The position numbers and the translations under genes are program-made. Source: Vicugna vicugna (Eukaryota). From it: a DNA stretch of 64,000 nucleotides. Positions 1 through 64,000 of this stretch are shown piece by piece; position 1 is the first letter of the stretch, and the number at the start of each line of letters is the position of its first letter. The stretch lies in assembly GCA_013265495.1 (NCBI GenBank), contig MU062317.1, forward strand, positions 1,610,229 to 1,674,228, in the 5' to 3' direction. The notes below the pieces were generated by a model that worked only from the letters and a program-made list of their open reading frames with translations, ran no database searches and was not told the DNA's origin.

Positions 1-299
1 CGTCAAGAGCAAAGCCGCCAATAAACCCTGACACCTAGTGATTTCAGGCTTCTGTGAGTCATTCAACAAGTATTTACTCCGGGCCCGGAACTGGGGACCC
101 GGCCATGACCGAACTCCCCCACCCCCACGAAGCCAACAACACAACCACAAACACACAACCCCCAGGGCCGGCCGCAGCCAGGGCTCCCCGGAGAACCCAG
201 ACCGCTGTGGGCTGTGCGGCCCACGGAGTCACGCCAAGACTTCCTGAATTATTATCTGTAGCTGCAAAATCAAGAAGTCAGAGCATTCTCTGAATCTTT

Positions 300-630
300 C
301 TAAGTCAAAAAGTAAAATCAGGAAGGGATAAATCGGGAGTTCAAGATTTGGAAATACTAATACGTACAAAATGGATAAACAAGTTCATACTGTATTCACA
401 CTGGAAACTCTACTCATTCTCTCGCAGTAATTTACGGTGAAAAACAACATGAAAACGAGTACGTACGTTCACGTATGACTGAAGCACTATACTGTACACC
501 AGAAGTTGGCACAACTGACTGTACTTCAATAAACACGTACACGCACAAATAAATATACATACACAAGAAATAGTATCAGAAAAGACACAAATGCCAAATA
601 CCCAGACGGCACCTTGGCTGTTTCCAGGGT
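300..630 (+). mobile_element. Old L1 (L1M-type) 3' fragment
   Basis: A-rich block with aaatggataaacaag...tattcacactggaaactctac, typical of L1M 3' ends. The subfamily is not resolved. Confidence 0.4.
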
Positions 631-1211
631 GCCCTCAGAGCTCTAAAAGCAGAGAGCTTCTACAACCCCAACCTCTAGTCACAGAAAAGCTGCGTAAAGG
701 CTGTAGTTTGCTCCCTCGCCCACCCTGGAGCACGCTACGTGCTTCCTGAGTTCACCTGCACAAACTGCACCTGGTCGCTCTGGGGGCCTGGACTCCGAGG
801 TCAGGAAAGTCTGGGGGGACCTGGGCCACGCTGGGCAGGCCACACGGCGGACACACGGCCCCGAGTCCCCCACCTGCCCCACACTGCTCTCACAGACATC
901 GTCTGCAGCTCTAACCCACACCACCTGAAACCCACTTCAGACTACTCATGGCCCCGGCAGGGAGGAGCCACCCACCACAGGGGGCCCCCACTCCCAGGAA
1001 ACGGCTTCCTGTCCCTTCTCTGCGACTCCAACCTGCCAGGCGCATCTCCACCACATGTGCAGAGAAGCTCTCCGTGATCTCACGGCCCCCCACCTGGTGT
1101 GCCCGCAGTGTCCCCGGCGACTGGCGGGGCAGGAGGAAGGGCCCTCGGGAGAAAGGAGCCCCACTTCTCCTCCAGCCCTCTCAGATCTGAAGGAAATAAT
1201 TCGGCCTCTGT

Positions 1212-1342
1212 NNNNNNNNNNNNNNNNNNNNNNNNNNNNNNNNNNNNNNNNNNNNNNNNNNNNNNNNNNNNNNNNNNNNNNNNNNNNNNNNNNNNNNNNN
1301 NNNNNNNNNNNNNNNNNNNNNNNNNNNNNNNNNNNNNNNNNN
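1212..1342. other. Assembly gap or masked run (131 N). Other N runs: 5955-6158, 6251-6406, 6910-7468, 17486-17617, 38127-38168
   Basis: N runs counted directly; all lie in very GC-rich sequence. Confidence 0.98.
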
Positions 1343-2904
1343 TCTCTGGGCCACAGAGAGTCCGGCCGCCGGCTGCGGCCACCTCCCGCCAGACAGCCAG
1401 GGTGCAGGGCCCGGAAGCACCGCCTCCCCCGGACCCTCCCACCGCCCAAGGGCCAGGGTGCGGGGCAGGGTTCAGTCACAGGGAGTGGCACACAGATGGA
1501 CTGCGAGGAAGGTGGGGAGTTGATGGCCTTACCCTCAAAGCCCTGCACTGACTGAGGGGCCCCGGAGGGGCAGCGGGGACAGGGGCGAGAGCCACTCAGT
1601 CACCTGCTGCCCCAAGGCAAGACACCGGCCCCAGGGAAACCTCGAAGGCAAGGGCCCCTGCCCAGCTCCAAGGAGGAGCCTGGAAACCAGCAGGACAGCT
1701 GAAGATGGCACATGCACAGATAAGCTGATGGCCCAGGCTTGGAGACCATGGCAAGGGCTCTGCTCACTGCACAGAATGAGGGTGCCCGGCCCTCCACGCC
1801 CTCCCTCCCTCATACACGCCAACCACGGGTTAGAAACCAGAGGCCTCGCTCAAACTGCCTCCTCGTTTGAGAAGATCCCCCACCTTCACTCTGCAGCCTT
1901 CACCCTGGCGACCAGATGGACTCACAGACCCCATCCTTCAGGACATGGGTGTGGGATCCATCTAGGAGCCCCGCCTCAGAGCGTCACCCAGGTTGGCACC
2001 CCAGCTTCTCACCCAAGCACCTGAAGCCAGGAAATCACCATGGGACCCATGAAAACCCAGAGCAAAGCAACTGCACCAAGGGACAGTGCAACCTCTCCAT
2101 CTGTGCCCAGATCTGCCGGTACCCAGGTGAGCACAGCGCCCGGACAAAGAGCAGGTGTCGGAGAAGCATGCTGGTCAGTCCGTCCCAGCCTGACGGACGG
2201 TCCTGATGTCGTTCCTTCTCGTGGTCACTTCAGCTCAGAAGTACGACTCGCACCCCCCCTTAGAGAATGTCCCTGGACCAGGATCCCCCACTCCCCAAGA
2301 GGGCCCGCGGGACTCGGTGCTCCTCCATTTGGATGGCCTGGCCAGGTCTCCTCTCAGAGAAAATACCGCTTTCAACACTAGAACATACACGGATCCCACG
2401 GCGGAAGCCCACGCTGCCCGCTGCCCGCCACCAGCCCACGCCCCTGCCGTGCAGATCGGGCAGTTAGTTCCATGAAGACAACTCCTCCGAGAACCTGGCG
2501 TCCTGAGGACAGACATACAATAAACGGGCACGATCCTGGTTCTCCAGTCCAAGGATCAGGCCGCTCAGGAGCAGCCGTTCCAAGGAGCCCATCACCCCAC
2601 CGCAAAGGGCCGACCCTGTGCCGTCCACCCCAGGAGGCAGCGCCCCCCACAGGAAAGCCACGTCCCAGCCAGCAGCCGCGCCGACAGCGCGATCTATCCC
2701 GTTAAACATCAGTCCTGTTCAGTCCCAACGCCGTCAGACAAGCACCGGAGGAAGGGACAGAGCCAACCGTGGGCGTGGGGAAGGCTCCAAGGTTCCTGTG
2801 TCTCACCACACGATCCCAGCAGAAAACAAGTCCTCGCCCTGCCCATGACACTCAACCGCTAAGACCCCACAAACAAACGCTGTCCACGGCCGCTACTTCC
2901 TAAG

Positions 2905-3010
2905 GTGCCCACTTCACACTTGTGGAAACTAAGGCACAAACAGGTCAAGCAACTCGCTCGAGGGCACGTGGCCCACGAGGGACAGAGTGAGGATGCAGGG
3001 CTCCAGAGCC
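2905..3010 (+). mobile_element. MIR SINE core fragment
   Basis: gtggaaactaaggcacaaacaggtcaagcaactcgctcgagggcacgtgg resembles the recalled MIR core (gaggaaactgaggcacagagaggttaagtaacttgcccaaggtcac). Confidence 0.5.
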
Positions 3011-5087
3011 AGACCGGCCACTGCAAGACCCCCAAGGAAAGCAGCCAGGGCGCCATGGCCCCGACAGCCATGGGACAGCCAAGAGCACTTCCTTGGGCCC
3101 CTGTGACGTCAGGGTGGGGATCACTGAGGAGGGACCCCAGCCTGCACACCTGAACTCGCCGTCTGCACAGCGTTTCCAGGCTCAAAGCTGGAGCCCCACT
3201 GCAAACACAGCTCCACGCTGGGGCAACCACAGAACCGCCAGCCCTCTGTGGTCGGGCCGCAGGCACAGCAGGGCGCGCAAGAGCAAGCAGGCACCAGGAC
3301 AGCACTGAAGTCCCGAGCCAGCCACCAACCCCGCCCATGCCGACGGCAGAGAAGTGCTGTAGGGGGACCAGGGCGCCACTTGGCTCACTTCACGTCACCG
3401 AGCAAGACCCAGGGGAGGCGCATCCCCACAAAGGGCTGCCCCAGCACATCTTTTGTTTCCTCTGTCCTCATCCTCAGCAAATCAAAAGTATTAAAATAAA
3501 CTATAAGACAAATAATTAAGTCAAAACACGTCCCAAGAATAATCTGTCAAACTGCAGTGGGAGGATGGAACAGACAGACACGGTGCTGGAGAGGGGTCTT
3601 CCCTGGCAGCTTCATCCACAAGTAGGGTCTGGCAGCCACCCTGAAATTGACATCCCCCTCCTCACAGGGTGCCTCCAGCCTGTAACCAGACAGGCGCACA
3701 GCTGTGCCGGGGAGACCTGAAAAGGACCGTGTGCCACAGAATTCCCAAACGCATGAACCAAGGCAGTGGCAGAGCCCCGAGAAGAGGATAACCGGGCAAG
3801 GCTGGTGGGCAGAGTGCCCCCCGAGGGGGGGGAGCCGGCAAGACAGCACCCAGGAGCTCTGAGTGACTGGCGGACGGCAGAGGCCAGCAGCAGGCCCACC
3901 AGCCCAGGCCACCACTGTGAGGACAAGGCAGGGCTGACACTTAGGCCTGGAGACTCCAGCCTCTTACAACGATCACATTTTCACCATCACGGGGGAGGTT
4001 CCTCTAACTAAGAAATGATTCCTGAGCAGCAGCAGGGAGAGCACTGAAGGAGTGCTGACCATCTGCTGACATCACCAGGGTGAAAGTACGCTCCGGCCTC
4101 TTCTCTGGGACTGTGGCTCAGGGGACCATCCTTGCCTTCTCCCTAGGCAGTGCCTCAGCCCACAAGCTCCAGACCAGTCCTTCCTTGAGCCTGTGAACAC
4201 CTGTGTTCAGAACAGCAAGGGCTGCCACAAGAGAGCCTAGGCCCAGGTGTGCAGCTGAGACAAAAAGCCAACCCCAGGAAGACAGGGAGACCGCGGACAC
4301 ACACGATCCAGATTCAGACAGAGACACAGACGGATGCACCCCACCAGGCAGACCCTCTGCTGTCCACTCTGGATGTAAGTGACTTGCCACAGTTTTACCT
4401 ACCACAATCCTGCACACAGGGCTCCCCTGGGCCATGCTAACCAGCACTCCCAACAGAAAAGCCCCCCGTTGACAGGGAGCAGCCATCAAGCCACACACAG
4501 CCAACCCCCAGTCTGAAATGAGGGTCCGCCCGGCCTGCTGGGTCTGCCGTCAGCATCCTCCCCACTGGCACTGCCCGCTCAGACCATCTCTCCCACCCCA
4601 TCCCAGCCCCAGAGTCTGCAGACAGCTGCCACCTGGGCGCTGGTCTAGCCAAGGGCAGGAGCACCACCAGATCCACAAATGCACGCGGTGGCCCCCTCTG
4701 AGCACAGGCGACAGGCCCTCACTTCCCCTCCCCTACTCCGCTCCCTGAGACTCTGACACTCTGCTGGAGGGGCGCCCAGAGAAAACCGGGCGGGAGCATC
4801 TATTCACAGATTTGGAAAAAAAAGTTTGATGCAATAGCTGAATTAATTAGGCCTCCCAAGAATAGCTGAGCCGATGCAGCATTCTGTGTGCGCAGTTTAA
4901 TAAGCCTGGATGTTTAAAAGAAAAGTTACAAACACTAAGGGATGGGGGGATGCCATGCAAAGTTGGTGAAGCCCCCAGTGAATGGTTCCGGCGTCTAGTG
5001 CCTGGAAGCTGCCAGGCTGGATCACACAGAACCTCCTCTTGGCAAACAACAGAGCCTCGGCCAGCGGCCTCCCTGCCGTACCCTTCA

Positions 5088-6908
<1,821 letters not shown>

Positions 6909-7519
6909 GNNNNNNNNNNNNNNNNNNNNNNNNNNNNNNNNNNNNNNNNNNNNNNNNNNNNNNNNNNNNNNNNNNNNNNNNNNNNNNNNNNNNNNNNNNN
7001 NNNNNNNNNNNNNNNNNNNNNNNNNNNNNNNNNNNNNNNNNNNNNNNNNNNNNNNNNNNNNNNNNNNNNNNNNNNNNNNNNNNNNNNNNNNNNNNNNNNN
7101 NNNNNNNNNNNNNNNNNNNNNNNNNNNNNNNNNNNNNNNNNNNNNNNNNNNNNNNNNNNNNNNNNNNNNNNNNNNNNNNNNNNNNNNNNNNNNNNNNNNN
7201 NNNNNNNNNNNNNNNNNNNNNNNNNNNNNNNNNNNNNNNNNNNNNNNNNNNNNNNNNNNNNNNNNNNNNNNNNNNNNNNNNNNNNNNNNNNNNNNNNNNN
7301 NNNNNNNNNNNNNNNNNNNNNNNNNNNNNNNNNNNNNNNNNNNNNNNNNNNNNNNNNNNNNNNNNNNNNNNNNNNNNNNNNNNNNNNNNNNNNNNNNNNN
7401 NNNNNNNNNNNNNNNNNNNNNNNNNNNNNNNNNNNNNNNNNNNNNNNNNNNNNNNNNNNNNNNNNNNNGCGCGCGGCTTCCGGGGCGGCGGAGCGCCTGT
7501 GGCGGCGGCCTCAGACCCC

Positions 7520-7543
7520 GGCGGCGGCGGCGGCGGCGGCGGC
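7520..7543. repeat. (GGC)8 trinucleotide repeat near the SKI 5' end
   Basis: ggcggcggcggcggcggcggcggc read directly. Confidence 0.9.
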
Positions 7544-7770
7544 GCGAGGCTCGGCGCACATCCTCCCGGCGGCTCGCTCCAGCTCGGACTGAGCGCCGGC
7601 CGCCGAGCTCCCGCCGCCGCCCCGCCCCGCGCCCCGCCCCGCTCCGCGCAACCGCCCCGCCCCGTGCGTCGTCTGGGGCCGCGCGTCCGCCTCAGCCGAG
7701 CGCCGGCCAGGAATGCGCCCGCCCCCCGGCCGGCTCTTCCAGGAACGCGCGCTCCCCCCGCCCGCGCTGG

Positions 7771-7975
7771 GCACTCAGACCCACTCGGCCGTGCTCGGGC
7801 CCGACCGCCCCGGACTCGGGCCCCCTCGGCTCCGCTCGGCCCCGCCCGTCTAGGACTCGGCTCTGCTCGGCTCCTCTCGGGCCGGCCCGCCCAGGACTCG
7901 GGCCTGCTCGGCTCCGCTCGTCCCCTCCCGCCGGGGATTCAGCCCCGTTCGGCTCCGTTTAGCCCCGCCCGCCGG
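7771..7975. repeat. Degenerate 41-bp tandem array (5 units), each with three CTCGG-type motifs and a GC-box-like spacer
   Basis: Motif starts at 7774, 7784, 7794 / 7815, 7825, 7835 / 7856, 7866, 7876 / 7897, 7907, 7917 / 7938, 7948, 7958. Ten are exact CTCGG; the others are CTCAG, CTCGT, TTCAG, TTCGG and TTTAG. Confidence 0.85.
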
Positions 7976-10879
7976 AAGGCGGCTCCGCGGGGGTGGCGGC
8001 GGCGCCCCGGGCCCCCCATCCGGCGGAGGCCGCTTCCTGCGCGGCTGCGAAGGCGCGCGGCCCCGTCACCGCCGGAGCCCAGTAACCCACACACAGACCC
8101 CACCACAACCGCAAACCAGCTGAGGGGCAGACCGGACGGGGCTGTGCACCCTCCACCGCACACTCCCGGCCTCCGGGGTCCCCACGCACACGACGGGAAC
8201 GCCACGCGACACACCCCGGCGGTCCCCGCACGCGACAAGGACGCCACGCAGTATGATCCAACTCTCACGTAGGACAGGAACACCAACGACACAACGTGGG
8301 TCCCTACACACATTACAGTTGCGACGCCCCGGAGACCCCACGCAGGAGACAGACACCATGCAGCGTGTTCCGACAGCCCCACGCGATGCAGGCACCGCAC
8401 AGCACCCCTCCAAGGGATGACTGGTGCAAGAGCGGCCCCCCTGTGACCCTGCATCCTGGTCCCTCCGCACGGCCAGCGACGTCATCTCCCACCAGCCCCG
8501 TGCAGAGCTGCGTCTCCACGGGCAGGGCTTGCACCCTCGGCGCTGTGGCCCGTGCTGTCCGGCCAGGTAGCCGCCAGGGCAGGCCCGTGTTGAGTCCTCA
8601 GGGACCGGGCTCCGTTCCTCCCGCAGACTGACGTGACCCCATACAGCCTCCTTGTCCAGAGAGCCGTTCACACATCTGAGGGATACCCAGGGCATGGCCA
8701 GAGGGAGAACCCACTGTGTGTCCTTCCATAATCTGGCTGTATCGTTGGGGAGAGACCAACCAGAAAGTGCTGGGTGGGACAAGCCTGGGGCCTGGACTTG
8801 GACAGACTGTGCTGGGTGGCCCCCCGAGGAGGCAGCATCCAGCAGAGGCCTGGGGGCTGGGGACTCGAGGTGAGGAGGACAATTCTGGCTGCACTCAGCC
8901 CGAGGCAGAAGGACAGTCCAGTCGAGCTGGGCAATGACCCCTTTTCCTCTACAGGACAAAGGCATCTAAGCTGGCCTGAACACGTGGGGAGTCGTGGGGG
9001 GTGCCCACAGTGGTGGGCAGGGGCCAGCGGGCCACACTCACTTCAGCCCTTGTGACCTGACGCTCATCGCCTGCTGCTGCCTCCCCAGTGGGGGCTGGAG
9101 GTGGCCCCAAAGCAGCACTCCTCAGGGGCCGTGTCTGCCCTGGGAGCACCCGGCTGTGTCTGCAGGCCTCAACTGCCCCTCAGGCACGGGCAGGCATCTG
9201 GAGGGGCACCGAGGATGGCCAGGTAACCCCACACCTATATGGCAGACACAGGCAGGTGCCTGGGCACCTTGAGGTTCAGAGGTAGTGCTCCGCCTTCAAA
9301 CACCAGGCCTTTCTGTGAGGAAACCCTCGCCTGCCCTCGCCTGTGCCCTGGGGGGCTGTCCCTTCCACTCGTCAATCCAGTGCCCCCAGCACAAGGCTTT
9401 TCTAGGCAAACATGAGAAAACTAGGAAAGGGATATTTAAAAAACAAGAAAAGGGACTTCTTTGCTTTCAAAGGCTGTATTCATGGTCCTCATTTGGACCA
9501 AAAGCATGTCTGTGGCACCTGAGAGAGTTGATTCCTTCCACGTGGACTTGAGTCCCATGCAGACAGCCTGTACGTGAGAGAAGGCGGTTGGAGCTCCAGA
9601 GGGCCGGCCTGGAGGGGCTCCCGGCCGAGCACACAATTTCTCCAGCTCCTCTGGCCAAGCGGGCGCGCCCAGGTGGGCTCCGAGCCCGAGGCCCCCGAGC
9701 CCGAGGCCCCCCAGACGCGCAGGGCTGGCTCCCTGTGCTTCCTCCCTCTGCCCTCTGGCTTTGCAGGGTTCCAGGAAGGTGTCTCGGGAAGGGGCCAGGT
9801 GGAGGAGCCAACACTCCCACAGCTTCAGAGCCCAGAAGGAAGCCGAGGTGGGTGTGCAGGAGGGTGCAGGGGATAGGTGAAGGGTGAAGGGCCCAGAGAA
9901 GTAAGGAGGGACTGCTCTGGTCTCTAAAATGTCTCTGCCTCCATGGACTTTGAGGTCGTCTTCCCCAAAAGATAATGGAGCTTCTGGAGCAGCCAAGCCC
10001 ACCCTACCCACCAAGGGCCAGGGCAGCTGTGCCTGGAGTGAGTCAGGCAGGCCCTGTCTTCTCCACAAGCCCAGCTGGGGGGGGCTCCCACATGCTGGCC
10101 TTCCTGCCTCCAACCCATCCCAGCAGCTGCCCTGGCCAGTGGCCTGCTCCTCCCACTGTCCCCTGCCACAGGCCATGCACCACACTGGCAGGTGGGGGGT
10201 CCAGGCCATAGGCACTGCCATGTCAGGGGACGGGGACAGGAACCAGCGAGCAGCAGGCACCAGGCCCGCCCGGCTCACTCTCCAGCCCTTGCCATGCTGA
10301 CTGACGGGTGTGGGCAGCTGGTGGTGCACACGCTCACCCCCGCATGCGCACACGCTTGTGGAGATTATACCCCCATGTGCACGAGCCAGGCCTTGGGACC
10401 AGGAGGATGGAGACCAAGTTCTGCCCCACGTGGCCTCCATCTCCTCCAGCTGAGGAGGCGAAGGATTGACAAACCTGCCTATAGGGGACGTGGTCACTCA
10501 GGTGCTGCGGAGGCCTCCAGGGGCTGGGGGCTGGCTTTGGAGCCAGCAGCGCTACAGGCCAGAGATGAGGGCGCTGGCAGTGATGGGGCGCCCCTGGCCT
10601 CAGGGCCAGCTCAGAGGCCCGGCTGGGGAAATGGGCTGGAAGGCTCAGAAAAGCAGGCCCCGACAGAGACCCCCGAGAGACAGCTTCTGGGGGGAATGGC
10701 TCTGCCCTGCTTGACTTCCACCTGCCACCTGTTCCCTGCTCCGTGGGAAGGAAACACCTGGTCTCAGACAAGCACAGCTGCATTGTCAGGAACGTGCTAA
10801 GATACTGTTCTAAAACCTTAAATTCTAAACAAAAATTACTCAGGTAACATGAGCTTGGTAAAAATTTAGAAAAGACTTT

Positions 10880-11210
10880 TGTCTTAGTTTGGGTTCCACC
10901 AAAAGCAGACCCCAAGGCAAAGTTCTGAGTGCAGATCGTTTATTTGAGAGGTGTTTCCAGGACACACAGATTAGGGATGGAGAAAGGGAGGGAGGGAAGG
11001 CAGGACACCAAGTGCGTTACAAGCTTGTCACCCGGGCTCTTGGAGCTGGATCTTGGGGTGCAGAGTCATCTCGGGGTGGGGGGGCAGCCCTGAGCAAGAT
11101 CAGAGCCCAAGGTGGGGAGGGGACATCTGCTGGAGCGGGGAGATTGATTATATATGGGATTGGCCAAATAAAGAAACACATTCCTCATGATAAGAGTCAG
11201 GGTTGTCACT
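10880..11210 (-). mobile_element. ERVL-type solo LTR fragment (LTR16/LTR33-like)
   Basis: Starts tgtcttagtttgggttccaccaaaagcagaccc...gtttatttgagaggtg, resembling the reverse complement of these LTR 3' ends. The right boundary is uncertain. Confidence 0.45.
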
Positions 11211-11214
11211 GTTA

Positions 11215-12380
11215 GAGATGGGAATTAAAAATATGGGAAGAGATAAACAAACATGTGGCATTGGACTGGAGTCAGCAATCCCTGCGTGAACCCATGAATT
11301 CCAATGTTTATAAACAAGTAGAAAAACTATAGATGTAAATGTGTGTTTGTACAGACATCCAGGTAATCCCTAACTCTGCCCAGGGAGAGGCCCTGAAAGA
11401 GGGACAACCCAGCAGCCGCAAGCACCCCGAGAACCTGGGTCTTGGCTTCTAAATTCCATCCTCCGTGGAAGGGAACCAGTGTTCTTTGAAGGAATGACTG
11501 GTGGCAGGGCTTGGACAGAGAGAGGAAATCTTACTGTGTCAGGCAGTATGGAGAGCTCAAAGCGAAACAGGAACGTGTCGAAAGGACTTTTGGGCAGCTC
11601 AGAGAGGAGATCACTGCCACATCCGAGAGCATAACGGTGATCGCGGATTATAACCATGGAATCAGAAAACCGCGTCTGCATATTCAAGTATTTATTAAAA
11701 TAAGCATATTCATAAACTGAAAGTCTGATAAGAAAAGAGCTATTTGCATAGTTTTTTTTGTTTGTTTTGCTTTTCTATGGAAATGTATAGTTTTAAAGTT
11801 CTTCCCCACAAGGCTCCTGTCAATTGCAAAGGGAAGGGTGAGTTCCCAGGGGAGACACTGCCAGGTACCACCATAATCAAGCGATCAAAGTGGAAACCGT
11901 CAGGCACTGGATGCACCGCAACCCTGCACTGCCTGGTGTGGTGGGACGGGCTGCTGTGGCTCTTCTGCCAAAAAGGCATGACCTGCATCTGACCATGACG
12001 AAACCTCAGACGCCCACACAGAGGGACTTTGTACAGAAGGATGGGCCTGGAACCTTCAGAGGTGACAGTGAGGAAAAGGCTGAGGAATATTCCAGACCGA
12101 TGGAGAAGAACAAGACGTCAGCTCTGCGAAACCTGGGGACCCTTGCTGGATCTCACTGCGATGTCAGTGGAACAACCAGAAAGCCCCAGATGTGGCCTGA
12201 GGACCGGACGATAGCGACCCTGCCCAGGACAGAGCGCCATGTCAGCGGGGATCTCAAGCGCTTTATGGGGCGCGATGGGGGTTCCTGCACTGTTCTCGCA
12301 GCTTCTCTGTAAGCTTGAGGTTGTTAGAACACACAGAATTTATTTGAAGTGTCATGGGGAGGAGGCATGCATTCTCAGTT
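11215..12380 (+). mobile_element. L1MC-type 3' UTR fragment(s)
   Basis: gggtcttggcttctaaattccatcctcc..., caccataatcaagcgatcaaagt..., ctgccaaaaaggcatgacctgcatctgaccatgacgaaacctcagac..., ggctgaggaatattccaga all resemble recalled L1MC3/4 consensus blocks. Confidence 0.65.
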
Positions 12381-14267
12381 CGGCCCTGGTGCGCCTAAGC
12401 TGCCCAGTGGAGCAGGGCTGCTGAAAGTCCTACCGTTGGGCAAGGTGGGGGTGAGGCCTGGGGGCACGAGCAGGACCCTGAGAGCATCGGCTGCAGCTCC
12501 AGCCCAGATGGCAGAGGAACTGGCCCCCTTTCCTGGTCCAACACGAAAGCAGGTCAGAGAACACAGGTCTGCTCTTTAAATGTTTGAAAACGCGGAAGGC
12601 AGGAAGCTCTGTGGAGCCGGGAACGAGGAAGGCAGGCAAGTCACAGTGGTGAGCAGGATCGTGACTGAGCGGCCTGCATGAGCTTGCAGCTGGCCTCACA
12701 CCCACTGAGGACCGGGAATAGAGGTCCACAAAGGGGACATGGAGATTCTGCCTACCAGCCTGGAGGTGGAGCCCAGAGAGCAACCAGCCCAGACCAGGGC
12801 AAGAGGGTAGAGGGTGCCAGAAAAACCAGGAACCGGCAGAATATAGGACACACTCAACGACCAAAAACTGTGTGGAAGAGGCTGGTGGGTGATGTAGGTC
12901 TTTGCTGTAGGCACAGAGACAACCCAGTAGGTGAAACAGAAAGCAAGGCAACTGTTAACTTCAGGAAAAACAAAGGGAAAACCTAAGTGGGGCTCCCCAG
13001 TTGGCTTAGCAGTGCACAGTATCTACGTAGTCATAATAGTGTGCACAACAGCTGAGCTCATTCGGGAAGATCGAAGAGTGAGCAGCGGGCGGGCAGAGAG
13101 TGCTGGGCAGAGCTCCTCCAGGGACATCTCACAATGTCTAAAACTCGTAAATGAAGGGAACAGCAGCAAGAACACACAATGTGGAAAAATGGAGAAAAGT
13201 CAGACAAGAAACAGCTGGAAGACTTGAGAGAGGCCGATGCCCTGAGGTCAGGCGAGGCGGCTCAGTGACCACTCCGGACAGGTCGGGAGAGTCCAGACCT
13301 TTGGGCTCCTTTTGTTCCTTTCATCTGTGTATCTGCCTTTCTTCGGCCAGACTTAAACCAAAAGATCAAAACTCTGAACTAAGTAACTCTGAATGAAAAT
13401 AACAACCAAAAAAGCAAACTCACTTTGCCACCAAAAAATGCCACAGTTTGGGACATTAAAAAACACATTTTGAATACGCCATTGATTAAGGAAGGACTCA
13501 AAATGGGAATCAAAAAGTTTTAAATCGGATGATGATGGAAATACTGTCAGTCACAATACCTGGGTGCAGCCAGCGTGGTCCTTGGTCATCTTCAGATTCT
13601 ACACCAGAGACAAAAAAAGTGAGGGAACTGCAGGTGTTTTTAATTTCTTCTTTGTGCTGACCTGCTTCCTCTGCCTTTCCGGAAAAGCCACTTCCAGGTT
13701 TATTGAACTTACCCGTTGTTCTTCCTGGACCATTCTGTCTGGGAGGGACTCCCCTTCTCTCGTGGAACCTTTGGCGGGGTCAGCCTTGTGGCCCACACAA
13801 GGGCTATTCATCCCAGGTGGCCTCCCCTGGGGTGGTCAGGGGCCGGGGTGGGAACAGGGTCACACAGGGTCCCCGTGTCCAGCTCTCAGCTGAGACCTGC
13901 CCCACGGGGGTCCGCGAGGTGGTGTTCAGGGGGCTGAGCAGAGTGCCTTGTCCAGGTGTGTGAGAGCCGCCACTGGCAATGAGGTGAGCCCAGTGCGCCG
14001 CCGCGCCCCAGGACCTGCCCATCTCCCGTGCAGGCAGCGCCCCCACAGGCCTTCCCCCTCCCCACCCAGGCGTTGCCCTTGTCCTCTTGGAGGTGGGGGA
14101 GAGGGAAGAGTGGGCTCCTTCCCCGCGCCAAGCAGAGCCACTCAGCTGCTCAAATGTCCACCCCACAGCCCCGAGGCACCACCGGCCCCCCCCCACCAGG
14201 AGCCTGGCCTCAACTGCCAGATGAAGCTGATGGGGCAACATGGAGTCCGCCCAGCCTCCGGGGGCCT

Positions 14268-14292
14268 GGGCAGGGCAGGGCAGGGCAGGGCA
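14268..14292 (+). repeat. (GGGCA)5 pentamer repeat, canonical G-quadruplex motif
   Basis: gggcagggcagggcagggcagggca read directly. Confidence 0.9.
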
Positions 14293-17089
14293 GTCATGGG
14301 AGCCAGAGCATGGCTCAGCCCCGTGTCTAGTCTCACACCCAGGGTGGGAGCAGCGTGGCCCCAGGCCACTGGCTCTGGAACCCCATGCCCTGGGGGAACC
14401 CCTGCCCGCCCCACTCAGCCAGCACAGGCCTCAGAGGAATGAGCAGGAATGAGGGAGGGGCGCACAGGCCTCGGCCCGCCCGGGGCTCCGAGCCCAGGGG
14501 CTCACTTCCTGGCCTGGCTCTGCGGACACATCCTCAGCCTGGAGGGCGCTCGTGGAGGAGCAGAGAGAGCCCGTGTGGGCGTCCTGCCCTGCGGACGCGC
14601 CCCTGCCCGCAGGACCCAGCTCCCCGAAGCGTCCTGTTCCGGCCGCAGCCACCCAGGCTCCAGCCACACCCCGCCGATCACAGGGTGGCCGCCTCCTGCC
14701 TGTGCCCTGCAGCCCTGGGCCGGCCAGGACCCAAGGCCTGGGCCCAGGTCCTGTGCATGAAGCAGGAGGCACGGGAGTGCTGAGCTGCCGCAGAGGGGGA
14801 GCTGGGCCCCGGCCGGGGCCTTGGCGTTGGCAGCATCTTTCAGGGACCCTCTGTGGTCCCTTTGTCCAGCAATCATTGCTGAGTGCCACCAGCTGGGCAC
14901 AGGGGGCACGACGAGGGCGGAAAGGTAGTCTTCCAACAGCACCCTCCAGAGATGGCCCTCCAGGGGCCCAAACTGCCTGCTGCCAGTAACGACCAAAGGG
15001 CCCAGTGGTCAAAACAATCTCCCTGGGTGCCAAGGCTTGTGTGACACACTCAGAGGGTCATGGTGTCACCATCCTGTATCATAGCAGGGCCACCAAGCTT
15101 GGGTGGCCCAGGACCTGCCCAGGGCACCGTGTAGCAAGGGGGTGGGAGCCCAGGTGAGGCCCAGGCACCCATGGCAGGGTGTGGACAGGGGCCAGGGGTG
15201 CCCTAAGTGGCAGACCCACAACAAGGAGCCCCTCTGTGCAGGCCCTGCCTTCCAGACACACTCACTTGACCTCCCAGCAGTCAGGGGAAGCCTGAGATCC
15301 AGTGAGGGTCCCCCTCCTGGCCCCTCACCTCTGCCATGTCTGTCCCTTGCCCCCATATTTGCCCTCCTCCCTTCTCTTGGGCCCACAGCCCCCCAGCTCT
15401 CTCCATCTGTCCCAGCCACACTTGCTGGGACAAGGTCTGCCCCACCCTGGGCTCCCAGCCCTGTCCTGGCCCCTCTGTGCCCCAACCTCAGGTCCTGGGG
15501 TCACCTCCTTTTGAGTGTCCTGTGTCCCTTCCCTGTCAGGGACCCGAGGCAGCAAGTGGCGAGCAGACTCTCACTAACTCTTGGCGAAGTGGATGATGGC
15601 AGTCAGAGGTGAGGCACATCTCCAGGCCCAGCCACTGGTGGGGTCAGCCGCCCCCAGCCAGGTGCTCCGCGAGTCGGCTCTTCCTGGCTGAGGGCGCTGG
15701 GCACTCCCTGAGCCCTTTACTCTCTCTGGGCCTGAGTGTGGCCGGGCTGGCTCCGGAGCTTGGGCCTGTTGCACATGAGGTGGGGGGATGCTCCACACCC
15801 AGAGAGGAGGGGGCACGCCAGGGCGGGGGACCAGGACCCCGGCAGGAGAAAGAAAGGGGAGGCCACCCTCAGAGCAGCATCCGCTGGGGCTGAGCATCCT
15901 GTCGTGGGGGGAGGAGCAAGAGGACAGAGGGCAGCTGGTGTCCAACCCTCTAAGTCTCTCCAAGCTGGTCCCTGAGGGTCTCGGGTGCCTTAAGAGGGCC
16001 CTTGCTCTGACCACGCGCCTGCCAGCGCCTGGCAGTGGGGGAAGCAGCGTGAATCCCGGTCTGTAGCCTGCTGGGCCACACCAAGCGCTCAGGCCCCTCC
16101 AGCCCCAGGCCGGTACCCGCGGCCCTGTAGCCCAGGGCCGGCCGACAGCCCCCTCCTTGCACAGGCCCTGGGCCCCTCTCTCCTCGTAAATCGGTTCCCC
16201 GAGCCGGCCCCCTCCCGCCCTCCTGCCGTCATTGCTGGCAGGCTCTGCGGTGAGCTCACTCCTTACATAAGGCGTCTGAGCTATTTCTTGGGGGCAATGA
16301 GCTCCCCCCACAGGGGCTCCGTTTCCCCTTCTTCTCCAGCCATCAGCCACCACAAGCCCAGGGCATGAGAGGCAAGGCCCTTGTTCTCCCCGGGCCCCAC
16401 CCACCCTGTGTGGAGAGAGGGGCTTCCCCTTACCCTGCAGAACAAAGGTGGAAGAGAAGAGACAGCAGCTCATTCCAGATTCCCTGGGGCGCTGAGGGCA
16501 GAGACCCAGCCCCACTCCCAGCCTCAGGCAGGAAGGGAGGAAGGAAGGGATTTCCCTGGGGTACTGTGAGTTGCTGTAGCTGTCGCTGTCCCCTGTCGCT
16601 GTCCCCTGTCACTTTCCCCAGTGGGATGGGGATGGGCTTGCCTCTCACTCGGGCCTGGGAGTCGCCCCCATGGGCACCCCCACCTGGTGCCCTTGGCCCC
16701 GAGTCCAACCACGTTTCAGCGGGGACCTGTGTTCTGGGAAGGAGTGGCGACCAGATTTCACTTTGGTTCGGATAGGTGTTCCTCGGTGAGGTGCCGCAGG
16801 AGCCCCCAGCAGGACGGCGCTGTTTCCCAGAGGTGGGCACTGGCCCAGGGAGCCCCCTGAGGCTGCAGAGGGTCCATCCTCACAGTCAGGGGAGAAGGGC
16901 CCCCGGCCTCCTAGCGCTGCCCCCTTTCTGTGGCCTGGAATAGAAGGCAGCCCGTGAGGACACAGCGGGCCCCCAGAGGACTCAGCTGAGGAGGCGTCCA
17001 GACAGCATGTGCTGGGCACTTCAGGGGCTCAGCCCAGTCTGGCCTGGGGAGGACCAAGACAGGTGCCTTCCTGGCCTGGAAGACAACTC

Positions 17090-17960
17090 CCAGGGTGGAG
17101 GGGTAGCCGCCAGGCCCGCCGCGAGCTTCTCCCCCGAGATGCCCCTTCCCCATTCCTCTGGGCCCGGGCTGCGAAGCCGTCCGCCGTCGAAGCTGCTCTT
17201 GGCCTGGGCTCCGGGCTTGCACTTCCTCAGCTGCAGAAGAAAAAGGGGAGGAAAAGTGGCCCGGAGCAGCGGCTGCTCCCGCCCCGCCCAAAGGACGGAC
17301 TCCCAGACGCTCCTGCCGGGAGCCTGTCGCTCGCCACGCCCTGCTTGGGGACAAAGCTCCCAGCAGCAGGGACGCTGGGGACCAGGGGCCAGCGGGTGGC
17401 GGCAGAGCCGGAAACTCCTCGGCCCCTCCTGCTGGACTCCCAGCCCCGGGCCTCTGTCCGCCTAGAGAAACGATGTTTTCCTTTCNNNNNNNNNNNNNNN
17501 NNNNNNNNNNNNNNNNNNNNNNNNNNNNNNNNNNNNNNNNNNNNNNNNNNNNNNNNNNNNNNNNNNNNNNNNNNNNNNNNNNNNNNNNNNNNNNNNNNNN
17601 NNNNNNNNNNNNNNNNNCCTGCCGCCCAGGCCTCCAGCCGCCGCTACGCTGCCGGGCCAGGGGCTATGCGGCGGCCCTGGGTGCCTTCCCAGGCTCCGCA
17701 GGCCCCAGTCAAGCCCCGGGGCCTGTAGGCCATGGCCCGCCGTCCCTGCCCCCCACTGCCGTCAGTCAAGGCCTTCAGCGGGCAGCGTCTGGCCTTCCTC
17801 GGGCCCCTCCGGGTGACTGTGCTGCGGCCCCAAGGCAGAGGCCCCAGGCCCAGGAGCAGTCCGGTCCCTCCTGCTCCGGGATTCCTGCCAGGCTGGCCGT
17901 CCTGTGGGAGCTGCCGGGCCCCAGTGGCCGGGGAGGCAGGGCAGGCTGGCGCCGGGCCTT
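17090..17960. promoter_or_regulatory. Intergenic CpG-rich island between SKI and FAAP20 (contains N gap 17486-17617)
   Basis: Local CpG enrichment (ccgccgcgag, ccgtccgccgtcg, gccgccgctacgctgccggg) and coverage dropout like that in the other CpG islands. Confidence 0.55.
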
Positions 17961-19619
17961 GGTGGCTGCTGGGCCAGCAGTCTGTCTGGCCTAGGAAGCC
18001 CCTGTGGTCCCTGCATCAGAAACTGTTACGCGCCTGCGGCCCCTGGGCTTCCAGTCCCCTCTGGGAGGCTGTCACACTCCCTGGCCAGGGGCTGCTGCCC
18101 TCCTGTGTGGTCCCCAGGCCTCAGGCTCCACACCTTGGTCCTGGCCAGGCAGCTGTACTGGAGGGGCCACAGCCCCTCCACCTGGGCCTAGGTCTCCTGC
18201 CGCTGGTCACCAGGCGTGTCTCTGTCTGGGCTTCACTTTACGCAGCACTCCCTGCGACGTCCGGCCTGAGGTCTGCCCTCAGCCCAGACCAATGACGTAG
18301 ACACTCAGAGCTCGATGTCCACCTCTGACCAGGACAGGGTGGGAGAAGGGCCCCACTTCTGGGTACTTGCTTTGTTGTAGACGCAGACACTTGCTGAAAC
18401 GAAGTCTGGCAAAGCCTCCTAGGACAGGAGGGTGCAGTTTGCAGAGTCCTGTGTGCCCTGCATCCCCATCATGGTCAGAAGTTTTTCCTTGCGCAGAGGA
18501 CCCAGCCCACCCAGCTCCTGGCCCTGCCTGCACTGGCTGCCTGGCCTGGTGGGATGCTGGGGTCCCATCCCTTAAGCAGGCCCCGCCCTCTCCATCACCT
18601 CACGGAGCCCACAACAAAGCAAACTCCAGCCCCGCCCTCACAGCCTCAGCCAGAAAGCAGACGTTGGGTTCGGGGTCTAGGGGGAGGGGAGCAGGCAGGG
18701 CCGTGGGGGCACTGTGGGGGCCAGGCCAAGGGTCAGGGCCACCCTCCGTCCCGCCAGCAACATGAAGGGCAAGAAAATGTGCAGCAGATACCTCACTGGC
18801 TGACTTCACTGCCCCCAGAAATGACACTGAAGGAAGGTGGTTTCAAGGCCCACGCTCCTGCCCTCCTGCTGGATTTCAGGTATGAAGTCCCAACTCGCCT
18901 GTCTGACGCAGGCAGGTACGCTCACAGGTCTGGGCAGGAGGCACGCAGGTGGGCGGCCTTATCTCCAGAGCCCCACACAGACATGTTCACGAAAAAGGTG
19001 TGCAGAGAACCTGGCTGGGAGGGGGGTGCCGGTGGGCCTTTCAACTGGCCCCGCCCCCAGGAGGCTTCCTGTCCTTGGCTGCGGCCTCGAGCTCAGGCCG
19101 GGAGGAGGCCTCACGAGAGAGCCCACGGCAGGTCTGGCCGACCAAACGAAGCCAGGGTGTGGGTGCTGGGGGCCGGCCCTGCTTCCTGAAGCCCAGTGGC
19201 TCTAGCAGCAGGGTGTCCACAGGGTCCCTAACCCAAGAAGCTCTGCCCGGACAAAGGCGCGGGGTCTAGGGGCCGTGGGACAGCGAGGGCAGGAGGCGGG
19301 CTTCTAGTCTGGGGGTGAACGGGCTGTGGCCCTGGAACCGGTCAGGGGGCAGCTGTGCTAGGCTCTCTGTGCCTCTGTCCTCTGCCCTCCTCCTTGGTGT
19401 TTCCATGTAACAGCTCAGGCTTCTGGGACGGCCCCGGCCCCGCCTCTTCCTCTGGACCCTTGGGGCCCCAGAGGTGGCCCTGGTCTGAGCTCTGGTCAGC
19501 CAGACGTGTCCTGCCTGGGCTGGGATCCAGGTAGGGGCTAGGGGGCTCTGGCAGTGAGGGGCAGTGAGTGCGTCTGGGGGGGGACCCCGGCCAGGCATGA
19601 ATGTGGAGTTGACTTCTCC

Positions 19620-19800
19620 CATCAAGACTATTGAAGGCCTACCTGAGACAAGTGTACAGACCAGCAGGAAAGACTTCCTGTTCTCAAGTGCTTACAGATC
19701 CATGGGAGACAACAAAAAATTAAATTTCCACATGTTCTATGTTAGATGGGAGTACGTAGTCTTAGGAAGGATCGACCAAAGTGAGGTGGGTCGGGCACCA
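19620..19800. mobile_element. Possible L2 fragment
   Basis: ttcctgttctcaagtgcttacagatccatgggagacaacaaaaaa resembles the L2 3' consensus (cctgccctcatggagcttacattctagtggggagacagacaa). The match is weak. Confidence 0.3.
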
Positions 19801-22120
19801 AGTAGAGGTGGGCACTACTTGAGTAAGAGGTGAGCCTTCTGGGCCTGGCACAGTAGGTGCAAAGTCCCTGAGGCCAGGGTGCATTCAGGTCCCTGCAGGG
19901 TCCATGCAGAGGGGGGTGACAGGTGATGAAAAGAGGGAGGCCTGTTGTCTGCTCCCAGCTTTGCTGCCCCCGGGGGTGGGGGCTTGGGGGTGCTGCTCTG
20001 AGCCAAGGAGGCCCCAGAGCCACAGCCCCTCACTGAGGGGCTGGGGTGGGGCGGGTGCTGGGTGAGCGGGTGGGCGCTTCCCCGGAGGAGGAAGGGAAGT
20101 TCAGTTAATAGCAGCCCTGTGCCTCCACTTCGCTGCTGGGAAAACTGAGGGTGAGATAAGAGAAATCGATTTGAAACAGATAGGCTATTTTTCTGAACAT
20201 TTTGTTCCCCATCCTGCTCCCAGCCTGGCACAGGGCAGAAGCCACCAGCCGAGGGGAGGGTCCTTGCCCAGCCGGGCCCAAGCCCCTCTTCTGCCCCAGA
20301 CGCTCCCCACCCCACTCCACCCAGGGACCCACTGCCCACCGTTCTGGCCGCAGCATGAAGGTTGAGTACACAGGCAACTTCAAAGGGTGGGGCAGAGGCC
20401 TGCGGGCTCCCTTCCTGCACCCCCACCCCACCCCCAGCGCCCACAGACGCCACAGGGAGGGTCCCCGTGGCCGTGGGCCTGGCATTGGCCTCTGCCCAGC
20501 ACCTTCCCCAGACCGGTCCACCTCCAGGCCAGCGGGCCCTCATCTCCGTGAGTAATATTTAACTTGGATGGGCTGGCGGACAACTGCAGGGGAGAAGTTA
20601 ACAACAAGTTTGGATTGCAATCTGCTTGCCAGAAAGGAGGGGGGGAGGGCAAAGTTGAGAAGGAGAAAGGAAGGCGGGAGGGGGTCCTGAAAGGCCAGCA
20701 TCCCAGGAGGCTGGAAGGACTGCCCTGCACGCTGGGCATGTGGCTGAGCCCCTCCAGCCTCAGTATCCCCTGCAGGACACACCCGGGTTGGGAGGAGCCT
20801 TGGGATTCAGCTCTGGGTCTGAGAACACCAGACATGCACACACACACATACACACACACAGAGAACACGTGGTTGTGAACAGAAAGGCCCGCCTGCAGCT
20901 CTGAGGCTTCAACACAAGGATGGAAAACCCTCAGGGCGGGAGCAGGGCTGAGGTCTTGCCAGGGGGCACGGAGGGCAGAACTGCAGCCAGGCCAGGCCCC
21001 CCTCCCAGAGGTCTGTGCCCGCAGGATTGACCACCCAGTGCTCAGCTGAGCAGGGCCCCGGCCAGCGCACCTTCCCCCTCTGTGGGAAGGACGGCCTTGC
21101 TGGGCGGCTGCTCTGGGGGGCTCAGGACACTGGGCTCTTCTGCTGTCGCCCAGCCTCTCCCAGCTCCAGGTGTCAACACCTGAGATGGTTGAGGGGACCC
21201 TGCGAGGGCCCCACTCCAGAGGACCACGGAGAGAGATCCTCAGCTCCACCCTGAGTTGGGGACGGGTCACTGGGTCCCCATGCTTCGTGGGGCCCTCTTG
21301 CATCTACAAGGACCCATCTCCGCCAGCAGCCTCCAGCCTGGGGCCCCGCGCCATCGTGCCAGGCAAAAGGTTGCACCTCTCTTCTGGAATGTAGCAAATC
21401 TAAGATGTCAAACAGTTGATTTTCCACAAGCGTGCATTTTCCCAGGGAAAAACACACCTCTCCAACCTTGTAGTTTGTCCTGATTTGCTCTTGGGAAGAA
21501 ACATCTACCCATAGTGGGGGCCCTGTCTCACCTGCCCTTAAGGAAGGGCACCAAAGCTGCCCGGGTGGGCACCCTGGCACCTGGCGGAGGGCGGCCTTGC
21601 CCAGGGGCCGGGCCCCTAACCGAGTCACACCATCTGGTGGAAGATGCTCAGAGCCCGCCCTTGCCACTCTGGTACCCTTGCTCCGCTCTGCAACTGTCCT
21701 TTCCCTGGGTGAGACTTTCGCTTTGAATATCCTCTTGAGAACCCGACTCCCAGCCTGGACTGCCACGTCTCTGCCAGAGCTTCTGGACTCGTGGCCCCTC
21801 TTGCGGGCCCGGCAGACAGCCCGGGCAGAGTAAAGATAGTCCCTCCAGAATGTGTGTTTAATTGCCACATGCGGGGCTGTGGGGGGACCCGGGGCTCCAG
21901 GATGGGGGTCTCCTGTGGCTGATTCCTTCTTGGTACTTTGCTTCTCTGGAGGCAAGTCAGCTGCAACTGACGTTTCACAGCCAGGCCGGAGAGTGGGGTC
22001 TGGGAGAAAATCTGCAGGGGCTGCCGGCGGGCGAGCGCTCTGCTCCGCCCCCACCCCAGACGGCACCTGTGGTGAAAGTTATGGGAGCCACGGCCGCAGA
22101 GCGCCCGGGAGCCACGCAGA

Positions 22121-22451
22121 GGCTGTGGCCCGAACGCTCACGGCCCCCAGATCCATCTGCTGAGCTCTAGCCCCCACTGGGGAGCGGGGCCTTTGGGAGG
22201 TGACTGGGGCCTGAGGATGCGCCTTTACAGGTGGGATCCAGGCCCTCACGAAGGGACGCTCAGAGCTCTTGCCGCACCTCCCACCGCGTGAGAACACAGA
22301 ACCTGCCGGGGCCCGAACCCGGACCCGAACCCAGCCGCGCCGGCACCCTGATCGCAGATGTCCCGCCTCCAGAACCAGGAGGAATAAACTTCCACTGTCT
22401 GTTCGCCACCACCTGTGAGATTTTGTTATCACATCCCCAGCGGACTACGGC
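22121..22451 (+). mobile_element. MLT1A-like MaLR solo LTR
   Basis: ggggcctttgggaggtgact..., gcaccctgatcgcagatgtcccgcctccagaaccaggaggaataaacttcc...ttttgttatc...cggactacggc follow the MLT1A consensus order, including its AATAAA. Confidence 0.75.
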
Positions 22452-25400
22452 CACGGTGGTCTCGGCCCTTCCCGCCAGCATGCTCCCATGGCTGGGCAAA
22501 CAAGAAACGGGGAACTGAGGCTAGGAACTCGTCTGCCCGGCAGGAGGGTGTCCCCAGGGTGGACGGCAGCTGGCCTCCAGGGGATTCCTGCTGCCTCTGC
22601 GGTGGCCCCCTCATACTGATGTGGAATTTGGGGACCGTCACGAGAGCCCCCTTGAAGCCCGCAGCCTTGATGCAGCAGAAGGAGTCTGGAATGAGACCAT
22701 GGGGGCCAGTGGGGCCCTGCTTCCAGGCCCTTCCCCAGCCCCTGGCCACTCACAGCCAGGCTGGCCCCCAGCTCCGCATCACGGCTGACCAGAGCTGGCT
22801 TCTGCGTGCAGAGGCCCAGCGTGGAGAGGAACGTGTGGAAACGTGCCGACATTTGTACACAATTCCACGCTGAGATGTAATATTTCAGAGATGTTGGGCT
22901 AAGCTGGAACATGTTATTGCAATGACCTCGTCACAGGCGGCTCCTGCACATTCTGAATGACCCGAGAGGAGGGGCAGGCAGCTGGACAGAGGTGGGGCGG
23001 GTGAGGGCAGGTCGGAGGACGGCGACGAGTCGGGGCCACCTGACCGCAGACCAATGGCAGCACCAGAGGTGAGAGCAGGGGAGGCTGGCAGGGGCCGTGT
23101 TCACGGGACCCCGTGCTGCAGGCCCGCGGCTCCTGGAAGCCTGGGGCAGCTGTCACGCTGTGTGGTCAGCAGGCCCCTGGGGCTGAGGCCCTCAGAGAAG
23201 GCCACCGGGGCTGTGACAGGCGTCCAGCGTCCCTCTTTGTCCCCACAGGGTCCCAGTGGCCGCAGGGCCTGGCCTGAAGTGCTGGGCAGCCCCAAGCTCT
23301 CAGCAGTGTTCTGCCCCCCCAGCCGGACGTGCTTGCCCCCGGGGAGAAGAGAAGCTGCTCCCTGCGGGCGCTGGCCTTCCCAGCAGGGACGGCTCCCTCA
23401 CAGGAGGCGCTGGCCCGGGAGCTTCAGGGCCGTCTTAACAGGCACAACTCTCTTCAGCGTCTTCCACAGTCATAGGTTGCAGCTGGAGCGAGGGGACACC
23501 AGGGGGTCACCGCCACAGTGACCAGCCGCCAGTCAGCAGCCTGTGGACAGCTGGTGTGGCTGGGTGTGGGCGCAGAGTCTGGGGGCCCCTCCACAGCTCA
23601 GGAGCAGCCTGTGGGGGCACAAGGGCACCCAGGCTGAGAGCTGTTGGCCTCACCGTCTGCCCAGGCCTGGCCTGAGTCTCCCAGGCCAGGTGTGCTGTCC
23701 ATCCTTCCCTGCAGGCCAAGCCCAGCACCCCTCACCCCCGGACCCCACTCCCCCTCCCAGGACACTCAGTGCCACTCGGTCAGCAAGGCCACCAGCCCGG
23801 GCAGCAGCACAGGAGACCTGGGTTCGAGTCTGTCATGTGGCTGATAACAAGGGGCTGGCAGGCCCATCTCTAGGTGGGGTGGAGCCAGGGCACCTCCGCG
23901 GCAGGGCTGGGTGCGGGACCAGCTGGTAGACAGCCTCTCTCCAGCTGTAGTGTGGGGGGCTCATGGGGCAGGGGTGCCACTGTCCTGCAAGTTGGGCAGC
24001 AGCAGCTCATGGATGTGTCCACTCCCCATAGCGGGCTGTCCTTCCAAGAACATCCCCCGTATGAGTCACGCATCCCTGACTCCCAGTCCCCTTCCCTCCA
24101 CGCCCTGCTCCCCACCTCCCTCGCCCCCACGGGCTTTTCTAACTCCTGCACCCTCCTCTTCCTCAGCCCGCTCCTTCCAAGTAGCCAGAAGGGCCTGAAG
24201 TCGCCTCAGAGACTCTGGGAGGCCAGCTCTCCCCCTGGGCTGCTGCCCAGCCAGGGCCCTCCTGCCTCCTGCCAGCATCCCAGCCCGAGGGAGTAGAGGC
24301 ACAGCGGCGGGGGGGGGGGCGCCAAAAGGCAGCAGGAGGGGCGAGCAGGCTGGTCTCAGTGGCCCAAGGGGGCTTGGCCTTGGGCCACTGCCTGCTTGGA
24401 CACCTACCCGCCGTCAGTCCTGATTCCAGCTGCACCCTGGCCCCGCCTTGGGCTGCAGGCAGCAGTAGGGCCAGTTCAGAGAAGTGACTCCACAGGGCCT
24501 CGGGCTGCTGCCCCCGCTGGCCTGACAGCCCCTGGCAGGCCTCCGCGGGCCACGCAGGGCCCTGGGCTGCCCTCTGGCCTGGGGGGCTGTGTGGTCAGCA
24601 GCGCAGGAGCAGCTCGTCCAGGGTAGCCGTAGTGGGTGGGTGGGGGGTCCCTGCTGCGCCTGCCTCCTGGATGGTGAGGTCACGGAGTCGGGTCAGAGAG
24701 CTGGCCAAGGCCCCTCCTGCCCCCCTGGGCCAGGCAACAGACAGTTATGCCCTGACCAGCTGCTGCCAAAACCTGGCAACTGGAAAGCAGAGACACAGGC
24801 CCTCTGCCGAGGGCTGGCATCCCTCACCAGGCCTCTGGCTGATGACCTCGTGACCTCTGGCTGCTCTGAGACCTCTGGTCAGTCAAGGCCCAGGTCCCCG
24901 TAAGACTTAGAGGCAGGTAGAATAACTCCAGGTGCGTGGTCCCTGGGGTGGGGGTGGGAGAGAGGAGGCAGCTTTCTACCTGTGCCCACCACCCCTGCCC
25001 CAACAGACCCCCACCAGTTATTGCCAGGGAGGTCGAATAACCACCTGCTGACCCCTGACCTAGCCTCTCCGTCCACATTGGGAAGGGCTAAAGCTTTTGT
25101 GCCCTTGTTAAGACAGGTGGGGGCTGAAGGGGGAGGGAAAGGAAGGAGGAGAAGGGGGAGGGAGGAGAGAAGGAGGAGGGGGGAGGGGGCAGAGAGAGGG
25201 CACAGCTGAGGCCTGCAGCTCCGATGGGGATGCCCGCCCCCTGAGCCACGCCAGGCACACTTGGGCCAGCCTGAAGACGGCCCCTGCCCAGGGAGGCCCC
25301 CAGGGAGGGGGATCGGAGCTTTCCACATCAGAGCCCTTGACACAAGGTCAGAAATGGCTCACACAGAACTGGGGGTGACACAGCTGGGGCTCAGAAGGCC

Positions 25401-25750
25401 AGGGACCTGCCAGCATCTCAGGAAGTTGGGGCTCCAGCCTGCGGATCTGCCATAAGGAGGTGAGAAGCCACGGGAGTGGGAAGCCGGGCCGACGCTAGCG
25501 GCCACCTTCTCCACCAGAAGAGGTTCTCCGGGAGGGGACCCCGGCCCAGTGTCGCCCACCCTGGGTTCTTCCCAGGACGTATGTGGGCTCGGAGTAGAGC
25601 TGGCTCTCCTTGAGGCCATGGCTCTGAGGGATGGTGACAGGGCCCAGGCCAGGAGAGTAGCCTCAGGATGCCTGGCTGCCCCCGACCAAACGGTGCCCGG
25701 GGGCTTCAAGCTGCACGCGGTGGGGATGGCGAGGAGACGCCCGAGTCCCA

Positions 25751-26150
25751 TGTCAATGTCCTGTGGCCACGGCACAGATGACCAAGCTGGGGCTTCAAGC
25801 GACAGGGTCCACCCCTCACAGTTTGGGGGCCAGAAGTCCACACTCAAGGTGCGGAAGGGCTGCACTCCTTCCAGCAGGGCGCATCCTTCCTGCTTCTTCC
25901 GGCTTCCGGTGGCTCCAGGTGTCTCCAGGCTCATGGCCTCCAGCCTCTGCCTTCACAGTCAGGGAGCTTCTCTCTGTGTCCAAACATCCCTCCTCCTTCA
26001 AGGACTCCAGTCACATGGGATTTAGGGCCCACCTAACCCAGTGTGGTGGCCTCGTCTTAACTTGATTCCAGCTGCAAAGACCCTACTTCCAAATATGGTC
26101 ATGTTCCCCGGTTCCAGTGGACATAGATTCAGGGAACCACCCACTACCCC
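25751..26150 (-). mobile_element. MLT1-type MaLR solo LTR
   Basis: ctcacagtttgggggccagaagtccacactcaaggtg..., cttccggcttccggtggc..., cttaacttgattccagctgcaaagaccctacttccaaatatggtc match the reverse-complement MLT1 pattern. Confidence 0.75.
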
Positions 26151-29100
26151 AAAGCTTGGTCTCTGCTTGACTTACATGCCCCGCAGGAAGAAAGCCTGAG
26201 ACGGTCCCTCCCAGCTCATCTTCGGGATTGGCTGACTGTCCCCTCTGGGCCAGGCACCCCCTCAGGCTCTGGGGACACCCTGGGGCAGAGTGCAGCACCC
26301 CAGCCCTACACTTCCCACCGGAGGGGTAGGAAAACCCAGCAGGGCGACAGGGTGAGGGGAGGGCCAGGAAGGCTTCTCGGTGGAGAGGACGCCAGAGCAG
26401 AGCCTGAGCATCACAGGAGTTGGGGCATTGGGACAGAGGGAGGGCCTATATGGCTGTGGGAAGGGCAGCAGCAGAGGAGGGAGTCGGGGCCTGGGGGAGG
26501 TGGGGGCCAGCATTGGGACTTTGCAGTGGCCACTGCCCCTCCTTTGCCACCCTCGGCTATCCTGTGGCTTTCACGCTCTTACAGTGAAGGCTGAAGGTTG
26601 TGCCGGCTGGTCCCGGACATCGACGCCTGCCCCTCTGCAGCTGGGAGGAGGTGCCTCGAGGAGGCCAAGGGTATCCTTGTCCCCACACCAGTGAGGGGGC
26701 CCCGCGCCCGCTCTGCTGCCCGAGGGACCCTGCCATGTTTCCCAAGCAACTGTTTCAATCCAGCCTGTCTGCCTGGCACTCCGCACACCCACGAATGTCA
26801 CCGCCCAGCTCCAGGAAGGCTTGCCTGCTCAGCACACGCAGGCTAGCACGTGTGGCCAGCACAACCAGGAGTCCGGGCTCCGGGGAGCAGGCAGCCCAGG
26901 CCTCGAGGCTGGCCGGCCAGTGAGCAGGCGCTGGCCAGGCCATTGGAGTTGGGGCCGGCCTCACCGGGAGACTGGAGGCTGTGCTGCTCTCCGGGGCTGG
27001 TTGTGCTGGGTGGCCTCAGGCCCGAGACATCTTGTCCCCACTTGCTGGGTGCCCCGAAGGGAAAACCCGCCCCTGAGAAATCAAAGGAGGGTCTGGGGAA
27101 TCCAAGTGGGGCTTGGCCCAGGCCAGCAGGCTCCAGGCTGGGGTCCAGCTGACAGGGTTTGCCTTGCAGGGCCGCCTTGGAGGAGAGGCAGCAAACCAGC
27201 AGCAGCAGCACCCGTCAGCGGGCAGGCCTGCTCTGCAGGGGGCGGGGGGAGGCAGCAAGCTCATACCGCGGCTCTGAGGACCTTCCGTGGTGCTGGAAGG
27301 CGCTGGGAGGTGCAGGCTCCCAAGCAGCTGGCTGCAGATGTCACCCTGATTCTGGGATGGGTGCCTTGGAGGGGAGGGGGCATCTGGTCATCACCCACAA
27401 ACGTATCACTTTCAGTGGCCAAAGCCAGAGAAAGACAGGGGGAAGGGCCTCCCAGCTGGGCCAGTCCTGTGCTGCAGGGTGGGGCCGCAACACCCCCGCC
27501 CACCGAGCACTTTCCGCTTCACTGGAGGGGTGCCTTCTCCAAAACGCTGAAGGATTCTTTGTAAACATGCATTTTGGCTTGTAGAAAACTTGTTTCCGCA
27601 GTGCCAGTGTCAGTCTCCATCAGAAATTATTTTCCAATAAAGCCCCACTGCCTGTCACTGCTTCCGAGAGCTCGGGGAAATGTGAGTCTTTGAGTTAAGT
27701 TCAACTTTTAAATTTCCTCCAGCCCCACCACTGCCACTGTGTCTTGCTGATAATGCTGGGACAAGGTGGGTCTCTCGGGGTACACAGTGCTCCCCTTCCA
27801 CCTCCAGGTCCCTGTGCAGGCTGGGCCGGCGGGTGGGCAGCTGTCGGAAAGCGGCGGCTGAGGGGGTGCGGGCAGGGCGTCAGCACCTGCCGTGTGCTTG
27901 GCACAGGGGTCACCCAGCTCTGCTCTTGGTGGCAGTGTCCCAGGCTGTCGGTCCCGGTGGTCATGGAGGGAGTTAATCCCTAGCAGCTGGATGAAACCAG
28001 AGAGGAGACATCCCCAGGAGACAGATTTTACATGGGGCTCTCCCCCCTGTTAGAAGTCAAGGGTAAGTGAAGCCCACAGGGGTGGCTAAGGCCAAAGGAG
28101 ACTGGGTGCCCCTCACCTCCTGTGCCCTAAGCTGGAGTGAGACTTAGCCAGGCCCTGACAGCCCCCAGGGCCCGCACCCACTCCGGGTGTCTGCCCTCAG
28201 GCCACGCCATGGTTCTGTGTCCACCTGAGACCCTCCCTGCTCCTGCCTTGGGGTGAGGTCTGTAGAGAAAGGGGCTGGGACACTAAGACCCTGATGCTCT
28301 GCTTCCGGGGTCTTCACAGAGCTGGGCGCATGCTGGCCTTCCTCGGGGAGGCCTGGCCATTTCTCCTGGAAGTCCCCACAGCTGGCTCTCAGAAGTGTGG
28401 TGACCCTTCCAGAAAAGGCCAGCAGGACTGTGTCTGGGAACTGTAGTCACAAGCTATTTGGGAGTCGCGTCCTCAGTCAGTTGGCACCTGCCATGTACCA
28501 GGCCTGGAGCCCCCTCACCTTGGCTTCTCTCACCTGGGAGCCGGCCCAGCTGCACGTCACCCACTCCAGGACCCCGAGACCACCCACTTCTGCAGCTCCC
28601 GCTGCCCACACGTGCACTGCCTCCCAGCAGCTGGCAGCCTCCAGGGGTGAGGACCCCTGGGGGTCCCTTAGCATCTAGAACAGTCCCTGCCGCAGGAAGC
28701 CACTTAGGGACATTTGGGGGAATGAGTTCGCCCCACCCTGGAGGTCAGAGTGGGCACGCACGGAGGATGAACGGCCACCTGCGTGGTCTCTCTTTGGGGA
28801 CTGGGGTCCGCAGGCTGGAGTGTGCCACAGGGGCTGCCCAGGACCCGAGGTGGGGGGAGGCAGGACTGTGCCATGAAGTGGTGGGGAGGGGAGGAGGCTG
28901 CAGCAGCTAACCCTAACCCACAGAGGGCGGTGCAGAGCAAAGCCCCAGAGCTGCGGGGCTGGGGAGAGGCGAAGGGTCCGAGCGTCCCGGGCGGCATCTG
29001 TCTGTGGTCTGGAGAGGAACGGCCCAGCTCGCTGCCCCCTGCGCGCCGGCCCGCACAGCCCAGCCCCGCCTCGGGGCTGGGGGAGGGGGAAGGCGCACAA

Positions 29101-29840
29101 GGAGCCAGCTCTGCGCTGGCAGGAGTGGCTGAGGGTCCCTGGGCGTCTGCTGCCACCAAGTGGTAGACTGTATGGTCATCAGGGGAAAGCGCCGAGGATA
29201 TCAGGGAAGCCCCTCCCAGGCTGCCACCCCTGGCCCAGGATCCGGGGCCCTGGACTTGGTCTTCTCATTTCTTTATTTCTTAATTAAGGAAGCTAATCTC
29301 CTCCCTCTTGTGTAAGGAGATGGCGACATCCTGGGAACAACAGAGCTAGAAACCCAGGCTCACAGCCGTCCACGCGGAGGAAGGTGGCAGAGCAGGGACA
29401 CGCCTGGACGCCGGCGGGTGGGGAGACGCCGGGACCCCCTAGCTGTCTTCCCGCCCAGCTCCTCCTCCTCGGAGGCCCCTGGGGACCCCGGCCTGAAGGG
29501 TGGAAAATGGCTCCTCAGGGCAAGGCAGCCTTCCCCACCTCAGTCCCAGCTCCGTGGTGGGGGGAGGAGCCCCGGCCTCCAGCTCCCCAAAGGCTGATAG
29601 TGTCTCGGAGGGGAGGTCACCTCACGGCCTGAGGAGCAGGTCGCGGGGCCCCCCAGGCTCGGGTCCAGCCCCCAGGCCGGGGGCGGTCTGCGTCGGGCTG
29701 GCGGGGAGTTGGGGTCCAACCGCGCACGTAGGGCTGTGGGTGGTCGGGGAGGGGGGCCGGGGCCGGGCCGGGCCGGGACGCCGGGGCGGGGTCCGGAGCG
29801 GGGGCCGCTCACTTCCGCCCGCCGCGCGGGCTCCGGGCGG

Positions 29841-29902
29841 ATGGAGGCGGCGCGGAGGCCGCGGCGGAGCCTGAGCCGCAGGAGGCCGCCGTCGGGGGTC
29901 GG
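29841..29902 (+). CDS. FAAP20: FAAP20 coding exon 1 (62 nt, MEAARRPRRSLSRRRPPSGV-G)
   Basis: The N-terminus resembles human MEAARRPRLGLSRRRPP. Donor GG|GTGAGG, phase 2. Confidence 0.9.
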
Positions 29903-30130
29903 GTGAGGCCGGGGGCTGAGGGCGGCGCGGGCGCGGGGAGCGGCCGGGTGGGGCCCTAGTGTCCCCCGGCCGAGCGGTAGCTGGTGTCACGCCCCCACGT
30001 GCTTCCCGGAACCTGCCAGGGTCCCTCCCCTGCCGCTGAGTCCATCCCCGCTCCTCCCGCTGCCGCCGCCAACCCCCCTCCCCGCTCTTCCGGGCCTCCG
30101 GGGCTGAGTTCTCGCCCCCTGCCGTCCCAG

Positions 30131-30266
30131 GCCCCCGAGCGCCGCCCCTGGATCCCACCCGGACGGCGGCGAGTGTGCGCGGCTGTGGGATGAGCTGTTC
30201 CGCGTGGCGAGCGCAGATCTGAACGTGCACGGCGAGCTGCCGCCGCTCCCCGCGTTCCCCCGCCAG
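30131..30266 (+). CDS. FAAP20: FAAP20 coding exon 2 (136 nt, ...RLWDELFRVASADLNVHGELPPLPAFPRQ; FANCA-binding region)
   Basis: Acceptor tcccag|G and donor CAG|GTGTGC. The conserved RLW.EL and LPAFP motifs are in frame with exon 1; cumulative CDS 198 nt. Confidence 0.88.
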
Positions 30267-30353
30267 GTGTGCGGTGACCCAGCGCGCGGCCTCGGGTCTC
30301 GGGTTGGGGAGGGGCGGGCGCGGCCGGCGCGATCCGACGACTCGGTCTTGCAG

Positions 30354-30601
30354 GAGCCCATGCGCAGCCCCGAGCAGGCGCCACCGGAGAGCTTCACGGT
30401 GGGAACCAAGACCTTCTCCTGGACACCCTTCCCGCCCGTCCCCGAGCGAGGCAGGGGCCGGGTCCGCTCCTGCCCGGTGTCCCCCCAACACCACCCCGCG
30501 CGTGAGCCCCGCGGGACCTCCAGCGCCGAGGAGCAGCCGTCCTTGGAGGGGACGCCGACCCTGCGGAGCTGCCCCATGTGCCAAGCCGACTTCTCTCCCG
30601 G
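30354..30601 (+). CDS. FAAP20: FAAP20 coding exon 3 (248 nt, EPMRSPEQAPPESFTVGTKTFSWTPFPP...LRSCPMCQADFSP)
   Basis: Acceptor cttgcag|GAG and donor GG|GTGAGT. Contains the FTVG.KTFSWTPFPP motif and the CPMC half of the UBZ. Confidence 0.93.
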
Positions 30602-33600
30602 GTGAGTGGGCCTTCCCTCCCCTCTGCCTTTACCTGGTGGCCCTTGCCATTTGGAAACCACAGCCAGGTTTAGAAGGCTAGGGAGCTTGAGCTCGACTTT
30701 GGCATTTTAATGTAACATTTTGTGCTTAGAACGTTGGCAAAGGGCAGTGACTGCGTGAGGATCAGCCAGAGGACGCAGTGCTACGGATCTGGGGGTCGAC
30801 CTGCTGGCTGACAGGTCTGGGGTCTCCTGACCTCCACCCCTCAGACTCTACAGCAGGAGGGTAGGGAGGCTCTACCTGGGTCCACCCTGACATCCGGGAA
30901 CCTGGTGGTGACTGACTTCCCGGGGCTGAGACCACCTCCAGGTTCAGGTGGGCTGTAGGTCACTGAGCACCTTCCCAGAGGTAGATTGCTGGTTTTAAAA
31001 GTGAAAATCGTCTTTGTCTAGAGATGTTTTTTTTCTTTCAAAAAATCAAATGTATACATTATACCCTTTCTAAGTAAGGATGATGGAATTCGATTTTGAT
31101 GAGAAGTCCCAGCTGCTCAGCTTTGGGCCACAAGTCACACAGCCGAGGACATAGGTGTGGGGGGATCATGGGGGTCAGGGTGGAAGAAGCTTGGTCGGGC
31201 AAAGGGAATGGACAGCAGGTTTCGGTAGTCAGACCCGTTCTGCACTGGACATCCAGTGGCCTGGAGACGTGTGTTGTTACGAGCGCTGCCCCTCGTCTTC
31301 CAGAAACAAAACAGCCCCGGAGGGTGAAGGGAGTGGCTTCTAGAGCTAGAAGCTGTCCAACCAGTTATCAAAACATGTGGCAGAAAACCGCGGCACAGGA
31401 GAGAAGAAACCCTGACTTAAGTCAAACATCCAGGCTCCTCCAGGCAGTGAGGTTTATTTCATTGGAACCTGACGTGGGGTGGGCACTGCCTCTCCACACC
31501 GCTCCCAGATGGCTCACGGGGGGGGTGGGGAGCGGAGAGGGCGAGGTGGTGGCTGTCCTCAGGGCGCCTGTGCCCGGGCGAAGCCCCCAGCCGGCACAGG
31601 TCGGGCTGGGCGGGACAGGAGGTGCTGCAGCCGCGCTGAGGTGCCTGGTGCTCTGAGTAGCCCTGGAGAATCTGCAAGCCATCGCCAGACTCAGCGTCTC
31701 GCCCAGCACCCTCCTGCCTGCACTGATGCCTCAGCATGGCTGTGGCTGCAGGTGCCGACTCCCCTGCCCTTCCTGAGGGCTCGGTGAGCACTTCTTAAAA
31801 CGCAAAGTCCCCTTGGATCACACCTGTCAAAAGACATCAAGGAGCAGAAACACCTTTGGAAGCCCTGGAGGGAGGGCAGCTTTCCTGGCAGAGCCCTTGG
31901 GTCCCTGATTCTGTCGGGGCACCCTGGCCCCTCCTCCCGTTCCAGGGGAGCCTTTTGTCCTTGGATCGCTTACTTTCCTACCAAGAAAGGATTCCCAGAG
32001 ACACCAGAGGGAAGTCGGAAAGTTCCGGTTCTGAGCTGTTTCAGCAGTTAGATTGAGGCTTGGCAGAGTGCCTTGGCTTTTCAGAGTAGGGGGAAGTGCC
32101 GTTGGGGCTGGGTCTCTGCATGCCTGGAATGCTTCCAGCGTGGCCCTCCTGTGATTAAAAAGGAGAGGCCACACCCCCTCAAGGCTGCAGGATAACCTGG
32201 AGACAACAGAAGTCCCCATGCCGGATGCAGGGGCTCACACCCCTCAGGACCCTAGGGCAGGGAGTCTGGGCCCTGGGAGGGTCCAGGTTAGGGCTGGACA
32301 TAGACATGCGACTGTTGTGTTGTCTCGTGATTGTCTCTAGAAAAACACTTGCTTTCAGTGATGCTCGGGAATTATTTGACCAGAGACAGATGCCATCAGA
32401 GCAGCGGGAGCGGTGGTGCTGGTCAGCAGGAGGCGCCAGCAGCCTGGACGCCTCTGGCAGAGCAGTGGGATGAGCTCTCTTCTTTCTAGAAGTCTTGGTG
32501 TCTGCGGGTCACTCAGAACCACTTGTCCTCCAATGTGAGGGCAGCCACAAAGTGGACTCGATGGCCCCGTGTGAATGCCGTCCCCTCGCTGCACGCTCAG
32601 ATACTCTGTTTTCTGCTACCCGGGAGTCACAGAGGCGGTTGGGAGATTAGCTCCTCCAGGCCAAGTGATGTGAAGACGTGGAAACCCAAGTGTGAGCCGT
32701 GTCCCCGTGTCTATGTCGATGCCCAGGCGGGGGTCTCTCCAGCTCCGAGGCCCCTTAAGCCCCTGGGTACCTGTTCATGTTCAGAAGGTTCAGGAGGATC
32801 GCGGGCTGAGCCCCGTCTCCCGCAGCCGTGCCGGCCTCCACACCTGGGTGCGCGCGCGGGTGGGAGGCAAGGCTGCGGTGATGCCAGCTGAGGCGGAAGC
32901 ACAGTGCGTGAGAGACCCAGCGACAGCTCTTTTGGGTGGGGGTCTGAAGGAATCCCGGAGGGTGCCTCCCACCCGTGGGACACTGTCTGGAGATCCCTGG
33001 ACAAGGTGACCTGGTCCGGGTCTTAGGGTGTCTGGCAGCCTCGGAGGAAGCACATGCAGGGGCAGGCTCCAGGATGGGCCGAGGGGCCCCCGGGGCCTCA
33101 GGGCGGCACGGGCCGGCATCCGTGAGTGCTGCAGGGGCAGCGGAAGGCACCCACGCCAGTGCGGCTCCGGCTCCGGCGAGCAGCAGTGCGGGGGGTTAGG
33201 TTGGGTGAACGGCCGGCGCCTTAGTCCTGGGGTGGCTGTGGAAGGACGTCATTCCTGACTTGGTGCCTGGACGCAGTGGCTCCAGGGAAGCGGCTCTCCA
33301 TCCTGGCTGCTGAACTCTGGCTGGTTGACTAGGACAGCCCTGGAGGCGGCGGAGGACAGACCACGGCGGGAGGTCTCTGCAGGTGGAGAGAGGGGCACAG
33401 GCTGGCCGGCCAGCCGCCTCTGCGGAGGGCCCTGCAGCCTCGGAGGATCCTGGCAGAACACGGAGTGGATGTGATGACCACGTGTGAATGCCACGTGTGG
33501 ATCCCGGTGTTTGGCCAGGACTCTGGCTAGGCCCCTAGGCAGCCTCTCAGCCCGGCTGCTGGAAGAGCCTCGTTGGGAGAGTGGTTGGCGTGAGACTTGG

Positions 33601-34874
33601 CAGGTGGCTCTGCTCTGTGCAGTGCAGGGTCCCTGGCCACTCTGGTGTGGATGAGCCACAGGAGTGAGTGGCCTTGGGCTGCTGGAGTGGAGCAGAACCC
33701 GAGGGTCCAGGCACTCCCTGCACGTGCCAGGTCGGGGGGCGGGGGCCATGGGGGACAGTCTCAGAGTGGAGAGGGTCCTCACTGGGGCTGCTGGGCCTGT
33801 CCGGGGCACGAGAAGGGGCCTGGACCAATGCTGGCCAACAGCAGGAGGCCTGGGTGCTGAGGGGAGGCCGGCTCCGGGTGGAGCCCAGGTGGCAGGTGGA
33901 CACAGGCCCCTTGGGTCTGGGCTTGAGTCTGGGTGAAGGCGCTCGCTCAGCTCCCCCAGTTCTGCAGGGAGTCACAGCCTCTAGCACAGGGGAGACTGTC
34001 AGTCATCCCTGACCGTCCCTCCTCCCTGGGGTCAGGTGAGGTCAGGGATGGAAGGCACCTGCTCTGTGACATGCATCAGACCTCTCCCCACCCCCGCCAG
34101 ACACTGAGGGGGCTGACCCGCAGGCCTCGGGGCCCCCAGGACCGTGGTTGGCAGCCCACGTTGACTGAATCCTGTCCTCAGAGGAGCCAAGTCCCTCTGA
34201 GTAAAGAACAAATTCCCTGACCTGAGGTGCACACCCCTTTGTCCACTCTGTTCTGCTGCCTTGCAGTGCCTGCTGTCCTGGGACATCCGCCTTCCCGCCT
34301 TCTCTTTTCCAGTTGCCAAGCAGGGTGGTTTGTGTCGAAGGGAAGGGACACCCAGTCACATGCTGCAGACACACCTGATGGAGTTGTCTGCTGACGAGAC
34401 AGCTCCTACCGGGGAGGGCTCCGGGGTTAGGAGGGACTCCACCCTCTACCTGGAGGGGCCCTGGCCGGCCCCCGGCGCTGCGGTCCGGCTGGCCTGTCTG
34501 TCGATGCCTGTACCGCAGGCCAGCTCTCAGGCCCTGCGAGCTGCGAGGTCCTCATGCTGGGAGGGTCCCAGAAGTCCTAGAGGCTCAACCAGACACAGGG
34601 TGTCCCCTGCCAGGCTCAGGGGTGAGCCTGGGAGTGTGTATCTGACAAGCCCTCTGGGCACCCTGCAGACCTGGGAGCTGGGGAACAGGATTTGGAAAGG
34701 CTTTCTGCTTGGTGGGGCCCCTCCTCCTGGACCCTCCCCTTGTTTCTCTCTGGCCGGCCTTTGGTGTGGCTGGCACACCCAGAAAGGGCATGAAAGTGTG
34801 AGACAGGTGCTCCAACCAGGTGCCCTTCTGCGTGGCCAGCTTCTTCTCTGTGAGCGACCCTCTCTTCCTTGCAG

Positions 34875-34947
34875 GCTGGCCCCGTCGGACATCGACAGCC
34901 ATCTGGCTCAGTGCCTGGCGGAGAGCACGGACGACGTGGTGTGGTGA
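34875..34947 (+). CDS. FAAP20: FAAP20 coding exon 4 (73 nt, LAPSDIDSHLAQCLAESTDDVVW*; second half of the UBZ zinc finger)
   Basis: Acceptor ccttgcag|G. The DSHLAQCLAES motif and terminal Trp are present, with TGA at 34945-34947. Total CDS 519 nt = 172 aa. Confidence 0.95.
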
Positions 34948-35021
34948 GCCCTTCCCGGCCCCGCGGCTTCTCCTCCACCTGCGAGACCACGTCCTCTGCT
35001 TCCCGTGCTAAGAAGCTACAC

Positions 35022-35027
35022 ATTAAA
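35022..35027 (+). terminator. Probable FAAP20 polyadenylation signal (ATTAAA)
   Basis: 75 nt after the stop codon and followed by GT-rich sequence (gtgtcagtgtg...ccgtgtgtg). Confidence 0.7.
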
Positions 35028-35229
35028 ACGTGTCAGTGTGAAGTGCTCGTATCTCCGTGTGTGCAGACCGAAGCATTGGGTCCTTTTTCCTCTGTGGCTG
35101 TCGCTGAGCAGAGTGATGGCCAAGGTCGGGAAACGGACAGGGCCGCCTGGCAGAGGACCCGCCTGGGCAGGTTAGCGGGGACAGCCTCACGGGCAGTACG
35201 GGTGTTTGTGCCCGAGTTGGCCCGAGTGC

Positions 35230-35795
35230 GGACATGGTGCTCACTGTGGCGCTCGGTGAAAGATGCCCGTCTGAAAGGCTACGGACTATGCGATTCCAGC
35301 CATAGGACACCCGAGAAAAGGCAGAACTGTGGAGACGATACAGATTGGCGGTTGCCAGAGGTCACTGGGGAGGGAGGGTTAAACAGGCAGAGCACAGGAC
35401 TTTGAGGGCAGTGGAAATACTCCAGGTGGACCACAGCGGTGGATGCGTGAGACACACGTCAAACGTGGGTCCAGACCCACACTCAGTGCCGGTTCAGCAG
35501 CTGTTTTTTAATAGCTTTGTAAAGAAATTCTTTTTTGGTGGAAAATTAAGTTCATTTATTTTTAATGGAGGGACTGGGGACTGAAGCCAGGACCTCCTGC
35601 ATGCTAAGCACACACTCCACCACTGAGCTCTGCCCTCCCCCGATTCATCGGCTGTAACAAATGCACCCTGTGTGGAGAGGGGATGTTGATGGTGGGGAGG
35701 CTGTGGGGGGGGCAGGGATCCGAGACCTCTCTGTACCCACCTGTCACTTTTGCTGTGAACCTAAAACTGCTCTTAAAGTGTTTTTATTAAAATGG
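35230..35795 (+). mobile_element. L1MC-type 3' end interrupted by a SINE
   Basis: ggttgccagaggtcactgggggagggaggg...ggcagagcacaggactttgagggcagtggaaatact and ggggatgttgatggtgggg...ttttgctgtgaacctaaaactgctctt resemble the L1MC 3' consensus. Confidence 0.75.
35555..35641 (-). mobile_element. Short tRNA-derived SINE, camelid-type
   Basis: The minus strand reads ggggagggcagagctcagtggtggagtgtgtgcttagcatgcaggaggtcctggcttcagtccccagtccctccattaaaaataaat: A-box, degenerate B-box and A-rich tail. It resembles a SINE recalled from camel and alpaca genomes. Confidence 0.7.
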
Positions 35796-37580
35796 CTTCA
35801 ACAGCCTTGGCTTCCTGGAGACACTTTTAATGAAAAGAGTAACAACAGTCAGCATTGTCGTTAAAGTTTTTAATGAGTGTGCAAGACAGGAGCGGGCGTG
35901 GCTGTTGGGGACACTCACCCGTGGAGGGAGAGCTGCCAGCCACTCACTCATCGTATAAAACCACCAGGACGCGTCTGCCGCTTTACAATCGTGGCGTCAC
36001 CCGTTTCCAAAAACTGTTCCGAAAGGACACACACCTCGTTGTGACTGGAGCTGTTCGAAAATGTTAGGATTTGTTTCCAAACCCCATCTCGGTACGCCCT
36101 TCACCTTTACATTATGAAACAATTGACTGTGAGATCTCCCTTGACCGTGAGCACAGGTTACACACATGTTTTGTACACGAGCAACCACACTGGTAACCGG
36201 GAAGCTATTTGGCAACATTGGAATAAATGCTGAAGTTTGAGCAAATCCAGAGCCCCTGTACTGTTGGAGCAAAGATGTCACCAACGCAGCAAGTGACCCC
36301 TCTGGGGAGCAGGGGGCTCTGAGGCCACTTGTCACCGCTCCATGGGCACGCTGGGGTCTCCCTCCCCAGGTGACACCAGCAGGTCCCAGTGCTCCCTGGT
36401 CACGAGTGACTGCATAGCCCTCAGGCCCAGCTCTGTGACTGGCGTCCCTGCTGGGCCAACACCCATGAGACCCACAAGTCGGCTCACAGACTGCTCTGTG
36501 TCCCCAGGTTTTGTCTCTGGAGGCAGGTCTTCCTGGTACAACTGGGGGTTGGACGAACGCTGGAAACAAGTCTCCACGTCCCATAGACGCTGCTCTGCAA
36601 CCCAGGGTGGCTCAGGGCGCGAGGGACCTGGGGTCTTGGGGACACCGACCTGGTGCTGCACCACAAGCAGCTGCAGCCTGAGTGTGGGGAGGGGTGGGCT
36701 GCATTTGCAGAACGAGGCCCAGGGGCTGCATGGTGATGCAGGCCATGTGCACACGGAGGATGTCAAGTACTTGTCCCTGGGACTTGGTCCCAATGGCGGA
36801 CAAGAGCCCCGCCAGTGCTCCCGGGGACTCGCCTCACCTGACATGTTGGGGACTTAAAAAACCCAGACGGTTTACCTCTTCCTGGAAAACCCTCAGTTCG
36901 GCTTTTCACCTAAGGAAGGTGACCAAGTGGCAAGTGCCCCTGCAGAGGACACCGGAAGTAGGAGGGGAGGGGAGCCGTGTCAGGAAGGTGCAGGATGGCT
37001 GAGAGCGTCCTGCACTTGCTGCTGAGCTTTAAGGCTGGGGCCCGTCATACACACGTCTCCTTGAAATGCCTAGTTCTGAGTGTCAGCCTTACGGATAAAA
37101 ATGTTTTCCAAAACTCTGATCGGTAACACAAGACATCACGGAAGCACTGCTTCATGTTTCCAGAAATATGTTTTGTGCAGACTGAGTTTTCAATTTGTTT
37201 CTTTTTTCTTTTGGTCTCTGGGTGCTTTGGTGAGCTCCACGCTGCAGAACCTCTAAGATCCACTTTTCCTCACTGGGGTCTACCGCCCTGGTGGGGACCA
37301 GCGGGCCATCTGGTGAAGGTGTGCCTGGGGCGTTAGGCCACATGGCTACTTACACGCTCTGTAGGAAAGTTCTGTTAAATGTTAACAACTGGAACTTACC
37401 GGGGCTTAGAAAATGTTCCAGATTTGTTAAAAATTCTTCACTGCAGTGGATCCCTGCTGCAGGCACCTAAGCTCCCATCCCGCCCACACGCCAACCGCGC
37501 CTCCTCCGTGCCTGCGACGTGGGCAGGCGCCACGCGCGGAAAAAAGGCATGAGAGGGAAGCTTCGACAGCATCGGGACAC

Positions 37581-37586
37581 TTTATT
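37581..37586 (-). terminator. PRKCZ polyadenylation signal (AATAAA)
   Basis: tttatt on the plus strand, ~340 nt past the PRKCZ stop codon. Confidence 0.85.
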
Positions 37587-37924
37587 CCTCACGACATTAC
37601 AGGCTAGCTCTCCCGGTGGAGCAGGTCAGTTCTGTTTCTGTGGGAAGTGTGCACCTTCGAAATCGGGGGACAGTTTCTCCCTCACACACGTCACCGCGGG
37701 TCTTCCGCGGCGCAGGCACGAGAAGCGAATTCCTCCAGCACGAGGCGGCGTGCGACCCGGACGAGGGGCTGCTCCGCCCCGCAGCCCCTCCGTGGTCCAG
37801 GCCCGGGGGCGAGTCCTCCCGGCCGCGCCCGGGCCTCGTGCCCAGCCTGGCATGCATACGCTGTGGTTAAGGACAGAGTCAGGGGCCATTCACGGACGTG
37901 TCCACGACGGAGAACACGGACGCC

Positions 37925-38012
37925 TCACACGGACTCCTCGGTGGACAGCAGCAGCGGGTTGATGTACTCAAACCCTTCGAACTCCGACTGGTCGATCCTC
38001 TTGATCACATCT
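37925..38012 (-). CDS. PRKCZ: PRKCZ exon 18, coding part (88 nt, [29 protein letters not shown])
   Basis: aPKC hydrophobic motif FEGFEY and C-terminal EESV. Acceptor ttgcag|A, TGA at 37927-37925. Confidence 0.97.
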
Positions 38013-38235
38013 CTGCAAGGGCCGGAGAGAGCAGGGTGGGCGCCACGTGAGACCCCGCCCCCGCCGCCCAGGGTGCCCCGCCCCCCCCCCCCGCCCCCCC
38101 GGGGCCCCCCGCCGCCCCCCCCCCCCNNNNNNNNNNNNNNNNNNNNNNNNNNNNNNNNNNNNNNNNNNCCCGCCCCGCCCCCACGCCCACGCGAGGCTCC
38201 CCGCAGCCCCGCACGCCCCACTCCAGCAGCCTTAC

Positions 38236-38351
38236 TCGTCGTCGGGAGTCAGCTGCACCGGCTCGCTGGTGAACTGCGTATCGAAGTTGTCCAGACCGTA
38301 GTCGTCGGTAATCTGTGGCTGGAAGGGCGGGAGCGCCTGCTTCTTCCCCAG
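38236..38351 (-). CDS. PRKCZ: PRKCZ exon 17 (116 nt, [38 protein letters not shown]; turn-motif Thr at 38247-38249)
   Basis: Acceptor ccccag|CTG and donor GA|GTAAG. Contains the NFD and LTP motifs. Confidence 0.97.
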
Positions 38352-41063
38352 CTGGGGAGAACAACACGGTGGTCAGACTAGTGCGTGCTCCGGCTCTAGC
38401 GCCGGACTTAGATTCTGCACATACTCAACCAGAGTCGAACAGGAAGAGACGGCGTTTAAATACCCTCATGTTTGAATGCCGATTGCTTTTTTCTAGGAGA
38501 AATTTTTTCCGAAGGCAGAAAAGTCCTGAAGAGTGCCGGCAGTGCAAGCCCGTGGGCCTGGTACCTGGGATGCAGCACCAAGGCCAACCGCCTGCGCAGG
38601 AAACCGGCCCCCACCGCAGGTCTGCACCCCCAGCAGCCGGCCACTTACACCAAACGAAGCTGGTTTGGGGAGTTTTACCCTTTGTTAATCTTGGAACCCT
38701 GATCATAAAGGAGCTGGGACTGGGCAGGTGGACCCCCACCCACGCCGGCGCTGGATGCGTCCCTGTCCTGCTGGGACTCCTCCTCCCGAAGAGCAGCCAT
38801 TTCCGACTACATCTCTAATCCCAGAGGGATACACAGCAGTGAACTGCTGGTAAGGCAGGAAATGGGGCTTCTCAGGACCCAGACTCTGGCTTCCAACTCA
38901 CTGTTCACAAGGCTGAGACAGGCTCTGCCCAGGAAGGCAGACTTGGCAGCCCGGGTAAGACGCGATTCAGCGCCATGCCCCCCGGGCCAGCATATTCACA
39001 CAGTTAGGTTCCCTCTCCCTCTCACCGGGTGTGCTGTGCACCTGTGCTGGGCCAGGTGTGCTCCTGAGAACCGAGACTGAGCCATGGCTGAGAGGCACGG
39101 TCCCTGCCCCATGGGGCCCTCATGCCGAGTCTGTTCCTGCCCACAGTAGCCCCGTGAGGCTGGGAGCAGAGGGAATGCAGGAGCCAGCCCTCCCAGGCCG
39201 GACCTGGGCTCTCAGGACTCAGAGCAGCTTAGTTCACGAGACAGACGACCCAGGCCTTTCCCTTGGGAGGTCTGAGTGAGCACTGAGCCTGAAAACACCC
39301 GCCTTGTGGGGCCTCACGCCTTCCATGCCAGGCCCCGCCAGGTGGGAGAGCAGCAGCCAAGTGGAAACTATGAGGACCCCAGCCCACCTCCGCTCACACC
39401 ACGACTTTGCCACGTGGTGAAACTGTGGGGTCGGTGGTGGCGGGCGTAGGGAGGAAAAGCCACCACCCAGGCCTGGGCTGAGCCTGCCATCACCGGCGGG
39501 ACCTCTGAGGGCAGAGGGACCCCAGCCCCATTTTGTCAGAATGCCTCTTCCCCTCCTCTGTCCCCACATCCCCTCTCATCTGCCCGGGAAGCAACCATGT
39601 TCCCCGGCATGACTTCAGTGTAAACACTGTTCGTAAGGAATAAGCCGTCGGTCCGTACACAGCCCATCGACCACTGCCTTCTGTTCACAGGGAGACGTTT
39701 AGTGATGAGATGGGGGCAAGGCCAGCACCAGGCCACACCTGCTAACAGGCAGGGCCAGAAGTGACCAGGTGCCAGCTCAGGAGACGTGGCACCACACCCG
39801 CTGTGGCTCTCTCCGAGGCCCAAGGTCTGGCCGGAGCTGCAGCCGCGGGTGAGGCTCCCGTGCAGGTCCTTTGCAGCTTGGCGGGGTGAACGCCTGCGGA
39901 GCAGCACTGGGGCTGCACTTTGCAGAAGGCCCACCTACCAGGGCCGTGGGCTCTGCCGCAGACTCCACTGGTCAAGAGCTGGGCTGCGGGGGTGGCCTGT
40001 ATGGGGCCTGTGTGGGCCCAGCCAGCAGACAGCCCGGCGTCAGCACCCTCCCCCAGGCCAGGTGTGCCGAGCTGTACCCATAACGATTAGAAACCAACCA
40101 GAACCCGGATTTCTTCTACTTTGTGCTAGCAGAACAATAAAATTACAAGAAAAAAAATCCAAAGCTGGTGTTTTTCAAAGTGGCAATGCTCTGAATATCA
40201 TTTCTGAGTATTTGCATCTAATAACTCCAAGCAAGAAGACGTCTGGTTCTGTTCTGAAACAACCCAGCTGGGCCCTGGATGGGCGTGTGGGTGGGGGCAG
40301 GTGCATGTTCTGACCCCTTGCCTCACCCCCAACTGGGGTCCTAGAACTGAGGGGCCTCGGTGCCTTGGTGCCTGGCTGCCTCCCCCCGCTTCCAGGGCCC
40401 CACAGAAGCACACCCGAAAGTCCCACGGCTGCAAAGGGACAGTGGCGGGAGGGAGTGGACAGGAGCTGCTGTGCCCATGGGGCTGCAGAAGGAAGGGCTG
40501 GGGGAGGGAGCACCCCAGGGCCCAGAGCTTCTGAACTAGTTCCAGCTGAAGTCCAGCGTTTCCTTCATTAGCTATCTGGTCTTTTTTTCCCTCAAAAAAC
40601 GTATTTTAAGGGTTAAAGATCAGTAACTCTGCAACTGTTTCTATGTTTGGAAACAAATTAGGTTCTGTTTTCGTTTAACACCAGAAGCCTTAGCACTAAG
40701 GTCTTAGGGACTCCAGCTCTGAGCTCTCCGGCCGTGACCTGAGCAGGTTCTGGGATACAGAAAGGCGGGTGCTGGGAAACTAACCATGAAACCAAAGCAC
40801 ACGCCCTTGTCTGGGCACTGACTCTGCACAGAACCAGCTGGGATCAAGCACGACCCCCAGGCCCCCGGAGCCGGTGTGGATGTCCAGGCAGGGCTTCCCC
40901 CAGGATCTTCTGGAAGTGCCAGCTCAGGGGCTTGTCACAGCCCCCCACCCTCCCTGTTCTCCATCCAGTATGAGTTCCCCCATCGCTCCCACACCCTCAT
41001 ATCTGTCTGTCCATCCTGCCCCAGGCCCGCCCACCCCGGGGAGCAGATCCTGGGGTGCTTTAC

Positions 41064-41153
41064 CAGGTCCCAGTCTATGCTGCGGAAGAAGGCGTGAGAC
41101 TTGATGTCAGAAAATCCAGTCTGTGGCCGGCAGCCGAGCCTCTCCTTCGGGTC
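41064..41153 (-). CDS. PRKCZ: PRKCZ exon 16 (90 nt, DPKERLGCRPQTGFSDIKSHAFFRSIDWDL)
   Basis: Acceptor ccccag|GAC and donor CTG|GTAAAG. Confidence 0.97.
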
Positions 41154-41285
41154 CTGGGGGTCAGAGTTCAAACAATGACAAGTCAGCACAGAGCAAAGCA
41201 GCCCCCGCTTCACAGCTGGTGCCGGACAGGGAACTGGCCTGCCCTCCCGGTCACTTAAAGGCCTTAAACCATCACTCATCATAGA

Positions 41286-41366
41286 AATGCAGATCTCCGC
41301 AGCGCAGAACCTGGGGAGAGGGTGGCACCCATCCTGAGCGGAGAGAGCCCGACAAGGGACCTGGAC
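41286..41366 (-). repeat. Diverged 81-bp duplicate of the PRKCZ intron11/exon12 junction (source 43894-43974)
   Basis: 73/81 identical by hand alignment, ungapped, offset 2608 bp. It retains the AG acceptor at 41312-41311. Confidence 0.9.
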
Positions 41367-41581
41367 AGATGCTGAGCTGCTTTGCTAAATTCCTCTCTGG
41401 AGTAATTTCTCGTCATCATGTTTTGTCTGGGGTGAGTAAACATTCAAACCCACCCCCAAGATGTCCAGGAGCTGATACCGGAGATGACCAGGGGGTGGAG
41501 CCTGGGCCCGATGCACTGTGAGAAAGGGCTCCAGGCCGGCAGCCCCGGACGGCACGGCTGCCATGGTGGCTGAGAACGTAC

Positions 41582-41661
41582 CTTGTTTAGAAATCCTTTC
41601 AAGACGTGGGATGCCTTGACCGAGAGGAAGCGGGGAATCCGGATGGGCTTCTCCAGGATGA
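41582..41661 (-). CDS. PRKCZ: PRKCZ exon 15 (80 nt, VILEKPIRIPRFLSVKASHVLKGFLNK)
   Basis: Acceptor ttgcag|TC and donor AAG|GTACGT. Confidence 0.97.
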
Positions 41662-42370
41662 CTGCAATGATTGCGGGCGGCGGTGGGAGCCCGTTTCTCC
41701 TCTGTGTGCCCCGCCCCCTCCCCACTGGTCCCTCTGCCCAGCAGCCAAGGGGCTGGCCACCTGCAGGGCTCTTGGAATCCCCCCACCAGGCAGGAGGGTT
41801 AAGCATTCCTGGTGCCCTGAAGCCCCCTTCCTTCACCCCGCAGGGTCTGCAGCCCTCAGAGGGCCCCCATGCACACGGTCACATGTGCCCATGCTCACGT
41901 TTGAACCAAGAGAGGCTCTGCTCGCCCTGCACCCCTGTGTCCGTGGGCACCAGAGGCACTGTGGGGACAGCTGGGGTTCTGGGGCTCAGTCTCCCAGGGT
42001 GGTCAATTCTGGCTCAGGGGCCTAGATGGCAAGAAGCCGCAATGGTGGCTGGAAGGGGGCGGTGCCCTGGCTAAGCACAGCCCCCTGCCCAGGACTCTGG
42101 GGTGCACACCCGGTGCGGGTCGGCAGGGAGCTGGGCTACATCAGGACGAATTCTCTCTCCTGCTCGTGTGAAAAAGCAGTGCCCCCGCCCCATATTGTTT
42201 CCACCCCCACAACCCGGTCATGAGAACAGACAGCCCCCGCCAGTCTGTGGTAGCCGCGGGGACCAGCCTGGGGGCGCTTTCTCCTGCTCCTCTGCAGGGG
42301 GAGAACCCACAGGGCGCGGGAAGAACTGGACACACAGACCAAGGGCGGCAGCCCTGAGCGGCCCACGCAC

Positions 42371-42490
42371 CTTGGAAAAGGTAGTCCTCGGTGTTCATGT
42401 CGGGGTTGTCGGTGATGATGTCGAAGGGGGAGCGGCCGGCCATCATCTCGAACATCAGGACACCCAGGGCCCACCAGTCCACACTGAACC
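42371..42490 (-). CDS. PRKCZ: PRKCZ exon 14 (120 nt, [40 protein letters not shown])
   Basis: Kinase subdomain IX DWWALG. Acceptor ctccag|GG and donor AAG|GTGCGT. Confidence 0.97.
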
Positions 42491-42735
42491 CTGGAGGGGA
42501 GCGCAGGCCATCACGCCGGGCGCGGGCCATGTGCAGCGGCCGCAGGATGGGCGTCTCCTGTTGTCCTGCCGGTCACCGGGCGGCAGGAGCCACGGTTTCC
42601 GTTTCTTGGACCAGAGCTGAGGGTGGGTGTCCCCCAGGCAGCCTGGCCCCGCCGTGTCTACTGTCCTGAGGACGCCTGTCTCTTAGCTAGCAGCCGGGCT
42701 GTGTCACGGCAAAGCCCCCGGGTAGACCAGCTGCC

Positions 42736-42858
42736 CCAAGAGTGCCCGGCCCTGTCCTCCTCCATCACACACGGGACCCCTGCCCCGGCAGGTTCTACCA
42801 AGAGTGCCCGGCCCTGTCCTCCTCCATCACACACGGGACCCCGCCCCGGCAGGTTCTA
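42736..42858. repeat. Two-copy 62/61-bp tandem duplication in PRKCZ intron 13
   Basis: ccaagagtgcccggccctgtcctcctccatcacacacgggacccc(t)gccccggcaggttcta at 42736-42797 and 42798-42858, differing by one indel. Confidence 0.92.
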
Positions 42859-42968
42859 GACTCTGCTCTGGTCCACGGGGATAATGGCAAAGAAAATGTC
42901 TGGAAATATCTGATGGCATATTTGTGACACGCATCAACTGAAAACAAGAGAACCCAAAACTGCGTGGG

Positions 42969-43016
42969 GTGTGCACACGTGCATACGTGTGCGCACACAC
43001 GTGCATACACGCACGT
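42969..43016. repeat. 48-nt perfectly alternating purine-pyrimidine tract (Z-DNA candidate)
   Basis: gtgtgcacacgtgcatacgtgtgcgcacacacgtgcatacacgcacgt read directly. Confidence 0.85.
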
Positions 43017-43346
43017 TCTAATCTCACTCTCATTTCCCTCCTGGAGAAAGAAGGGCAGACGTGCTCCAGGGTCGGCGGGGCTGCAGGTGGTGCTGGCTGA
43101 CCCACCTCTGTGGACAGTCACCGCCTGGCTCCTCCCACAGCCACCGGGCACCGACCCTGGGTTCTGTCTTTGCTTCGTCCTCTCCTTCCCAAGCCCCTAG
43201 GGCTCTGTGATGAGAAGGATCCTGTCCAGTGACCTCCCCGGGGGACACTGAGGTGGACACACAGGACAACAGATGGGGACTGAGGCCAGATGGTGACATG
43301 GGGCTGGGAATGGAGTAAGGGCGTGTGTTTTAGTGTCACTTGGTCA

Positions 43347-44845
<1,499 letters not shown>

Positions 44846-45409
44846 GAGCATGAGTGTGTGGGGGCTACTCTTGATTTATTACTGGCCCCTGGAAAGATCT
44901 CTGGTGACTCACAACACTGCATGGAAGTATCTTCGAGTGAGGAAATGAGGAAAAGAGAAAAGTATGGAAAACAGGAAAGAGCGAGCCATGGAGTGGAAGT
45001 GAACGCCCCGCCCGCCTACGAGGCCCGAGGCTGCAGAGGGGTGAGGACGGGTCAGCTTCCTGAGAGCTCAAACGGTGGTCCTCATCCTCCCGCGACCAAG
45101 CAAACCCTGGCTGAGTGTCCCGGCGGGGCGGGGCGGGGCGGGGCGCGGCAGGACAGCCCCCTATGTCCACGCACGTCAGTTTATAGTCGGAACTTCTCCC
45201 CATTTCGGAAACAGGGAAAAAGCCAACACGGGACAGCGCCTTCCTGCACGCACACCCCCGTCTCTCTCGAGGGGGTCCGAGACCTTCCGGGCTCTGGTGG
45301 GTCACCTGGCAGGAGACGGCCGCGCCGCTCCCCACCCCCAGCCACCTCCCCAGACCCATCTCCCTTCCGACTCACCGCTGGGGCCCAGGGAAGGCCCGCC
45401 CCCACGCAC

Positions 45410-45496
45410 CTGGCGTGCTCCTCCGGAAGCTTCCTCTGCCTCTGCATGTGGAACATGAGGTCACCCCCGTTCACGTACTCGATGACCAAAAACAAC
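45410..45496 (-). CDS. PRKCZ: PRKCZ exon 11 (87 nt, [29 protein letters not shown])
   Basis: Hinge EYVNGGDL. Acceptor ccaccag|G and donor CAG|GTGCGT, phase 2 at both ends. Confidence 0.97.
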
Positions 45497-46909
45497 CTGG
45501 TGGCAGAGAGGGCCGAGGGGGCGGGGATTGCACGCGGCCACTCCAGGGAGAACCATGGGCCTGTCCTCTCTCGCGGGCGGTCACTCCTCCCAGAGGCCAG
45601 AAAGGCAGGGACCCAAGGCCGCCCACCCTGCCCCGAGGTCGGAGGGTATGGCTTAGCTCTGACCCCGACAGGGTCAAATTCAGAAGAGAAACTTTCACTT
45701 GGGCGTTCATTTCATCCAGCACAGTAATTTGCTCTCCCAATGGTGCAAGGCCTACCTTTGGGTAAAAAAAGGTACAAATAAGGCAGAGCTAGTGGCTGGA
45801 GGCCCCGTGGGGGTGGGGAGGGCGCTGTGTGGCCAGGGGGCTGCAGAAGCTCCCTAGGGAGCAGAGGCCTGAATGGTGGTGGGGGTGGGGGCTGCGAGAC
45901 CACCTGGAGGCCCAGGGGACCGGTCATCAGAAGCCGGAAGGGCAGGCCCACGAGCCAGGTGAGGGGGATGACAACGTCTGGCAGTCGGATGACCACTCTG
46001 GCCGCTGTCTGTGTGGACCCCAGGGAGGGGAGGCAGTGCCCAGGTGAGAACACAGGTGGGGCGGCCGGGCGTCCAGGAGAAGAAAGGAGTGGGTGGGACC
46101 CCAGGTGGGACCTGGTGGCTGGAACCCTTCCCGAGCAGGGAGGACAGGGCAGGTCAGGAGCACTGACCAGCCACAGGAGGTCTGCGATGCCAGGCACCCC
46201 TCCTGGAGGAGGCCGGAGGGGCAGCAGGGGTCAGGGTGGGGCTGGCGTGGGGTCGCTGACATCTCCTGGACGCACACAGGGCCCTTCAGGTCTCCAAACA
46301 GTTCACCACGTGGTTAATTTCCTGATAAGCTCCTTCTCCCATTTAATAAGGCTTCGTTTTCAAAATTAAATTCACACACAACTTTCCAGAAATACCCTGC
46401 TGAGGGCAGTTCGTGGATTTTAGGTCAACAGCTCCTCTGGGGCATCGTCAGCTCCATGGTGCCCCAGGCAGGGAGGGAGGTGGTGGGGGCACCCTGTAGG
46501 CTCCCTGGCCCCTCCAGCCCCTCCGGGTGCCAGGCCGTCTGCGTGGAGAGCCATCGGTGACACCCCGGACGGAGGGCAGAGGCCCCCTTTATACAGAGCA
46601 GGTGAACAAGCTGCAAACCACTCCCAAGTCCCACTGTGCATTTAGACCAGAAACAAGCTCCTAAACATGTGAACAGCAGAGATGGAGACAGAAGCCTGAG
46701 CGCTGGGGGACAGCCAGAGACTCCTGGCTTGGAGGAACCCAGCTCGGCTGAGGAGGGCGGCCCCTCTGCTTGGAGAGGCTGCAGGAGCCAACCCTTCCAT
46801 GGGCCCGCCTCTCTGTGAGTGAGTTTACTCTCATACGTCGTGCCTGCAGCTGCCTTCACGCAACAGCAGAGGTGAGAGATGGAACTTCACAGGCCTGGTG
46901 CAAACAGTG

Positions 46910-47095
46910 AGGACCAACGACAGCTGGACACTGACTGCCAGGCACATTCTGACACGTGCGCACGTTCAATCCCGGCAGCCATCCTGGAGGAAGTGCTATG
47001 AAGGTCCTCAACCCCTGTGAAGAGGCCTCAGACCTCACAGTGAAAAAAAAAGCATTTATTCAAAACTCTGTGACTCCAAAGCCCGGGATGATATT
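46910..47095. mobile_element. Possible MIR fragment
   Basis: acagctggacactgactgccaggcacattctg...ttcaatcc...tgtgactccaaagccc resembles MIR. It is highly decayed. Confidence 0.35.
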
Positions 47096-48149
47096 GTCCA
47101 CAATTACCAGGAACCACACTCCCTTCAGGCATCTGCCCGAGATGTTCACCCAGAAAGGGGTGGTGGCCGCCCACGCAGGGACAGAAAGGAACATCACTCC
47201 AGAGAAAGGAGAGACACTGATGCTGGGGGACAACACCAACACAGCGTCCTGGGGGCAGAAAAGCCTCAAGGGGGCATTTAAGAGCCTAGAAAAGCAGACG
47301 CAACAGTAGTGCCTTTGTGCCCAGGGGACAGCCCGTCAAGGGGATTTTAAGAGCCGCATCTCTGTGAGGCGACACGGGGACCCTCGGCTGGTCCGCACGG
47401 GCTCCCGGGCTCCTAGGTCTCGGTAAGTCTCTGACCGGGGAACTCATTTAATGTGCACCACGTTTGAGCTTCAAGAACAGGGCAGGACGTCTTTTCTTTT
47501 TAAAGCAGAAAGTCCTGTGTATCTAAGGGCTTTTTTTCTTCCGTTCTACAGTTCAGCGTTAGTACTACCGTCAACCATTCTTCTGAGCAAAACCCCAGCA
47601 GGGCCATCAGGTGCTGACTGACTCTGAGCACGTTGCTTTGTGTGACTCAGACGACCTGGCTGCTGTGACCAAACACCCAGAGGCCCAGGGCTGAGCTCCT
47701 CCATCTCGGGCCCCCGTGTCCTGGCACGCCAGCTCCCGGGTGGCATGGCCACAGCCCGCCTCCCCCCTGGCTCCCCGCTGTTCCCTCCCGCCCCTGACAC
47801 CCCCGGCCCCTCGAGGTGCGAGCCGACAGTTTGGAACGCTAGCGTGGTTGGGTTCGGCTTCCCCGACACCAGGGCGGCCCGCGGCAGCAGGCGCTGCACT
47901 CACAGCGCGGACACCAGAGGCACTCCCTCGGGGTCGGGACGGGCACAGGTGTGCCCACAACCCCCAGCCCCCAAACGCCGCAGGTCCTGGCGAGGTCGTT
48001 AGAGAAAGAAATGAACGCAGGCATCGGCTGGGGGGGGGCGACAGTGTCACTGCTCATCCAGAAACCCAAGAAAACCCCCTGAAAGTGACTGGAGGAAGAG
48101 TTCGTGAGGCAACGGGCACCACGCTGCTGCCACAGAAGGAAAGACCCTC

Positions 48150-48430
48150 CCTCACGTAGAAACAGAAGAGAGAAACACGCAGGACAGAAGTTAAGCGAGG
48201 AAGTGAAAAATCAGCACGAAGGAAACTTTAAAATCTGAAGGAGCAGGAGAGACGGGTAACCACGTGCCTGAGGAGGAAGCGCCTGCAGTGTCAGGACGTC
48301 TGTTTTCCTCAGGTGATTCGTAAACTTAACAAATCCCAACCAAAATGCAGCTCCTTTCCCTTCTGGAGCTGGACAGGTCGAGCCTAAGGTCCACACGGAG
48401 AAGAAAAGCGCGAAAAGGAAATCAAGCAGC
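48150..48430 (+). mobile_element. Decayed L1 ORF2 fragment
   Basis: ggagagacgggtaaccacgtgcctgaggaggaagcgcctgcagtgtcaggacgtctgttttcctcaggtgattcgtaaacttaacaaatcccaaccaaaat resembles the L1 ORF2 block aaatggagagatataccatgttcatggattggaagactcaat... Confidence 0.55.
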
Positions 48431-51400
48431 AGAGTGTGCCCCCATCGGAGGCTGGGTGTGCACCCAGCTCAGCTCCTCCCGCCTCCCTGCATTTTAAAAC
48501 TGCGTCAAATCTTTTAAAAGAAGCCGTCCTTTCATGTGGTTTCTGATGTCATGTAATGGTTGGCAAGAGCACAACTTCAGGCCTGGTCCTGACAGTTACT
48601 TTGACAACAGGAGCCCCCACGGCCGGCCCAAGAGAGACCCTGTCCTGGGGGGCGGCAGCCGGATGGGGCGCGGCATCGGGGCAGGCAGCAGGAGTGTGGG
48701 GCCTCCAGGTCCTCACAGGACAGCCGAGGGACACTGGCTGCACAGAGCGTGGCCCCACCTGTGCACACGCAGCAAGAACACGCCCCACCCCACCTGCCCT
48801 GGTCCAGAAGCGGCCAGGTCTCTCCAGATTTAGAAGGAACAAGGACTGGCCCTCGTGGAGGGCCATGTGCGGTCACAGCGGCAGGAGGATGCAGCACCTG
48901 GCTGGGCGGACAGAGGCCACGTCCCGAGGGTCTTTGTGGTCCAGGGCTTTGGGACGAGCTACCAACGTCTGCCCACAGCGTCTCTGGACAGCGCGGTCCA
49001 CCCACAAGACCTTAAAAACACACCAACCCCCTGGAGCCCCCTGGGTGCTCCGGGTGAGTCTCGACTGCTTTGAGCGCACGGGCCTTTCCCCCACTTGTGG
49101 GCGGGCCAGCCTGAGCCGCCCGCTCCGGAGCCCAGGGTTCGGGGCTGCATTCTGGCCATTTCCCTGCCGCAGGTGCGGCGTGGGCAGGAGAGCAGGGCTG
49201 CCACGACTCTGCCCGCGCCCGCCCACTGTGTCACCCGCTGCATCACCCACTGTGGCTCTTCCTATTCTGGGTCTGAGTTATGATAGGAACGAAGTCACTG
49301 TCTCACGGAAGTGCTGTGACTCACGCTCCCAAATGAGGGGGCACCTGCCGTCTCAAGGTCGCGGACAGTTCCCACCAGGTCACACGGCCCTCTGGGTGTG
49401 TCCTCGCACCACGTGTGTCCAGGTAGCACCCCCTCTATCACCAGGGCCCCGAGCCTGTCTCCCTGATCCCTCAGTCTGTGCAGGGTCAGAGCTGGGCCCC
49501 GGCTCTGCTCCCCCAAGCTGCCCCTCACCACCTGCACGTGGCCTGAGCTCTCCCTGGCTCCTGCTCCCTGGCCCCCACGTCCACGACTACCCGCTGGACA
49601 CATGATCCCCTGCCGACCTCAGCACGCGGTTCTCCACGTCCAGACCTCCCCTTCCGCCCAGGGAGCTCCCTGCTTTGGTCAGTCCATCCACACTGCCTGG
49701 CATCGGCGACACAGTGTCCTCACCTCTGCTCTGAGGCCTGATGCCCCTGGGAGACACGGCTTCGCAGGGAATCTGCGGTAGCCTGGGTTCCCCGGAGCCT
49801 CAGTGGCATGGAGAGCCTCGGACGCCCTCCCTTCTTCAAACCCTTTCTCCTCCTTCCCCAAGCCCCCCGCCCCAGGGACATGTCCCCGCGCCCGTCCCTC
49901 TGGGAGGTTCCTGGGCTGCGGCTCTGCCCTCCCCGGCCGACCTCGCTCCCACTTTCGGCTCACTCCCAGCCCAGGCTGAGGTCTCCTGGAGCTGCAGACA
50001 AGTCTTCAGGTGCAACTTATAGCGACTGACACACTCAGCGAGAGTGGCAGTGAGTATCTAGAAGCCCTGGAGAACCCAGAAGAATTTACTTAAGCATCTA
50101 AGTGGCACACAGCCCAGGAAGCTCCACCATAAACCAGACAAACGAGGCACAGGGAAGACCACGTCCACGTGCGCGGAGGAACGCAAAACGAGACTCTGAG
50201 AACGGTTTCACTTTGGAACAGCGCGTCAACTGTAGGTATTTTAAGGGCAGTTTGTACCCCTGTGATCTGAGAGGTGCTGCGGTCAGGACAGGTCCCCAGA
50301 GGACACTCTCATGTTGGGGGGGGTGGGGAGAAAGGTTCAGCCACAGTCTCTTCCCTCCTGCAACAGCTTAAATGGGAACAGTTTCCCGTTCTGGTGGCTT
50401 TGCAGTTGACTGTGGCTCCTGTTTGGAAAGGATGGGTGGGCTGTGCAGATGTGAAGCGTGGCTTGTCCACGACATGGGTGTTTGTTTTATGGTAGCGCCC
50501 ACCGCGCACGTGTGGTGCTGTCGCCCACTGTGTGCGTGCAGCGATACAAGTGACCGTCCACACAGTGCGCAGGGAGCACGCCAACCTGGATGGGCACCAC
50601 TGGATGTGGGGAGAAGAAGAGAGATGCTTATTTTCTTCTGGCTCCTTCGAGCAGCCAACCTTCTGAGAAGCTGCGTTTTATTCCCCAGGTTTTTGGCGGC
50701 CGCTGCCCGCAGGCACGGCCTAGAGTTTCATGGGTGCCCCCATGTCTGCTGGCGCCTCAAGGACCCAGTGAGCTCCTCTGGCCCCACAGCCGGCCCTCGG
50801 GGCCGCATGCTCAGGGAGGAGCCTGGAGGGAGAGGGGCGGCCGCTGGCAGGTTTCCCAGCCCCGGAGTGAGCGAGGCAGGCGGCCATGTACCGCCCCCGG
50901 GGGTCATCATCTGAGCCCCGAGTCCCCTGCCGCTGCCCTGACGTTCCACCTGGCATGTGCCGCTGCCTCCCTGATTTCCCGACTCCGGTTCTGCACGGTG
51001 AACACTAGTGACGGCAGAGAGGGCCTCGGGGGGCAGTGCTGACCCCAGGGCCCGGACGCCAGGTGCTGGTCCGCTGGTCCAGAGACCCGGTACCAGCAAG
51101 GAGAAAGGCCCTCGTGGCCGCAGCTCCTGTTACGAACAGATCCCCAGGGCTGGGCCTTCCTGGCTGTAAACCCTCACATCTTAACTGAATCATCCCCGCC
51201 GGGAGCCCAGGAGGCGGCACCCCTGCTCCCCCTGCCCCAGACCAGAGATGGGCACAGGGAGGTCGCGTGGGTCACAACGGGAGGGACTGGAATTCGGACC
51301 CCAGCTGCTGGCTGCGAGGCTCTGCCTGTACCACCGGCAGGAGACACTGACAGGCATTGGAAAGACCGAGACCAGGACCAGCCTCTCCGGGGCACCGGGC

Positions 51401-51433
51401 TCTGCCGGCTCCCACCCTTCCAGGGCACCTGCT

Positions 51434-51657
51434 TCTGGGGTCCTCGGCCGTCTCCGAGCCACTTTCCAACTCAGTGAGTGACACGCACACGACACCGTCC
51501 CCAGACACCCAGCCCCCCCCCCCCCCCCACACCCCCTCCCCCCCCTTCACCCCCCCCCCCCCGGCCCCCCCCCCCACCATCTGGGGTCCTCGGCCGTCTC
51601 CGAGCCACTTTCCAACTCAGTGAGTGACACGCACACGACACCGTCCCCAGACACCCA
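51434..51657. repeat. Identical 78-bp direct repeats (51434-51511, 51580-51657) flanking a C-rich tract
   Basis: tctggggtcctcggccgtctccgagccactttccaactcagtgagtgacacgcacacgacaccgtccccagacaccca occurs twice without mismatch. Confidence 0.92.
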
Positions 51658-52565
51658 CCCCCCCCGACCCCCCAGCAGCTCTGCACCATCTGTCAGCCCG
51701 TCGCCGCGGCCCGACCGCCCAAGCGTGTGCGGGGTTTTGAGCTCTCCTCTGAGCCGGCCTTGACCTCTTACCAGTCCCTCGTTAACTAGCAAGTCACATA
51801 AACTCTGACACCTGCTCCCTTTATATTTGTACCAAGGATGCGACTGCACCTTAAAGAAATTATTTGAACGTGACTGCCGACGAGGTTCCAGGCACCAACC
51901 GCACACCTGGGGCGCAGAAAGGCCCCGCGCGGCCCTGTCCCAGGGAGCTCTCAGCCAGCGGGGAGACAGGTATGTACACACCGGGGTCGGAGCAGCACAG
52001 AAAAACAGTCTGGGGAGACACCCTGTCCTGACCGACCAAGCTTCGGGTGCTCCTAGAGGTCACTGACAGATTCTGTGAAAGGAAGAGGCAGAGAAACCAG
52101 ACGCAGACACGAGTTCCTCCTGGGAGGCCTCCCAACTGCGGCCGTCGAAGGTGGTAAACAAGCCGCCTAAGCGGCAGTCTGCGAAGCCGGTACAGCCGTG
52201 GCTGCGGCGCAGGGGTCGCGCGCACACGCCTACCGGATGCTTTCTTTTCAAGACCTGACTTAACGCACCTGGGAAACGTGACCGGAGGAGGTTTCCGGAG
52301 AGTAAGTGAGAAAGCGGAGGAGGAAGTGCGTTTGACACACCTCACCCCAGCACACTCACGCCCAACCAGCTCCTACAAACGTCAGCCCCCAGACAAAGCA
52401 AACCTGTCTTGGAATCCGTCTGGAACGGGTAGGGTCGGGGATACCCTCCCCTGGGCCTGTTCCATGATTCCAAGAGACGGCTCGGTGCCAAAGGGAGGCA
52501 TGGGAAGTGCACTGGGCACAGCTCGGGGCCCCTCTGACTGCCGGGCCCTCCCAGTGGGCTCTGGA

Positions 52566-52590
52566 CAGGGCAGGGCAGGGCAGGGCAGGG
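52566..52590 (+). repeat. (CAGGG)5 repeat, G-quadruplex motif
   Basis: cagggcagggcagggcagggcaggg read directly. Confidence 0.9.
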
Positions 52591-53982
52591 CCCGCTGGGC
52601 CACCCGGCAAAGACAGATAGAGGGACCCGGGCTGGAGCCTGGTTGCAGGGCCTTGTCCACAGGCCTCGGAGCAAGTGGGCAAGTAGCCAGGGGGCTCTGA
52701 GGCAGGAGGCGGACACTTCAGATCTGTGCTTCCCAAATCCGGTTTAGTTCCAACGTCCGGGAACTGATGGCCTGGGGACCCCCAGGAGGCTGTGGCTGCG
52801 TTTGCGGGGAGAAAATGGGAGGAATCCGAGACCCATTTAGGAGGCAGAGGCAGGGAGACCCAGGGAGGGGACAAGCGCAGGTTTGGGGGAAAGGCCATTG
52901 TGGGTGGGAACAGGGGACTGAAGATGAGGAGAGAGGTGAGGGGGATGTGGGGGGAGCTGCTGCCCTGATTTACAGCGAAGCACCAAGCAGATGAGCCAAC
53001 ACCGCAGAGCCCCGACTGCTGCGCAGAAAGGCCTCCTGCAAGGCTGGCTGGAGCCGGACCTCGCGGGGAAGCGGCTCCCTGCAGATGGGAACCGTCCCCG
53101 AGGGAGGAGCGAGGCTCGCGTGCTCACTGCTCGTGCATGAACAACGTGGTTGGCACCGAGCACCTGCTGCGCCCTGGGAGTCTGGAACGCCGACTCATGT
53201 TAGGCAGGGTGCCTACGGGACCCACCCCGATAAAACCCCTGCGACTCCCAACCACTTCTGGAGGGGTTCCAGGTGTCCCGCGGGACTCCACAGGGAGGGG
53301 CGCGGACAGCTCGGCTGGTTTCCTCCCGATTTTGCCACGTGCACCGTGTCCCTTTGCCAAATTCTAAATTCTACTTCACGTTCTTTCACAGCAACTATCT
53401 CAGCCTTGAGTGCAACGTGCAGAGTCCTGGGAGCCCTCTGAGAGAGTCACTGAGCCCGGAGGTGGGCCTCGAGGGCCCTGACCCAGCACAGAGTCAATAA
53501 TTTTTCAAGTAAACCAACCGAGTGAGTTCAAGTCATCTGGTCCCCCCCGCCCCAAAAAATCCAAACCATGTATACACTGAATATCCTAGACCAGTAGCCC
53601 TCAAACCTTTTAAAACAGAATTCTGGTGCATTCAAGCTTGAGTGAAGCTATTAGTATTTATTAATTTATTCCACTAATCAGTATTGTCCCCAAGCACAGA
53701 CACCCCCCCACCCCGCGCACAGGGACATCCAGCCCCAGCCCCACGCCTGCAGCAGCGGGGATGCCGCTGCTGAACACTTTGTGAGCAGAATCACAGCGCT
53801 TGGCTTCAGTTGCATGGGGTGTACTTCATCTGACACCAGCCAATGAGAACAGCAAAGCTGGTCTGATGCCCCCAAAGCCCCCAGATTTGCAAGAGGGCGA
53901 AGCCTACAGAAGCCTCACGCCAACTCAGCTTCCACAGAGTTTGGAGCAGAAACCAGCAGGACCCAGAAACGCCTTCTCTTAC

Positions 53983-54080
53983 CGGCTTGTGGTCTGGAAG
54001 CAGGAGTGCAGGCCGACCAGGAAAGGGCTGCTGGACGCCTGCTCAAACACGTGCTTCTCCGTCTGCACCCAGTCGATGTC
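53983..54080 (-). CDS. PRKCZ: PRKCZ exon 10 (98 nt, [32 protein letters not shown])
   Basis: alphaC region. Acceptor ttgcag|GAC and donor CG|GTAAGA. Confidence 0.97.
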
Positions 54081-54216
54081 CTGCAACAGAAGCCGGGGTG
54101 AGCGCCTCACAGGCATCCTGGGGAGGGGAGGCAGGAGAGGAATGCCTTTCAACTCTGCTCGAGGGAAGACAATGCAGAGAGGAGAAAATGCCCACTAAGA
54201 AACGCACCCCCGCAGC

Positions 54217-54520
54217 CATCACCATCTCCAGCACTTCGTCCATTATCACCCGCCACCTTCACCACCAGCATCATCCCCACCATCCCCATCATCACACGCA
54301 TCCCTGCCACCAACACCATCTCCAGCACTTCGTCCATTATCACCTTCACCACCTTGACCACCAGCATCATCACCACCATCCCCACCATCACACGCATCCC
54401 CGCCACCAACACCATCTCCAAGACCTCATCCATTATCACCCACCACCTTCACCAGCATCACTGTCCATCCTCTCATTATCCATCCTCTGTCACCATCTCT
54501 CCCACCATCACCAGCTCCCA
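54217..54520. repeat. (CAC/CAT)-rich low-complexity tract with a ~95-bp tandem unit (about 2.5-3 copies)
   Basis: caccatctcca recurs at 54220, 54314 and 54410, each followed by similar ccattatcacc...catcacacgcatccc blocks. Confidence 0.85.
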
Positions 54521-56399
54521 CGCCCTGCCCATGGCAGCCTCGAGAGGTCTGTATTATCATCTCCACTCAAGATAGGAGGAAACATGGGGAAAAAAGATAG
54601 GGTTTGAGAGGGAGAGAGAAAAAATAAATATGGCAAAGTATTGATGCTTGTTGAACTTGATCGAAAAAAAAAAAGGAGAAAACAAAGCGTGGCGGGTTTC
54701 CCACGGCCCCACACGCATCTCCCCAGCACCAGCTCCTAAGACAGGGCTGCCTCCCTCCCAAGCGCCGCCGAAACTCGGGGAAAAGTCAGCTTTAGAGTCG
54801 TGATGACTCCATGGCTTTGGTGCCACTCCAACCCCAGGAGGCAGAGCTGGACGAGGCTCCCAGACGTCCCAGGTTAAGCCTCATACCCTAGTGGCTGGGA
54901 AAGTGAGAGGGGATGGGCTGTGTCCCAAGCAGGCTGCCTCCCCTAAAGGACGCTGGGGAAATTGGCAGACCCTCAGCGAGCGTCCCGCTGGTGGGTGAGA
55001 GGCCGCCTGGCTCCTCCCGCGTGGGCTCAGGCCTGAGCCCTGTCTTCTCCTCCCTCTCTCCCAGGAGATGCCTCGGGTGGGACGGCGCCATCCGTCCCTG
55101 AGACGGACTCCACCACCCCCTCAGCCCCACCTGCTCTGCGGTGGCCACTTGGGGCCTCAACTTGGGCGTCTCATGTCCAAAGCAGGCCTCCAACAGAGCT
55201 CTGGACAGGCCCCTGCCATCTGCTTTCCAAAGGCACCAGGTCACCAGGTGCTCAGAAAGGAAGCCCTGGAGGGTCACCAAGACTCCTCCCTGCTTCCCCA
55301 CCCCTACCCCACGTGGAGACCAAGCCCTCAGGTCTCCCACTGTGCTCCCGATGCTGTTGGAACAAAGCACCCAGATGCGGGCCTTAAGACCTCATAGACG
55401 TGTGCTCTCTCTGCCTGAGCAGGTGTGGATAGGCCGGGTTACCTCCAGGGCCACTCGAGGCCCTGCTCCTCCCACGCCAGCACCTCCAGCTCCTCAGTGC
55501 ACCCCTCTGCCTCCCTCTTCACGGCAACTTGTCTGGGTGTCTGCTTCTTCTTTCTGTCTCAAGTCTTTCTCTGCCTTTCTCTAAAAGGACACTTGCCCTG
55601 CATGTGGCCCCCTGAGATAATCCAGGATGATCTCCCCAAGACCCCACTTCCATGTATGCTCAAGTCACAGGTTCCAGGGGTCAGGATGTGGGGGCTCCCA
55701 CCACCTGGTGTCCACGGGGCGCAGGGTCCCCCATAAACGCACAGTTGGCTCCCGCTCACCAGCTCCTAGACGCACGCCCTTTCGAGACCACCTCTAAGTC
55801 CCAGCTCTGCCTCTCGGCCTGCGGGAGACCACGTGAAGGTGCCAAGAAGGAATCAGAGCAGCAAGTCCCTTCTGAAAGTCTCTTCTCTAAGGGTTCTGCA
55901 AACCCGCCCTCACACATCCACTGACTCTCCAGTCGGGAAGGGGTTTGGAATCCCCTTGCTGGGCTGCTACCAGCAGTGAAGACACTGGCCAAGCACCTCT
56001 CAGAGCCTCAGCTTCTCCAGCTGTGAGGCGCAGACACCCAAACTCACTTGTGTGCTCAGCACCCAGGGCTGAGGGGCCAGCTGGGCAGTCTGTGCACTGC
56101 ACAAATGCACCCTGCCGGGAGGGCAAGTGAGCTCACAGGTGCAGCCCCAGCTCTGCCCTTCACATCGCGAGCCGGGGCCGGGAGGCCTCCTGCGGCTCAC
56201 GTGTCAGCAGCTCTGAAGAGTAGCAGCGTCACTGCTGCCTGGCCCAGTCATCCTTCTGCTTCTGAGAGGCGGGCCTGCAGTCAGATGTCAAAGAAAAAGC
56301 ACAAGTGCGGGAAGCGAAGAGGCCTGTGAACAGGTGCCAACAGCGCTGTCACCTCGGGACGGCCAAGCGACCGCAGCGAGGTGCCACCGGTGCACACCA

Positions 56400-56800
56400 G
56401 GACGGTGATGATCAGAAACCAGAAAACAGCACGTACGGACAGGAATGAGCAGAAACCGGGACCCCGGGCGCTGCTGGGGGGAGTGTAAAATGGCGCAGCT
56501 GCTGTTAAACAGACTCACCCTGTGACTCACAGTCCTGCTCCTAGGAAAAAACCCAGAGGACCTGGGGACACTTGTGCCCGGACGCTCACAGCAGCAGAGT
56601 CACACGAGCCAAAAGGTGGAAGCAGCCCCGTGCCGAAAAGCGGATGAACAGATAAGCCACACGGGGTGTGCCATGACATGGAGTGTTCTTGAGGCAGGAA
56701 AAACGGGCAAGGGCACATGGATGCTTGCTGCCACGTGGGTGAACCCCAAGCCGTGATGCTCAGTGCGAGGAGCAGACCGAGAGCACGGGGGTGAGTCCAG
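56400..56800 (+). mobile_element. L1M 3' fragment in PRKCZ intron 9
   Basis: gtgtaaaatggcgcagctgctgtt...ctgctcctaggaaaaaacccagag...ccaaaaggtggaagcagccc...gcggatgaacagataag...gtgatgctcagtgcgag is L1M-like. Confidence 0.65.
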
Positions 56801-56938
56801 CTACTCAGAGTCATGGGCGCAGAGTGGGTCAGCCCAGGGGCAGAGAGCAGCACGGAGGCTGCGCACTGCGCAACACAGACGGCGATGCGTCTGGTGCCGC
56901 CCCGCCCCAATGAAGGCGGTACCACACGGCGGCCTCAC

Positions 56939-57127
56939 CTCGTCGTCATGGACCAACTCCTTCTTGACCACCTTCATGGCGTACACCTGGTCGTTCTTCT
57001 TCAGCCGCACCAGCAGCACCTTGGCGTAGCTCCCGCGCCCGATGACCCGGATCAGGTCGAAGTCCTGCAGCCCGAGCCCCTGAGAGATTTTGATTCCATC
57101 CATGCCGTCAATGACCGGCTTGAGGTC
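56939..57127 (-). CDS. PRKCZ: PRKCZ exon 9 (189 nt, [63 protein letters not shown])
   Basis: Gly-rich loop GRGSYAKV and catalytic Lys in AMK. Acceptor acccag|GAC and donor GAG|GTGAGG. Confidence 0.98.
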
Positions 57128-59357
57128 CTGGGTGGCGACAGGCAAGAGGAAGTGGGCAGGGGACCCTCACGCGCCCACTCTAGGTCTCAAAGACTGCCAT
57201 CCGCACCCCACTCAGGAGTAAGGCCCCAGAACAAGTCGTGTGTGCGGTCCTGAAGGGCACACACGACGTCCGAAAGCCGCCACCAGCCGCAGGTGGCCCC
57301 TCTGCAAGCAAGCAGGGAGCCCGGGTCCAGCCCCACCAGGACGGGTGAGTTTCACAGCGGGAAAGGCGTGCCCTTCCCCGGGTGTTGTTGCTCCCTGAGG
57401 CTTTGGGGATGGTGGCTGAGAACAGCCGCTGTGACCTGCTCTTCCCCAGGGGCACAGTGTCTCACCGCAGCCCAACCGGGACCTCGTGATGTATAGCATG
57501 AAATACACATTCATTCTAGGACCCCTTTCCGGGGGCACAGCCAGCACGGGGTCTTCTGTTACGTTAACGAGGCAACTTTGGGGAAGCTGCTAGGGCACGT
57601 CCTGATGGAGCTGGCTGCCAGGGGAACGACCCCATGGTTAGACGGTTGGCCCTCCAGGGAGGGAGAGGGGCTGGGGTGAACCCGTCCCAGTGGCTGATGA
57701 TCCAGCCATCGAGCCAGTGTAAGGAAACCTCCACACGGGCCCCAAAGGACTGGCCGGAAGGTGCTCACCCGGGGGGAGCGAGGACGCTCCCAGCTGTTCC
57801 CCACACGGCGCCCGGGCTTCTCTCCCAGCTGGCCGGCCCTGAGTTACATCCTTTTACAGCAAACCAGTGGTCTGGGAAGTAAACTGTTTCTCTGAATCCT
57901 GGGAGCTGCTGTAGCCAATCAGGTGAGGCTACGGGACCCTCCAGTCTACAGGCGGTAGGCCAGAAGCCCAGGTGACAACCTGGACTTGAGACTGGGATCT
58001 AGAGAGAGTGTGCGGAGGGGCAGGCTTGTGGGGCCGAGCCCATAACCTGTGGGATCTGGCGCGACCCCCGGCAGCTCGTGTCAGAACTGGGTTAAGTTGT
58101 CGGACACCTGCTCAGTGTCGGCTGAGCACTGGAGGGTTGCTTGTGGAGCTGAAAGCACTCGGAAATAAAGGAAGGATTTCCTGCCATGAAATCTGATGCA
58201 AGTTGCTGCTCCGGAGCCAGCCCTGCACCCTCTGCTGTCCGGGTGGGGTGGGAGCAGGGAGACCACACACACAGCAGAGGATGTGCCAGGCCCCAGGCCC
58301 CAGAGAGCCTCTGGGGCAGCAGCCCCTGGGGGTTCATGAAGGAGGTGCCCCGGCCAGACCCAGCCATGGAGACAGCAGGCTGCCTCTGGAGCCAGCCTCG
58401 GGCCGGGCGCCCCCTCTCACCCCTCGACAGACTCCGCCATGCTGGACACCCCTCCCCCACAGCCAGAGGCCTGTGCCCCAAGTGAGAGGTGCATGTGAGC
58501 ACCAACGTCTCTGCCACAGGATGGGACCACCGTCACCGGGAACATACAGCGACTGGAGAAAACATGAGAATCTGGAGGCTGGATGCAAGAGGGAGAACTC
58601 AGCCCTCTCGGGGGGTGAGCACCCGGCAGCCTGCTCCGGCCCTGGGCCCACCCCACCCGGGATCAAGGGCAGAGCCAATCAAGGGCCATCCCTGCGCGTG
58701 GACCCCTGTAGTAAGGCCAGCCATGCGGGAGGACCAAGATGACGAGCGATCCCGTCCTGTCTTGTCTCAAAGCACAAGAGCACGGGGTTCCCTCTGTGGA
58801 GGTCGCCTGTGCCCCTTGTGGCCCCCGTGATGGCCTGAGCCACCTGGACTGGTGTGGAGACAACCACACGAACGGTCAGTGCTGTGGAGAGTGTCCTGCA
58901 TGCTGGGCGTGGCACCAAGCCTTTAGACAGATGCTCTCGGTTTATCCTCACAAAAGGTGCAATCATCACCAGAACCTGACAGAAGAGGATCCTCAGGTCA
59001 GAGAGGTCCCCTGACCCAGGCTGAGACCAGGGCTCACACAGACTCAGCCACGACCCCACACCCCCAATTCTGCATCGCTGTCAGGGTTGAGCACCACACC
59101 CTCGGCTCTGAGTCTCCACAGCAGGTCACGTTTGGTCATGTTCGCCTGCTCTCTGTTCATTTACCTGCTCAGAGAGCGCCTCTGTGCCAAACCGCTGACC
59201 CATCTGCCTCGGACGTCCACAGACCACACCCTCGTGTAAGACGGGCGACAGTTCCCGGACGGCGAGCTCACATTTAAATTCCCACAACTGCCCCAGAAAT
59301 GAGCTACGGGCCCACAAAGGGCTCTGGAGGCACCAACGAGCCCGTCTCTACACTCAC

Positions 59358-59410
59358 CTCAGAAGCATCTTTAATGCTGTCGTGTTTCCGGGTTGAAGAA
59401 ATATAAGCAA
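59358..59410 (-). CDS. PRKCZ: PRKCZ exon 8 (53 nt, IAYISSTRKHDSIKDASE)
   Basis: Not in the ORF track; found by hand. Acceptor ctctag|TT and donor GAG|GTGAGT. Its phases bridge exon 7 (phase 1) and exon 9 (phase 0). Confidence 0.93.
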
Positions 59411-60204
59411 CTAGAGAAGAGAGAAGGGAAAGGGTGTTGCAGGCGTCGGGAGCACGGCCCGCACCACGGGGACTCCCGGCCCTTCCCCCTCAGGCGCCGC
59501 TCGGGGCGGCCACGTCTGACTCTGAACTTCTGGGGTTGGGGACCTGCATGCATGACAAGCTCCCCTGGTGACTCTCCCAGAAGCGACAGTCACGAGACTC
59601 CGGCCTTCTAGTCTACTCTCACAGTGCACAGGGGATGGGTGGGCGGCTGGCAGGTGAGTGGTGGGTGGACAGTTGCAGGCTAAGAGTCTCCTTTGCGTGA
59701 GGTGTGGGCTGAGTGGACTATATTCTGGGGTCTCATTTTGTCCCAGGGGACGGGATTCACATTTCCGAGGGGCGGGCGAGGGCCCCCACACGCTCTTGTT
59801 AACAGTGCGTAACTGTAGCTCAGAGCTGGGCCGTCGGTCCACCTGGCATCAAAATCACCGTCGGAATGCTTCTTAGCATTAAAAAAGTCTCCCCCACCCC
59901 CCAAAAAAGACAAAACCCCCACTAAAACCCAAGAACTACACCACAGCACGCCGTGTGCGCACAGATGGCATCCAGCATGTGGGCGGGGCCGGCCGCGGTG
60001 GCCGCAGCACTAGTGTCCTCCAGAACCCCCAGAGCGGGCACAGGGGGAAAGCCCCCAGCCCAGGACCCCAGGCAGCACGCTGGGAGGTGGGTGCCCTGGA
60101 CGAGCCCGGCCCCGGCCCCCGCCCCCAGCGCGCAGCCAAGCTCCAGACCCTGGCGCTTGGAGGGAAGGGCTTCCTGGGGAGGACGGGCAGGCGGGCGGCC
60201 CTAC

Positions 60205-60283
60205 TTCCATCGGTCTCCTCGGAAGGAAGGTCCACGCCGTCGTTCTTGTCCACTGCAGGCTCCTGGGAGGGCATGACAGAATC
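60205..60283 (-). CDS. PRKCZ: PRKCZ exon 7 (79 nt, DSVMPSQEPAVDKNDGVDLPSEETDG)
   Basis: Acceptor ccgcag|GAT and donor GAA|GTAGGG. One codon shorter than the recalled human exon. Confidence 0.95.
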
Positions 60284-61331
60284 CTGCGGGGAGACGGGCG
60301 ATACAGAGTGACCAGGCGGCGTCACGGCATCTCTTCTGGAGGCACGGCGTGACTTTTCCAGGCGCCTGTGACACACACTGTAGCACACGTCGTGACAACT
60401 GCTACGTCACTGTGCTGAGCGAGGACAGAGGAACATGGACATCACCAGATCCCAACCCAGCCCGAGGCTGTGGCCTTGCCCACAGGGGCTGTATAAAATG
60501 GGTGCTTTTACATAATATTTAGCAACCCCCCCGCCCCCATCCTGCGCAGTCAGGCACAGGCCCCAGCCCAGCTCAGCTCTGGGCTCCACAGCTGACCTCA
60601 CAACGAGGCAGGTCCCTAGTGGACACCGAGCAGCAAGGACCACGTCCCTCAGACTCCGACGGCCTGCATCTTTGGGGCTGGTCCCACCTCTTAGACTAAC
60701 GTGGATCCAGAGGGTGGAAGGGTGCGTGTGCCTGTGTGGGTTCTGGCAGCCACGGTGAAAAGGACCTTTAGAAGCATGGAGCCAGGTCACCCTGCAGGCT
60801 GGGTGGGGACCCTATGCCCCGGTGGTGTCGGGGGGAGACCAGACTGGGGCCCTCTCCTTGTCCTGGAGGAGGTGACGGCACACCAGCCCCAGGGCCGCCT
60901 TCCTCACCCCACTGTGCCCAGGACCGGCTGACGGTTCAGCCCCTTCTCTCTCTCCAGGTCCAGCAGGCGTGACCGGCTGGCCAGGGCGTGGGGAGGCCTG
61001 GACGCCCCGGTCCATGATCATGGGGCACACAGCACAGAGGGCCCTGACACCAGAGCAGCATGGCTCTTGCCCCCGCAGCTCCCGAGAGCTGCCTCCTGCC
61101 CGGGGTACAGAGCTAGTTTGCCCACCTCCAGCCCAGAATGGCAGAGGGCACTGGAGGCCCCCCGAGAGCGCTGGAGGCTCACAGGGCTGGGGAAGAGGGG
61201 TCCTTCCCCTCCCCTGGTCTGGTGGGTGGCAGGGACGGTGTCAGGTCCCCACAGGACAGAGGGGGACCACGGCACCAGGCTGGTGTGGACGGCCCCGCCC
61301 CGCCCCACCCCGCCTGCCCCGCCGCACTCAC

Positions 61332-61463
61332 CATATGCCTTCTGCAGGGCAGCGGGACGAGCGCGTGGCAGCGCTTATGGACCAGCAGTCTGCAGCTGAT
61401 GCACCTGTAGCCCTGCCTCGCGAGCCCCCATATCCTTTCGCTGCACTGGCCGCAGTACGCTCT
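61332..61463 (-). CDS. PRKCZ: PRKCZ exon 6 (132 nt, [44 protein letters not shown]; atypical C1 domain; final ATG is the PKM-zeta start)
   Basis: C1 Cys/His pattern. Acceptor gtgcag|AGA and donor ATG|GTGAGT. Exons 6-18 sum to 1356 nt in one frame; exons 1-5 lie beyond the right end. Confidence 0.97.
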
Positions 61464-63772
61464 CTGCACGGGATGGGAATGGCAGCTGTCACGCCGGGGC
61501 CGGGGTGTCCCTGCAGCCCCAGCCACACAGAGGGGACACAGCACTGTCATGGATCTCAAAAAATGACCTGCATTGGGGAAGGGACAGTCCTGTCCCCTTG
61601 TCACATCCCGGCCCTGGCCCCGCCCACCTCAGCAGCCCCTACTTGGGTCCAGCCCAAGGTTCACAGAGCCAAGGGCCCCACAGAGGGGGCTCTGCTCCTT
61701 TGAGGGAGAAGCAAGGTGAGGACCCCCCTCCGCGGGCAGCCCCTCCTGCTTGCAGGGCCCTGGAGGGGAATAGCCGAGGGGCCCTGTCCACCGGCAGTGA
61801 CCCAGGCTGAGGAGGGTGTGGCGAAAGCCACTGCCCGACCCTCGTCCAGACGCCCCATCTACCCACCGACCACGGGAAGAACTCCCCCTGGCGTCCTGGC
61901 ACCCTGGGGCGCTGTGCAATTAACTGGGGGTTTTCCCAGCATCTTCAAAGATTTTAAATGGTCAATCTTTGGTCTTCTAGGCTCTAGATGTCTGAAATTC
62001 GTGGTAATTATCAGCTTGTTTGGTGACTTTTCATGATTTTGGAATATCACAAAATGCACGGAGATGAGCGTGTCTGAAGTCTGGTCACACGCCGGCACTC
62101 GGAGCCAAAGCTCCCAGTTACGAGGTGTCTGCGTGTCACAGGTTTCCTGCTCAGTTTCTTCCAGTCACGACTTATTTACACGTTTTAGCCTTCTTCCACC
62201 ATTTTAACATACTTCCTTCTTTTGAGAGTTTCGAGTTACTCCTGAAGCCAGAGAGGACGCACTGCACTTGCTGTCTGAAAGCTCACTGCACCCGCACGCC
62301 GCATGGGCCCGGGGGCCACGAGCCCCGCAGACGGCCTGCTCGCTCCCGATTTCTCCCCAGGAAGGAGCCGAGCTGGGCGCCAGGGCCTGAGGGAGCCCCC
62401 TCCCCACACACAGTTCGCACACCTTGGTCGTGGCCGCACGGCCAGCACCTGGGACAGTGCCCAGCACACAGGGGTGCCGGTGAATGTTAGCTGAGACAAG
62501 TCCACACACACACACCCTACACTATCAACTTCAGTAACAGGAAAAAAGCAATGTATTCCATGTCCCCCACATAGCCTGAACCATCCTCCCAAACATGGGC
62601 AAACATGGGCCATGGGGCACGCTCTGGGACGGCAGCGAGGGCCACACAAGGGGCCCTGCCTCCCCAGACCCCTGTCTCAGGCCAGCCCCGTGTAGCGCCA
62701 GCTCTGGCAGCTCTGCCCAGGAGGCAGCTGCTAAATGAGCAAACTCAGATCTCAGAGAAAGGCTGCACCTTGGAAGACTGGTTTTCATCCCGTTCTGCGT
62801 CTCCAGCCCCGTCCAACACCAGTTACCACTCTCGAGTCCAGTAAAAAAATTCACCCTCCCTTATGTGACATGCTAGACGTGTTTAGCTTTCTCTGCGCCA
62901 CCATTTAACAACTTGGTGAGCAATGCTTGGATCACATCTGGGGGCAACTTCACAGCCACTTGGTTACTTTCCAAATTAACAAAGGTCCCTTTTCCTACAG
63001 AGCCCACCCTTACCAGGGGCCAGGCTGGGACAACAGTCACTGAGAGCAGTGTGAGTTTGCCAGGAGTCAGGACCCGTTGCGTTGAGGGGTCCTGCCACCG
63101 TGTTGCCAAGAGCTCTTTATTTCAAACCTACATTTGAATTATCAGTATTTCAGGAAATGCGCCTCTAAAAAAAAAAAAAACTTAAAAGCCAAGCTTCTAT
63201 TCTCAGAAATTCACATGAATTAACAGATTAATGGGGTGAAAAAATTTTCAAGTCTCTCCTACATGCTGCCAAAGCAGGTCCTTGCTCATATTTTTCATTA
63301 TCGAGTTCAGTTTTCTAACTGTACTGAGCCCTGACTTCATGTGCAGGCAGAGCGAGCGTTCAGGCTGGGTCTCTGCAGGTGCTTGCCTGGGACACGGGTT
63401 CCCGCAGTGATTTGTGATTTTGGACTGTGAACTCAGATTTCTTTTCATTTATCTGTGGGAATTCTCTGAGGCTGGGCTGACGAGACCTGTGCCCCTGCCA
63501 GCCTCCTGGGGGCGCTGCTGGGATGTGTGGACTCGGGGGCAGTGGTGTGAGGTCCAGCGGGAGGCTTCAGACTCTCAGGAAGAGCGGTCCCCCACCCCAC
63601 ATGAGGTGTCAGGAGCCGTCTTGCTGTTGCTGGGGACGCAGCCACCCTCCTCCTCCCTCCCTGAGCCCCGTTTCATGCCACTGTGGCGTGGGGAGGGGTC
63701 TCATCCTAGGCCCCAGGCCTGCCCCTCTCCTGGCCTTGGTCACGCGGCAAGTGGCACCTCCACCCTCCTGGC

Positions 63773-63969
63773 CTGGGGGTGGACAAACTACAGCCTGGGC
63801 AGGTAGGGCTGCCACCTGCTCTCATCAACAAAGTTTTATTGGAACACAGCTGCGCTCACTGTTCACCTCCTGCCGGGGGCCCAGCTGAGTAGCTGTGACA
63901 GGCCTGATGGCCCACAAAACCTAAAATAGTTACTCTCAGGCCCTTCCCAGGAAAGGCCTATAACCCCTG
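63773..63969 (+). mobile_element. MER58A-like hAT-Charlie DNA transposon (non-autonomous)
   Basis: ggggtggacaaactac...aaagttttattggaacacagc...gagtagctgtgacagg...atggcccacaaaacctaaaatagttactctcaggccctt...acccctg is collinear with the recalled MER58A consensus, with degenerate terminal inverted repeats. Confidence 0.8.
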
Positions 63970-64000
63970 TTCTAGTCACTCACATGGAAAAGCCAGGGGA

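Follow-up and report, generated by a model that had tools for sequence, protein, structure and literature searches.

An apparently camelid-specific copy of the exon-12 splice acceptor in intron 15 of PRKCZ, probably a neutral relic

Background

Intronic pseudo-acceptors that were made by a small duplication are a known kind of element, and the sequence described here is one of them. Two other described systems are close to it. Templated insertions arise by template switching during microhomology-mediated repair or replication, and decoy exons promote the retention of introns. The PRKCZ gene itself gives rise to PKM-zeta, which is produced from an internal promoter and keeps an intact kinase domain. 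To our knowledge no PRKCZ isoform uses an acceptor in intron 15 or lacks exons 12-15. PRKC-zeta-PrC is reported as another alternative product of PRKCZ (PMC3394965).

The locus analysed here lies within a stretch of 64,000 nucleotides from Vicugna vicugna (assembly GCA_013265495.1, contig MU062317.1, positions 1,610,229 to 1,674,228), hereafter called the window, and all positions are counted from its first letter. An initial annotation of this DNA had described a duplicated exon-12 acceptor in intron 15 of PRKCZ, here called the decoy, and had proposed that its use could switch PKC-zeta/PKM-zeta to a kinase-dead form or direct the transcript to nonsense-mediated decay (NMD).

Results

The gene on the minus strand, tail-to-tail with FAAP20 on the plus strand, is PRKCZ. 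This assignment is based on the exon translations, which are of the zeta type of atypical PKC (aPKC), on the neighbouring FAAP20 and on the orthologous loci of camel, hippo, narwhal and dog, which have a PB1-C1-Pkinase-Pkinase_C gene of 591-629 residues in the same position. The translation of exon 12 has its best PDB matches in the kinase domains of PKC iota. The end of exon 11 lies at 45410, in phase 2. The limits first proposed for exons 12 and 16 had to be corrected slightly, to those in Table 1, and the frame arithmetic built on them still holds.

Table 1. Positions of the copy, its source and the surrounding features in the window
Feature	Position	Strand	Remarks
81-nt intronic copy (decoy)	41286..41366	-	56 nt of the intron-11 3' end and 25 nt of the exon-12 start, inside PRKCZ intron 15; 73/81 identical to the source
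Source acceptor, intron 11/exon 12	43894..43974	-	Orthologous acceptors of hippo, narwhal and dog align to the source
Copied AG of the decoy	41311..41312	-	Intact in all five camelid sequences; first 'exonic' base 41310
Decoy-specific T>G	41334 (41334..41335)	-	Common to llama-type and camel-type copies; the only transversion; CTCAT/ATGAC to CTCAG/AGGAT
Putative exon-16 extension	41154..41310	-	157 nt = 1 nt + 52 codons, open in the window
TGA on the route from exon 15 (phase 0) into the decoy	41272..41274	-	Codon 13; the exon-16 donor follows 208 nt downstream
Codon 18 of the proposed frame	41255..41257	-	Leu (TTA) in the window and in V. pacos; stop (TAA) in three Camelus species
PRKCZ exon 12	43918-43783	-	Codes for the alphaE helix of aPKC, the catalytic loop YRDLKLDN and DYG
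PRKCZ exon 15	41582..41661	-	Ends at 41582 in phase 0
PRKCZ intron 15	41154..41581	-	428 nt; authentic acceptor AG at 41155-41154; CTGAC branch motif with its A at 41183
PRKCZ exon 16	41064..41153	-	Starts at 41153
FAAP20	Exon ORF 30204-30605; UBZ-encoding last coding exon ~34894-34960	+	Recognised from motifs and from homologous FAAP20 proteins in camels and other mammals

The longest PRKCZ product on record has 591 amino acids in the annotations of V. pacos, C. bactrianus and C. ferus, where only the longest product per gene was kept. The GenBank annotation of C. dromedarius (GCA_000803125.3) has a PRKCZ product of 396 residues with two separate Pkinase matches (dromedary locus L003, 18097-25111), which may be a mis-modelled or a differently spliced gene model. 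A 3' intron of PRKCZ is about 2.8 kb longer in the dromedary (window ~39410-39420 against L003 19499-22306). The additional sequence is absent from the window and from V. pacos and, judged by the geometry of the locus, is found in the other two camels too. Either the camels gained this sequence by insertion or the llama/alpaca lineage lost it by deletion. The intron between exons 13 and 14 contains a tandem pair of 50-nt repeats (42736-42785 and 42798-42847) with a period of 62 nt and 96% identity, and the pair is also found in the V. pacos assembly. Intron 11 contains an ORF-like stretch on the minus strand (44479-44922) with the look of a dispersed mammalian repeat, the translation of which includes ...VLCNHPH...LQNFLIFPNSNSVP.... 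A run of N (38127-38168) lies within the last coding exon of PRKCZ, and other such runs are at 1212-1342, 5955-6158, 6251-6406, 6910-7468 and 17486-17617.

The copy aligns to its source without gaps and on the same strand. Its local alignment score is 65, compared with 10.6 +/- 1.5 for shuffled sequence, and a BLAST search of the 81 nt within the window finds the source at E 4.8e-22. The match of 73 in 81 positions, with 56 nt from intron 11 and 25 nt from exon 12, had been claimed in the initial annotation and is confirmed. The copy is situated 2,608 nt downstream of its template, four exons on and in a different intron. In the whole 2.03-Gb assembly the 81-mer has exactly two occurrences, and the remainder of intron 15, including the flanks of the copy, is single-copy in the genome. 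All 22 sampled words of 41155-41400 are present in DNA sequencing runs from two studies.

The copy is real DNA, because the DNA runs of two studies contain the stretch and because other camelid assemblies carry it. The initial annotation had argued for an old and real duplication and against an error of assembly, and the assemblies of V. pacos and of three Camelus species together with the DNA runs bear this out. An assembly or collapse artefact has nothing in its favour except that it can be imagined a priori, and its probability is negligible: the copy occurs in five independent assemblies, every sampled word is found in the DNA runs, and the two copies have diverged by 10% with substitutions that are specific to lineages. 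This explanation was therefore rejected.

The 3' loci of PRKCZ in related species were reached through FAAP20, from the exon ORF to FAAP20 proteins and from these to their genes with flanks of 10 kb; the locus obtained from the black rhino covered the last two PRKCZ exons only. The V. pacos assembly is 99.5-99.6% identical to the window over 6.7 kb and 100% identical over intron 15, the copy included. In C. dromedarius, C. bactrianus and C. ferus, intron 15 is 428 nt long with no indels relative to the window and with 96.5% identity, and the copy is identical to that of the window at 79 of 81 positions in all three species. Intron 15 is 355 nt long in hippo, 384 nt in narwhal and 295 nt in dog, and in these three species neither their own exon-12 acceptor nor the camelid copy resembles it beyond the level of shuffled sequence. 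When the 81 nt are taken out of the camelid intron, the joined flanks AGCATCT^TCTATGA can be aligned to AGCGTTTCCAATGA of narwhal, an empty site that argues for an insertion in camelids and not for a loss elsewhere. The copy is thus, judged from these alignments, a camelid-specific insertion that is older than the split between camels and llamas. The comparison with other mammals that had been proposed in order to date the copy finds it in camelids only among the species compared, with hippo, narwhal and dog lacking it.

Eight positions differ between copy and source in the window. Two of them, 41331 and 41319, are specific to llama/alpaca, with the source base in Camelus, and the other six are common to both camelid lineages. 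At least four of these six are derived on the copy when the acceptors of hippo, narwhal and dog are used for comparison. The shared derived differences, set against a divergence of 3.5% between the lineages, suggest that the insertion precedes the camel/llama split by a comparable time or more, an estimate that is crude and based on few sites. The split is commonly dated to about 16-25 Myr.

Neither a poly(A) nor a target-site duplication accompanies the copy. An imperfect microhomology of 5-6 nt is seen at one junction only (recipient GCAT(C)T, end of the copy ...GCATT) and is weak. The copy contains intron sequence and no poly(A), and the site is cleanly empty in the outgroups, from which we infer that a template switch in repair or replication is its likely origin. 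The 32 nt directly 3' of the copy (41254-41285) were considered as a second templated piece and rejected, being unique in the genome at up to 3 mismatches and aligning partly to narwhal; they are probably diverged resident intron. Upstream of the copy, a block at 41385-41430 (GACAAAA...GAGAAAT...CCA.AGAGGA) is conserved in camelids, hippo and narwhal, unlike the surrounding intron, and has no match in Rfam.

Splice-site strength was assessed from identity to the constitutive acceptor and from simple counts of motifs. From -20 to +3 the decoy differs from the exon-12 acceptor by one base in the window and by none in Camelus, and the pyrimidine fraction is 0.72 in the decoy and in the exon-12 acceptor alike. 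The core of the acceptor, that is the AG and the last 20 bases of the intron, is intact, as had been claimed initially. Some use of the decoy would be plausible because the 23-mer around its AG is practically identical to that of the constitutive acceptor.

The T>G at 41334 removes the UGAC motif, weakens the other branch motif and creates a new AG 23 nt upstream of the decoy AG. The authentic exon-12 acceptor has a yUnAy motif at -20 to -25 in the window, in hippo and in narwhal, and is free of AG for at least 52 nt upstream. The AG-free zone of the decoy is about 23 nt long, with no U-n-A motif other than that which includes the A of the new AG. The AG-exclusion-zone rule (PMC1431707) was used to assess the branch points. 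The decoy shows no consensus yUnAy within its AG-free zone, where only yUnA-G remains, and under this rule its AG would be left without a good branch point. The A at -25 (CUCAG) might serve as branch point for the decoy. The authentic exon-16 acceptor, which lies 157 nt downstream of the decoy, has a consensus CTGAC branch motif at -30.

The frame that starts at 41309 is open for 52 codons until the authentic exon-16 acceptor, and the segment 41310-41064 measures 247 nt. Two routes into the decoy had been calculated in the initial annotation: from exon 11, which ends in phase 2 at 45410 and would continue through the open 247-nt segment, and from exon 15, which ends in phase 0 and would meet a TGA after 12 codons. 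Both calculations are correct. The window has T at 41257 where Camelus has A, giving the in-frame TAA of C. dromedarius, C. bactrianus and C. ferus. The outgroups have no alignable sequence there, and either base may be the ancestral one. Whichever way the codon changed, the frame is no conserved feature in this comparison of camelid sequences.

Between the window and Camelus the extension differs at 5 of 157 positions (3.2%), the copy at 2 of 81 (2.5%), the whole intron at 15 of 428 (3.5%) and the rest of the intron at 13 of 347. One of the five differences in the extension is nonsense, three are missense and one is synonymous, and four of the five thus alter the peptide. The extension evolves at the neutral rate of the intron, without sign of constraint. 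At 32% of the positions on this strand of the GC-rich window, 52 codons follow one another without a stop, and the chance expectation of such a frame in the matching phase is about 0.1 (0.32 x 1/3).

Searches for a corresponding protein gave no support for the decoy frame. A word-indexed protein search with the 77-aa decoy frame rendered no candidate, and a HMMER search with the decoy peptide among 1.84 billion cluster representatives rendered four matches, all of them to internally repetitive, unrelated proteins and due to chance. The ORF that reads through from exon 15 gave 46 matches, all into the local intron or exon 16, with none from a camelid and none joining exon 15 to the decoy. These negative results are weak, as the databases contain no camelid ORF calls for the PRKCZ locus and limits on length apply. 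JGI metagenome contigs, scanned for the exact pattern of the copy/flank junction, contained no match.

Nine RNA-labelled runs from three studies each contain 0.27 (6/22) of the sampled words of 41155-41400. In the Camelus assemblies 60 of the 216 31-mers of this stretch (0.278) are identical to the window, and the extension alone would give 0.148. Because the share of 0.27 equals the 0.278 that is possible for Camelus, the simplest reading, from word shares only, is that the nine runs are camel-type and contain 41155-41400 unspliced across the decoy AG. Pre-mRNA, a retained intron, antisense read-through from FAAP20 or carry-over of DNA could be the source of this unspliced signal. The word shares fit read-through of the decoy, and a minor use of it is compatible with them.

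RNA-labelled 'reproductive system metagenome' runs and related runs contain 0.18-0.23 of the words of 41000-45560 (4.5 kb); over 41148-42200 the most that a camel sequence could have in common with the window is about 0.29 of the words. Measured against this ceiling, most of the 4.5-kb locus, introns included, is seemingly present as camel-type sequence, and abundant pre-mRNA, FAAP20 antisense read-through or DNA carry-over could be the cause. A snoRNA near the copy was also considered because of ATGATGA motifs and the discrete word share in the RNA runs. It was rejected since Rfam had no hit above E 0.8, not even Camelus conserves the upstream motif, and the word share is explained by the divergence between camel and llama.

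Discussion

The decoy is probably a neutral, camelid-specific templated duplication of 81 bp that is either unused or used at the level of noise; we infer both the mechanism and the low usage. Early in the stem lineage of the camelids, DNA from the boundary of intron 11 and exon 12 would have been copied 2.6 kb downstream into intron 15, and the copy would then have drifted neutrally. The AG and the pyrimidine tract of the decoy are still as good as those of a constitutive acceptor. The branch-point motifs of the source have been lost through the T>G, and the decoy would have to compete with the strong authentic acceptor of exon 16; low use is what these two circumstances together predict. If the decoy is used at all, its natural partner would be exon 15, and the resulting transcript would be frameshifted and prone to NMD. 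The open frame toward exon 16 in the llama/alpaca lineage would be a product of chance and not a maintained coding route.

The other readings give the decoy a function. It is unlikely that the decoy is a regulated poison acceptor, to which exon 15 is joined in a controlled fraction of transcripts so that the added 157 nt shift the frame and NMD lowers the amount of camelid PKC-zeta/PKM-zeta. Such a role agrees with an AG and a pyrimidine tract that are intact in all five camelid sequences, with a position between the exon-15 donor and the authentic acceptor, and with a TGA that lies 208 nt before the exon-16 donor and so satisfies the 50-55 nt rule of NMD. However, the copy is no more constrained than neutral sequence (2/81 differences, compared with 13/347 in the remainder of the intron), the branch motifs of the source are lost and a new AG stands upstream, and the authentic acceptor is equipped with a consensus CTGAC branch point. 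A non-productive role, in which the copy binds U2AF/U2 without being spliced and thereby, as decoy exons do, favours the retention of intron 15, which is short and GC-rich, is rather improbable. The word shares of the nine RNA-labelled runs do fit an unspliced intron 15 across the decoy, but ordinary pre-mRNA, FAAP20 antisense read-through or carried-over DNA would give equal shares; such runs also seem to contain the greater part of the 4.5-kb locus, other introns included, and a conservation signal is lacking here too.

The isoform at the centre of the initial annotation would be restricted to llama/alpaca. Exon 11 would be spliced to the decoy, exons 12-15 skipped, and an in-frame protein without catalytic loop, DYG, activation loop and alphaF would act as a scaffold or a dominant negative. 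This is very improbable, even though the window and V. pacos have an open frame and the phases of exon 11 and the decoy match. TAA closes the frame in three Camelus species, four of the five lineage differences change the peptide, and a frame of this kind is expected by chance about once in ten cases. Four constitutive exons would have to be skipped, the peptide is absent from the 1.8 billion cluster representatives and from the word-indexed search, and a kinase core that lacks alphaE-alphaF and carries 52 unrelated residues instead would be unlikely to fold. The initial annotation had itself allowed that the open frame may be chance, which agrees with the expectation of one in ten and with the TAA in Camelus. 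It had also named as evidence against its proposal that relatives carry the copy with a mutated AG or a broken frame: the frame of the relatives is broken, by the TAA in Camelus, and their AG is intact. The proposed switch to a kinase-dead form or to NMD is not supported in view of this stop codon, the neutral rate and the peptide-changing differences. A broader version, in which with the llama/alpaca-only T at 41257 a 'dead' duplicated acceptor gives some tissue either a PKC-zeta without its kinase or a tunable NMD isoform, would be a long shot. If it were true, the llama/alpaca isoform would be a young regulatory novelty.

If the neutral reading is true, the locus has no bearing on the biology of PKC-zeta. 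It would then be a clean and dated natural example in which an AG and a pyrimidine tract have persisted intact for tens of millions of years, and in which a copy of a constitutive acceptor is tolerated, at no visible cost, in a short intron of an essential kinase gene. The shared T>G in the branch-point region would make it a handy natural substrate for studying how cells ignore acceptors that look strong.

Comparison with known systems

Like decoy exons, the copy is an intronic element that resembles a splice site and could engage splicing factors non-productively. Unlike them, it has no paired donor and no conservation. The resemblance to templated insertions lies in the short segment, the nearby template on the same strand, the clean empty site in outgroups and the lack of poly(A) and target-site duplication. 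The microhomology of the PRKCZ copy is weak, and the age of the event prevents a confident reading of its junctions; a template switch is the probable mechanism here.

With intronic pseudo-acceptors and cryptic 3' splice sites the decoy shares an AG with a good pyrimidine tract, placed in an intron upstream of the authentic acceptor, and its use could likewise add intronic sequence and a premature stop. In contrast to cryptic 3' splice sites that stem from a point mutation or a transposable element, it was copied from a constitutive acceptor of the same gene. This origin would explain why its core is as strong as that of a real site, with the branch-point region decayed. The copy is not in tandem and landed in a different intron, and its match in phase with exon 16 would therefore be accidental.
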